Shown: piece by piece, positions 1 through 18,841 of the stretch
Layout: every line of letters begins with the position of its first letter
Numbering within the stretch: the first letter of the stretch is position 1
Made by a program: the position numbers and the translations under genes
Origin: a virus
Length of the DNA: 18,841 nucleotides
UHGV virus genome: UHGV-1439128
Reading direction: 5' to 3' (one strand)
The notes under the pieces: model-generated
What the model saw: only the letters and a program-made list of their open reading frames with translations
Told to the model about the DNA's origin: nothing
Database searches by the model: none

Positions 1-53
1 TGTCCCTGGGGTCAGTAGAGCCCAACTGATTATTTGTTCCATATATAGTCATG
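1..53 (-). CDS. 5' end of a further downstream ORF, truncated by the window edge (possibly a tail fibre gene)
   Basis: ATG at 53..51 with GGAG about 5 nt upstream; frame open to the window edge (MTIYGTNNQLGSTDPRD...); lies immediately downstream of the host-specificity gene, where lambdoid phages carry fibre genes. Only 17 codons are visible. Confidence 0.3.
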
Positions 54-105
54 CTTGCTCCGCGCATAAAGCCCGCCGAAACGGGTCAGATAATTTGAAT
101 TGCTG

Positions 106-3100
106 TTAAGCGGCGTCGCCAGGATATGTGGCGTCGTCGTAAGCATATTTGCCTGGGTGATACTGAATGGCTGTTACCTGACTGATCCCGTCATTACCCG
201 GAGTTATCTCTCCAATCAGCGCGTCATACGGCACACGGACAGAGGAGCAGAACAGCAGGCGCGGTTGCTCAATGCACGGGTCGTTCATTACCCACAAATC
301 CGGCTCCAGCGATGCGCTGTACGGTACCGATATGGTGAAGTCATCAATACGTGTCAGGGTAAGCATTTCGGATGCGCGACCATCCTGGAGACGCATAATA
401 ACGCGCGGGTTTTCAAAAGACCAGTCAGGCTCCTCGCTGAGCGTCATGGTGATTTTGCTGCTGTCATACGTCATATCGGTAATCAGGCAGCTCAGCTGCT
501 GACCGCCAGGTATGTCATCAGCCATTACAATACGATCCATAAACTCATAACAGAGCGCATCCATTTCCGTTGAGGTCGTGTGCTGCAAGCGCTGCAGCTG
601 GTAGCCCAGCAACCGGCGCATGCCGATGCGGTAGGCCCGATCCTCATCCAGAACGCCATCCAATGCGTAACTCTCTATTTTCAGCGGCGTAGGGTTGCCT
701 GGCATGCGGCACTGCACGGTTTCTTCTGCCCAGGTGGTGCCGTTGATATAGGTCACGTCCACGCCGTCGTAATCGTCCTGTGACGGGGCTTTAAACGCGG
801 TCTGCAGTTCCTCGGTGGTTTCCTGTGGGGTGATCATGCCTACCCAGGGTTTAATGCCTTCCCTGCCGGCAGAAGCCAGGCCGTCAGACAGCAAGAAATA
901 GCCCATCCCGGCGTTGGTGATTTTCTGCAGTATCTCAAGGGCTGACTTACTCTCACCGCTCGCCCAGTCGAACTTCTCCCCGCGGGGCGTCCAGTAGGTT
1001 TGCTCCAGCGCATCAATCGCCGCCGTGTCAATCTGGCTGGTCGTGAACCCCAGCGACTCCAGCACATGGTAAAGCGCCCCGCTGATGCTCCGCGCCGTTC
1101 TGCCGCCGCTGTAAATCCGGGTTGGTGTGACACTTATCCGGCGATCGGACATGGCCGCCAGGCGATTCCCTGTGCGCACGGTCAGCGCCATGGTGGTGAC
1201 TCCGTCGTACTTCGTGGGGCGCTTTCTCAGCCGGGAGCGCAGCGCCTGCCAGAAGACCTGGTCACGCGTGCTGCCACCTTTAACCGTTTCAGTGCGGCGC
1301 ATACGGATCTCATACTGACCGGGTGAGACGCTGTAGCGATGCGTAAACCCAATCTGGTTTTCGGTGCTGCGGGAATAGAACGGAGACTGCTGCTGCCAGG
1401 CGGTGGTACCAACCTTGCGATACTGGATCACCAGGCGCACGGGCATGGAGCGCTTGTTACCTTTATCGGTGTAGCGAACCAGCCCGCTCTGGAAGTTGAT
1501 GTTCACTTCGAATGCGTCCATGGTTTCGCCGTCGGGGCAGGCGAGGAACGGCCCCACCCATTCATAATCGTCGCTGACGCCAGTAACGGTCGCGTCCAGA
1601 AGGGTTCGCTCAGTGAATCCGGGCCACGATAGTTCTGGCGTCGTGATGGTCTCACCGCCAGGTCCGGTGGTGACTGCAATCCTCTCAACCGTGACCGTCT
1701 GGCTGTCCACGTCGGTGATCCGGAACTGATTGCCAGCCAGCCCCAGAGAGAACCGCTGGATGCCTTCCGGCAGACCGGTGAATGGCGTGCCAGTGGCGCT
1801 ATTGTAGGCCAGGGTAATGTGCGCCCTCACTTCCGCAGTGCCGCCAGTTGATTTCACGCCAGCCGTATTAACCGGAGCATCACCGAACACAGCAACGGGT
1901 AACGGGCTGTTCGTAATGGACCCGCCAGCATAGGGGCTGCTGGCCTCGCCAATTTCAAGCCGCCCACTGTTATCGCGCGCGACCAGGCCGGAACCGGACA
2001 ATTGCGAGGTGATCGAGGAAACCAGCCCTGACATGGTGACATAGTTGGTCACCAGCGATACCGGGTAAGTCGTGCCCTGCCAACTGATGCTGAACGTCAC
2101 AGGCGTGGTGCTGAAATCGTAGGTCGTCGGCGCTGCACTGGCTGTGATTCTGGCGGCGCTACCGCCTACCCCCGGCACCGCCGGAACGCCAGGGGCGTAG
2201 CTGGCGATCACCAGATCGTAGTCGTTGCCGTTATAGTTCAGGGATACTGGCATGCCGACCACTGGTGCCAGTTCCTCTACTCCGCCATAAATCACGCTGT
2301 AACCGCCGGACGACACGACCGTATAGGAGTTTGGTGCCAGCACGGTGATCACCGTTCCGACCGTCCAGGACGGCGGGATCTCCTCATCCCCAGACGACGA
2401 TACGTCAACCAGCGTGATGGAGTTTCCGGACACGACCAGCGCATCAGCGATAATACTGACCGTCTCCGGGCCGCTTGAGCCCAGGTCCAGCCCGGCGGTA
2501 CCGGAGCCGGTATTGCCGACCTCTGGTGAGTTGAACCAGTTTTCAGTGCGCGTGTCGCCGGATACCGTGGCGCCAGGCGGGTAGAGGGTGTAACGCACGT
2601 CCGTACCGAAAGCAGAGATTGGCGTATTACCGATCCGGATATCGGACTGGTTAATCACCATGTCCCCGACACCCACGCACAGAAACATGCTGGTTTCCAT
2701 GCTGGTCTCGTTGACGAACCGGCTAACCGGCTGCACGACGTAATCAGGCCAGACGCGATATTTGCCGAAGATTTCCCGGATGGGGTCTCCCAGCTTCGCC
2801 GCGTTCGCTTTTGCCGGGTTGAGGTCAATCTGGTCGCCGCTGGCCGCCTGGGCACCGCCGCCGCCAGCCTGAGACATTGTGCTCATCATGTAGATGCTGT
2901 ACGCAGCAGAGGCGACGGCTACGCTGACGGCAACCCAGATCGCGATTTCTGCGCCGGTACCGTACGGCACCGGATACATCCTGACGTCGGTTTCTCGCTT
3001 GATAACGCACAGTGGCCACTCTGCCGCCGGGACGGGAACGCCGTCGATTTCAACCGCGACCGGGTGCTGCTGATCCGGTGTCCAGTCCTTCACGTTCTGC

Positions 3101-3189
3101 GTAAACCAGGTGCTGAGGGTCATCGTTTCGTGTTCGTGCTTTTCCAGCGGTTCGCCCGGCAAGCGGGATGGATAGATTCGGATCGTCAC
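106..3189 (-). CDS. Host-specificity / central tail tip protein (J-like, TipJ-type), 1027 aa
   Basis: Very long ORF at the distal end of the tail module, after the tape measure and three small tail-tip genes; 4-nt ATGA overlap with the upstream gene; Gly/Thr/Ser/Val-rich beta-type composition typical of tail tip proteins. Family assigned from position and composition, not from a search. Confidence 0.75.
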   Translation of the reverse strand: MTIRIYPSRLPGEPLEKHEHETMTLSTWFTQNVKDWTPDQQHPVAVEIDGVPVPAAEWPLCVIKRETDVRMYPVPYGTGAEIAIWVAVSVAVASAAYSIYMMSTMSQAGGGGAQAASGDQIDLNPAKANAAKLGDPIREIFGKYRVWPDYVVQPVSRFVNETSMETSMFLCVGVGDMVINQSDIRIGNTPISAFGTDVRYTLYPPGATVSGDTRTENWFNSPEVGNTGSGTAGLDLGSSGPETVSIIADALVVSGNSITLVDVSSSGDEEIPPSWTVGTVITVLAPNSYTVVSSGGYSVIYGGVEELAPVVGMPVSLNYNGNDYDLVIASYAPGVPAVPGVGGSAARITASAAPTTYDFSTTPVTFSISWQGTTYPVSLVTNYVTMSGLVSSITSQLSGSGLVARDNSGRLEIGEASSPYAGGSITNSPLPVAVFGDAPVNTAGVKSTGGTAEVRAHITLAYNSATGTPFTGLPEGIQRFSLGLAGNQFRITDVDSQTVTVERIAVTTGPGGETITTPELSWPGFTERTLLDATVTGVSDDYEWVGPFLACPDGETMDAFEVNINFQSGLVRYTDKGNKRSMPVRLVIQYRKVGTTAWQQQSPFYSRSTENQIGFTHRYSVSPGQYEIRMRRTETVKGGSTRDQVFWQALRSRLRKRPTKYDGVTTMALTVRTGNRLAAMSDRRISVTPTRIYSGGRTARSISGALYHVLESLGFTTSQIDTAAIDALEQTYWTPRGEKFDWASGESKSALEILQKITNAGMGYFLLSDGLASAGREGIKPWVGMITPQETTEELQTAFKAPSQDDYDGVDVTYINGTTWAEETVQCRMPGNPTPLKIESYALDGVLDEDRAYRIGMRRLLGYQLQRLQHTTSTEMDALCYEFMDRIVMADDIPGGQQLSCLITDMTYDSSKITMTLSEEPDWSFENPRVIMRLQDGRASEMLTLTRIDDFTISVPYSASLEPDLWVMNDPCIEQPRLLFCSSVRVPYDALIGEITPGNDGISQVTAIQYHPGKYAYDDATYPGDAA

Positions 3190-3566
3190 TGGTAATACTC
3201 CACGCGGACAAAACGGCGCACAAACCGCGCCAGCGGCAAAAAGGTTACGTTAGTGCGGGGATTGCACTCTGCGGCGCGCAGCTGGCCATTAATCTCGACA
3301 ACGATGGCAACGTGTGTCACGACTGAGCCGGAATAACAGGCGATACCCGCGCCCGGGGCCGGTTCACATCGCGACAGGCCAGCCATCAGTCCGCGCGCTT
3401 CCCGATCGAGGCCGTTATCATCCTTCGTCACTCCGGCGAAATCAGGCCACGGCGTCAGGCCAAGATCGCGCCTGATTTCATTGACGATGCCAAAGCAGTC
3501 CAGCGCGGGGTAAGCGCGCCCTCCCTTCTGCCACTCGACAGAACGGTATTTATCAGGATTGAACAT
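3186..3566 (-). CDS. NlpC/P60 (C40) peptidase-like minor tail protein, 126 aa
   Basis: Contains 'DCFGIV' (candidate catalytic Cys) and downstream 'VTHVAIVV' (candidate His), matching the NlpC/P60 Cys...His pattern; sits where lambda K-like tail peptidases sit, directly before the host-specificity gene. Confidence 0.6.
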   Translation of the reverse strand: MFNPDKYRSVEWQKGGRAYPALDCFGIVNEIRRDLGLTPWPDFAGVTKDDNGLDREARGLMAGLSRCEPAPGAGIACYSGSVVTHVAIVVEINGQLRAAECNPRTNVTFLPLARFVRRFVRVEYYQ

Positions 3567-3575
3567 GGTGATTCC

Positions 3576-4064
3576 CTATTGCAGGTAACGTAGTCCGGGG
3601 AATAGTGGGAGCGTATAGCGAAATCTGGGCCACGCCGTATCGAGGATGTTCATGTAGCCAGCGGTGATTTGCACTTCCGTTGCGGTCCATGAGCCCTCTT
3701 TAATAGCCAGGGTGAATGGCGGAGAGGCAGGTGCCGACAAATCGGTGGAAATATAACGTCGAAAGGTCAAAGAGGCATTGCTGAGGTTGTCGAGTGCATT
3801 ACGGATTGCAGTCGATACCACACCGTCGATATTGCTGATGGCGAACTTGAGATCCTGAGTTCCATCGGAATTGCGTGCCGGCAGCGCTACATCAATGGCA
3901 GAGCCGGTGAAAGTGGCTTGCGCTCCGGTTTCAAGGGTAACAGTAATATCATCCCATCCGCGGGTCAGCCAGTAGCTCTGGCCGCCAACATTAATCTGCA
4001 GGGTATCAAGTATGACCTCTTCGCCAGAGGAGGCATAAAGTCGTTTCAGCACGGAACTGGTCAT
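3576..4064 (-). CDS. Minor tail / tail tip assembly protein, 162 aa
   Basis: ORF between tape measure and host-specificity genes; ATGA overlap with the upstream 157-aa gene; 9-nt gap to the next gene. Exact family not determinable by eye. Confidence 0.55.
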   Translation of the reverse strand: MTSSVLKRLYASSGEEVILDTLQINVGGQSYWLTRGWDDITVTLETGAQATFTGSAIDVALPARNSDGTQDLKFAISNIDGVVSTAIRNALDNLSNASLTFRRYISTDLSAPASPPFTLAIKEGSWTATEVQITAGYMNILDTAWPRFRYTLPLFPGLRYLQ

Positions 4065-4534
4065 GCTTCTGGCCCCTCCTCATTTAACGCAAAATCGAAG
4101 ATGTCAGATCCGGCCACCAACTCAGGAAAGAATCCCCAACCAGGCGGTAGCAAAGGTCGCTCCCACAATTCCAGCTGTGCACTGAAGCGCCAGTATTTAG
4201 GTGGCACCAGGGTCGGGCCCTCATAGGCATCATCGGTAAACCGACATTTATAGGTTTGCTGACAACCAAGTGGCGTCTGCAGCCTCATCAGAAACCACGC
4301 AGCACCATCCGTAAGCACATCACGAAACCAGGATTCAAACAGCTGCGCCTGGTTATTTTTCGTGAAAATCCAGTTCACGGTGGCGATCGTTGGCGTTGAC
4401 GTGTACTTGCGCCGTTGTCGTGAACGGCCTGAAGTTGCTTGCGTTCTCTGTAGAGGGCTGACAGGTTTAAAACCATAGCCATCCTGAAGTGGCATCGGCA
4501 GATAATCGTGCGGGTACGATGCTAAATCCGCCAT
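4061..4534 (-). CDS. Minor tail protein (distal tail / M-like position), 157 aa
   Basis: Start ATG at 4534..4532 overlaps the tape measure stop by 1 nt (TAATG); AGGAGG lies 8 nt upstream; first gene after the tape measure. Confidence 0.55.
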   Translation of the reverse strand: MADLASYPHDYLPMPLQDGYGFKPVSPLQRTQATSGRSRQRRKYTSTPTIATVNWIFTKNNQAQLFESWFRDVLTDGAAWFLMRLQTPLGCQQTYKCRFTDDAYEGPTLVPPKYWRFSAQLELWERPLLPPGWGFFPELVAGSDIFDFALNEEGPEA

Positions 4535-7500
4535 TATGATTGCCTCCTGTTCGGATACATGGATTTCAAGGCTCGGCCAAAGTCATTGTCAGGTTTGACA
4601 ACCTGGGCGGCCATTTCTTTACGGATTGAAACTGCCAACTGTCGGTTTCGCTGGTCAATCGCCATCAGCGTTGCGTCGTCAGGTTTGCCTGTGAATGAAT
4701 TTTGGATGTGAAAGGTCCCACCAGCAGAAGCCTGCCGGGACTGCTGAACCCTCTCCAGGGTTGCGTCCAGTTTGGCCGACGTGCTGGCAGTAACTACTCG
4801 CTCCCCTTTTTGCAGCAACCAGGTTCCAGTTTCCGGCACACGGTCAATCCCATCATGCGCCATGCCAGCGAGCGATTGCCCGGCGATCATCGCTACTGAT
4901 GCGTAGCCGACAGCGCGGATTGCTGTGGCCGCAGGTATCCCCATAATAAGGCCGCCTTCCGCCATAGCTTTAGTTGCTGCAAGCTCGGTGTTGATCACGG
5001 CCTGCGCCATAGCGGCCGCCTTGCTGGCGATGAATAGCGTTTTATAGGCGATACTGCCTTCCTGTCCGATGCTCTGTAGCATCTGCGCTGACTGACCCGC
5101 CAGGTCAGAGAACATGGCCAGGCTGGCAGTTGTGTATCCCGCCTGAATGCTCTCTAATTGCGAAGCATTCTGCTTATTGATTTCAGCGACACGGTCTGCA
5201 TAGGTTTGCTCGTTGATCTCCTTTTGATCGAGCAGCTCTTTCTGCATTTCCAATTGAGTGTCGTACCATTTTGCCAGTTCCTTCTGCGCATCAGCGACAC
5301 GTATAAGTTCGCCGCTGGCACCACCGACGGAAGAATCGATACCGCCAAACTTCGGCGCTTCCTGAACTGAAGCTTTCGAGATGCGCTCCATGGTCTTACG
5401 GTATTCTTCGGTCGCTGGCGCGGCATCGCGCAGCAACTTAATACGTTCCCGAGTGGTGTTTAGCAGCGCCTCTTCTGGTTTCAGCAGATCTTCATTCAGG
5501 GATTTCAGGCGCTCAACCGCGTTGAGGTGATCAAGCGCTGCGGAGTTACGCAGCAGTTCTGCCTTTTGGCTTTCAGTTAAAGCGGCTAACTCCCCTCGGG
5601 TAACCTGATATTTGGTTTTGGCGAGATCGGTGCTTTGCCCGGAGAGAGCGATCTGCTCTTGCTGCTGGCTGATGAGACGCTTGTAAGTTTCTTCCAGCTT
5701 CTCAGATGCTTTTTGCTCGTCAGATTTGGGCGTTTTTTTCTGAGGTTTGCTGGCCTCGTTGTTGCGCCAGGCTTCCAGGCTTGTGCCGATGTAATTCTGT
5801 CGAGCAGTCTGGAACTCGGGATCGTTGGTGAGGCCAAGAGCATCAGCAGAAAACCCAAGGCGCGCTCGCTCGCGCGCTTCGCCTTTGAGTTTTGACAGCT
5901 CCAGGTCCTGCCTTGCCTTCTCTAAAGCATCAGCCTGCTTGCCGCTAATTTCAGCCTGTGGCATTCGCATCGGAACGGCGGCAAGCCCCTGTCGCGCTAT
6001 CAGTAAACTATTGCCCAGCCCCAGCAGGCGGTTAAATTCCGTGTGCTGTCCATTCATCATCAGCAGTGACTGGTAGGCTGCATTCTGCTCGGCGGCCTGC
6101 TGGCGAATTAAAGCAACCCTGCGGTTTTCAAGTCCCTCAAGCACACTTTGAATGTCCTGAGATTTTGCCTGCATCTGGCCCAACCGCTCTTGCTCGACTG
6201 CCAGAGCCGCGGTGGCATTTTCTAACCCCCGTGTGGCCGTTTCTACAGAAGTTAAGTGGTTGATCATGAAGCCACCGCTGGTTGTCGGTCCAGGGTTGGC
6301 TAGCACATACTGATAACCAGCAATTTCTTCCTTAAGGCTTTTCACCTTAGATGACTGAACATCAACCAAACGGTTTTGCTCATCCAGAGCCTGCCGGGTT
6401 TTGGCCTGATTGTCGGTGGTTTCAGGAAGGCTGAGGTTCTTTGTGCTGGCGCGAACCTCTTCGATGGTGGATGCGTATTCCTGTGCGGATCTACGAGCCT
6501 GCTCCTGGTTTTGGTACATGGTATACCATGCACCCGCGCCAAGCATGACCAGGCCCGGCACTCCACCGATCAGACCCAGCGCGCCACCCATCAGCCGCGA
6601 TCCAACGGCTGTCACGTTATTCAAAGCCCCTTGCGCGGCAGTCCTGGCGGCAATATTACGCCCCAAAGATTGCTGAGCTGCTGAAAGACGCTTTTCCGCT
6701 GCAGCTTGAGCATCAGTACCGCGTGCGGCAACCACCGCCTGTTGTGCGCGATACACAGCCGCGCGAGCTCGCGCCGTAGAAATCTGAGTACCGCGCACTT
6801 GGGCTTCGGCCAAAGCAACTTCGCTTTTTGCTGCGTTCAACACGCCAGCAGTCGCTGATGCGGTGCCGGATACAATGCCACCAAGATATCTCGCCAGACC
6901 AACGGCAACCAGTGCACCTGCTGCAGTTGCCACTGAATCAATATTTTCGGCCAGGGAGTCGAGTCCGCCAACCAGGGAGCTGGTCGCACCGCTCGCCTGG
7001 TTGGCGCCGCCAACCCAGGCCATAAAGGCGTTTTCCACACGTTGCACTGAAGCCGCGACGGTCGCGCCCATCTGGGCACCCTCAGTTTGTACCCTGGATA
7101 GCTGACCGAGCAAAGCTGGCATTACAGTGTTTGCCGTAAGTTGCCCCGCTTCTGCCATCGCGCGCAACTGCCCGACATTAACGCCAAGGCCATCAGCCAG
7201 CGCCTGAGCGAACCTCCCTCCGTTTTCCATGATAGAGTTGAACTCATCCCCGCGCAGCACACCTGACGCCATAGACTGGCCGAACTGGGTGATCACCGCA
7301 GAGGCTTCACTCGCACCGGCACCAGAAAGTCGGAGTGTTGTGGCCACCAGCTCAGTAACCTTTGCAGTATCGGATGCTGTATAGCCCAACTGCTTAAGCG
7401 ACGATGACATGCGCGAGAACATGTTGGTATTTGCCTCTACGCTTGTTCCCGTGCGCTGGCTAATATCCATCAGTACACGCTGGTTCTGAGTGAATTCTTC

Positions 7501-7815
7501 GGCGCTGCCCGAGGCAAGTTTCAGGCGGCTATTGAGCTGAGTCCAGGTATCGGCATAGTTGATCAGCTGTTGGGTTGCGAACGCACCAGCAAAAGCCCCA
7601 CCCAAACCCATTGCTGCAGATTTTGTTTCATTGAGTTGAGCCGACACCTCGGCCAGGGCTGTGCGGGTATCTCGCGAAGCGGCCGCAGCCTGCCGTCCGC
7701 CGTTCTGCATGGTTTTGTAGTAGTCACTTCCCATGCGTGAGGCGCGGGCAATCTCTGACTGAAACGACTGGGAGTTTGCTGAGATTTTTATAATCAGTTC
7801 ACGCAGAGTTGCCAT
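4534..7815 (-). CDS. Tail tape measure protein, 1093 aa
   Basis: Very long Ala/Gln/Glu/Leu-rich, predicted coiled-coil protein with an internal Gly-rich hydrophobic segment (GGALGLIGGVPGLVMLGAGAW); located just downstream of the frameshifted chaperone pair, the conserved tape measure position. Confidence 0.85.
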   Translation of the reverse strand: MATLRELIIKISANSQSFQSEIARASRMGSDYYKTMQNGGRQAAAASRDTRTALAEVSAQLNETKSAAMGLGGAFAGAFATQQLINYADTWTQLNSRLKLASGSAEEFTQNQRVLMDISQRTGTSVEANTNMFSRMSSSLKQLGYTASDTAKVTELVATTLRLSGAGASEASAVITQFGQSMASGVLRGDEFNSIMENGGRFAQALADGLGVNVGQLRAMAEAGQLTANTVMPALLGQLSRVQTEGAQMGATVAASVQRVENAFMAWVGGANQASGATSSLVGGLDSLAENIDSVATAAGALVAVGLARYLGGIVSGTASATAGVLNAAKSEVALAEAQVRGTQISTARARAAVYRAQQAVVAARGTDAQAAAEKRLSAAQQSLGRNIAARTAAQGALNNVTAVGSRLMGGALGLIGGVPGLVMLGAGAWYTMYQNQEQARRSAQEYASTIEEVRASTKNLSLPETTDNQAKTRQALDEQNRLVDVQSSKVKSLKEEIAGYQYVLANPGPTTSGGFMINHLTSVETATRGLENATAALAVEQERLGQMQAKSQDIQSVLEGLENRRVALIRQQAAEQNAAYQSLLMMNGQHTEFNRLLGLGNSLLIARQGLAAVPMRMPQAEISGKQADALEKARQDLELSKLKGEARERARLGFSADALGLTNDPEFQTARQNYIGTSLEAWRNNEASKPQKKTPKSDEQKASEKLEETYKRLISQQQEQIALSGQSTDLAKTKYQVTRGELAALTESQKAELLRNSAALDHLNAVERLKSLNEDLLKPEEALLNTTRERIKLLRDAAPATEEYRKTMERISKASVQEAPKFGGIDSSVGGASGELIRVADAQKELAKWYDTQLEMQKELLDQKEINEQTYADRVAEINKQNASQLESIQAGYTTASLAMFSDLAGQSAQMLQSIGQEGSIAYKTLFIASKAAAMAQAVINTELAATKAMAEGGLIMGIPAATAIRAVGYASVAMIAGQSLAGMAHDGIDRVPETGTWLLQKGERVVTASTSAKLDATLERVQQSRQASAGGTFHIQNSFTGKPDDATLMAIDQRNRQLAVSIRKEMAAQVVKPDNDFGRALKSMYPNRRQS

Positions 7816-7829
7816 TCAACTATCCCCGG

Positions 7830-7854
7830 AAATAGAAAACCCCGCATTGCGGGG
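7830..7854 (-). terminator. Intrinsic terminator-like hairpin between tail chaperone and tape measure genes
   Basis: Minus-strand RNA reads CCCCGC-AAU-GCGGGG (6-bp GC stem) followed by UUUUCUAUUU; lies in the 65-bp gap between the chaperone stop (7881) and tape measure start (7815). Confidence 0.5.
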
Positions 7855-7880
7855 TCTGGATTACTAAGTAAAGATGTAAA

Positions 7881-8551
7881 TCATCTGGCGGCTTCCATAA
7901 ATGCAGCTTCCAGACTTGCGAAAGGATCGTTGGTGCTGACCTCTTCAGCATCGCCCGTCCACTGAATGACCGCTTCATCTATCGGCACTTTGACGCCTTG
8001 CGCCCCATAGATTGCCGAAACGAGCTGGGCATTATGAATGTCGCCCCGGACATCCCCGACCGGGCTGGTACGATCGTATTCAGCCCACATCAGTAATTCA
8101 CTGGAAGCCATGGTTTGGCGCAACTCCGCCAGGGTACGCCCCATCCTCAGAGCCAGCGCCATCAGAAACTTCATGCCCGGCGTTGCTACTTTTTTTTGGC
8201 GTCGTCACTGCTGGTTATCAGATCCAGAGCCTGCTTCAGCAGTCGGGAGTGAACCGGGCCGTATACGCCCTGCACCTCTTCGGCATCTTCAGGCGTAAAA
8301 ACAGGCTCCTGATTTTCGTCACAGACCACATCGATAAACAGCGTCACGTCGGCGCGCAGGTTACGCATGGCCTTTTCAGAGACGGAAAGCTCTTCATCGC
8401 TGTCTTTAACGATCTCTTGCCAGCGAAGCCATGCTTCTGCTGATGGCTCACGCAGAATTACCTTGGCACCGCCCCACTCTTTGACGGCTTCAGTTTTATT
8501 GCGGAAGCCGGACAAACGAGCCAGTGCCACCTCACGAATGTTTTTACCCAT
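7881..8551 (-). CDS. Tail assembly chaperone frameshift fusion (lambda GT-like), about 223 aa
   Basis: The 97-aa ORF 7881..8174 lies in the -1 frame relative to 8186..8551 and begins 5 codons after the slippery site; predicted product is ...DDAKKK-VATPG-MKFLMALALRMG.... The arrangement matches the conserved G/GT frameshift of long-tailed phages. Confidence 0.65.
8186..8551 (-). CDS. Tail assembly chaperone (lambda G-like), 121 aa
   Basis: Between major tail and tape measure genes; acidic protein ending ...DDAKKK followed by TAG; its last codons form the slippery heptamer A AAA AAG. Confidence 0.75.
   Translation of the reverse strand: MGKNIREVALARLSGFRNKTEAVKEWGGAKVILREPSAEAWLRWQEIVKDSDEELSVSEKAMRNLRADVTLFIDVVCDENQEPVFTPEDAEEVQGVYGPVHSRLLKQALDLITSSDDAKKK
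8189..8195 (-). other. Candidate -1 programmed ribosomal frameshift site (A AAA AAG)
   Basis: Minus-strand mRNA reads GCC AAA AAA AAG TAG. A -1 slip on A_AAA_AAG continues as GTA GCA ACG CCG GGC ATG AAG TTT CTG ATG..., exactly the frame of the downstream 97-aa ORF (7881..8174). Confidence 0.7.
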
Positions 8552-8583
8552 GTAATTTCTTCGCCGGTTTCCCGGCGCTCCGG

Positions 8584-9297
8584 TTAACTAATTTCTACGT
8601 CACAAACAGTTGAAACAATGGTCGCGCCCACCGCATCGGTTACGATCACCTGACGATGGCCGCTTTCGTTCGCCTGCGCGTTATTGAAATCAATGGTGGT
8701 TGTGGTATTACCCAGACCGGAATGAGCGCCATTTTCATACCAGTCGAGTCGGTACGGCGGCACGCCCCCGGTAACCGCTACGCCAATAGAAAAGTTATCG
8801 CCAACCTCGGCAATTTTTGTAGCTGGAAGATCGGTAGTGAACGCCAGAGCAACAGCGGGCGGGGCCGTAATTCGGGTCGGTTTGCCTTTCAGGCGAAGCG
8901 CGAATGTAGCGGCAACCACACCGTTGGTACCGGAAGACCAAGTGTGCTGACGAACCTCAGCAAAAAACTGAAAACCAACACCGGATGGAAAAATGATGCG
9001 AAAGCCATACACAGTGTCATTATCATAAGCATCACGCAGTGCTGCCTGCCCTGGATTTTCTTTGAAGTTCCCTGAGAGGGACATCTCAGAAGCTGCCGCC
9101 AGCCCGTTGATGTTCTCCTTCTCATCGTAACAAAGCACAGTAACATCAATATCCTGTTTCTGCCCCGCAGTGAACTGCGCCTCCTTAAGCGTGCAGTCCA
9201 GCGGGAGGAAGGTGGCTGTGCCTACTGTAGTAGGAGTTGCAGGTAACGAAGTGATTTGTATCTTCGTGCCCTGCGATTTTTCGTACTGAGAGCTCAT
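8584..9297 (-). CDS. Major tail (tube) protein with C-terminal Ig-like domain, 237 aa
   Basis: Sits between head-tail completion genes and the tail chaperones; strong RBS (AGGAGA cagccg ATG); C-terminal segment with 'GGVPPYRLDWYENG' resembles the Ig-like domains appended to phage major tail proteins. Confidence 0.75.
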   Translation of the reverse strand: MSSQYEKSQGTKIQITSLPATPTTVGTATFLPLDCTLKEAQFTAGQKQDIDVTVLCYDEKENINGLAAASEMSLSGNFKENPGQAALRDAYDNDTVYGFRIIFPSGVGFQFFAEVRQHTWSSGTNGVVAATFALRLKGKPTRITAPPAVALAFTTDLPATKIAEVGDNFSIGVAVTGGVPPYRLDWYENGAHSGLGNTTTTIDFNNAQANESGHRQVIVTDAVGATIVSTVCDVEIS

Positions 9298-9310
9298 CGG
9301 CTGTCTCCTG

Positions 9311-9335
9311 AAATAAAAAATCCCGCCGTAGCGGG
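9311..9335 (-). terminator. Intrinsic terminator-like hairpin upstream of the major tail gene
   Basis: Minus-strand RNA: CCCGC-UACG-GCGGG followed by AUUUUUUAUUU, then the major tail RBS and ATG. Confidence 0.5.
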
Positions 9336-9354
9336 TGGGTATGTTTAGGTCCGA

Positions 9355-9684
9355 TCAGACGGTGATCTGAAATTCAAGCGTGGCCCGGTAAAGCGCCGAA
9401 TCAGGTTCAAAACCGTTAATTTCGTTCAGCCCGACAGGATGCAGATCGGCAATAGCTGCTTTGACTTGGTCGCGTAAAGTCCGGGCATCATCAATCGACT
9501 TGGCCCAGGCATCAATCTGTGCCGTGCAGGCTGTCTCGGCCGGCCCGGCAAATACGTCCTCACTGGCTGAAGAAGGCAGCAGGAAGATTACCCACGGTGC
9601 AGATGTTCCCTGCGGTGCCACGTATGGAAACACGTTGCCACCTGCCAGCGCGCTGAGTCGGAGATAGATATCGGCTTCTGTCAT
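9355..9684 (-). CDS. Tail completion protein (HK97 gp11-like / DUF3168-type), 109 aa
   Basis: Last gene of a four-gene block joined by ATGA overlaps between capsid and major tail genes; size and position match tail completion proteins. Confidence 0.55.
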   Translation of the reverse strand: MTEADIYLRLSALAGGNVFPYVAPQGTSAPWVIFLLPSSASEDVFAGPAETACTAQIDAWAKSIDDARTLRDQVKAAIADLHPVGLNEINGFEPDSALYRATLEFQITV

Positions 9685-10130
9685 TTTGCCAGCACCTCGT
9701 CGACTGCTCGATTCATGCGGACCAGTGCCGCCTGCGTGGCTTCCTCCTGCCGGTTGTCAAACGCTGGGCGAACAAACGGGTGCGCTGGCATGCTCGATGT
9801 CCCGAGCTCCACAAACCGCCAGTAAAACGCGTTGCGCGGGTTGTCGGCCTTCATTGTGTTATCGCTGTTGCCAGTGTCCGGATTGACTCCCCGAATATGT
9901 ACGCCGGAAGTAATTTCGCCGCGGCGGCGTCCTTTCTGGGTCACCACCACCACGTTTTTTTTCATCTTGCCGGTTTTGACTGGCGCGAGGTTCTCTACTT
10001 CTTCTTTCAGAACCTGAGCGCCCGCCCGGGTGGCATCACGCAAAACCTTGTTATTTTCTGCCCGGCTGAGCGTTTCCAGATCCTTAGCGATGTCGGCCAG
10101 GCCGGAGAAATCAAGACTCGTTGAGATCAC
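9681..10130 (-). CDS. Head-tail connector protein (HK97 gp10-like), 149 aa
   Basis: Third gene of the connector block; ATGA overlaps on both sides; size and order consistent with the HK97 gp10 family. Confidence 0.6.
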   Translation of the reverse strand: MISTSLDFSGLADIAKDLETLSRAENNKVLRDATRAGAQVLKEEVENLAPVKTGKMKKNVVVVTQKGRRRGEITSGVHIRGVNPDTGNSDNTMKADNPRNAFYWRFVELGTSSMPAHPFVRPAFDNRQEEATQAALVRMNRAVDEVLAK

Positions 10131-10468
10131 TGCTTCACCCCCTTCTCACAAAGCAACTCCAGACGGGTCCCGTTTTCGGCAGAAATAGCCGACTGAATGT
10201 CGTATATATCGCCGTTACCGGTTGGCGGCAGATGAACGGCGCGCCAGCCTGTGGATACGGGAATGCCGGGATAGCGACGCATCCAGATCCGTGTTGTGGT
10301 GCTGCTAACCTCAGCCCCACCCTCTATCCTCTCTCGGCCGGACACGTCCGCGACCTCAGCACGCACTGAAGCCACATCCACCCAGCCAGTGGCAGGCTGC
10401 CCGGAAGGCAGGCGCCCAGACGCTGGCTTTTGTAACGTAACCCGGTGTCGTAGTCGTCCCGCTTTCAT
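10127..10468 (-). CDS. Head closure / head-tail joining protein (HK97 gp9-like), 113 aa
   Basis: Second gene of the connector block; ATGA overlap at both ends; typical size for a head closure protein. Confidence 0.55.
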   Translation of the reverse strand: MKAGRLRHRVTLQKPASGRLPSGQPATGWVDVASVRAEVADVSGRERIEGGAEVSSTTTRIWMRRYPGIPVSTGWRAVHLPPTGNGDIYDIQSAISAENGTRLELLCEKGVKQ

Positions 10469-10791
10469 ACGCCATATACTCGGTAGGGTTGCAGAAGCGC
10501 TTCGGTGGAGAACGCAAGCGCAGAAGTTACGTTACCTACGTTTACCGCTTCACGGTTTGCGTACCAGTGACCGATAAGCAGCAGCATAGCCATTTCGATA
10601 TCTTCGCCATAAAGCAACCGATCTGGGTCAGCAAGATAGTCAGGATCATCGGCAGTGTCATAAAGCCGGCGGCGGGTCCACGTTTCGACGTACCGCGCCG
10701 CAGCCTTAATACTGGTAGCGATCCAGATATCGTCTTCCGTGAAATCCTGCTCAATGTTGCAGTGGCGCTTAACCTGCTCTTTGGTCAGCAT
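10465..10791 (-). CDS. Head-tail connector (gp6-like adaptor), 108 aa
   Basis: First gene of the connector block downstream of the major capsid gene; size and position typical of gp6-like adaptors. Confidence 0.55.
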   Translation of the reverse strand: MLTKEQVKRHCNIEQDFTEDDIWIATSIKAAARYVETWTRRRLYDTADDPDYLADPDRLLYGEDIEMAMLLLIGHWYANREAVNVGNVTSALAFSTEALLQPYRVYGV

Positions 10792-10800
10792 GCGCGTCCC

Positions 10801-10986
10801 TTACTTGCCTTTACCCTTGCCTTTCGGCTCAGGGTCTTTTTCCGGATCCGGCTTCCTGGCGCCGGGCTCTTCGGCGTAACCGCGGTTTACAAGCTCGCGG
10901 CCGTGCTGCTCCAGCGTCTCAAACTCGGTGCCTTCGCTAAGCACGTTGCCTTCAAAGTAGATGGGCTTGATAGCGATCAGCTTCAT
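10801..10986 (-). CDS. Small hypothetical head-region protein with Lys/Pro/Glu-rich C-terminal tail, 61 aa
   Basis: ORF with a strong RBS (AAGGAGA cagcc ATG) directly after the capsid terminator; C-terminus is KPDPEKDPEPKGKGKGK; no family recognised. Confidence 0.5.
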   Translation of the reverse strand: MKLIAIKPIYFEGNVLSEGTEFETLEQHGRELVNRGYAEEPGARKPDPEKDPEPKGKGKGK

Positions 10987-11001
10987 GGCTGTCTCCTTTA
11001 A

Positions 11002-11029
11002 GAGAAAAGAAAAGCGGCCCTCAGGCCGC
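11002..11029 (-). terminator. Intrinsic terminator downstream of the major capsid gene
   Basis: Minus-strand RNA: GCGGCC-UGAG-GGCCGC (perfect 6-bp GC stem, 4-nt loop) followed by UUUUCUUUUCUC, about 10 nt after the capsid stop codon. Confidence 0.6.
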
Positions 11030-11038
11030 CGTTAAGAT

Positions 11039-12259
11039 TTACGCGCCGCCACCAGCAGCAGGTGCGGTAAAGGAGCCGTAGATAAACGCTTCCGGACGTT
11101 TCACAGCCAGCGCCAGGCGCTCTTCGCAACGAATCGAGATCATGTTCTTCTCGAAGTCGTCGGCGTTCTCGGTGGAGATCACAACGTTGGCATCTTCACG
11201 ATCGAACAGCTGCGCCGCGGCGTTAAACGCACCAGTCAGGAACTTGCCCTGGAATGCTGCGGCCTCAGTGGCCACAACCGGCAGGCCCCAAAGAGTAGGA
11301 CCGGTCAGCGCCGCCGGGTTCGCCAGAATGTAGCGACCCAGCGTGTCTTTGGTGAGCTCAATCTTCGCCCAGTCAATGAAGTGCAGGACGTGGCCGGAAG
11401 CCGGGAAGCGCGCCAGCTGCGCCTGAAGCATCGCGAGACGGAGATCATCAATACCGTTCTGCTGCTCAACCGTAAAGGCAGCGTCGTATGCAGAAGCCTG
11501 TGGCACGATGCCTTTCAGGTGCGCACCGGTACCGTCGCCAAAGAGAATTTCCTGCTCTTCCACATATTTCAGGCCGTAACGCATCTCGGCGTCGATAGTG
11601 GACTGCAGCTGAGCGAAATCATCCAGGATCTGCTTGGACGCTTTGAACATATGCGCGATGGTAGTCACCGGGGTGATCTGCGTGGCGAACTGGATGTCGC
11701 TGTACGGCTTAGCTGTGCCTTCAGGCACAACCTTCGCCGCATTGGTAAAGCCAGTCTGCTGCACCCAGAAGATAGCCGGTGCAGAGGTGCGGCCCGGGGC
11801 AATCAGATCCCGGATGAAGAGACGCTGCTTCGGCGCGGTATCAATACCCGGCAGGCGCTGAGGCTCAACCACACCCGTTGCCACGTCAGTGGAGATCAGC
11901 GCAGCATTCACCGGAACGCTGACGCGCTTCCCGCCTTCAACGCTTGCCGCGAACGCTTTCAGCGCTTCACTGCTGATAACGGTCTGGCCAACGGTCTCGA
12001 TAATTTTTGCAGCGCTGGCCAGCGGCATCTGCGCTACCTGCTGCTCAATTTCACCCACTGAAGATTTCAGCGACTTCAGCGCATCGTTCAGCGCATTGTG
12101 TTCGGTGGCAATTTTATCCACCGCCTCTTTCGTCTGCGCAGACAGCTGACCAGAGCTTTTAGCCTCTTTCAGCGCGTCCTCGGCCTTCTGGCTGAAGGTG
12201 CCGGAAACTTCTTCCAGCTTCGCGGAGACTTTTTTCAGTAATTCGTTAACTTCAGACAT
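11039..12259 (-). CDS. Major capsid protein, HK97 fold, with N-terminal delta (scaffold-like) domain, 406 aa
   Basis: Follows the prohead protease gene; first roughly 100 aa are a charged predicted coiled coil (MSEVNELLKKVSAKLEEVSG...KSLKSSVGEIEQQ) like the HK97 delta domain; a terminator follows the gene, as expected for the most abundant structural protein. Confidence 0.85.
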   Translation of the reverse strand: MSEVNELLKKVSAKLEEVSGTFSQKAEDALKEAKSSGQLSAQTKEAVDKIATEHNALNDALKSLKSSVGEIEQQVAQMPLASAAKIIETVGQTVISSEALKAFAASVEGGKRVSVPVNAALISTDVATGVVEPQRLPGIDTAPKQRLFIRDLIAPGRTSAPAIFWVQQTGFTNAAKVVPEGTAKPYSDIQFATQITPVTTIAHMFKASKQILDDFAQLQSTIDAEMRYGLKYVEEQEILFGDGTGAHLKGIVPQASAYDAAFTVEQQNGIDDLRLAMLQAQLARFPASGHVLHFIDWAKIELTKDTLGRYILANPAALTGPTLWGLPVVATEAAAFQGKFLTGAFNAAAQLFDREDANVVISTENADDFEKNMISIRCEERLALAVKRPEAFIYGSFTAPAAGGGA

Positions 12260-12271
12260 GGTCTTTCCTTA

Positions 12272-13117
12272 TTAGCCGAACGCCGCCAGGGCGTCTTCAA
12301 GTTGTTTGAGATTGTCAGGGTTGATTTCTTCGGTAGCGTCCGGCGTACCATCATGACTGGCAGCAGCGCCTGGCTTGCTGCCGGATAAAGCTTTAAGGAG
12401 TTTTCGACGCTCCGATCGCGGCGTATTGGTTTTGGCCAGCAGGGCATCAAGCTTGCGCAGCGCAGCTGCCGGGCTTTCGTCGTCGTCGGCAATTTCATCA
12501 GCTGAAAGAAGGCTGTCAGCAAAGCCCTTCTCCACTGCTTCACTGCCGCCGATATAGGTTTCGCCGTCCATCATCCTGTCGACGGTGGCAGCATCAAGAC
12601 CGCTGCGAGCCTGGTAGATATCGCTCATCGCTTTATCAAACGGCTCCATATCCGCGGCGATCTGCGCCAGGTCATGGCGGTTGCCCATCGCGTAGACCCA
12701 GCAGTTGTGGATCATCAGGAACGCGCCGCGGCCGATCTGCACATCGTCACCGGCCATCGCGATAACCGATGCAGCAGACGCTGCCAGGCCGAGAACCTTA
12801 ACGGTTACCCTGCCTTCGTACTCGCGCAGCAGGTTGTAAATCGCCAGGCCTTCGAACATGTCGCCGCCCGGGCTGTTTATGTTAACCGTCACGTCAGCGC
12901 CGCCAAGCGAGCGCAGTGCGCCAGCTATGCGGCTGGCTGTCACCCCCTCCCCCCAGTAATCGGCGCCGATCACGTCGAAGATAGAAATGCTGTTGTCACC
13001 GTCCCGGGCGGCGCGGATGCCTCCGTTCCAGCGCTCCATTGCCGCAGCCGGCAGATCAGGTTTTTCGCGCGCAAAAGGTCGCCCCTCCGGCGCAGCCGGA
13101 AGGCTTTTAATCGTCAT
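12272..13117 (-). CDS. Prohead (head maturation) protease, ClpP/S49-like, with acidic C-terminal extension, 281 aa
   Basis: Motifs 'INSPGGDMFEGLAIYNLL', 'GLAASAASVIAMAG' (candidate Ser) and 'FLMIHNCW' (candidate His) fit the ClpP-family serine protease pattern; located between portal and capsid genes. Confidence 0.8.
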   Translation of the reverse strand: MTIKSLPAAPEGRPFAREKPDLPAAAMERWNGGIRAARDGDNSISIFDVIGADYWGEGVTASRIAGALRSLGGADVTVNINSPGGDMFEGLAIYNLLREYEGRVTVKVLGLAASAASVIAMAGDDVQIGRGAFLMIHNCWVYAMGNRHDLAQIAADMEPFDKAMSDIYQARSGLDAATVDRMMDGETYIGGSEAVEKGFADSLLSADEIADDDESPAAALRKLDALLAKTNTPRSERRKLLKALSGSKPGAAASHDGTPDATEEINPDNLKQLEDALAAFG

Positions 13118-13125
13118 GGATTCTC

Positions 13126-14430
13126 CTAAGCCGCTTTTTTCAGCGGTGACTGTTCGAAGGGAATATCGGGGAATACGTGGTTATGGACCTGCCGCAGAGC
13201 GAATGCCTGTGCGGCCTGGCTGTTCTGCTTCAGATCATCGAGCGGCGTCAGGTTGAGCTGCACCGTGTAAATATCGCCGCCCTCAATCGGTGGCATGTTC
13301 TCCAGGCGGCGCACGTCGTTACGGGACATCCAGCCGTTCTGCAGCGCACTGGTGTAGTAAGCAGCCCGTCCAGCGCTGTCGGCGCGCAGCAGGCCCTCAA
13401 CTGAGAACTCAGCAAAGAGGTCCTCTTCGCCATTCAGCAGGCAACGGGAGATCTCCTGCTCAATGTTCACCAGCAGCGGGCGCAGCGTATGGGTCAGGAA
13501 CTGGAGGTTCATTCCCTCGAGGCTCGACGCCCAGCTGCTTTGCTTTGATGTATGCCCGACCATAAACGGCGGCACGCGGAACCAGCGGCAAATTTCCTCA
13601 ATACTGAATGAGCGACTTTCCAGCATCTGGGCATCTTCAGGGTTCATGGTGACACCCTGATATTTCAGGCCGCCCTCAAGCACCATGATTTTTCCGGCGT
13701 TTTTGGAACCGGTAAACTTCGCCATATAACCGCGAAGTCTTTCCCGCTGATCTTCGTCCAGCGCATTGTCCGATGAGAGAAACCCGGAGCTTTGCAGGCC
13801 CTGTTCAAAAATCTTTGCAGCAGATTCTTCAACCGCCATCGCGGAGCCGATTACATCCCGACCCGTCCTCATCGGCATCATGCCGCAGACACCATCGAGG
13901 CCGAACCCACGGATGTGCATCAGGTTCTTTTCGGGAATAACGCGTTTCTTGCCATCCTCGGTGTACGTGTATTCCAGCCGCCCGGTATCAAGCCGCTTCA
14001 CCACCATGTTCTGGGGCAGCAGTGGCACCAGCGACACCAGCTTATTGCCGATAAACAGCTTCTCGACAAAGGCATTTCCGCGCAGGCAGATGCTGGCCAC
14101 CACCATCAACATAAAGCGCGACGGCGTCATTTCCAGATTGGGACGGCGACAAAGCACCTGGTATACCGGATGGTTCTGCGCCAGCTTGCGCGAGCCATCA
14201 GCCTGTCGGGTGTAAATCTTAACCGGCAGCGTGGACACCGACTCGCTCAGAAGCCGGACGCAGGCCCAGACGGCCGAAAGTTGGATCGCCTTATCTGCCG
14301 TGACCACCTTGCCGCTGCTGCTCGTGCCATACCACTCCTGCCAGAACGTTCCGGTAGTCAGGCTGATGGGCACGCCCAGCCAGTTGAGCAAGGCGCTTTT
14401 TACCTTGCCCGGCTGCTTACTTTTCTTCAT
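13126..14430 (-). CDS. Portal protein (HK97-family-like), 434 aa
   Basis: Start ATG overlaps the terminase large subunit stop (TGATG); size and position between terminase and protease match a portal protein. Confidence 0.8.
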   Translation of the reverse strand: MKKSKQPGKVKSALLNWLGVPISLTTGTFWQEWYGTSSSGKVVTADKAIQLSAVWACVRLLSESVSTLPVKIYTRQADGSRKLAQNHPVYQVLCRRPNLEMTPSRFMLMVVASICLRGNAFVEKLFIGNKLVSLVPLLPQNMVVKRLDTGRLEYTYTEDGKKRVIPEKNLMHIRGFGLDGVCGMMPMRTGRDVIGSAMAVEESAAKIFEQGLQSSGFLSSDNALDEDQRERLRGYMAKFTGSKNAGKIMVLEGGLKYQGVTMNPEDAQMLESRSFSIEEICRWFRVPPFMVGHTSKQSSWASSLEGMNLQFLTHTLRPLLVNIEQEISRCLLNGEEDLFAEFSVEGLLRADSAGRAAYYTSALQNGWMSRNDVRRLENMPPIEGGDIYTVQLNLTPLDDLKQNSQAAQAFALRQVHNHVFPDIPFEQSPLKKAA

Positions 14431-16187
14431 CAGAAACCTACCATGATGGGGTTGTCAAAGAATCCACTCAGGTCCTGCTGGTCGTTGCCACCGTTAACAA
14501 GCAGACGGCTCATTGCGGTAAACAGCGCCGCCGGGCCGTCAATCTTGGCTTCCGGGGTCGATTTGTTGGGGAAGATATTGTCATTACGATCCGGCCGAAC
14601 CGTCACATTCGACATCATCCAGTTCATCACCGGGTGATTGCTGTGATGGAGCCGTCCACCGTAAACCAGCGCCTCGACTTCCTTCATGGCTTCGGAGAAG
14701 TTGCGGACCGTCTGTGGAACCTCCACCAGAGGCAGGCCTTCCTCGGCAAGCGCCAGGCTGAACTGCGTGGCACTCCACGGGTCAAAACCGATTTCTTTCA
14801 GGCTTTCACCGGCCACCCACGCCTGAAGTTCTTCCTTGATCTGCGCGTGGTCTATCACATCCCCGTCGGTCAGGATGAGCTTGTCCAGTTCCGCCCATTT
14901 GCGGTAGAGCTCGGCCATCTGCCGGGAACACTTCTCAAGCCGCCCTTCCGGCAGCCAGAATTTAAAGTCGGTGTGAACGTGCCCGTCGGGAGAACGCCAG
15001 GCTTTTACCGCGGCGCAGATATCGATTTTGTTCGCCAGATCGACCCCCACCCAGAGCGGATAGGTTTTCAGTTCATGCGCCGGCGCGATGAGTTCGCATT
15101 TTTCCCACTTCAGCATGTCCATCCAGGAAGACTCCGCCGTAACCCAGATATTCATGTGTTTGGTGAAAAAGTTAACGCGGGCGGACACCTGCTCTTTGGC
15201 CTTCTTCGCCAGGCGACGCAGATCGTCCCAGCGCTTGCAGATGCCGAGGCCCGGATTCGCCTTCTGCCAGACCGTTTCATCAAAAGGGTCGTCGCCTTCG
15301 TCCAGGGTGTAGATGATGGCAAAGAAGGTATCGTCCTTAACCGCTCCTTCCACATCGCTGTTGAAACCGCGCAGTACCTTGATGGCATAATCGCGCAGCT
15401 CATAGCAGATGCCTTCTTTATTAAAGCCGGCGGTGGTAATGCCGAACAGCAGCGACTGCAGGCGCGCACCGGTTGCTGTCTCCAGCACGTCCCAGACGTC
15501 ACGGGTTTTATGAGCGTGCAGCTCGTCGACAATGCCGCAGTGGATGTTCAGGCCGTCCAGGTTGTTCGCGTCGCTGGAAAGGGGCTCGAACTTCGACGCG
15601 CTCTGCTCCTGGTAGATCGCCAGCTTGTTGAACTCAAACAGGCGGCCCAGTGTCGCTTTCGCTTTCTTCACCATGTTCTTGGCATCTTCAAACACGATAC
15701 GCGCCTGGTCTCGTGTTGTGGCCGCCGAATAAACCTCAGCGCCGCCCTCGCCATCTGCACCAGCCATATACAGGCCGACACCAGATGAAAGTGTGGATTT
15801 GGCGTTCTTACGCGCCACCTCGTTGTAAGCGGTGCGGAACCGCCGCACCATCACCGGGCGGCCGCTGCCATCGTTGCGCAGCACCACGTCGCCAGTCTCC
15901 TCGTTCACCAGCGGGATCACAAACCCATAGATATTGATGAGAATGAAAATATGCCAGTCCATCAGGTCGATGGGCTGACCGGCCTGCGCCCCCTTAACGT
16001 GGGGTATAAATTTGTAAAAATTCAGGATGTGCTGCGCCCGGGGTTCGCTGAAGAAGATCCCACGCGCCTCGCCGTTTTTCAGATCGTCCAGAAAACGCTG
16101 GCATGCCAGCCGGACATACTCACAGGCAATAATCTCCCCCGCCACGACGCGCTCGGCGTAGCGGATACCTTCTGCAACCTTGGCCAT
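14430..16187 (-). CDS. Terminase large subunit, 585 aa
   Basis: 585-aa ORF whose start overlaps the small subunit stop (TAATG); contains a Walker B-like 'GIVDELH'; canonical position upstream of portal. Confidence 0.85.
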   Translation of the reverse strand: MAKVAEGIRYAERVVAGEIIACEYVRLACQRFLDDLKNGEARGIFFSEPRAQHILNFYKFIPHVKGAQAGQPIDLMDWHIFILINIYGFVIPLVNEETGDVVLRNDGSGRPVMVRRFRTAYNEVARKNAKSTLSSGVGLYMAGADGEGGAEVYSAATTRDQARIVFEDAKNMVKKAKATLGRLFEFNKLAIYQEQSASKFEPLSSDANNLDGLNIHCGIVDELHAHKTRDVWDVLETATGARLQSLLFGITTAGFNKEGICYELRDYAIKVLRGFNSDVEGAVKDDTFFAIIYTLDEGDDPFDETVWQKANPGLGICKRWDDLRRLAKKAKEQVSARVNFFTKHMNIWVTAESSWMDMLKWEKCELIAPAHELKTYPLWVGVDLANKIDICAAVKAWRSPDGHVHTDFKFWLPEGRLEKCSRQMAELYRKWAELDKLILTDGDVIDHAQIKEELQAWVAGESLKEIGFDPWSATQFSLALAEEGLPLVEVPQTVRNFSEAMKEVEALVYGGRLHHSNHPVMNWMMSNVTVRPDRNDNIFPNKSTPEAKIDGPAALFTAMSRLLVNGGNDQQDLSGFFDNPIMVGF

Positions 16188-16684
16188 TAATCCCTCGCTT
16201 TCATGAACTCAGCCAGCGGATCAACCGCATCCGGCGTTTTGGTGCTGACCTTTGACCGGCTGGAAGGAGTCATACCAAACTCCGCTAACATCGCGCGAAG
16301 TCGCTTCCAGGCATCAGCTTTCATCATGGCTGCCGGATGCGGCTTGATCATGCGTATTTCACGCTCTTTCCCTTCATCAGCATCATCATCGCTGTATACC
16401 GCATAGGTATAACCTTCCCGATCCAGCGTTTCACAATGATGGCGGTATTCCGTATATGCCTCTACCAGCAACTCCAGAGCCCTGGCATCCAGCTGAGATA
16501 TGACGCCAATGGCATCAAGTTCTTCGGCCATCCGCTTAAACCAGTACTTCCCCTGCTTGTCGAAATGCTTGGGAACTGGGGGGACCCCTTTAGGTGGCTG
16601 CGGCTCGTTTTTGTTGATTGGTCGTTTGGATGGGTTACCCCTCACCAAACGCAGATGGGTAGGGGTTTTCGGCGGTCCTGACAT
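16187..16684 (-). CDS. Terminase small subunit (P27-family-like), 165 aa
   Basis: Small basic N-terminus (KRPINKNEPQPPKGVPP) suggesting DNA binding; immediately upstream of and coupled to the large terminase; AGGAG 10 nt upstream of the ATG. Confidence 0.7.
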   Translation of the reverse strand: MSGPPKTPTHLRLVRGNPSKRPINKNEPQPPKGVPPVPKHFDKQGKYWFKRMAEELDAIGVISQLDARALELLVEAYTEYRHHCETLDREGYTYAVYSDDDADEGKEREIRMIKPHPAAMMKADAWKRLRAMLAEFGMTPSSRSKVSTKTPDAVDPLAEFMKARD

Positions 16685-16840
16685 AATCGAAAACTCCTAT
16701 TAATCATCGGCTGGGGGACCCCAAAAAAAGTTTTCTAACCTGCGGCGATGTGAAGAAAGGCTAGGCGGCGGTCCTTTTGGCGCCCGGTTACAGGGATTTG
16801 ACCTCCCCCTCCCCTCCACATCCGTTGATGGTAATCATTA
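16685..16840. other. Candidate packaging-initiation (cos) region between HNH endonuclease and terminase small subunit
   Basis: 156-bp non-coding gap, the only long one inside the packaging module; contains a polypyrimidine tract (16801..16818, plus strand ACCTCCCCCTCCCCTCCA), a GGGGG-A-CCCC symmetric element followed by A7 (16714..16732) and a GGCGGCGG core (16764..16775). HK97-like phages place cos between the HNH and terS genes. Confidence 0.35.
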
Positions 16841-17191
16841 TCATTTGAAGCGTTCACGCCCTGTTTTCGAGCGGTGGCAAGGCCAGCACAGGCTTTCAAG
16901 GTTCGAATCATCATCGGTACCCCCATGAGCCTTAGCCTTGATATGGTCAACGGTTGTGGCCGCGACAGCGCGTCCAGTACGCAGGCAGTTCTGACACAGA
17001 TGATTATCACGCTTCAGGATGCGCGCGCGCTTGATATCCCACTTGCCGCCGTAACCACGCTCATGGCGGCTCTTACCCTGCTGGTGCTGTTGCCAGCCCT
17101 CATTTCGATGCTGCTCACAGTAGCCTGAACGGTCCGTAGTCGTACCGGGACAACCTCTCTTGCGACATGCGCGAGGGATTAACGCTGGCAT
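16841..17191 (-). CDS. HNH endonuclease (terminase-associated), 116 aa
   Basis: Cys/His-rich with an HNH signature: CxxC...DHIKAKAHGG...N...LCWPCH; sits immediately upstream of the cos-like region and terS. Confidence 0.8.
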   Translation of the reverse strand: MPALIPRACRKRGCPGTTTDRSGYCEQHRNEGWQQHQQGKSRHERGYGGKWDIKRARILKRDNHLCQNCLRTGRAVAATTVDHIKAKAHGGTDDDSNLESLCWPCHRSKTGRERFK

Positions 17192-17412
17192 GGTTCAATC
17201 CTCACGGAACCGTAGAGCGTATGCCGCTTCACTTCATCGTTCTCTGCCGTCATATAACCACGCTCATCAGGAACGGCTGCGATTACTTCGCCCTTCTCAT
17301 CGTCAGCAGTGAAGACATGCTTAACTTCAACACCATTGAGATAAACGCTATACCGCTCTTTGCTGAGGTTTATTTTTCTTCCAGGATCATCATCTAAAAC
17401 GGTTAGTCTCAT
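17179..17412 (-). CDS. Hypothetical small protein (accessory / moron-like), 77 aa
   Basis: ATG at 17412 with AGGGGA 6 nt upstream; visibly more AT-rich than the flanking structural genes; 3' end overlaps the HNH start by 13 nt; no family recognised. Confidence 0.5.
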   Translation of the reverse strand: MRLTVLDDDPGRKINLSKERYSVYLNGVEVKHVFTADDEKGEVIAAVPDERGYMTAENDEVKRHTLYGSVRIEPCQR

Positions 17413-17508
17413 TCTTATCCCCTACTTGGTATATTGATTATCTTATTCGCTTGAAGGGATAACCATTATCAAGCCCACCCGTAGATGGGCTTTGTAATGC
17501 CTACATGG

Positions 17509-17988
17509 TTAAATGATTTGCCAGTCTTCAGCCATCAGGTCGCCAATGGATGGAACCCATGTAGCAAGGCGGTTCTGTGAGTTTTTCAATACAAGCGTGT
17601 CATTGAAAGTTGGCTCGCCAACATATTCGCCAAAGCCATAACCCAACGCAGACGCTAATTTTTCCCCTTTCACGAGATAAACAAACTGGTCTTTCCCATT
17701 CCATCCTGCCCGCTGCAAACTTTTGCCCTGTTTTAACGCTTCCATGGCAAGGCCGAAACTTAGTCCTGATACCGGACGATAAGCCTTTTCGAATACTTCT
17801 TTTGGACTCCAGCTAACGTAGCCATCAAAGCGATCGGTGTTAGGTTTTCCGCCATCCAGATATTCAACCAGATAGCCTTCGTCCTCGCCGTTTTCTCCGG
17901 CAGGAAGCTGCCAGCCACGAAAATCGTTATATGCCTGTCTCGTCATCGGAAAGGCGTTAATCAGTTTTACGCCAATATGCTGGGTCAT
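17509..17988 (-). CDS. Two-domain accessory protein; C-terminal half DUF2829-like (possible Tad2-like anti-defence sponge), 159 aa
   Basis: C-terminal half contains 'AMEALKQGKSLQRAGWNGKDQFVYLV' and ends '...GDLMAEDWQII', matching my recollection of DUF2829 signatures (ALKxGKKVxRxGWNGKG ... DLLAEDWEI); lower GC than neighbours; lies in the accessory slot between the lysis cassette and packaging genes. Confidence 0.55.
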   Translation of the reverse strand: MTQHIGVKLINAFPMTRQAYNDFRGWQLPAGENGEDEGYLVEYLDGGKPNTDRFDGYVSWSPKEVFEKAYRPVSGLSFGLAMEALKQGKSLQRAGWNGKDQFVYLVKGEKLASALGYGFGEYVGEPTFNDTLVLKNSQNRLATWVPSIGDLMAEDWQII

Positions 17989-18010
17989 AAAATTACCTAT
18001 GGAGTTGGGA

Positions 18011-18035
18011 ATAAAAAACCCCGCGAATGCGAGGC
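18011..18035 (-). terminator. Intrinsic terminator downstream of the lysis cassette
   Basis: Minus-strand RNA: GCCUCGC-AUUC-GCGGGG (stem with one or two G-U pairs) followed by UUUUUUAUU; lies between the Rz stop and the 159-aa gene. Confidence 0.5.
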
Positions 18036-18069
18036 TAAATCCTGGTGTTTGTAATGACTGGCTCTTATC

Positions 18070-18213
18070 TCAACGCAGCCCCTTACCGCGCGCCAGATGC
18101 TCAACTTCAAGCATCAGCAATGAGATGTTTAATCTGGATTCACTCCAGAAGTGATCACCACCCTGTCTACAGAGCCAGATGTGAAGGATGATGAGTAAAA
18201 TTATCGCTATCAT
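18070..18213 (-). CDS. Possible small hydrophobic ORF translationally coupled to Rz, 47 aa (speculative)
   Basis: ATG at 18213..18211 overlaps the Rz stop in an ATGA arrangement; product [47 protein letters not shown] has a hydrophobic N-terminus; ends about 35 nt before the terminator. Below the ORF-track size cut-off, with rare codons and no clear RBS. Confidence 0.25.
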
Positions 18214-18677
18214 CGAAGGCATTGCGTCCTGATGTATTCCTGAAGCGTTCTCAGTGCTGTTTGGTCGCGGATAATTCCGTCCCGGATACCGAGAACGTTT
18301 CGTCCAGCAACTGGAGAGAGTTCGACGGTGGCATCATTGCCCATGCCGGAGGCGCTGGAGGTTTCGGCTGAGGATGGCACAGGGCATTTTCCTTTGACGA
18401 GCACCCGACCACCATTATCAAGCTTGCGCCGAAGAGCATCATTTTCAGCTTTCGCATCAGCTAACTCCTTCGTGTATTTATCATCGAGTGCATCAGCATC
18501 ACGCTGGCGCTGCTGCATGTCAGTAATGGTGGCGTTCGCCTTCTCCAGTTCACTGGCCTTGTTATCGCGCTGTTCTTTGTAGGCGATTGCATTATCACGG
18601 TAATGATTAACAGCCCATGACAGGCAGACGATGATGCAGATAACCAGAGCGGAGATAATCGCGGTTACTCTGTTCAT
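18210..18677 (-). CDS. Rz: Spanin inner-membrane subunit (i-spanin), 155 aa from the ATG start
   Basis: N-terminus [31 protein letters not shown]... is nearly identical to my recollection of lambda Rz ([32 protein letters not shown]...); N-terminal TM segment plus coiled-coil region; ATG at 18677 overlaps the endolysin TGA (ATGA). The GTG at 18689 used by the ORF track is probably not the true start. Confidence 0.85.
18251..18457 (-). CDS. Rz1: Spanin outer-membrane lipoprotein subunit (o-spanin), embedded in the +1 frame of Rz, 68 aa
   Basis: Entirely within Rz in another frame; AAGGAG 7 nt upstream; lipoprotein signal with lipobox LIMVVGC followed by a Pro-rich segment ([16 protein letters not shown]), closely resembling lambda Rz1. 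Confidence 0.8.
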
Positions 18678-18841
18678 TGCTGACCCCACAAACAGATTTC
18701 ACGCTCAATCTCACGACGAGTCATGAGACCTTTCCATTGCTTACCGCCAGCATATGTCCAGCGACGTAGCTGATCACATGCGCCTTTGATATCGCCCTGG
18801 TTTATTTTGCGAAGAAGCGTCGATGTTCTGAAATTGCCAGC
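18674..18841 (-). CDS. Endolysin, GH24 phage-lysozyme type, 3' portion only (5' end outside window)
   Basis: Frame open from the window edge to TGA at 18676..18674; C-terminus ...[50 protein letters not shown] resembles T4/P22-type lysozyme C-termini; directly upstream of Rz/Rz1. Confidence 0.65.

Follow-up and report, generated by a model that had tools for sequence, protein, structure and literature searches.

An HK97-type tail tape measure protein with a conserved Gly-rich hydrophobic segment in a probable enterobacterial siphophage

Introduction

Gp16 of phage HK97 (1089 aa) is a tail tape measure protein (TMP) that combines a TMP_3 domain with a Phage_HK97_TLTM domain, and HK97 tails are probably longer than those of phage lambda. 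Injection involving gp16 requires PtsG and FkpA, and gp15 blocks it, as the literature describes for HK97. The lambda TMP, gpH, consists of 853 aa and corresponds to 31 gpV discs (31–32 rings); it is cleaved to gpH*, a step known for lambda, and gpH*, which contains predicted hydrophobic transmembrane stretches, is the trans-envelope channel of this phage. In the Pseudomonas phage JBD30, a TMP of 1158 aa (gp46, PDB 8RK3) goes with a 180-nm tail of 45 discs (PMC11445458), equivalent to 0.155 nm per residue. C-terminal residues have been resolved in the TMPs of both lambda and JBD30 (PMC12617516, PMC11445458).

Transmembrane segments are commonly predicted in TMPs (bioRxiv 10.64898/2026.03.06.709160; PMC5099701; PMC12617516). 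The T4 TMP, gp29, has such a segment, which was assigned to membrane-bound density, and the TMP of phage TP901-1 has predicted hydrophobic or transmembrane regions needed for infection, of which hydrophobic region 1 is essential. T5 pb2 and the TMP of mycobacteriophage TM4 likewise act as tape measures and have a proposed membrane-active region. The relation between TMP length and tail length is commonly given as 0.15 nm per residue (Katsura and Hendrix, cited in PMC5099701), with a calibration range of 0.145–0.15 nm per residue for published TMPs; for TP901-1, the whole-protein ratio is 118 nm per 937 aa, and terminal TMP domains add nothing to tail length. Here, we describe the TMP encoded in an 18,841-nt stretch of viral DNA (UHGV genome UHGV-1439128; hereafter, the window).

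Results

The TMP gene occupies positions 4534..7815 on the minus strand, where all features given below lie unless stated otherwise, and translates from an ATG start to 1093 aa, the length given in the original prediction. Pfam matches to TMP_3 (PF20155; aa 82–272, 7000..7572; E 2.6e-56) and Phage_HK97_TLTM (PF06120; aa 395–687, 5755..6633; E 2e-101; profile positions 1–292 of 295) had bit scores of 190.8 and 339.5, above the curated cut-offs of 41 and 24, respectively. The NCBIfam model TIGR02675 (tape_meas_nterm) matched aa 161–229 with 73.4 bits (cut-off 21.35), PHROG 339 covered aa 1–1072 (E 9.5e-270), and an NCBI entry named "tape measure protein [Escherichia coli]" is 100% identical to the ORF product. 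The TMP_3 region, the best-conserved N-terminal core, aligned to the TMPs 9occ_M and 8rk3_A in sequence and profile searches of the PDB. Thus, its domains, its place among the tail genes and its identity with an annotated entry mark the product as a tail tape measure protein of the TMP_3/Phage_HK97_TLTM type. An AlphaFold2 monomer model of the full protein, built from a 22-sequence alignment, was of low confidence (mean pLDDT 49.7, pTM 0.28; pLDDT 60–83 within the TMP_3 domain) and was therefore taken for secondary structure only; 82% of the protein is helical in this model.

The genes on both sides fit a TMP locus. The TMP gene follows a chaperone pair, comprising a 121-aa G-like tail assembly chaperone (8186..8551; Pfam Phage_TAC_1, E 1.5e-48) and a T-frame extension (7881..8195; Pfam Phage_tail_T, E 6.3e-16) reached by a −1 frameshift. 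A slippery A AAA AAG (8195..8189) lies just ahead of the G stop codon, the −1 reading frame runs on into T without a stop, and PHROG 14766 (224 aa) covers both ORFs. Further upstream lies the gene for a 237-aa major tail tube protein with a C-terminal Ig-like domain (8584..9297; PHROG 158, E 3.5e-66; weak Pfam tail-tube and Ig_3 matches). On the other side, the TMP gene precedes a tail-tip module (106..4534), the first gene of which has an ATG that overlaps the TMP stop codon. Pfam and PHROG matches, together with what RefSeq annotates in related E. coli prophages, assign to this module a 157-aa protein, a DUF1833 protein, a 126-aa CHAP-like protein and a 1027-aa TipJ-like protein, a set that differs from the M-L-K-I-J set of lambda and HK97.

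HK97 resembles this locus in the near-equal length of its TMP, in the domain architecture, and upstream in a gp10-like gene, a terminator, an Ig-bearing tube protein and the annotated G/T frameshift. It differs in its lambda-like M/L/K/I/J tip, as opposed to the DUF1833/TipJ-type tip found here, and in carrying the gp15 moron in the T–TMP interval, where the window has a 65-nt gap with no gp15-like gene. JBD30 gp46 shows significant similarity over aa 41–459 of the query, whereas the phage itself infects another host and has a baseplate with a pilus-binding apparatus. Lambda gpH has the same role and gene position but is not detectably similar in sequence (BLASTP E 3.2 at best); our TMP is 28% (240 aa) longer.

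No lytic domain was found in the TMP, in agreement with the original prediction, which had noted no peptidase or transglycosylase motif. In Pfam at E ≤ 10, only TMP_3, Phage_HK97_TLTM and three chance-level matches were obtained, and none was to a peptidase, lysozyme or transglycosylase; NCBIfam gave tape_meas_nterm and no hydrolase, and PDB sequence and profile searches (profile E ≤ 1) gave no hydrolase, the only proper matches being the two phage TMPs. The protein resembles JBD30 gp46, which is without a peptidase motif, and lambda gpH, which has no lytic activity, and is unlike T5 pb2 and the TM4 TMP, which carry peptidase or peptidoglycan-hydrolase motifs. The single lytic candidate close to the TMP gene, the 126-aa ORF two genes downstream, was rejected; it has a sub-threshold CHAP match and no PDB relative.

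By sequence comparison, the TMP is a three-part mosaic: the ruler is of HK97 type, the C-terminal third is foreign, and a short peptide makes up the end. BLASTP similarity to HK97 gp16 covers aa 1–777 at 45% identity and ends at aa 777, and most phage tblastn matches cover these residues alone. The C-terminal third (aa 778–1093, 4537..5484) lies beyond a mosaic joint near aa 777; these 316 aa match neither HK97 gp16 nor the phi467 TMP significantly, so that full-length collinear orthology with gp16 does not hold, and are 30–49% identical to other TMP types, from Pseudomonas, Vibrio, Seurat/9g-like and D3 phages. Within this part, the extreme C-terminal peptide (aa 1038–1085, 4561..4704) shares 44% identity with the end of the TMP from Klebsiella phage ST101-KPC2phi6.3. 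The TMP of that phage also precedes a DUF1833-type tip, yet differs at aa 778–1037. The peptide has no match in phi467 or HK97, in both of which lambda-like M and L genes come after the TMP gene. In these few cases, the end-peptide is thus common to another phage with a DUF1833 tip and absent with lambda-like tips. By analogy with the C-terminal residues resolved in lambda, where the peptide is docked in the tip, and in JBD30, aa 1038–1085 is likely the tail-tip anchor.

Length variation has a different location. Among close relatives, TMP length varies solely in an Ala/Gln/Arg-rich spacer, predicted to be helical by AlphaFold2 (aa 320–400, 6616..6858), and at a site upstream of it, after aa 287, where 19 additional residues can be inserted. 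A 1155/1160-aa class is set apart from the 1093-aa class by 56 aa inserted after aa 360. This restriction of indels to the spacer region is as expected of a ruler protein.

Applied to 1093 residues, the ratios above project a tail tube of ~158–173 nm, with the exception of the TP901-1 whole-protein ratio, the least favourable, which alone gives ~138 nm. Overall, the tail tube would measure ~160–175 nm, comprise 40–43 rings and exceed that of lambda, in line with the original prediction of a tail longer than lambda's and beyond 150 nm. That prediction had put lambda gpH at about 850 aa, close to the actual length. In the literature searched, we found no measured tail length for HK97 or a close relative. 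It is improbable that the length rule misapplies here, either with part of the TMP folded rather than extended, or with a defective prophage, giving a tail no longer than lambda's or none at all. The TP901-1 ratio and the terminal domains without a contribution to length would fit such an outcome, as would one related E. coli prophage in which the TMP gene is in fragments. However, the homologous JBD30 TMP obeys the rule, and both the ORF and all ~20 neighbouring late genes of the window are intact. Moreover, a length of exactly 1093 aa recurs in 50 of the 120 closest cluster representatives, which suggests purifying selection on length.

The original prediction had also placed a Gly-rich hydrophobic segment, typical of membrane-interacting TMP regions, at 6500–6600. 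The peptide that it quoted, GGALGLIGGVPGLVMLGAGAWYTMY, corresponds to aa 410–434 (6514..6588), and the complete segment, LMGGALGLIGGVPGLVMLGAGAWYTMY, spans aa 408–434 (6514..6594) at the start of the Phage_HK97_TLTM domain. Its Kyte–Doolittle 19-residue peak (KD19) of 1.74 is the highest in the TMP, a value matched or exceeded in 35% of composition-preserving shuffles owing to the high content of Ala (16%) and Leu (10%) in the protein. Much rarer is the run of 27 residues without D, E, K, R, H, N or Q, which was matched in 96 of 20000 shuffles (0.5%). In a set of 91 distant representatives (50%-identity clusters, at least 900 aa), a polar-free run of at least 18 residues occurs at this position in 82 and a GGx(x)G motif in 77, and the top peak of family-mean hydropathy is again this segment. 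The rare polar-free run and the conserved position and character indicate a real, selected feature and, as judged from these alignments, the segment is a conserved hallmark of the family.

HK97 gp16 keeps a nearly identical segment core in the form GG.PG..MLGAGAWYTMYQ.QEQAR, and JBD30 gp46 also retains the segment; only the last 33 residues of gp46 are resolved in its structure, which therefore gives no segment structure. The WY...QNQEQ part is limited to the HK97-like subfamily, with distant relatives keeping GL.GGP.G and the hydrophobic run. Lambda gpH has its own Gly-rich hydrophobic stretches at aa 113–131 and 696–714. Other features at 6500–6600 were considered and discarded: the overlapping plus-strand ORFs (6376..6684 and 6410..6676) and a nested minus-strand ORF (6342..6566) have no Pfam match, no Rfam family was found in the whole window, and the base composition of this interval is unremarkable.

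The TMP has at least three more hydrophobic patches, which are conserved and, like the mosaic C-terminus, were absent from the original prediction. The patch AAMGLGGAFAGAFATQQLI (aa 67–85, 7561..7617) has a family-mean KD19 of 1.22, and HK97 gp16 likewise peaks there. The patch SVATAAGALVAVGLARYLGGIV (aa 294–315, 6871..6936) has a KD19 of 1.55 (family mean 1.33) and a Hessa sum of +3.9 to +4.1 kcal/mol. In the C-terminal patch (aa 956–986, 4858..4950), the KD19 is 1.42–1.43 (family mean 0.98). Of all 25-aa windows in the family, AGMAHDGIDRVPETGTWLLQKGERV (aa 983–1007, 4795..4869) is the best conserved, with the top mean identity to the query across 92 representatives, and is invariant among close homologues; it may loosely resemble the "IVHRGEFVF" of lambda gpH.

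Discussion

We consider it highly probable (about 0.85) that the source of this TMP is a temperate HK97-like siphophage, carried as a prophage by an enterobacterium, and that the protein serves as a ruler and is membrane-active at injection. In such a phage, several TMP copies, kept by the G and GT chaperones and with their C-termini anchored in the tip complex, would act as the ruler, with the 237-aa tube protein polymerising around them. At ~0.15 nm per residue, or ~26 residues per ring, 1093 residues would set the ~40–43 rings. At infection, the TMP would leave through the opened tip, and the helix-break-helix of aa 408–434, along with the other hydrophobic patches, would most likely enter the host membrane and could there help to form the DNA conduit, as proposed for HK97 gp16 with PtsG and FkpA, lambda gpH*, T4 gp29 and the TP901-1 TMP. 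The membrane role is most likely by analogy with the literature on these four phages, among which TP901-1 is unlike the present phage in its Gram-positive host and T4 in its contractile tail.

Several properties of the segment bear on its function. The best 19-mer has a Hessa insertion energy of +3.35 kcal/mol and is only marginally hydrophobic. A GGVPG break lies mid-segment, flanked by arms of ~11–14 residues, each too short to cross the bilayer as a straight helix; accordingly placed elements appear in the AlphaFold2 model (pLDDT <50 here), with a helix at 370–414, a break at 415–420 and a helix at 421–459. The marginal insertion energetics, and the GxxxG-type spacing (G410/G414/G418 and G417/G421), a classic helix–helix packing motif, could point instead to an assembly element, which would mediate tight TMP packing in the narrow tube lumen through its face of small residues or be bound by the G/GT chaperones, so that conservation would stem from tail assembly and not from DNA injection. 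The chaperones that coat the TMP chains must keep them soluble, and in T4 a predicted transmembrane helix of the TMP is buried in a hydrophobic patch of a soluble dimer. We nevertheless regard a pure assembly role as rather unlikely. The residues following the segment turn sharply polar and include the aromatics W and Y, as at membrane interfaces. The comparable hydrophobic regions of TP901-1 are needed for infection, and gpH* is protease-resistant in liposomes and forms a channel. Furthermore, as the burial of the T4 helix shows, packing and membrane roles can coincide and are not mutually exclusive.

The GGVPG break between two short hydrophobic arms could also be read as a fusion-peptide-like helical hairpin, inserted in one leaflet and perturbing or fusing membranes rather than spanning the bilayer as a channel helix. 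More specifically, the pattern GL.GG(V/P)PGL...WY..QNQEQ would have converged with influenza HA2 and would destabilise or fuse host membranes ahead of the tail tip. The likeness is ordered, albeit non-significant (GGvPGLv..aWYtmyQNQEQ versus GGWPGLI..GWYGFQHQNEQ of influenza-type HA2), and its pairwise score of 64 compares with 23.5 ± 4.8 in 20000 shuffles. Fusogenic activity of T5 pb2, which would speak for such a mechanism, was reportedly described by Boulanger et al. in 2008. However, the corresponding PDB profile match (4fiu_A) has an E-value of 0.44 and is not significant database-wide, and the WY...QNQEQ part has the narrow distribution noted above. Homology to haemagglutinin, unsupported at this E-value, was rejected, and both the hairpin and its convergence with HA2 appear highly improbable. 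We retain, as the preferred reading, a ruler whose segment enters the host membrane at injection.

To conclude, the identification of this TMP is correct but ordinary: the exact protein is already public under the right name, and textbooks or the current literature cover the TMP family, the length rule and the notion of a hydrophobic region that acts on membranes, leaving little beyond correct annotation. Nevertheless, the Gly-rich segment is the most consistently hydrophobic, position-conserved element over thousands of proteobacterial TMPs, and this conservation makes it a rational mutagenesis target in studies of siphophage DNA passage through the inner membrane. The three-part mosaic illustrates where a ruler protein tolerates recombination, and the length rule could readily be tested on the natural length classes of 1093 and 1155/1160 aa.

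The tape measure protein and its late operon

The ORF at 4534..7815 on the minus strand encodes, from an ATG start, a protein of 1093 aa, and translation located the Gly-rich peptide quoted in the original prediction, GGALGLIGGVPGLVMLGAGAWYTMY, at aa 410-434 (coding stretch 6514..6588, within 6500-6600). The protein matches TMP_3 (aa 82-272, E = 2.6e-56) and Phage_HK97_TLTM (aa 395-687, E = 2e-101) in Pfam, both far over threshold, as well as tape_meas_nterm in NCBIfam and PHROG 339, "tail length tape measure protein", over aa 1-1072 (E = 9.5e-270). An NCBI entry with the name "tape measure protein [Escherichia coli]" matches it at 100% identity and many Citrobacter, Leclercia and Kluyvera entries at 95-97%, and it belongs to a very large family (19,843 cluster representatives at E ≤ 1e-3). 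Nothing besides tape measure protein (TMP) coding is found at 6500-6600; the three small ORFs overlapping this stretch on either strand are without Pfam match, an Rfam scan of the whole window returned zero families above threshold, and the base composition at the site is even. Both the protein and its family are already known, and the prophage tail module that contains it is an ordinary one; overall, the original prediction was confirmed as an observation and supported in its interpretation.

The TMP neighbours form a textbook siphophage late operon, transcribed as one long unit on the minus strand of the window: Rz-like spanin, Tad2-like protein, HNH endonuclease, small and large terminase, portal, ClpP-type protease, HK97-fold capsid protein, DUF7210, connector proteins, gp10-like protein, tail terminator, Ig-bearing tube protein, the G-like and T tail assembly chaperones and TMP, followed by a tip module of a 157-aa protein, a DUF1833 protein, a 126-aa CHAP-like protein and a 1027-aa TipJ-like protein. 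The G/G-T chaperone arrangement is canonical: a slippery heptamer, A AAA AAG, lies at 8195..8189 (−) immediately before the stop of the G ORF (8186-8551), which ends in AKKK, and the −1 frame is open from the heptamer into the Phage_tail_T ORF (7881-8174). The same G/T frameshift is annotated in HK97.

Three further observations concern this operon. The TMP stop codon at 4534-4536 shares one base with the ATG start codon of the gene that follows (157 aa, PHROG 384), an overlap that points to coupled translation of ruler and first tip protein. The T-TMP intergenic slot (7816-7880, 65 nt) is empty in the window and holds a small moron in relatives (compared loci L003, 6707-6940; L009, 3207-3440; L002, 11247-11582), encoding YebO-like proteins in Klebsiella phages and a zinc-ribbon protein in E. 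coli MDK9L1; HK97 gp15, a superinfection-exclusion protein acting on TMP, occupies the same position as the YebO-like proteins. Finally, a possible anti-defence gene at 17509-17988 (−), flanked by the lysis genes on one side and the HNH/terminase genes on the other, encodes 159 aa with a Tad2-like domain (Thoeris anti-defence 2; Pfam E = 6.4e-22; PHROG 872).

Projected tail length

The original prediction set TMP against a length of about 850 aa for its lambda counterpart, gpH; gpH has 853 aa, and TMP is indeed longer, by a factor of 1.28. Tail length per TMP residue has been put at 0.15 nm (Katsura and Hendrix, quoted in PMC5099701) and, counting the contributing part of TP901-1 TMP, at 0.145 nm (PMC5099701); further published calibrations are a lambda tail of 31 gpV discs (PMC12617516) and 150 nm (PMC9022992), and 45 discs and 180 nm for Pseudomonas phage JBD30, with a TMP of 1158 aa (PMC11445458). 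The JBD30 TMP, gp46, is truly homologous to aa 41-459 of our protein. By arithmetic, these calibrations project a tail of 158-173 nm, with 40-43 discs, from 1093 aa; naive scaling of the 150 nm of lambda gives about 190 nm, and the least favourable ratio, 118 nm for the entire 937-aa TMP of TP901-1, about 138 nm. Projected in this way from TMP length, a tail above 150 nm has a probability of roughly 0.8-0.85. The literature searched gave no measured tail length for HK97 or a closer relative.

The 120 closest cluster representatives include 50 of exactly 1093 aa and 44 of 1155 or 1160 aa. In the longer class, 56 residues are inserted after aa 360 and 19 after aa 287, in or just upstream of an Ala/Gln-rich helical spacer (window about 6736 and 6955; homologues P0056, P0060, P0063 and P0081). 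Discrete length classes with indels clustered at the spacer are what a ruler should show, and the 62-67 residue difference between classes would correspond to about two extra rings.

A conserved Gly-rich hydrophobic segment

The segment (aa 408-434), at the opening of the Phage_HK97_TLTM domain, is the top Kyte-Doolittle peak of TMP (19-residue value, 1.74). With the composition of this protein (16% Ala, 10% Leu), that peak is equalled in 35% of shuffles; rarer is the 27-residue run without D/E/K/R/H/N/Q, reached in 96 of 20000 shuffles. Conservation is the stronger argument. In an alignment of the query with 92 representatives of at least 900 aa from 50%-identity clusters, the maximum of the family-averaged hydropathy falls exactly at the segment (aa 412-430, 1.59), a polar-free run of at least 18 residues is kept in 82 of 91 aligned sequences and a GGx(x)G motif in 77 of 91. 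The consensus is roughly G.L-GL.GGP.GL, then 12-15 apolar residues, then charges, and analogous Gly-rich peaks occur in HK97 gp16, the HK97 TMP, and lambda gpH. Thus, the segment that had been singled out is real and conserved, but it is not unique, other conserved patches lying at aa 67-85, 294-315 and 956-986. Because the best 19-mer scores +3.35 kcal/mol on the Hessa translocon scale, and a low-confidence AF2 model has two helices, 370-414 and 421-459, with a break at 415-420 (IGGVPG), the segment looks more like a kinked helix or hairpin than a canonical spanning helix.

In the proposed mode of action, TMP chains, coated by chaperones and anchored in the tip, would template tube protein polymerisation; TMP would exit the tube after receptor binding, and its hydrophobic patches would enter the envelope, helping form a DNA conduit. 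Work on other phages provides the analogies: HK97 genome injection requires inner-membrane PtsG and the periplasmic chaperone FkpA, HK97 TMP is reported to interact with PtsG, and gp15 is said to block translocation through TMP; lambda gpH* is a trans-envelope channel with predicted hydrophobic TM stretches (PMC12617516); a TM segment of T4 TMP is assigned to density at the membrane; hydrophobic region 1 of TP901-1 is essential; and predicted TM helices are described as common among TMPs. The main rival reading is that the segment serves packing or chaperone binding, which is compatible with a membrane role. The identity of TMP, its gene context, its conservation and its lack of enzymatic domains were obtained directly; by analogy, we somewhat favour a membrane role for aa 408-434.

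A PDB profile search aligned aa 396-504 with residues 323-431 of an influenza-type haemagglutinin (4fiu_A) at a non-significant E of 0.44, setting the segment (window 6514-6630 region) on the HA2 fusion peptide (GGvPGLv..aWYtmyQNQEQ versus GGWPGLI..GWYGFQHQNEQ). The pairwise local score is 64, against 23.5±4.8 in 20000 shuffles, and is compatible with chance, because the pair was selected out of 177,635 sequences. The WY..QNQEQ part is limited to the HK97-like subfamily. The resemblance is probably chance or convergence, convergence with the fusion peptide being possible.

No similarity to a peptidase, lysozyme or transglycosylase was found in TMP with Pfam (E ≤ 10), with NCBIfam or in sequence and profile searches of PDB, in agreement with the original prediction, which had seen no peptidase or transglycosylase motif. 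The nearest lytic candidate is the separate 126-aa tail-tip ORF at 3186..3566 (−), with a sub-threshold CHAP/NlpC-P60-like match (E = 6.6e-4) and no relative in a PDB search. Its RefSeq relatives are named "CHAP domain-containing protein" or "nitrite transporter"; the latter is implausible and looks like an annotation error.

Mosaic organization of the tail module

HK97 gp16 (1089 aa) is 45% identical to TMP over aa 1-777, where the similarity ends, and most phage matches likewise cover only this part. The C-terminal 316 aa are 30-49% identical to the TMP ends of Pseudomonas, Vibrio, Seurat/9g-like and D3 phages. In HK97 and phi467, related to the query in the N-terminal part of TMP only, the TMP gene is followed by M and L genes of the lambda type. 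Klebsiella phage ST101-KPC2phi6.3, with a DUF1833-type tip, has the N-terminal part in common with the query and, while aa 778-1037 are not common, the last ~48 residues of its TMP are 44% identical. In lambda and JBD30, the last ~30 TMP residues alone are seen docked in the tip (PMC12617516, PMC11445458). Since the end-peptide, in these few cases, goes with the tip type, and since these terminal residues dock there, an anchoring role would fit.

In the prophage most similar to ours among complete E. coli genomes, on the MDK9L1 chromosome (L002, 8618-11200), annotation splits the TMP gene into two incomplete fragments, both pseudogenes; this prophage is probably tail-defective.

The identical TMP and tip module occurs in three E. 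coli drafts (GCA_002510645.1, GCA_012990445.1 and GCA_012384935.2; loci L004, L005 and L006) with a different head module, comprising a 217-aa S78 protease and a 409-aa portal, whereas the head module of the window (11039-14430) has a 281-aa ClpP-type protease and a 434-aa portal. With the same TMP and tip module behind different heads, the entire tail unit is a mobile block of the mosaic in its own right, and head and tail modules have been exchanged.

Follow-up and report, generated by a model that had tools for sequence, protein, structure and literature searches.

Introduction

The tail assembly chaperone pair G/GT of phage lambda is said to have been worked out by Levin, Hendrix and Casjens in 1993 and by Xu, Hendrix and Duda in 2004, 2013 and 2014. 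The Escherichia coli dnaX gene, which encodes gamma and tau, shifts frame at about 50% through an upstream Shine-Dalgarno-like (SD-like) element and a downstream stem-loop. The roles of the lambda G and GT proteins have been described (PMC5009743). For phage HK97, the record AF069529 gives the CDS of Gp14 in two pieces, with the remark "translated due to a -1 frameshift". A further chaperone pair occurs in Stx-converting and other E. coli prophages and was found in 1246 of the 5426 complete genomes of E. coli. Sharma et al. 2014 (PMC4066793 Table S4) listed a cluster, A_AAA_AAG_25, of 53 genes with ECs1801 and the entry "tail assembly chaperone; [true]"; ECs1801 may be the chaperone gene of this prophage pair.

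In the present study, we analysed a stretch of 18,841 nucleotides from the virus genome UHGV-1439128 (the whole stretch is hereafter called the window). An original prediction had read two neighbouring open reading frames (ORFs) at 7881 to 8551 as tail chaperones joined by a programmed -1 frameshift. Our analysis indicated that the locus is very probably a tail assembly chaperone pair of the G/GT kind, belonging to an enterobacterial siphophage or prophage of the HK97-like type, in which a ribosomal -1 slip makes GT.

Slip Site and Predicted Fusion Reading Frame

The genes of this region are all encoded on the minus strand. The features of the slip region were as follows.

8551..8186, minus strand: gene G, tail assembly chaperone, 121 aa; by standard decoding its translation ends in ...SSDDAKKK, followed by TAG
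8207..8205, minus strand: TGA in the -1 frame, closing the T frame on its upstream side
8195..8189, minus strand: slippery heptamer A_AAA_AAG in the shift-prone phase, with AAA and AAG as 0-frame codons
8188..8186, minus strand: 0-frame stop TAG, abutting the heptamer
8189..7881, minus strand: T segment, 102 aa (VATPGMKF...MEAAR) and its stop TGA, as translated from the -1 frame
8174..8172, minus strand: first in-frame ATG of the T frame, the sixth codon past the slip site and the start that gene callers give to the 97-aa ORF

The 3' end of the G ORF reads GAC GAC GCC AAA AAA AAG TAG, so that the ending GCC AAA AAA AAG TAG given for the 121-aa ORF in the original prediction was borne out base for base. 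The TAG that abuts the heptamer may provide a "shifty stop" context. A point absent from the prediction is that the run of A at the slip site extends beyond A6G: it comprises 8 bases (8197..8190), and the G at 8189 follows. The 97-aa ORF, from ATG 8174 to its stop at 7883..7881, lies in exactly the -1 frame relative to G. Upon a slip, the reading would continue as GTA GCA ACG CCG GGC ATG AAG, with five codons ahead of the ATG. The fusion complement(join(7881..8189,8189..8551)), in which base 8189 is read twice, was computed to encode 223 aa (...SSDDAKKK-VATPGMKFLM...), and this agreed with the product of about 223 aa that had been proposed for slippage on A_AAA_AAG. The junction peptide across KKK-V is DAKKKVATPGMKF..., and trypsin cleaves after KKK.

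Because the TGA at 8207..8205 shuts the T frame, a shift that joins the two frames is confined to 19 nt (8204..8186). This TGA is absent from one close relative (L012), where AGT is changed to AGC, a substitution that is synonymous in G; the TGA is therefore not essential.

Protein Identity and Gene Neighbourhood

To identify the two proteins, we compared them with profile collections. The G protein matched the Pfam family PF06222 Phage_TAC_1 over residues 2-121 (E 1.5e-48, 164.3 bits, gathering cut-off 25), the family phrog_344 tail assembly chaperone (E 7.5e-41) and the PDB entry 2ob9 "Tail assembly chaperone" (E 1.3e-46). The T extension matched PF06223 Phage_tail_T (E 7.5e-16, 58.8 bits, gathering cut-off 25.9). 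Positions 3-122 of the 224-position profile phrog_14766 aligned to G and positions 123-222 to T; since this profile covers both G and T, the fused protein is already one family in the databases. An identical G protein is recorded in many assemblies, and the 95%-identical protein cluster carries the name phage tail assembly chaperone [Escherichia coli].

The flanking genes and one further element were located as follows.

9297..8584, minus strand: major tail (tube) protein gene, upstream of G (phrog_158 major tail protein, E 3.5e-66)
7815..4534, minus strand: tape measure gene, downstream of T (PF06120 Phage_HK97_TLTM, E 2e-101; PF20155 TMP_3, E 2.6e-56; phrog_339, E 9.5e-270)
7857..7837, minus strand: terminator-like hairpin of 9 bp followed by a T-rich tail, within the late operon, where it separates the stop of T from the start of the tape measure gene; ACCCCGCAATGCGGGGT

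The gene order is thus major tail protein (9297..8584), G (8551..8186), T (to 7881) and tape measure (7815..4534), and the sequence beyond these genes forms a head and tail module of the HK97 type. With both Pfam matches above their cut-offs, a profile that spans both ORFs and major tail and tape measure genes on the flanks, the assignment of the two ORFs as tail chaperones was upheld.

Several other features of this neighbourhood were observed. The major tail protein encoded at 9297..8584 carries an in-frame C-terminal Ig-like/Hoc-like domain at residues ~124-235 (phrog_2973, E 9.9e-17; Pfam Ig_3 weak), and relatives including L003, L004 and L089 have a 147-aa major tail protein that lacks this domain. 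The hairpin at 7857..7837 is context and lies outside the frameshift signal. Three related loci (L095-L097) contain an extra 118-aa ORF, which begins MKKYLAAGIMTLSL, and then a near-identical hairpin (L095:4140-4170) at the same place as the one at 7837..7857 in the window. HK97 has the moron gp15 and annotated putative terminators at the matching place, and the window looks like an empty moron slot in which the hairpin is retained. A further hairpin, with a perfect stem of 6 bp and the loop GAAA (CGCCGG GAAA CCGGCG; 8576..8561, minus strand), lies between the major tail stop and the G start, and no T run follows it; a "putative terminator" is annotated at the equivalent spot in HK97.

Conservation Across Related Loci

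A tblastn search with the fusion protein recovered 226 phage records, and the best matches, which included HK97, HK75, HK633 and mEp234, were 62-66% identical. The comparison covered 97 sequences, namely the window and the loci L001-L091, which were drawn from phage records, genome contigs and IMG/VR. In each of them we mapped where G stops, which frame T uses and how far the two overlap. T was in the -1 frame in 96 of the 97 loci. Six slip-site types occurred across the family, every one at the homologous codon.

Window clade, nine IMG/VR loci L009-L017 (G 85-99% identical): GCC AAA AAA AAG TAG; A_AAA_AAG, then the stop; heptamer invariant
Stx-converting phage (L090): AGA AAA AAG TAG; A_AAA_AAG, then the stop
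L020: CGG GGA AAG TAA; G_GGA_AAG (the lambda heptamer), then the stop
Salmonella phage FSL SP-016 (L089): GAG GGA AAG TAG; G_GGA_AAG (the lambda heptamer), then the stop
Klebsiella phage (L091): GCA AAG TAA; tetramer A_AAG only, then the stop
HK97 clade: CGG GAA AAG TCT ...; G_GAA_AAG, with the stop 6 to 9 codons further downstream

All 97 loci share the A-site codon AAG and the K-V junction; the junction reads K-V-x-x-P-[G/E], and the codon before AAG varies. The -1 arrangement and the slip position were conserved down to 56% protein identity, and the earlier claim that the frameshift mechanism is conserved therefore held for both the frame relation and the slip position. The window clade alignment was 97% identical at the slip region, so an unchanged A run among such close sequences proves little by itself. 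Of the 120 best-matching G homologues from the protein database, 95 have K as their last residue and 50 finish with KKK; the G end of the window is thus of the commonest type in the family. The combination of an invariant A_AAG, a freely changing P-site codon and a stop that usually adjoins is of minor comparative interest; it suggests that the conserved core of the signal is a lysine tRNA slip, perhaps aided by the stop codon.

The single exception to the -1 arrangement was L005 (Leclercia adecarboxylata NCTC13032, LR590464.1). T seemed at first to be in frame with G in this locus. We rejected it as a natural in-frame G-T fusion, because the one-base frame change occurs at a C run inside G (...IYGP|VHSRLL...), upstream of the slip site. 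Misassembly of long reads at a homopolymer, or else decay of the prophage into a pseudogene, probably accounts for this change (L005:3300-3460).

Short contigs of another subclade (P0053-P0057; ...DAGEVKK...) encode "G" proteins of 157-191 aa, one of which is an in-frame G-T fusion with both Pfam domains. These look like indel variants around the slip site, and they suggest that the A run varies in length or is misread in the sequencing data.

At the DNA level, no match to 7800..8620 was obtained by megablast in either the phage or the complete E. coli collection, and the tail genes had no relative at or above ~85% identity in these collections. Only the head genes of the window matched known phages, at ~80% to mEp235. 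A scan of genome contigs gave four loci only, all of them distant.

Stimulatory Elements and Expected Efficiency

The original prediction had proposed a search for a downstream stimulatory RNA structure. Four folds of the downstream RNA (41, 49, 59 and 99 nt) were no stabler than shuffled sequences (z +0.28, +1.20, +1.28 and -0.29, respectively), and no significant structure was thus detected among them. A 13-bp stem that begins 28 nt past the heptamer is kept in the clade (98.5% of cells paired). We rejected it as a stimulator on account of its distance, the one-sided nature of all its changes, with no compensatory change, and the breakage of 4 of its 13 pairs in HK97, which was checked by hand. 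Pair counting over the clade alignment gave 94% pairing, and a two-sided change was limited to one pair, which belongs to a helix distant from the slip site; at 97% identity of the alignment, this count carries no information.

A 7-bp bulged hairpin (GCCGGGC ... GC.GCUGGC; 8181..8152, minus strand) was also observed 7 nt past the heptamer, which is the classical spacing of a stimulator, and 9 of 10 clade members carry it unchanged. The minimum free energy of the 41-nt fold around this hairpin is only about -10 kcal/mol, like that of the shuffles.

No SD stimulator was found in the 30 nt upstream of the slip site, where the best anti-SD duplex reached -3.1 kcal/mol and lay far upstream, compared with -7.4 for a dnaX-like control (AGGGAG). 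The signal consists of the bare heptamer and the adjoining stop codon. Since neither a downstream RNA structure nor an upstream SD was found, we infer that the shift is inefficient, of the order of 1% or a few percent. Nothing that was found suggests a high efficiency like that of dnaX.

Measurements with E. coli reporters gave 0.29% for bare A_AAA_AAG and 0.28% for bare G_GGA_AAG, and 4.3% and 3.8%, respectively, with IS911 stimulators (PMC4066793 Table S3). In function, either heptamer can thus stand in for the other, in agreement with the occurrence of both among members of the family. By analogy with lambda, where the G:GT ratio is ~30:1 (PMC5009743), the low rate expected here would be in keeping with a chaperone pair of this kind. 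The reporter rate of the bare heptamer (~0.3%) is below the ~3% of lambda; either the adjoining stop or the context lifts the rate above ~0.3%, or the phage manages with less GT.

Possible Ribosomal and Transcriptional Slippage at the A8 Run

The length of the A run raises the question of how far RNA polymerase contributes to GT. One reading is that the slip site has grown to A8 in this clade and that polymerase slippage supplies a substantial share of the GT mRNA besides ribosomal slippage, which we consider very unlikely. If it were true, the G:GT ratio would be set at two levels. To our knowledge, such two-level setting is undescribed for tail assembly chaperones.

A similarly improbable reading is that GT arises mainly through polymerase slippage, where one A added to the mRNA would join T to G and give the same 223-aa protein. 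The run has 8 A where the heptamer needs 6, and A8 is invariant in the nine closest relatives, both of which speak for it. Polymerase slippage is efficient on 9 A or T, with an RNA-DNA hybrid of 9-10 bp, and A8 is one base short of that length (PMC5009743); programmed transcriptional slippage calls for a run of ~9 or more A or T, and the slip site has 8. The two extra A are, moreover, accounted for by the third Lys codon, in line with the 50 of 120 homologues that end in KKK. Homologues with only 3, 4 or 6 A (G_GGA_AAG, G_GAA_AAG, AGA AAA AAG and GCA AAG) have the shift at the same codon, although polymerase slippage would not be expected on runs this short, so that the ancestral, family-wide mechanism must be ribosomal. 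Polymerase slippage on the A8 run may play a small role, as a minor contribution next to the ribosomal slip. As both routes yield an indistinguishable product, the junction-peptide test put forward in the original prediction cannot tell them apart.

Translation of the Stretch Behind the Slip Site

The third reading holds that no fusion is made and that a separate T of 97 or 93 aa arises by initiation, or by termination and reinitiation, at ATG 8174 or ATG 8162. Gene callers and the NCBI annotation pipeline PGAP annotate T in this way. The G stop lies just upstream of both start codons (11 nt from ATG 8174 and 23 nt from ATG 8162), and the second ATG, in the FLM motif, is conserved family-wide.

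The evolution of the codons behind the slip site argues against this reading. In the window clade, the T frame reads GTA GCA ACG CCG GGC from the G stop onwards, ahead of any ATG, GTG or TTG. We compared these five codons among 11 distinct family sequences. Sorted by position within the T-frame codon, the pairwise differences numbered 49 (first), 61 (second) and 154 (third), and the differing codon pairs were synonymous or non-synonymous in 106 and 76 cases in the T frame, against 16 and 154, and 9 and 149, in the other two frames. The third-position bias and the excess of synonymous pairs (106/76) indicated that the five codons are translated in the T frame. With no start codon ahead of them, such translation is possible only via a frameshift or an edited mRNA, and for the same reason the tryptic peptide VATPGMK is diagnostic.

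The start codons themselves were also considered. ATG 8174 is not conserved: the HK97 clade has GTA or GTT at this codon, and the Stx-converting phage (L090) has ATT. Its anti-SD pairing (-1.0 kcal/mol) was the weakest of the 19 starts in the window, and that of ATG 8162 was -2.5 kcal/mol, against -5 to -13 kcal/mol for most genes of the window. The start of G itself pairs at only -2.1 kcal/mol, so that a poor SD at the T-frame ATGs is a weak argument and on its own leaves room for initiation there. Furthermore, the lambda T part works within GT, tethered to the tape measure protein through the G part (PMC5009743). Taken with the T-frame coding of the upstream codons, these points make a separate T very improbable. 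The original prediction had called independent initiation possible and not expected; this caution was reasonable, given a start codon that is both the weakest in the window and not conserved.

Placement of the Heptamer

To assess whether the heptamer could be accidental, we counted its occurrences. The bare A_AAA_AAG occurred in 4 copies on both strands of the window, against 2.73 expected, and 57 of 200 shuffles reached 4. The heptamer is thus no more frequent in the window than chance predicts; what exceeds chance is where this copy lies. Among the 12 in-phase X_XXY_YYZ motifs of the 21 long minus-strand ORFs (5886 codons), A_AAA_AAG occurs once, and this sole in-phase copy sits at the last three codons of G. 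From base composition, the probability of A_AAA_AAG at any of the five codon positions within the 19-nt overlap is ~2.5e-4. That a run of lysine codons ends G by accident, with a functionless frame offset, is hardly credible: the heptamer is indeed not over-represented in the window, but its chance of falling inside the overlap is this small, and the -1 arrangement and slip position persist to 56% protein identity.

A second run of 8 A lies at 9961..9954 (minus strand) in an ORF resembling HK97 gp10 (9681..10130), which reads ATG AAA AAA AAC and contains the shift-prone A_AAA_AAC at 9960..9954. A -1 shift at this site would lead to a product that ends after 31 further codons, not 90. This A_AAA_AAC is probably incidental, since its reporter efficiency is low (0.16% bare).

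Proposed Mechanism and Annotation

We propose that most ribosomes would translate G (121 aa) and stop at the TAG at 8188..8186, and that a small fraction would slip back by one base on A_AAA_AAG. Two routes are conceivable: both tRNA-Lys may re-pair to AAA AAA, or the P-site tRNA-Lys may slip while the adjoining UAG awaits release factor. The slipped ribosomes would carry on in the -1 frame via GTA GCA ACG... to give the 223-aa GT. By analogy with lambda, the G part would bind the tape measure protein and the T part would recruit the major tail protein. A fixed, low GT:G ratio would likewise be required for correct tail assembly, and both proteins would be expected to be absent from the virion.

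The practical value of the result lies in the annotation. The correct form for this locus is complement(join(7881..8189,8189..8551)) with ribosomal_slippage. The gene calls of L092-L097, as well as L098 (E. coli O157:H7, NZ_AP018488.1) and RefSeq E. coli via PGAP, give T as an independent CDS (93 or 97 aa, or "phage tail assembly protein T") that lacks a ribosomal_slippage join. The omission is systematic, and more than a thousand complete genomes are affected.

Comparison with Known Systems

The heptamer of the window was said in the original prediction to be that of E. coli dnaX, and this was confirmed by the published account (PMC1851650). The two sites share A_AAA_AAG and its decoding by the same single tRNA-Lys. 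In contrast to dnaX, neither an SD-like element ~6-17 nt upstream nor a stem-loop 5-9 nt downstream was detected at the window site, and the shifted product is shorter in dnaX and longer in the window.

The likeness to lambda G/GT is closer. The locus has the characters of a lambda-type G/GT pair, namely the gene location, a -1 frame with a 19-nt overlap, a slip site in phase and conservation in homologues. It follows the same logic at the same genomic position, and its T part belongs to PF06223, the Pfam family named for lambda T. The lambda heptamer G_GGA_AAG, whose measured shiftiness is nearly equal to that of A_AAA_AAG, occurs at the same codon in L020 and L089. The window differs from lambda in its heptamer and in its G protein, which belongs to PF06222 (the HK97 type), a different Pfam family.

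The pair of Stx-converting and other E. coli prophages (Stx1_EH1995, L090), which PGAP names "phage tail assembly chaperone" and "phage tail assembly protein T", resembles the window in having A_AAA_AAG followed by TAG and T in the -1 frame. Its protein identity to the window is 55.9%, its A run is 6 (AGA AAA AAG) compared with 8 in the window, and its first T-frame ATG lies ten codons past the slip.

HK97 gp13/gp14 (AF069529), the closest named relative, share with the window the same Pfam families and the order of major tail protein, G, T and tape measure, and the fused proteins have 62.8% identity. Both place T in the -1 frame, with the shift at the homologous AAG and the junction K-V-x-T-P-G. 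The HK97 site, as read from the annotated CDS frames, is G_GAA_AAG (0 frame CGG GAA AAG), whereas that of the window is A_AAA_AAG. The HK97 G runs five codons further (SQPPA) to its stop, whereas the TAG of the window is immediate, and the moron gp15 stands between T and the tape measure gene in HK97, whereas the window lacks a moron. The scientific weight of the locus is small, as it adds one more case to a recoding event that is among the most widespread known (PMC5009743) and that is already annotated in the type phage. In summary, the locus is an ordinary, already known event, a lambda G/GT-like member of the HK97 gp13/gp14 family, and the original prediction read it correctly.

What the first reader, a model, noticed from the sequence alone, without database searches (positions are those of the whole stretch)
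16685..17191. HNH endonuclease, cos-like intergenic region and terminase small subunit: probable genome ends and HNH-assisted cos cleavage
The only substantial non-coding gap in the packaging module (16685..16840) lies between an HNH endonuclease gene and terS. In HK97-like phages an HNH protein next to cos is needed for terminase cos cleavage, so the mature genome ends probably map inside this gap. It contains unusual elements: a 16-18-nt polypyrimidine/polypurine tract (ACCTCCCCCTCCCCTCCA, 16801..16818), a GGGG-A-CCCC symmetric element followed by A7 (16714..16732), and a GGCGGCGG core (16764..16775) that loosely resembles the lambda cohesive-end sequence GGGCGGCGACCT. The resemblance is partial and I do not claim the exact cut site.
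Basis: partly seen in the sequence, partly recalled or inferred. Interest (0 to 1): 0.5.

Follow-up and report, generated by a model that had tools for sequence, protein, structure and literature searches.

The report
HK97-type phage cos site
The gap between the HNH nuclease gene and the small terminase gene is very probably the cos site of an HK97-like prophage, where the packaging enzymes cut the DNA to make sticky genome ends; this is a well-known kind of site, now placed to the base by comparison with relatives.

Summary
All genes are on the minus strand in the order HNH, a 156-nt gap, terS, terL, portal, protease, HK97-fold capsid.

The 60 nt to the left of the predicted cut match the mapped HK97 cos at 36/60 positions without gaps (p<1e-5). 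This is the best match anywhere in the window. Shared features are a G-rich tract, TCAAATC, a spacer of fixed length and GACCGCCGCC.

Transferring the HK97/HK75 10-nt 3' overhang (CGCCGCCAAA) predicts the cohesive end CGCCGCCTAG on the gene strand, at 16761..16770.

Two relatives with the same terS family support both nick positions. The PhageTerm-determined ends of Pantoea phage AH07 omit exactly these 10 nt. The record of Proteus phage Pm34 breaks at GGAC|CGCC.

The likeness to the lambda cohesive end is superficial.

The T7 run and the GGGG-T-CCCCC dyad lie at +32..+48, where HK97 has its TerS-binding A-tract. That side does not match HK97, and neither does TerS. Among 100 unique relatives the non-coding block from the cut to the terS ATG is as conserved as terS second codon positions.

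Verdict: new member of a known kind; low-to-moderate interest.

The parts
16841..17191 (-). HNH endonuclease gene (116 aa). It has an N-terminal zinc ribbon (C9-x4-C14, C25-x2-H28) and an HNH core (C66xxC69, D82-H83, N97, C102xxC105-H106).
   Evidence: Pfam PF01844, E 2e-15. Aligned over 1-114 of 116 aa with PDB 5h0m, the GVE2 phage HNH endonuclease, E 2e-14 (PMC5304195). 43% identity over 44 aa with HK97 gp74, E 1e-9.
16802..16817 (-). G-rich tract of the cos left arm (gene strand GGAGGGGAGGGGGAGG), at -57..-42 from the top-strand nick.
   Evidence: It aligns without gaps with the HK97 G10 tract. A G-rich 12-mer ends 29-32 nt before the bottom-strand nick in 97 of 100 relatives. It is at the same place in HK97, mEp235, Pm34, a Klebsiella prophage, AH07, and Pseudomonas and Glaciecola prophages.
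16795..16801 (-). TCAAATC, directly after the G tract (-41..-35).
   Evidence: Identical heptamer at the identical offset in HK97.
16775..16794 (-). Spacer that varies in sequence but not in length, between TCAAATC and cosN.
   Evidence: Mean pairwise identity 0.47 for 16776..16796, yet the alignment has almost no gaps here. The distance from TCAAA to [G/T]AC is 28 nt in eight lineages.
16761..16774 (-). cosN core GGAC|CGCCGCCTAG| on the gene strand. The nicks are predicted between 16770|16771 (+ strand) and 16761|16760 (gene strand).
   Evidence: HK97 and HK75 records end ...GAC CGCCGCCAAA, and HK75 annotates those last 10 nt as 'cos site'. HK97 numbering is confirmed by TerS contacts at T16 and G:C21 (PMC11331095). 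Pairwise identity among relatives is 0.89 for 16761..16775.
16761..16770 (-). Predicted 10-nt 3' cohesive end (gene strand CGCCGCCTAG; + strand CTAGGCGGCG).
   Evidence: AH07's ends were determined with PAUSE and PhageTerm (PMC8567787). Its record stops at ...GAC and restarts at CCTTT..., omitting exactly these 10 nt when compared with a related Klebsiella prophage. The linear Pm34 record breaks at GGAC|CGCCCCCTTA.
16730..16760 (-). Conserved right-arm block CCTTTCTTCACATCGCCGCAGGTTAGAAAAC (+1..+31).
   Evidence: Pairwise identity 0.88 among 100 unique relatives. CCTTT..CA..CCGC..GAAAA recurs in a distant P27-family terS lineage. Similarity to the HK97 right arm is not significant, 21/60, p=0.06.
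16723..16729 (-). T7 tract (A7 on the + strand) at +32..+38; candidate A-tract part of the TerS recognition site.
   Evidence: A T run lies at +31/32..+36/38 in all P27-family lineages examined, against +24..+30 in HK97. In HK97 the A-tract belongs to the minimal TerS site at +15..+29 (PMC11331095).
16713..16722 (-). Dyad 1, GGGG-T-CCCCC (+39..+48).
   Evidence: The G3-4 and C4-5 arms are kept in nearly all relatives, while the 1-3 nt centre varies (T, TA, AA, AT, TT, TTA, TG).
16685..16712 (-). terS leader with the ribosome-binding site (AGCCGATGATTAATAGGAGTTTTCGATT; GGAG at 16694..16697).
   Evidence: Pairwise identity 0.91 for 16685..16729. No promoter or terminator above chance, and no Rfam family.
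16187..16684 (-). terS, small terminase of the P27 family.
16631..16675 (-). terS codons 4-18, with unusually conserved synonymous sites; possibly cos or leader function extending into the ORF.
   Evidence: Third-position pairwise identity is 0.86-0.92 in 4-codon windows here, against 0.56 for the whole gene.
16576..16589 (-). Dyad 2, AGGGGTCCCCCCAG, inside terS codons 33-36 (+172..+185). It is a near copy of dyad 1, about 134 bp downstream.
   Evidence: located it. The synonymous sites of GGG, CCC and CCA have pairwise identity 1.0, 1.0 and 0.96 in 100 relatives, although the flanking codons vary.
14430..16187 (-). terL, large terminase (ATPase plus nuclease).
   Evidence: PF03354 and PF20441. 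27% identity with HK97 gp2, E 2e-37. 92% identity with phage mEp235 TerL.

Best explanation
The gap 16685..16840 is the cos site of an HK97-like (Hendrixvirinae-type) temperate phage. The window is a single 18,841-nt metagenome contig, and its proteins are typical of the Citrobacter freundii complex and other Enterobacteriaceae.

In concatemeric or prophage DNA the HNH gene (right genome end) and terS (left genome end) flank cos. Read on the gene (minus) strand, the site has these parts:
- a G-rich tract at -57..-42, followed by TCAAATC;
- a spacer of fixed length;
- the nicking core GGAC|CGCCGCCTAG|;
- a conserved right arm containing GGTTAGAAAAC, T7 and GGGG-T-CCCCC;
- the terS ribosome-binding site.

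Inferred mechanism, by homology with HK97: TerS binds the A-tract-containing right arm about 20-50 bp downstream of the cut. There it marks the DNA for initiation and acts as a roadblock for the incoming motor at termination. TerL, helped by the adjacent HNH protein, then nicks the two strands 10 bp apart. This leaves 10-nt 3' overhangs (CGCCGCCTAG / CTAGGCGGCG, window 16761..16770).

Shown here: the anatomy, the conservation, the homology of the left arm to the mapped HK97 cos, and coincidence of the cut positions with the termini of related phages. Inferred: the physical ends of this phage, which protein cuts which strand, and the exact TerS site.
For: 1. Gene set and order. HNH, gap, P27-family terS, terL (PF03354/PF20441), portal (PF04860), ClpP-like protease and HK97-fold capsid (PF05065) follow one another. 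This is the arrangement in which HNH proteins take part in cos cleavage (Kala et al. 2014, as summarised in PMC12967558; PMC9410871).

2. Homology to HK97 cos. The 60 nt left of the predicted cut match HK97 at 36/60 without gaps. Shuffles give a mean of 15.9 and sd 3.4, so p<1e-5. This is the best-scoring position on either strand of the window. The G tract, TCAAATC at -41 and GACCGCCGCC are at identical offsets.

3. Mapped HK97 ends. HK97 and HK75 records end in CGCCGCCAAA, which HK75 annotates as its cos site. The HK97 10-nt 3' overhang and the -1/+1 numbering come from PMC11331095 and PMC9410871.

4. Ends of phages with the same terS family. AH07's ends were determined with PAUSE and PhageTerm (PMC8567787). 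They fall at ...GAC and CCTTT..., missing exactly the 10-nt overhang, which fits end repair removing 3' tails. The linear Pm34 record breaks at GGAC|CGCCCCCTTA.

5. Purifying selection on the non-coding DNA. Pairwise identity among 100 unique relatives is 0.89 for cosN and 0.90 from the cut to the ATG. For terS codon positions 1, 2 and 3 it is 0.85, 0.90 and 0.56.

6. Other roles for the gap. No promoter or terminator above chance, no Rfam family, and no significant RNA fold.

7. TerL relatives. The window's TerL is 92% identical to that of the Hendrixvirinae coliphage mEp235, whose own cos region is nearly the same as the window's.

8. HNH protein. It keeps all catalytic and zinc-binding residues. 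It aligns over nearly its full length with the GVE2 phage HNH endonuclease.
Against: - No physical end data exist for this phage. The window is a metagenome contig, and its own ends are not at cos.
- No contig in the IMG/VR or metagenome scans started at the predicted cut. That test is weak, because most hits are integrated prophages.
- The T tract lies 8 bp further from the cut than in HK97.
- The source of the Pm34 record ends could not be traced to a methods description.
- Each motif alone is not improbable by chance.
Confidence: 0.82

Rival explanations
1. Cos lies in this gap, but the cut geometry differs from HK97: a different overhang length, or nicks shifted by a few bases, for example at the second CGCCGC motif (ATCGCCGCAGG, +12..+22).
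For: TerL is only 27% identical to HK97 gp2 and the HNH protein has a different architecture. A second CGCCGC motif is conserved 13-19 nt downstream. One HK97 paper quotes 10 nt in a legend and 12 nt in its discussion.
Against: The termini of AH07 and Pm34, which carry the same terS family and the same cos layout, fall exactly at the HK97-homologous positions, 10 nt apart. HK75 annotates a 10-nt cos.
Confidence: 0.1
2. The gap is mainly an expression signal for terS (late-transcript leader and ribosome-binding site). The HNH gene is a free-standing homing endonuclease unrelated to packaging. The phage packages by headful, or the prophage is defective.
For: Some deposited records label homologous HNH genes 'homing endonuclease'. 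The SD region is the best-conserved part of the gap, and synonymous-site conservation runs on into terS. Both could reflect translational control.
Against: The left arm is homologous to a mapped cos. The termini of related phages fall in it. The TerL family is that of HK97-type cos phages. HNH-cos-terS order is conserved from Enterobacterales to Pseudomonas and Glaciecola. No promoter or terminator was found. All packaging and head ORFs are intact.
Confidence: 0.05
3. The two GGGG-T-CCCCC(C) dyads and the conserved start of terS act at the RNA level, as long-range pairing that controls terS translation, and are not part of cos.
For: The minimum-free-energy fold of the 201-nt leader plus 5' terS RNA pairs dyad 1 with dyad 2 and encloses the ribosome-binding site. 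The synonymous sites of dyad 2 are invariant or nearly so.
Against: The folding energy is not unusual: z = -0.75, and 41 of 200 shuffles fold at least as well. The arms never vary, so there is no covariation to test. This reading is compatible with the cos assignment for the rest of the gap.
Confidence: 0.15

Closest known systems
cos site of coliphages HK97, HK022 and HK75 (Hendrixvirinae), with HNH protein gp74, TerS gp1 and TerL gp2
   Same: The HNH gene is at the right end and terS at the left end, flanking cos. The G tract, TCAAATC at -41, the spacer length and GACCGCCGCC are at identical offsets (36/60 identity). The overhang occupies the same position (CGCCGCC + 3 nt). A T/A tract lies downstream of the cut. 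Portal, protease and HK97-fold capsid genes follow.
   Different: TerS has no detectable sequence similarity to gp1: it is PF05119 here, while gp1 has no Pfam family. The right arm is not significantly similar, and the T tract is 8 bp further from the cut. TerL is only 27% identical. The HNH protein carries an N-terminal zinc ribbon that gp74 lacks (PMC3592412). The gap is 156 nt, against about 368 nt in HK97.
cos regions of phages with the same P27-family terS: mEp235, Fraca, Proteus phage Pm34, Pantoea phage AH07, Klebsiella prophages
   Same: mEp235 has TerL 92% and TerS 79% identical to the window's. Its sequence from GGACCGCCGCCTAG to the terS ATG is almost the same as the window's. Pm34 and AH07 share the layout, and their record ends fall at the predicted nicks.
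   Different: mEp235 and HK97 have an extra AT-rich stretch between the HNH gene and the G tract, which is nearly absent here. In AH07 and the Klebsiella lineage there is no GGGG-N-CCCC dyad and terS starts at +50. The overhang's last three bases differ between lineages.
lambda cos (cosQ-cosN-cosB, gpNu1/gpA, 12-nt 5' overhang GGGCGGCGACCT)
   Same: The logic is the same: a nicking site flanked on the terS side by a small-terminase binding region and on the other side by an element at a fixed distance. The 7-nt GGCGGCG string is shared (lambda sequence from PMC12315714).
   Different: Lambda makes 5' overhangs of 12 nt, not 3' overhangs of 10 nt. GGCGGCG is on the opposite strand relative to terS. 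The TerL family differs (PF03354/PF20441 here). Lambda has no HNH protein (PMC9410871).
GVE2 (Geobacillus virus E2) HNH endonuclease, PDB 5h0m
   Same: The alignment covers residues 1-114 of the 116, including the N-terminal zinc ribbon and the HNH core, E 2e-14. The GVE2 gene likewise lies next to that phage's terminase genes (PMC3592412, table seen).
   Different: The host is Gram-positive and thermophilic. The cos sequence of GVE2 was not compared here.

Membership tests
HK97-type cos packaging module with HNH accessory nuclease (Kala et al. 2014 class) | HNH endonuclease gene directly upstream of terS, with an intact HNH motif | tested here: met
   HNH at 16841..17191, 156 nt upstream of terS. 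PF01844, E 2e-15. H83, N97, H106 and both CxxC pairs are present.
HK97-type cos packaging module with HNH accessory nuclease (Kala et al. 2014 class) | TerL of the HK97 gp2 type, followed by portal, prohead protease and HK97-fold major capsid protein | tested here: met
   PF03354 + PF20441, PF04860, PF00574, PF05065. 27% identity to gp2, E 2e-37.
HK97-type cos packaging module with HNH accessory nuclease (Kala et al. 2014 class) | cos nicking sequence homologous to the mapped HK97 site | tested here: met
   36/60 ungapped identity left of the cut, p<1e-5, the best site in the window. GACCGCCGCC is shared.
HK97-type cos packaging module with HNH accessory nuclease (Kala et al. 2014 class) | Virion DNA with 10-nt 3' cohesive ends at that site | not testable with these tools
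   Supported only through relatives: HK75 annotation, AH07 PhageTerm/PAUSE ends, Pm34 record ends.
HK97-type cos packaging module with HNH accessory nuclease (Kala et al. 2014 class) | cos cleavage stimulated by, or dependent on, the HNH protein | not testable with these tools
   Shown for HK97 gp74 in vitro (PMC9410871). Inferred here.
HK97 gp1-type small terminase (ring with DNA through the channel, A-tract site downstream of the cut) | Sequence homology to gp1 | tested here: not met
   BLASTP finds no significant alignment. gp1 has no Pfam family, while the window's TerS is PF05119.
HK97 gp1-type small terminase (ring with DNA through the channel, A-tract site downstream of the cut) | Same fold | tested here: inconclusive
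HK97 gp1-type small terminase (ring with DNA through the channel, A-tract site downstream of the cut) | Conserved A/T tract 15-40 bp downstream of the cut | tested here: met
   T7 at +32..+38 here, and at +31/32..+36/38 in all P27-family lineages examined, against +24..+30 in HK97 (PMC11331095). TerS binding itself was not tested.
lambda-type cos (gpNu1/gpA, 12-nt 5' overhang) | cosN GGGCGGCGACCT in the terS orientation, and a lambda gpA-type TerL | tested here: not met
   Only the 7-nt GGCGGCG is shared, and it lies on the opposite strand. TerL matches PF03354/PF20441, the HK97 gp2 type.
Zinc-ribbon HNH nicking endonucleases next to cos (Xu & Gupta group 1; GVE2 HNHE) | N-terminal zinc ribbon plus C-terminal HNH domain with CxxC...CxxC | tested here: met
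   Alignment to 5h0m over residues 1-114, E 2e-14. C9/C14/C25/H28 and C66/C69/C102/C105 are present (group definitions in PMC3592412).

The most novel reading that the evidence does not exclude
cos in this phage group may be modular.

The left arm consists of a G-rich 12-mer, a spacer of fixed length and [G/T]AC|CGCCGCC. It is shared by phages whose TerS proteins are unrelated in sequence and whose TerL proteins are only 27% identical. It is found from Enterobacterales to Pseudomonas and Glaciecola. It may therefore be the recognition or termination element of the HNH-TerL nuclease, a counterpart of lambda cosQ plus cosN.

The right arm is exchanged together with terS. In this P27-family lineage it may extend about 185 bp into the terS ORF, as a two-site element: two GGGG-T-CCCCC dyads about 134 bp apart, with codons 4-18 constrained at synonymous sites.

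Neither the G tract nor a second site has been studied experimentally, as far as the papers read here show.
Probability: 0.35. Interest if true: 0.45.

Novelty: new member of a known kind. Interest (0 to 1): 0.27.

Why it matters
It fixes the probable genome ends of a widespread family of Enterobacteriaceae prophages to the base. That helps with prophage annotation, with choosing the start of genome records, and with recognising cos-carrying satellites or transducible DNA.

The comparison also gives testable targets for the well-studied HK97 packaging system:
- a G tract at a fixed distance upstream of the cut, conserved across terminase lineages;
- a right arm specific to each TerS family.

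As a discovery it is modest.

Tried and rejected
1. Contig-end test. I scanned IMG/VR with CGCAGGTTAGAAAMYTTTTT and metagenome contigs with TCACAYCGCCGCAGGTTAGAAA, to see whether assemblies break at the predicted cut. None of the loci listed (80 of 120 per scan) starts or ends there. This is uninformative, because most hits are integrated prophages.

2. Promoters, terminators and RNA families in 16300..17600. Two promoter-like sites on the non-gene strand is the chance level. There were no terminators, and the only Rfam hit was a spurious one at E 0.31.

3. RNA structure of the leader plus 5' terS. z = -0.75, not significant.

4. Lambda homology of the GGCGGCGG core. Rejected: wrong strand, wrong overhang polarity, wrong terminase family.

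5. Literature search for the overhang strings. Only primers and unrelated hits came back. The Kala 2014 paper is not held, and no methods paper for Pm34 was found.

6. Sequence search of TerS against the PDB. Only chance myoglobin hits.

7. Second copy of GGACCGCCG in terS codons 3-5 (16670..16678). Relatives vary at the synonymous sites there (CCG/CCA), so it is a coding coincidence and not a second cosN.

8. Record ends of mEp235 (old record), Fraca, PSTRCR_117lys and VIPKPNMC05. These were set at gene starts or by assembly, and say nothing about the termini.

Full report
**What is in the window.** All relevant genes are on the minus strand:
- Rz lysis protein, 18210..18689;
- a Tad2-like/DUF2829 protein, 17509..17988;
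- a 77-aa ORF, 17179..17412;
- an HNH endonuclease, 16841..17191 (PF01844, E 2e-15);
- a 156-nt gap, 16685..16840;
- terS, 16187..16684 (PF05119, P27 family);
- terL, 14430..16187 (PF03354 + PF20441);
- portal, ClpP-type protease and an HK97-fold capsid protein.

The window is one whole ENA metagenome contig of 18,841 nt. Its HNH, TerS and TerL proteins are typical of the Citrobacter freundii complex and other Enterobacteriaceae. The best complete E. coli genome is 96% identical over this stretch.

**Checking the observation.**
- the pyrimidine tract, 16802..16817;
- GGGGG-A-CCCC, 16713..16722;
- A7, 16723..16729;
- GGCGGCGGTC, from 16764.

Taken singly they are not rare in shuffles of the window (8%, 28% and 8% for the three classes tested). 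The case therefore rests on arrangement, homology and conservation.

**Homology to a mapped cos site.** The HK97 record ends ...GGGCAGGGGGGGGGGATCAAATCTTCAAAACCTTTGCCCCAAATGACCGCCGCCAAA. It starts GTTTGAATTTAACGCTAACCCGATTTTTTTAG..., with terS at +50.

On the gene strand the window reads GGAGGGGAGGGGGAGGTCAAATCCCTGTAACCGGGCGCCAAAAGGACCGCCGCCTAG CCTTTCTTCACATCGCCGCAGGTTAGAAAACTTTTTTTGGGGTCCCCCAG....

- Without gaps, the 60 nt left of the cut match at 36/60. Shuffles give a mean of 15.9 and sd 3.4, so p<1e-5.
- That is the best-scoring place on either strand of the whole window.
- The 60 nt right of the cut match at 21/60, p=0.06, which is not significant.

HK97 makes 10-nt 3' overhangs. Its cleavage site lies between the last and first bases of the record. 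The published TerS contacts at T16 and the G:C pair at 21 fit the record's numbering (PMC11331095; PMC9410871). HK75 annotates its last 10 nt, CGCCGCCAAA, as the cos site.

Transferring this to the window gives the cohesive end CGCCGCCTAG at 16761..16770. The nicks fall at 16760|16761 on the gene strand and 16770|16771 on the + strand.

**Independent support from phages with the same terS family.**
- *Proteus phage Pm34* (TerS 68% identical, linear record). Its record breaks at GGAC|CGCCCCCTTA, the homologue of the bottom-strand nick.
- *Pantoea phage AH07* (TerS 38% identical). Its ends were determined with PAUSE and PhageTerm on TruSeq libraries (PMC8567787). Its record stops at ...CCTCCTGAC and restarts at CCTTTTTATGCACAACCGCG.
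- *A related Klebsiella prophage* reads ...AAATGAC CGCCGCCAGT CCTTTTTGTGCACAACCGCG.

So the AH07 record lacks exactly the 10-nt overhang. That is what end repair of 3' tails would produce; this last step is my inference. Both nick positions are thus seen in a relative.

**Conservation.** I collected 33 genomic and 80 IMG/VR loci encoding relatives of this TerS. Among 100 unique sequences, mean pairwise identity was as follows:

| Region | Pairwise identity |
|---|---|
| cosN (16761..16775) | 0.89 |
| cut to terS ATG (16685..16760) | 0.90 |
| terS codon positions 1 / 2 / 3 | 0.85 / 0.90 / 0.56 |
| HNH codon positions 1 / 2 / 3 | 0.58 / 0.63 / 0.39 |
| G tract (16802..16817) | 0.65 |
| spacer (16776..16796) | 0.47 |

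The spacer almost never changes length. An anchored comparison of eight lineages puts the G tract and the [G/T]AC|N10| cut in the same register. The lineages are the window, HK97, mEp235, Pm34, the Klebsiella prophage, AH07, and Pseudomonas and Glaciecola prophages. The T run lies at +31/32..+36/38 in every P27-family lineage and at +24..+30 in HK97. The overhang varies mainly in its last three bases: CGCCGCCTAA in 41 sequences, CGCCGCCTAG in 29, and rarer forms.

**The proteins.**
- *TerL* is 27% identical to HK97 gp2 (E 2e-37) and 92% identical to mEp235 TerL.
- *HNH* matches gp74 only in the core (43% over 44 aa). It aligns over residues 1-114 of 116 with the GVE2 phage HNH endonuclease, 5h0m, including an N-terminal zinc ribbon (PMC5304195; groups defined in PMC3592412).

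**Mechanism.** By analogy with HK97, TerS should bind the right arm, probably within GGTTAGAAAAC-T7-GGGGTCCCCC (+21..+48). In HK97 the minimal TerS site is +15..+29 and needs the A-tract. Bound TerS stalls the motor at the downstream cos. TerL cuts, and the HNH protein stimulates cleavage. Whether HNH makes one of the two nicks is still open even for HK97.

The left arm is conserved across terS families and is not bound by TerS in HK97. It is a plausible recognition or termination element for TerL/HNH; this is inference. The cut site shows no clear two-fold symmetry, which fits two different nucleases or two sequential events.

**Other roles for the gap.** I found no promoter or terminator above chance, no Rfam family and no significant RNA fold. 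The last approximately 28 nt of the gap carry the terS ribosome-binding site.

**An extra observation.** DNA-level constraint continues into terS.
- Codons 4-18 have third-position identity of 0.86-0.92.
- Codons 33-36 (GGG GTC CCC CCA, 16577..16588) form a second GGGGTCCCCCC dyad, whose synonymous sites are invariant or nearly so (1.0, 1.0 and 0.96).
- The gene-wide third-position mean is 0.56.
- Dyad 1 keeps its G and C arms while its centre varies.

This may be a second protein-binding site or an RNA element. It is unresolved.

**Verdict.** It is a new member of a known kind: an HK97-type 3' cos with an HNH helper, here combined with a P27-family TerS.

Noticed in passing
window 16576..16589 (terS codons 33-36) and 16631..16675 (codons 4-18): A second GGGGTCCCCCC dyad lies inside terS, about 134 bp from the one in the gap. 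The synonymous sites of its GGG, CCC and CCA codons are invariant or nearly so (1.0, 1.0, 0.96) across 100 relatives. Codons 4-18 also have third positions far more conserved than the gene average (0.86-0.92 against 0.56).
   Followed up: partly
window 16670..16678: GGACCGCCG, the cosN core, recurs in terS codons 3-5 (S-G-P-P-K). Relatives vary at the synonymous sites there (CCG/CCA), so it looks like a coding coincidence.
   Followed up: yes
window 17509..17988 (-): A 159-aa protein with a Tad2-like (Thoeris anti-defence 2 / DUF2829) domain, PF11195, E 6e-22. It lies between the lysis genes and the HNH gene and could be an anti-defence gene.
   Followed up: no
window 17179..17412 (-): A 77-aa ORF overlapping the start of the HNH gene by 13 nt, with no Pfam family. 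A homologous ORF is annotated as a hypothetical protein in the related E. coli prophage.
   Followed up: no
L039 (Pseudomonas sp. MN1F) and L040 (Glaciecola MAG), about 50-150 nt upstream of terS: The same cos layout is present outside Enterobacterales: a G-rich 12-mer, a 28-nt spacer, [G/T]AC + 10 nt, then a T run at about +32. There the TerS is only 38-42% identical to the window's.
   Followed up: partly
L006/L007 (Providencia phage PSTRCR_117lys, MW358929, junction of the circular record): Compared with Pm34, this record lacks 39 nt spanning cosN, from ...CTCTCGCC directly to GGTTAGAAAAC. This is probably an assembly or circularisation artefact at the cohesive ends.
   Followed up: no
L245 (HK633, NC_019719) record ends: The record ends at ...AAATGAC and starts ACTGTTTGAA, so the 10-nt overhang CGCCGCCAAA is not represented. 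This is another deposited genome in which the 3' cohesive end appears to have been lost or garbled.
   Followed up: no
PMC9410871 (HK97 packaging paper): The figure legend gives 10-nt 3' overhangs for HK97, while the discussion says 12-nt 3' overhangs (and gives 10-nt 5' overhangs for lambda). The HK75 annotation and PMC11331095 support 10 nt for HK97.
   Followed up: yes

Follow-up and report, generated by a model that had tools for sequence, protein, structure and literature searches.

The 77-aa open reading frame (ORF) on the minus strand at 17179..17412 of the virus genome UHGV-1439128 (a stretch of 18,841 nucleotides, referred to here as the window) is a genuine protein-coding gene under purifying selection, and comparison of related loci shows that it behaves as optional cargo in an HK97-like/lambdoid prophage. 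Its product is predicted to be an acidic, single-domain, all-beta protein. The best explanation as a whole, to which we give a probability of roughly 0.45, is that the ORF would be an optional late accessory gene with a conditional benefit, neither a core gene nor a lysogenic-conversion gene. The features on which this reading draws are as follows.

14430-16187, minus strand: TerL, packaging module, after TerS
16187-16684, minus strand: TerS (PHROG/Pfam, with Terminase_4 among the matches for the HNH-TerS-TerL module)
16841..17191, minus strand: HNH endonuclease (Pfam HNH, 2.3e-15; PHROG 144)
17179..17203, minus strand: junction of the ORF with HNH, including a 13-nt overlap
17179..17412, minus strand: the 77-aa ORF, ATG start (ORF and translation)
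17418..17423, minus strand: Shine-Dalgarno sequence AGGGGA, 5 nt before the ATG of the ORF (read from the sequence)
17413..17470, minus strand: ORF leader, conserved with the ORF though the upstream genes differ (alignment A5)
17471..17492, minus strand: predicted hairpin with a 9-bp stem and a UACG loop, extended to 17464..17499 by CAUUA/UAAUG
17509-17988, minus strand: 159-aa protein with a C-terminal Tad2-like/DUF2829 domain (Pfam, 6.4e-22)
18210-18689, minus strand: Rz

An earlier sequence-only reading had placed a 77-aa frame here, with a good ribosome-binding site, a low GC content and an end inside the HNH frame, and all of this was borne out: the translation starts with ATG and occupies exactly 17179..17412, AGGGGA lies 5 nt ahead of the start codon, and the stop codon falls 13 nt within the HNH ORF. 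GC content is 0.462 and GC3 0.436, compared to a GC content of 0.558 for the window and values of 0.57 and 0.72 for TerL. Conservation, which that reading had proposed to check, is extensive. A word-indexed search returned 267 clusters of homologues at 90% identity, every one labelled hypothetical, from Citrobacter, Enterobacter, Escherichia, Klebsiella, Salmonella, Cronobacter, and other genera, and an exhaustive profile search returned 710 clusters at 50% identity (E <=1e-3). At 91 related loci (L001-L091), which were compared in detail, the homologues are 52-100% identical to the ORF; across the 70 distinct versions that they contain, nucleotide diversity at codon positions 1, 2, and 3 is 0.139, 0.125, and 0.436, and the median pairwise dN/dS is 0.12. 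The N-terminus M-R-(L/I)-(T/S)-V is kept among homologues, which supports the called ATG as the start. An identical gene, with a DNA match of 100%, is present in Escherichia coli ET245 (L001), where it is recorded in RefSeq as the hypothetical protein WP_059343117.1.

Presence of the gene is patchy. DNA-level homologues of HNH (16841-17178) occur in 844 of 5,426 complete E. coli genomes, versus 22 for the ORF, which was searched at higher sensitivity, such that about 97% of the genomes with the HNH family are without the ORF. This disparity indicates that the packaging module does not need it. The typical HNH prophage, exemplified by one that was inspected, carries iss in the same slot on the opposite strand. 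The claims of an accessory gene and of a position between lysis and packaging thus stand, and with them that of an atypical composition; the position is a classical cargo slot, occupied by iss in the prophage inspected.

Read along the minus strand, the genes follow one another as Rz, the 159-aa Tad2-like/DUF2829 gene, the ORF, HNH, TerS, and TerL. The ET245 prophage is the same as the window over 17100-17520, and its Q, holin, lysozyme, Rz, DUF2829, ORF, HNH, and terminase genes are co-directional. Both the Shine-Dalgarno sequence (GAGGA, 17199-17203) and the start codon (17189-17191) of HNH lie within the last 8 codons of the ORF, V-R-I-E-P-C-Q-R, an arrangement that suggests possible translational coupling. 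The 13-nt overlap recurs in 43 of the 91 loci, in which HNH follows directly. A different class of 33 loci contains a 75-aa version of the ORF, followed after 17 nt by a 485-aa glycosyltransferase (PHROG 1579), with a 196-aa glycosyltransferase (PHROG 854) second and, in many loci, HNH thereafter; a 62-aa zinc-ribbon protein is directly downstream in a further 6. Junction sequences reveal that the HNH leader supplies the codons for V-R-I-E-P-C-Q-R, with which the 77-aa form ends, and that in the 75-aa class the homologous leader codes for the C-terminus of the 196-aa glycosyltransferase instead. Since the same leader can supply the end of either gene, the overlap is best understood as a scar of cassette gain or loss. 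The 485-aa protein has a weak Pfam GT2 match, and membrane segments are not obvious on reading; the cassette is exemplified by L043 3246-5275, where, as in the 32 further loci, it lies between the 75-aa homologue and HNH. In E. coli KCJ3K291 (L144 1566-2500), two successive HNH endonuclease genes lie between the ORF homologue and TerS.

Packaging modules in which an HNH gene adjoins cos and terminase are known (PMC3592412). The ORF is physically joined to a module of this HK97 gp74 type (HNH-cos-TerS-TerL) and appears to be joined to it in translation as well, yet the module is complete without the ORF in the great majority of prophages. G/C-rich runs and an A-run (ggggaccccaaaaaaag … cctccccctcccctcc) occur in the 156-nt gap between HNH and TerS (16685-16840), which is the expected place for the putative cos site. 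Given this setting, the ORF product could be a dedicated partner or regulator of HNH and cos cleavage, for example one that tempers the nuclease until terminase is present. Such a role would be in keeping with the overlap in 43 loci, with the occurrence of the family domain between TerS and TerL in Rhodobacter phages (described below), and with the acidity of the product, as nuclease inhibitors are often acidic. However, most genomes with the HNH family manage without the ORF, two glycosyltransferase genes part the ORF from HNH in 33 loci, many members of the wider family have no HNH within 3 genes, and the overlap itself has the marks of a junction scar. We consider this role highly improbable.

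Upstream of the ORF the loci are equally varied. In 51 of 91, the homologue is directly preceded by a gene, here called X, that encodes 63-310 aa and whose end is separated from the ATG by at least 10 nt (typically 11-16 nt, as in the loci listed); examples are found in L056 (2058-2990) and L009 (2284-2985). X belongs to PHROG 17079/29765/13555, annotated as of unknown function, shows a weak match to Pfam Phage_Tail_Tip, and has no relative in the PDB. Apart from X, the cargo found upstream of the homologues comprises, among others, a KilA-N protein and DUF2560. X was considered as a universal partner of the ORF and rejected, being absent near diverged members by X profile and phmmer searches.

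The ORF could be seen as the remnant of a larger cassette, made up of X, the ORF, and the 485-aa and 196-aa glycosyltransferases, in which it would act as an adaptor or acceptor in the glycosylation of a phage or host target. The frequent association with X (51/91) and with the 485-aa enzyme (33/91) favors such a history, as do recurrent glycosyltransferase-like or methyltransferase neighbors of diverged members (PHROG 1574, Pfam Anp1, and Methyltransf_11 in 3, 2, and 2 loci, respectively). The window nevertheless has neither X nor glycosyltransferases, yet purifying selection has kept the ORF, which is intact there; the search for X near diverged members was negative, and cargo genes may simply stack in one slot. 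This explanation is a long shot.

The region between the ORF and its upstream neighbor in the window is structured. The 96-nt spacer that separates the ORF from the Tad2-like gene folds at -29.2 kcal/mol (z = -3.2), and the hairpin at 17471..17492 sits between the stop codon of the Tad2-like gene and the ORF. Stem substitutions in L007 keep the pairing intact (C-G to U-G and U-G to C-G). The hairpin is terminator-like but has a weak U-tract (4 T in 8), and it was not called by a simple terminator scan. Mosaic homology breaks at 17180 and at 17464. Homology to phage Kapi1/HZ41, about 98% identical, begins at 17464, and the segment concerned carries the Tad2-like gene. The hairpin also occurs 3′ of the Tad2-like gene in Kapi1 and HZ41, both of which are without the ORF, and 5′ of the ORF in loci without the Tad2-like gene. 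Being common to both segments, the hairpin at 17464-17499 marks the joint between two independent mosaic modules. Modules may be exchanged at this boundary sequence, and the hairpin may in addition be a weak terminator.

Leader and hairpin accompany the ORF, together with its Shine-Dalgarno sequence, behind four different upstream genes (L006, L007, L008, and L144); it is important to note that the loci sharing the leader are nearly identical in sequence. A second predicted helix joins UUAUCCCUU (17454-17462), within the leader, to the Shine-Dalgarno region AGGGGAUAA (17415-17423), a pairing that might dampen translation of the ORF. An Rfam search of 16500-18400 gave nothing meaningful. Two further elements were noted upstream: an intrinsic-terminator-like site on the minus strand at 18017-18036, in the interval that separates Rz from the Tad2-like gene, where TTTTATT comes directly after an 8-bp stem; and a 68-aa ORF (18251-18457, minus strand), out of frame inside Rz, which looks like a proline-rich o-spanin of the Rz1 type with a lipobox signal.

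At the DNA level, the 159-aa gene shares about 98% identity with the region of phage Kapi1 that holds Kapi1_043. In RNA-seq data published in 2026, Kapi1_043 was the top-expressed prophage gene in lysogens; it is Tad2-like and was proposed to be an anti-Thoeris sponge (PMC12922286). Kapi1_043 behaves as a true moron. Homologues of the 159-aa protein are annotated as an anti-CRISPR protein in some phage records. The sequence-only reading had joined this gene and the ORF into a two-gene accessory island, which the comparison does not support: apart from the window, only 1 of the 91 related loci has a Tad2-like gene ahead of the ORF (L001, with a 65%-identical allele). The comparison shows instead that the ORF is independent of the Tad2-like gene, the two belonging to separate mosaic modules that meet at the hairpin. 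The 77-aa protein itself has no match to Tad2/DUF2829 (PF11195), the model that the 159-aa protein matches at 6.4e-22.

Morons are additional genes that have a promoter and a terminator of their own and are expressed from the prophage, and the description of the ORF as moron-like holds in part. The gene is optional, both in E. coli genomes (22 versus 844) and in a neck-gene lineage described below (2 of 72 loci), and its GC and GC3 depart from those of TerL. No promoter of its own was called. A consensus scan of the minus strand over 16600-18300, which weak or non-sigma-70 sites could escape, yielded no sigma-70-like promoter, and no sequence upstream of the L003 homologue satisfied the scan either. 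A terminator is likewise missing directly after the ORF, where no hairpin separates its stop codon from the HNH start and where its 3′ end holds the ribosome-binding site and start codon of HNH. Canonical terminators are located upstream of the gene, 17-25 nt before the start of the homologue in 5 locus types (for example CCUCGC-UACG-GCGGGG followed by U8).

These observations bear on the proposal that the ORF is an autonomous moron, expressed in the lysogen from its own promoter with a benefit in lysogeny such as superinfection exclusion. Its low GC and GC3, its presence/absence polymorphism in the classical bor/iss slot, the high expression of the neighboring gene in lysogens of a related phage, and a GATAAT hexamer spotted by eye in the leader all lend the proposal some appeal. 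They are set against the lack of a promoter by the scan in both the window and L003, the missing terminator and the overlapped HNH start, the placement of terminators and hairpins upstream rather than downstream, and the operon-style packing of the locus, with X ending at least 10 nt ahead of the homologue in 51 of 91 loci and the glycosyltransferase following after 17 nt in 33. Because promoter and terminator are lacking and homologues are preceded by terminators, expression of the ORF from its own promoter in the lysogen is unlikely, and we regard the proposal as a whole as improbable. The classical lambdoid morons lambda bor/iss and Kapi1_043 share with the ORF the slot between Rz and cos, the patchy presence, and the atypical GC content. 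In contrast to the ORF, bor/iss has its own promoter and is located on the opposite strand, whereas the ORF is on the HNH strand, shows neither a detectable promoter nor a terminator, and is joined to the translation signals of HNH. Kapi1_043, for its part, is strongly expressed in lysogens.

The wider family extends well beyond this slot. Diverged members, 30-50% identical, were placed in their genomic contexts by means of encoding contigs, annotated phages, and a back-translated motif scan of IMG/VR, which gave 35 loci, 31 with true members by profile search, and which may be biased toward certain clades. Counting neighbors on the same strand, within 3 genes, and of at least 90 aa gave 139 neighbors at 38 distinct loci, dominated by morphogenesis families: tail completion/Neck1 (PHROG 169 in 9 loci, PHROG 17193 in 8, and PHROG 5 in 6), tail terminator (PHROG 179 in 8 and PHROG 176 in 4), head-tail adaptor Ad1 (5), and head closure Hc1 (5), in addition to proteins of the capsid, portal, large terminase, and major tail. 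A morphogenesis neighbor is present at no fewer than 17 of the 38 loci. The position of the family gene in the neck varies (after Hc1, after Neck1, or before Neck1), and overlaps of 1-4 nt are typical. Elsewhere, members lie in arrays of small early genes, follow primase/helicase genes, or adjoin a Vsr endonuclease. These contexts show that family members are situated mainly at gene boundaries of late operons, in the neck module or beside terminase or portal; since some are in early or replication regions, the late location is not universal.

Several individual loci illustrate the range. In the Rhodobacter phages RcRudolph (L095 3501-4037) and RcSimone-Hastad (L097 3501-4037), the domain forms the N-terminal part of a 178-aa protein encoded between TerS and TerL, the C-terminal part of which matches PHROG 7569 (unknown function). 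In the Acinetobacter phage Silvergun (L143 3381-4806), the family gene is in the neck module between Ad1 and Hc1, accompanied by a Lar-like restriction-alleviation gene and a 317-aa protein; a 347-aa homologue of the latter flanks the family gene in L133, and we take both proteins to be MuF-like. In L099 (2214-2907), the family gene precedes an ART-PolyVal (ADP-ribosyltransferase) protein.

Copies in the neck are subject to the same gain and loss. For the Hc1 lineage of L111, 80 loci were fetched, and the 72 with enough flanking sequence were counted; the family gene is present in 2. In relatives with an Hc1 that is 95-99% identical, Hc1 abuts Neck1 with no gene between them. Thus, neck-located copies are also shown to behave as optional, dispensable cargo, and neither here nor among the E. 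coli prophages is the gene kept in all close relatives that share its flanks, as would be expected of a core virion or packaging component. Alternative inserts of 323-383 nt at the Hc1/Neck1 boundary, suggested by gaps in tblastn alignments, were discounted once ORF listing revealed them to be N-terminal extensions of Neck1. A search with the L107 Neck1 protein matched only itself.

The main rival to an accessory factor acting on the host is a non-essential role in the virion or its assembly, in which the product would be a small decoration protein, a neck- or portal-associated protein, or an assembly chaperone, synthesised along with the structural proteins and possibly present in particles. 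The ORF opens the packaging module in all 91 close loci, in no fewer than 17 of the 38 diverged loci it has Ad1, Hc1, Neck1, tail terminator, TerL, or portal genes around it, with overlaps often on both sides, the two Rhodobacter phages encode the domain between TerS and TerL, and the Silvergun and L133 members adjoin the proteins that we presume to be MuF-like. This bias toward morphogenesis operons, with its 1-4 nt overlaps in the neck, could fit such a role equally well. Its weight is reduced by the scarcity of the gene among close relatives (2 of 72 in one neck lineage; 22 versus 844 E. coli genomes), by its shifting position inside the neck module, by the members in early or replication regions, and by the lack of any structural similarity between the predicted product and solved virion proteins. 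On balance a virion or assembly role is unlikely, though the moron, HNH-partner, and glycosyltransferase-partner readings are less likely than it.

The sequence-only reading recognised no family for the product, which proved incorrect. An HMM search gave significant matches of the protein to PHROG 24619 (E 1e-9, residues 1-73) and PHROG 3540 (E 2.8e-9, residues 22-76), and the same two PHROGs were matched by 10 of 10 diverged or fused members tested. As the matches are near full length and reveal no difference, the ORF protein belongs to the same family. Both PHROGs are annotated as of unknown function, in agreement with the earlier statement that function was open. The protein matched no Pfam, NCBIfam, or PADLOC model; known anti-defence families were likewise unmatched by the ORF protein in Pfam and NCBIfam, with 86 diverse family members included in the Pfam scan, and no other family was matched consistently by those members at E up to 1. 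Searches of the literature with the identifiers of both PHROGs and with WP_059343117.1 returned no paper, and none was found on the cultured phages with a homologue that treats the 77-aa gene.

Across the 86 members, D37 is invariant, and conservation reaches 90% or more at M1, R2, D9, G11, L25, G27, A36, G41, G52, G68, and V70. The consensus sequence is M-R-x-S-V … D-P-G-Y … L-D-G-x-E … T-A-D-E-E-x-G … G-x-V-x-I, with family-wide motifs comprising the N-terminal M-R-x-S ... D-P-G, several glycines, and the acidic T-A-D-(D/E)-E-x-G. The family is acidic, with a median pI of 5.0 (5.3 for the protein of the window), and R2 is its sole near-invariant basic residue. A monomer model shows the 77-aa protein as a predicted single-domain, all-beta structure (pLDDT 94.7). 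No solved counterpart of this fold and no resemblance to any solved virion protein were found for the model, which suggests an apparently new fold.

Two potential sources of functional hints were abandoned. Domain fusions were dropped, because 10 longer members, including the Rhodobacter 178-aa protein, gave no informative partner domain. Two giant apparent homologues, P0129 (3,121 aa) and P0185 (2,484 aa), with 9-11 matched stretches each, were dismissed as low-complexity artefacts: closer examination showed coiled-coil repeats in one and Calx-beta-like repeats in the other, with additive matches rather than domain arrays. A likeness to DUF3297 (PF11730), whose pattern we take to be … P-x-S-P … N-G-x-E … E-G-W-V … G-x-V-E, was also rejected, as 0 of the 86 diverse members matched it in a Pfam scan at E up to 1.

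A comparison with phage nucleotide sponges is instructive. Tad1, Tad2/DUF2829, Acb2, Sequestin, and Lockin are, like the ORF product, phage-encoded proteins of less than 100 aa with a sporadic distribution (10.1101/2025.07.12.664507). The ORF protein, encoded beside a Tad2-like gene, differs in having no Tad2 or Sequestin Pfam match. Known sponges use positively charged pockets (10.1101/2025.07.12.664507), situated between the subunits of a homo-oligomer. The acidic conserved residues of the ORF family, its low median pI, and R2 as its single near-invariant basic residue contrast with this and disfavor a nucleotide-sponge function. Lockin is reported to be absent from INPHARED (10.1101/2025.07.12.664507), a collection in which the ORF family is present. 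More generally, the reported properties of the Lockin, Sequestin, and Acb5 families do not fit the ORF family, and these candidates were set aside.

We therefore return to the reading of the ORF as an optional late accessory gene. The co-directional run of genes from Q to terminase, the absence of transcription signals belonging to the ORF, and its overlap with HNH together point to late transcription and HNH-coupled translation. The ORF would be transcribed mainly on the Q-antiterminated late transcript (holin, lysozyme, Rz, cargo, ORF, HNH, TerS, and TerL) and translated immediately ahead of HNH, probably in a coupled manner, which would make its product a late lytic protein and not a lysogen-expressed moron. 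The protein seems too small and too poor in residues of catalytic type to be an enzyme, and it would most likely bind a partner via its conserved acidic face. An accessory late factor of this kind may be useful in some hosts only, for instance where a host factor or defence active in assembly and packaging has to be countered; it would be neither a core packaging or virion component nor a lysogenic-conversion protein. The suggestion of a binding or counter-defence role draws on size, charge, sporadic distribution, and location.

A more specific and rather speculative version posits that the family is a novel class of shield proteins encoded in late operons. Made by co-translation with terminase, portal, or neck proteins, they would bind the host sensor or effector that those proteins trigger, or would be packaged for delivery into the next host. 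Avs-type sensors of terminase and portal would be an example of such a target. The odds of this version are poor; were it true, it would explain why family members hop between gene boundaries of morphogenesis operons despite being dispensable for assembly.

Taken by itself, the ORF is ordinary: an optional small phage gene, already represented in PHROGs and recorded as hypothetical in RefSeq. Its locus displays at the level of base pairs how cargo stacks between lysis and packaging, with a hairpin as the joint between modules and a gene tail rebuilt from the HNH leader. The family to which it belongs is large and widespread in phages of Proteobacteria, and its confidently predicted fold without a solved counterpart makes it a target for structural and functional work. 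Its preference for late-operon boundaries, combined with dispensability, is a pattern to test against host defences that sense structural proteins.

Follow-up and report, generated by a model that had tools for sequence, protein, structure and literature searches.

A probable two-module counter-defense protein joining an SPO1-type Tad2 domain to a widespread sponge-associated domain in an enterobacterial prophage

The window analyzed here is the whole of an 18,841-nucleotide stretch of DNA from a virus genome (UHGV-1439128). On its minus strand, the genes follow the order Rz, orf50, a hairpin, a two-domain gene, a second hairpin, orf77, an HNH endonuclease, a P27-type small terminase (TerS) and the large terminase (TerL). 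The features around the two-domain gene are listed below by position.

17179..17412, minus strand: orf77, encoding 77 aa
17460..17503, minus strand: strong hairpin just past the stop codon of the two-domain gene, found in the sequence (-22.1 kcal/mol, z -4.66)
17491..17499, no strand: left 9-bp direct repeat, TTTGTAATG, at the cassette junction in the empty-site alignment
17500..18056, minus strand: presence/absence cassette of 557 bp comprising the terminator hairpin, ribosome-binding site, gene and one repeat copy, delimited by the empty site in E. coli FDAARGOS_1287
17509..17988, minus strand: complete two-domain gene, N-terminal domain plus Tad2 domain (ORF list, translation, PHROG 872, AF2)
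17512..17766, minus strand: SPO1-type Tad2 (DUF2829) domain whose beta2-beta3 insertion is short, aa 75-159
17767..17988, minus strand: N-terminal domain, aa 1-74, of an unnamed "sponge-associated" family, predicted as beta-beta-alpha-beta-beta-alpha
18007..18036, minus strand: terminator-like hairpin (18017-18036) with a T-run (18007-18016), from a terminator scan (-14 kcal/mol, z -3.25)
18048..18056, no strand: right 9-bp direct repeat, TTTGTAATG, at the cassette junction in the empty-site alignment
18070..18222, minus strand: orf50, encoding a hydrophobic protein of 50 aa
18210..18689, minus strand: Rz (PF03245)
18251..18457, minus strand: ORF nested in Rz, read as Rz1

The two-domain gene encodes 159 aa from an ATG start preceded at 7 nt by a Shine-Dalgarno-like AGG; its coordinates include the stop codon. 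PHROG 872 covers the full length of the protein (E 1.9e-69), more than 100 homologue clusters match it over its full length, and AF2 models the whole chain with a pLDDT of 89.3. An earlier note, made from the letters of this DNA, had pointed to a 159-aa reading frame here with DUF2829-like motifs, sitting in a slot between the lysis genes and the terminase and richer in AT than the structural genes. The reading frame is present on the minus strand with the motifs quoted, the gene order bears out the slot, and the gene has 47.5% GC and 46.9% GC3, against 57-60% GC and 66-72% GC3 for the TerL, portal, protease and capsid genes.

The same note had bracketed the gene with a terminator near 18011..18035 and a perfect 7-bp inverted repeat at 17471..17492, and both are real. 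The terminator-like hairpin (18036..18017, followed by the T-run on the coding strand) is located upstream of the two-domain gene and downstream of orf50 and Rz, leaving only 28 nt between it and the ATG. The inverted repeat is exact (AAGCCCA at 17471-17477 and TGGGCTT at 17486-17492) and forms the core of the larger hairpin at 17460-17503; with no U-tract after it on the coding strand, this hairpin falls short of a canonical intrinsic terminator. A scan of the coding strand upstream of the gene found no sigma-70-like promoter, and transcription probably occurs through late antiterminated read-through. A late-operon position lacking a promoter of its own differs from the early expression thought best for sponges.

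An HK97-like prophage in E. coli FDAARGOS_1287 provides an exact empty site for comparison with the window prophage, which is likewise HK97-like: window position 17499 abuts 18057 directly, a junction that reads equally well as an insertion or as a deletion. The 9-bp sequence TTTGTAATG occurs only twice in the window, starting at 17491 and 18048. A P22-like E. coli prophage carries the same lysis and gene block followed by a different packaging module, and homology with P22-like E. coli prophages stops at about 17464, beside the 17460-17503 hairpin. In a search with the gene only, we found it in 45 of 5,426 complete E. coli genomes. A figure of 2,216 E. coli genomes was rejected as a measure of the gene's prevalence, these matches reflecting the adjoining segment: about 2,200 E. 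coli genomes match the Rz/orf50/terminator segment alone, with the match ending at about 18006. Another eight E. coli genomes share just the half of the gene that codes for the N-terminal domain, at 98% identity, which points to recombination at the domain junction. The idea that the gene is an acquired moron is thus supported, with a caveat. Its base composition, the 9-bp repeats and the empty site of FDAARGOS_1287 speak for a moron-type cassette, while the promoter and terminator of its own that a moron would bring were not found; with no detectable promoter of its own, it is not a textbook self-contained moron.

The C-terminal half of the protein had been proposed to belong to DUF2829, and an HMM search places it there: PF11195 ("Thoeris anti-defense 2-like") matches aa 77-159 with 78.3 bits (E 6.4e-22; curated cut-off 25 bits), spanning profile positions 2-73 of 73. 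The solved structures that it matches best in sequence are SPO1 Tad2 (E 3e-26), ModTad2, another Tad2, SptTad2 and HgmTad2/AcrIIA7. The alignment to SPO1 Tad2 is gapless, with 41 of 85 residues identical (48%), and identity to ModTad2 is 43%. SPO1 Tad2 holds 1''-3' gcADPR via W25, N26, W73 and D79, with S76 coordinating a water. In the order W25, N26, W73, S76, D79, these residues correspond to W96, N97, W144, S147 and D150 here, all of which vary little or not at all among 46 two-domain homologues. As regards family, fold and pocket residues, the assignment to Tad2 is secure. At the periphery, T65, D67, H71 and T78 of SPO1 Tad2 are replaced by N136, Q138, A142 and G149, a minority allele set in the family at positions whose SPO1 equivalents contact the adenine side or ordered waters, and these four changes make the exact ADPR-derived ligand uncertain. 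The beta2-beta3 insertion is 24 aa long (aa 107-130), and its alignment with SPO1 residues 36-59 is gapless. In HgmTad2 and SptTad2, an insertion of 35-41 aa builds a second pocket for cyclic dinucleotides; with the shorter, SPO1-like insertion the protein falls outside this subclass, and a second pocket of the HgmTad2 type is not expected.

Tad2 sequesters the Thoeris signal, as the earlier note had it, and among its relatives are binders of cyclic dinucleotides, His-ADPR, cUMP/cCMP or N7-cADPR; most experimentally tested Tad2 homologues inhibit Thoeris. By analogy with these homologues, the two-domain protein would very probably sequester a Thoeris signal. Its Tad2 half is a further member of an already well-studied sponge family and by itself is ordinary.

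The N-terminal domain (hereafter N-domain) is not. The extra domain that the earlier note could not place exists, with a length of about 74 aa and not 80, and the description of the protein as a non-canonical, extended Tad2 holds as well: the N-domain is absent from all 18 Tad2 proteins that a large sponge screen covered (Table S2). It has no match in Pfam or NCBIfam, including no Pfam match to the sponge families PF13876, PF21825 or PF24729, and its family profile finds nothing among PDB sequences. Modeled alone with AlphaFold, the domain is compact (pLDDT 95.3), with a beta-beta-alpha-beta-beta-alpha fold. Across the 46 two-domain proteins, mean pairwise identity is 66.6% for the N-domain, 56.5% for the Tad2 half and 45.5% for the Tad2 insertion. 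Invariant or near-invariant positions are K8, R17, Y20, N21, R24, W26, E32, D36, G38-Y43, D45-G47, N50, Y57 and S59-P62, and the core motifs read K..V.A.PM, EGYLV.Y and Y.SWSP..F..Y. The domain is acidic (pI 4.9, net charge -3); the pockets of known sponges are usually positively charged.

Several identities were considered for the N-domain. Lockin and Acb5 were rejected, as the N-domain HMM gives no match to their founders, LockinA/B and Acb5A/B, and TadIV-1 was rejected by its description, a two-helix protein versus the beta-rich N-domain. Tad3 is unlikely because the preprint that annotates Tad3 in the hotspots of N4-like phages calls the N-domain of a homologous protein, gp68, an unknown fold. 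A Foldseek search of BFVD with the N-domain model returned family members only.

Searching with the N-domain alone in a word-indexed search retrieved fusions to PF21825 and PF11195 as well as proteins of 73-78 aa that consist of the domain alone. A profile seeded by the domain of the window and run against 1.84 billion representatives then gave the extent of the family: 2,865 clusters (defined at 50% identity) at E <= 0.001, of which 1,310 at E <= 1e-10. Among the best 145 representatives, 45 carry Tad2 (PF11195), 43 Sequestin (PF21825), 15 Acb4 (PF13876) and two the Acb2/Tad1 hairpin (PF24729); certain partner segments have no Pfam assignment at all. Of these 145, 117 have the domain at the N-terminus, nine at the C-terminus and eight internally, and 11 consist of the domain alone. 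Triple fusions occur in several orders (N-domain + Acb4 + Sequestin; N-domain + Sequestin + Tad2; Acb4 + N-domain + Sequestin). With further fusions to Lockin and RyR-Tad, the partners amount to six sponge families in all. Lacking a Pfam entry, the N-domain was invisible to the Pfam-based fusion survey that has been published (bioRxiv 10.1101/2025.07.12.664507), yet it is present in that study's supplementary tables: the Sequestin table holds at least 148 matches to the motif SWSP, and the Lockin table two fusions of N-domain and Lockin that score 32-33 bits against our profile.

Standalone N-domain genes are found in a nucleotide-metabolism cluster, between terminase genes and beside a virion RNA polymerase, contexts that vary and show no constant neighboring sponge gene. 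In N4-like phages, a two-domain homologue in ECBP1 and a standalone N-domain gene in Erwinia phage phiEaP8 both adjoin the virion RNA polymerase gene, which forms one edge of an anti-signaling hotspot in these phages (bioRxiv 10.64898/2026.06.04.730250). A characterized relative comes from the RyR-Tad protein of Pectobacterium phage vB_PatP_CB1, gp68, whose N-terminal fold has no assigned function (bioRxiv 10.64898/2026.06.04.730250). The N-terminus of gp68 is homologous to the N-domain of the window (BLASTP, 34% over 67 aa; 34.9 bits against the profile), and an RyR-domain protein of Yersinia phage TG1 matches the N-domain model with a Foldseek TM of 0.76. In the gp68 crystal, whose structure is not among the PDB entries searched above, the N-domain is a domain-swapped dimer that contributes to dimerization; the N-terminal fragment alone had no activity against type I Thoeris, for which the C-terminal domain alone sufficed (bioRxiv 10.64898/2026.06.04.730250).

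Taken together, we consider it likely that the gene encodes a two-module phage counter-defense protein, an SPO1-type Tad2 joined to an N-domain with a candidate second anti-signaling activity, and that a lambdoid prophage carries it as optional cargo where its late (lysis) operon ends. The domain identities, conserved residues, fusion pattern and cassette limits are observed, and the tetramer, ligand binding, inhibition of Thoeris and any activity of the N-domain are inferred from them and from homologues. By homology, the Tad2 module would assemble as a tetramer whose inter-subunit pockets, lined by W96, N97, W144, S147 and D150, may bind an ADP-ribose-derived signal made by Thoeris TIR proteins. 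A signal of the 3'cADPR/gcADPR class would thus be sequestered and the Thoeris effector never activated. The N-domain would be an autonomous small beta-rich module that most likely adds a second activity against immune signaling, binding a different signal or a component of a signaling defense at a site formed by the conserved polar and aromatic residues in the dimer, and a role in pairing subunits, like that of its relative in RyR-Tad, is also probable. We favor an autonomous anti-signaling module because the domain is fused to six sponge families, exists as standalone genes, is free in its position and conserves polar and aromatic residues. The same reasoning from fusions to known sponges also yielded Sequestin (PF21825), a 3'cADPR sponge found via its Pfam fusions to Tad2 and Acb4, of which 10 of the 13 members tested inhibited type I Thoeris (Tal et al., 2025, bioRxiv 10.1101/2025.07.12.664507). 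Given the acidic charge and the negative result with gp68, we nevertheless rate a second binding activity as less likely than not. Tentatively, the N-domain may found a widespread anti-signaling family of about 2,900 clusters, acting either as a sponge for a signal outside its partners' range or as a guard against defenses that sense sponges; the family would have escaped discovery because it has no Pfam entry, although it sits unremarked in published sponge tables.

The main rival to a second activity is that the N-domain binds nothing and merely dimerizes or stabilizes its partner by beta-strand swapping, raising the avidity, solubility or stability of the attached sponge, in which case the protein would function as a plain Tad2. 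The domain-swapped dimer in the RyR-Tad crystal and the inactivity of the isolated gp68 N-domain, next to a self-sufficient C-terminal domain, fit such a role, and six unrelated sponge families as partners would suit a generic helper. Yet the domain is often a standalone gene of 73-78 aa with nothing to scaffold, and its partners form oligomers by themselves (tetramers for Tad2 and Acb4, a hexamer for Lockin, a dimer for Sequestin). Some dozen polar residues hardly vary even among distant members, and the domain is more conserved than the Tad2 beside it. The gp68 result, for its part, concerns one divergent relative and a single defense system, and may not transfer, gp68 being of a short subtype in which the DGGKPN loop and most conserved polar positions are missing. 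On balance we find a pure scaffold somewhat unlikely. The indifference of the N-domain to the family of sponge that it accompanies could also mean that it serves a need common to all sponges, by binding a defense protein or by blunting host systems that sense sponge activity. Panoptes is such a sensor: it fires once its decoy, 2',3'-c-di-AMP, is sequestered, and it is triggered by Acb2, Tad1/2 and Acb4-Sequestin. Protein-binding inhibitors of Thoeris exist (Tad3-Tad8), and the acidic, aromatic-rich conserved surface could suit protein binding, but we found no structural likeness of the N-domain to known protein-binding inhibitors and regard this explanation as improbable.

Two other alternatives concern the Tad2 half or the gene as a whole. 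Tad2 homologues vary widely in specificity, and the target here could be a signal other than 3'cADPR, such as His-ADPR (type II Thoeris), N7-cADPR (type IV) or cyclic mono- or dinucleotides. The minority set N136, Q138, A142 and G149 falls on adenine-side and water positions, and an ATW motif is common to this Tad2 and to ModTad2, a His-ADPR binder. Against this, the domain is closer to SPO1 Tad2 than to ModTad2 (48% versus 43%), its beta2-beta3 insertion equals that of SPO1 in length and largely in sequence, and the long insertion required for cyclic-dinucleotide binding is absent; a different signal is accordingly unlikely in our view. The possibility of an anti-CRISPR arises from AcrIIA7, itself a DUF2829 protein, and from one Klebsiella phage homologue annotated as "anti-CRISPR protein", but the anti-CRISPR activity of AcrIIA7 failed to reproduce, and AcrIIA7 proved to be a gcADPR/CDN sponge. 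A role in lysis or packaging, apart from immune signaling, is suggested by the position of the gene between the genes for these functions, but the gene is dispensable cargo, missing from an otherwise similar prophage, and its homologues occupy unrelated positions in N4-like phages. An anti-CRISPR, lysis or packaging function is thus very improbable. The reading that we prefer remains a putative SPO1-type Tad2 sponge combined with an N-domain that may have an anti-signaling activity of its own.

The locus shows Tad2-type sponges traveling in optional cassettes of 557 bp that sit where the lysis operon of enterobacterial prophages ends. The N-domain is a useful lead, having six sponge families as fusion partners, the same sign that revealed Sequestin. 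If it binds a signal or a defense component, it would account for many phage genes that lack annotation and could lead to a new ligand, much as ModTad2 served to identify His-ADPR. If it is only a dimerizing scaffold, it would still account for the way in which phages build multivalent sponge arrays. Both outcomes lend themselves to direct testing by existing assays.

Compared with known systems, the architecture varies a known theme: Tad2 joined to a widespread, uncharacterized sponge-associated module that is either a second signal binder or a dimerizing scaffold. The closest counterpart of its C-terminal half is SPO1 Tad2 (Gp34.65; PDB 8SME/8SMF/8SMG), with which it shares the PF11195 domain, 48% identity over 85 aa, the short insertion and the ligand residues, and whose mechanism, a gcADPR-sequestering tetramer, we would expect to be alike. 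The window protein adds the 74-aa N-terminal domain and differs at N136, Q138, A142 and G149; SPO1 is a lytic Bacillus phage, whereas the carrier here is a temperate enterobacterial prophage with the gene as late-operon cargo. HgmTad2/AcrIIA7 and SptTad2 stand further off, with their 35-41 aa insertion and second pocket for cyclic dinucleotides in place of the SPO1-like 24 aa. The multi-sponge fusions (Acb4-Tad2, Tad2-Sequestin, Acb4-Sequestin; bioRxiv 10.1101/2025.07.12.664507) likewise combine small anti-signaling domains in one polypeptide, and the N-domain occurs within such strings, yet it is no recognized sponge. RyR-Tad differs from the window protein in its sponge module, which resembles RyR Repeat12 where ours is Tad2, and in its N-domain, of the divergent short subtype where ours is long. 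It nevertheless follows the same two-module plan, a homologous N-domain followed by a gcADPR sponge domain.

We report that the Tad2 gene and the lysis genes lie in a block that differs sharply from the packaging and head genes in its identity to known sequences. Across the latter (12000..17400), the closest known phages reach only ~78% identity to the window, whereas E. coli prophages and Escherichia phage HZ41 match the lysis-plus-Tad2 block (17464..18300) at 99-100% identity. This step in identity places a sharp mosaic boundary near 17464. Three small features flank the Tad2 gene within this region:

18070..18222, minus strand: hydrophobic ORF of 50 aa, overlapping the end of Rz
17455..17499: hairpin element downstream of the Tad2 gene
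17179..17412, minus strand: ORF of 77 aa, with a 13-nt overlap with the start of the HNH gene

The hairpin element coincides with the homology breakpoint between the window and P22-like prophages, and is also found alone and unannotated elsewhere in E. coli (for example, in E24377A and O26:H11 11368). It may be a conserved RNA element at the end of the lysis operon, or a recombination site. The 50-aa ORF, on the other side of the Tad2 gene, is annotated in E. coli as a "hypothetical protein"; ~2,200 E. coli genomes carry it together with Rz and the terminator. The 77-aa ORF is AT-rich like the Tad2 gene (46.2% GC) and has no match in Pfam or NCBIfam, while its PHROG matches are all of unknown function. 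Its homologues are confined to five phage records, and three of the matches overlap a gene annotated as an HNH or homing endonuclease. Because no CDS is annotated at its position in the E. coli FDAARGOS_1287 prophage, which lacks the Tad2 cassette, the 77-aa ORF may be additional cargo of the slot that holds this cassette.

In eight E. coli genomes, the match to the Tad2 gene is limited to the half encoding the N-terminal domain (17737..17988; nucleotide matches H78 and H79), which is 98% identical at the DNA level and continues there into a different Tad2 allele. The β2-β3 insertion of Tad2 is hypervariable across enterobacterial alleles, whereas the N-domain is nearly constant. In a 354-aa member of the N-domain family (P0312), the N-domain is separated from the Tad2 domain by an HNH_3 + AP2 homing-endonuclease-like segment, a layout suggesting either that a mobile endonuclease has inserted at the domain junction or that gene calling produced the fusion.

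Other family members carry different partners. The N-domain is fused to a WDGH domain in P0341 (PF25311, E 2e-43). In eight proteins (P0250, P0275, P0304, P0379, P0249, P0278, P0307 and P0348), its partner is a segment of 70-160 aa for which Pfam gives no significant match, that of P0275 having sub-threshold TPR matches only. Since they follow the same fusion logic, these eight segments are candidates for further anti-signaling families.

The sections of bioRxiv 10.1101/2025.07.12.664507 considered here make no mention of the N-domain. The Sequestin and Lockin homologue tables in its supplement already include many N-domain proteins; in the former, the "SWSP" motif occurs at least 148 times.
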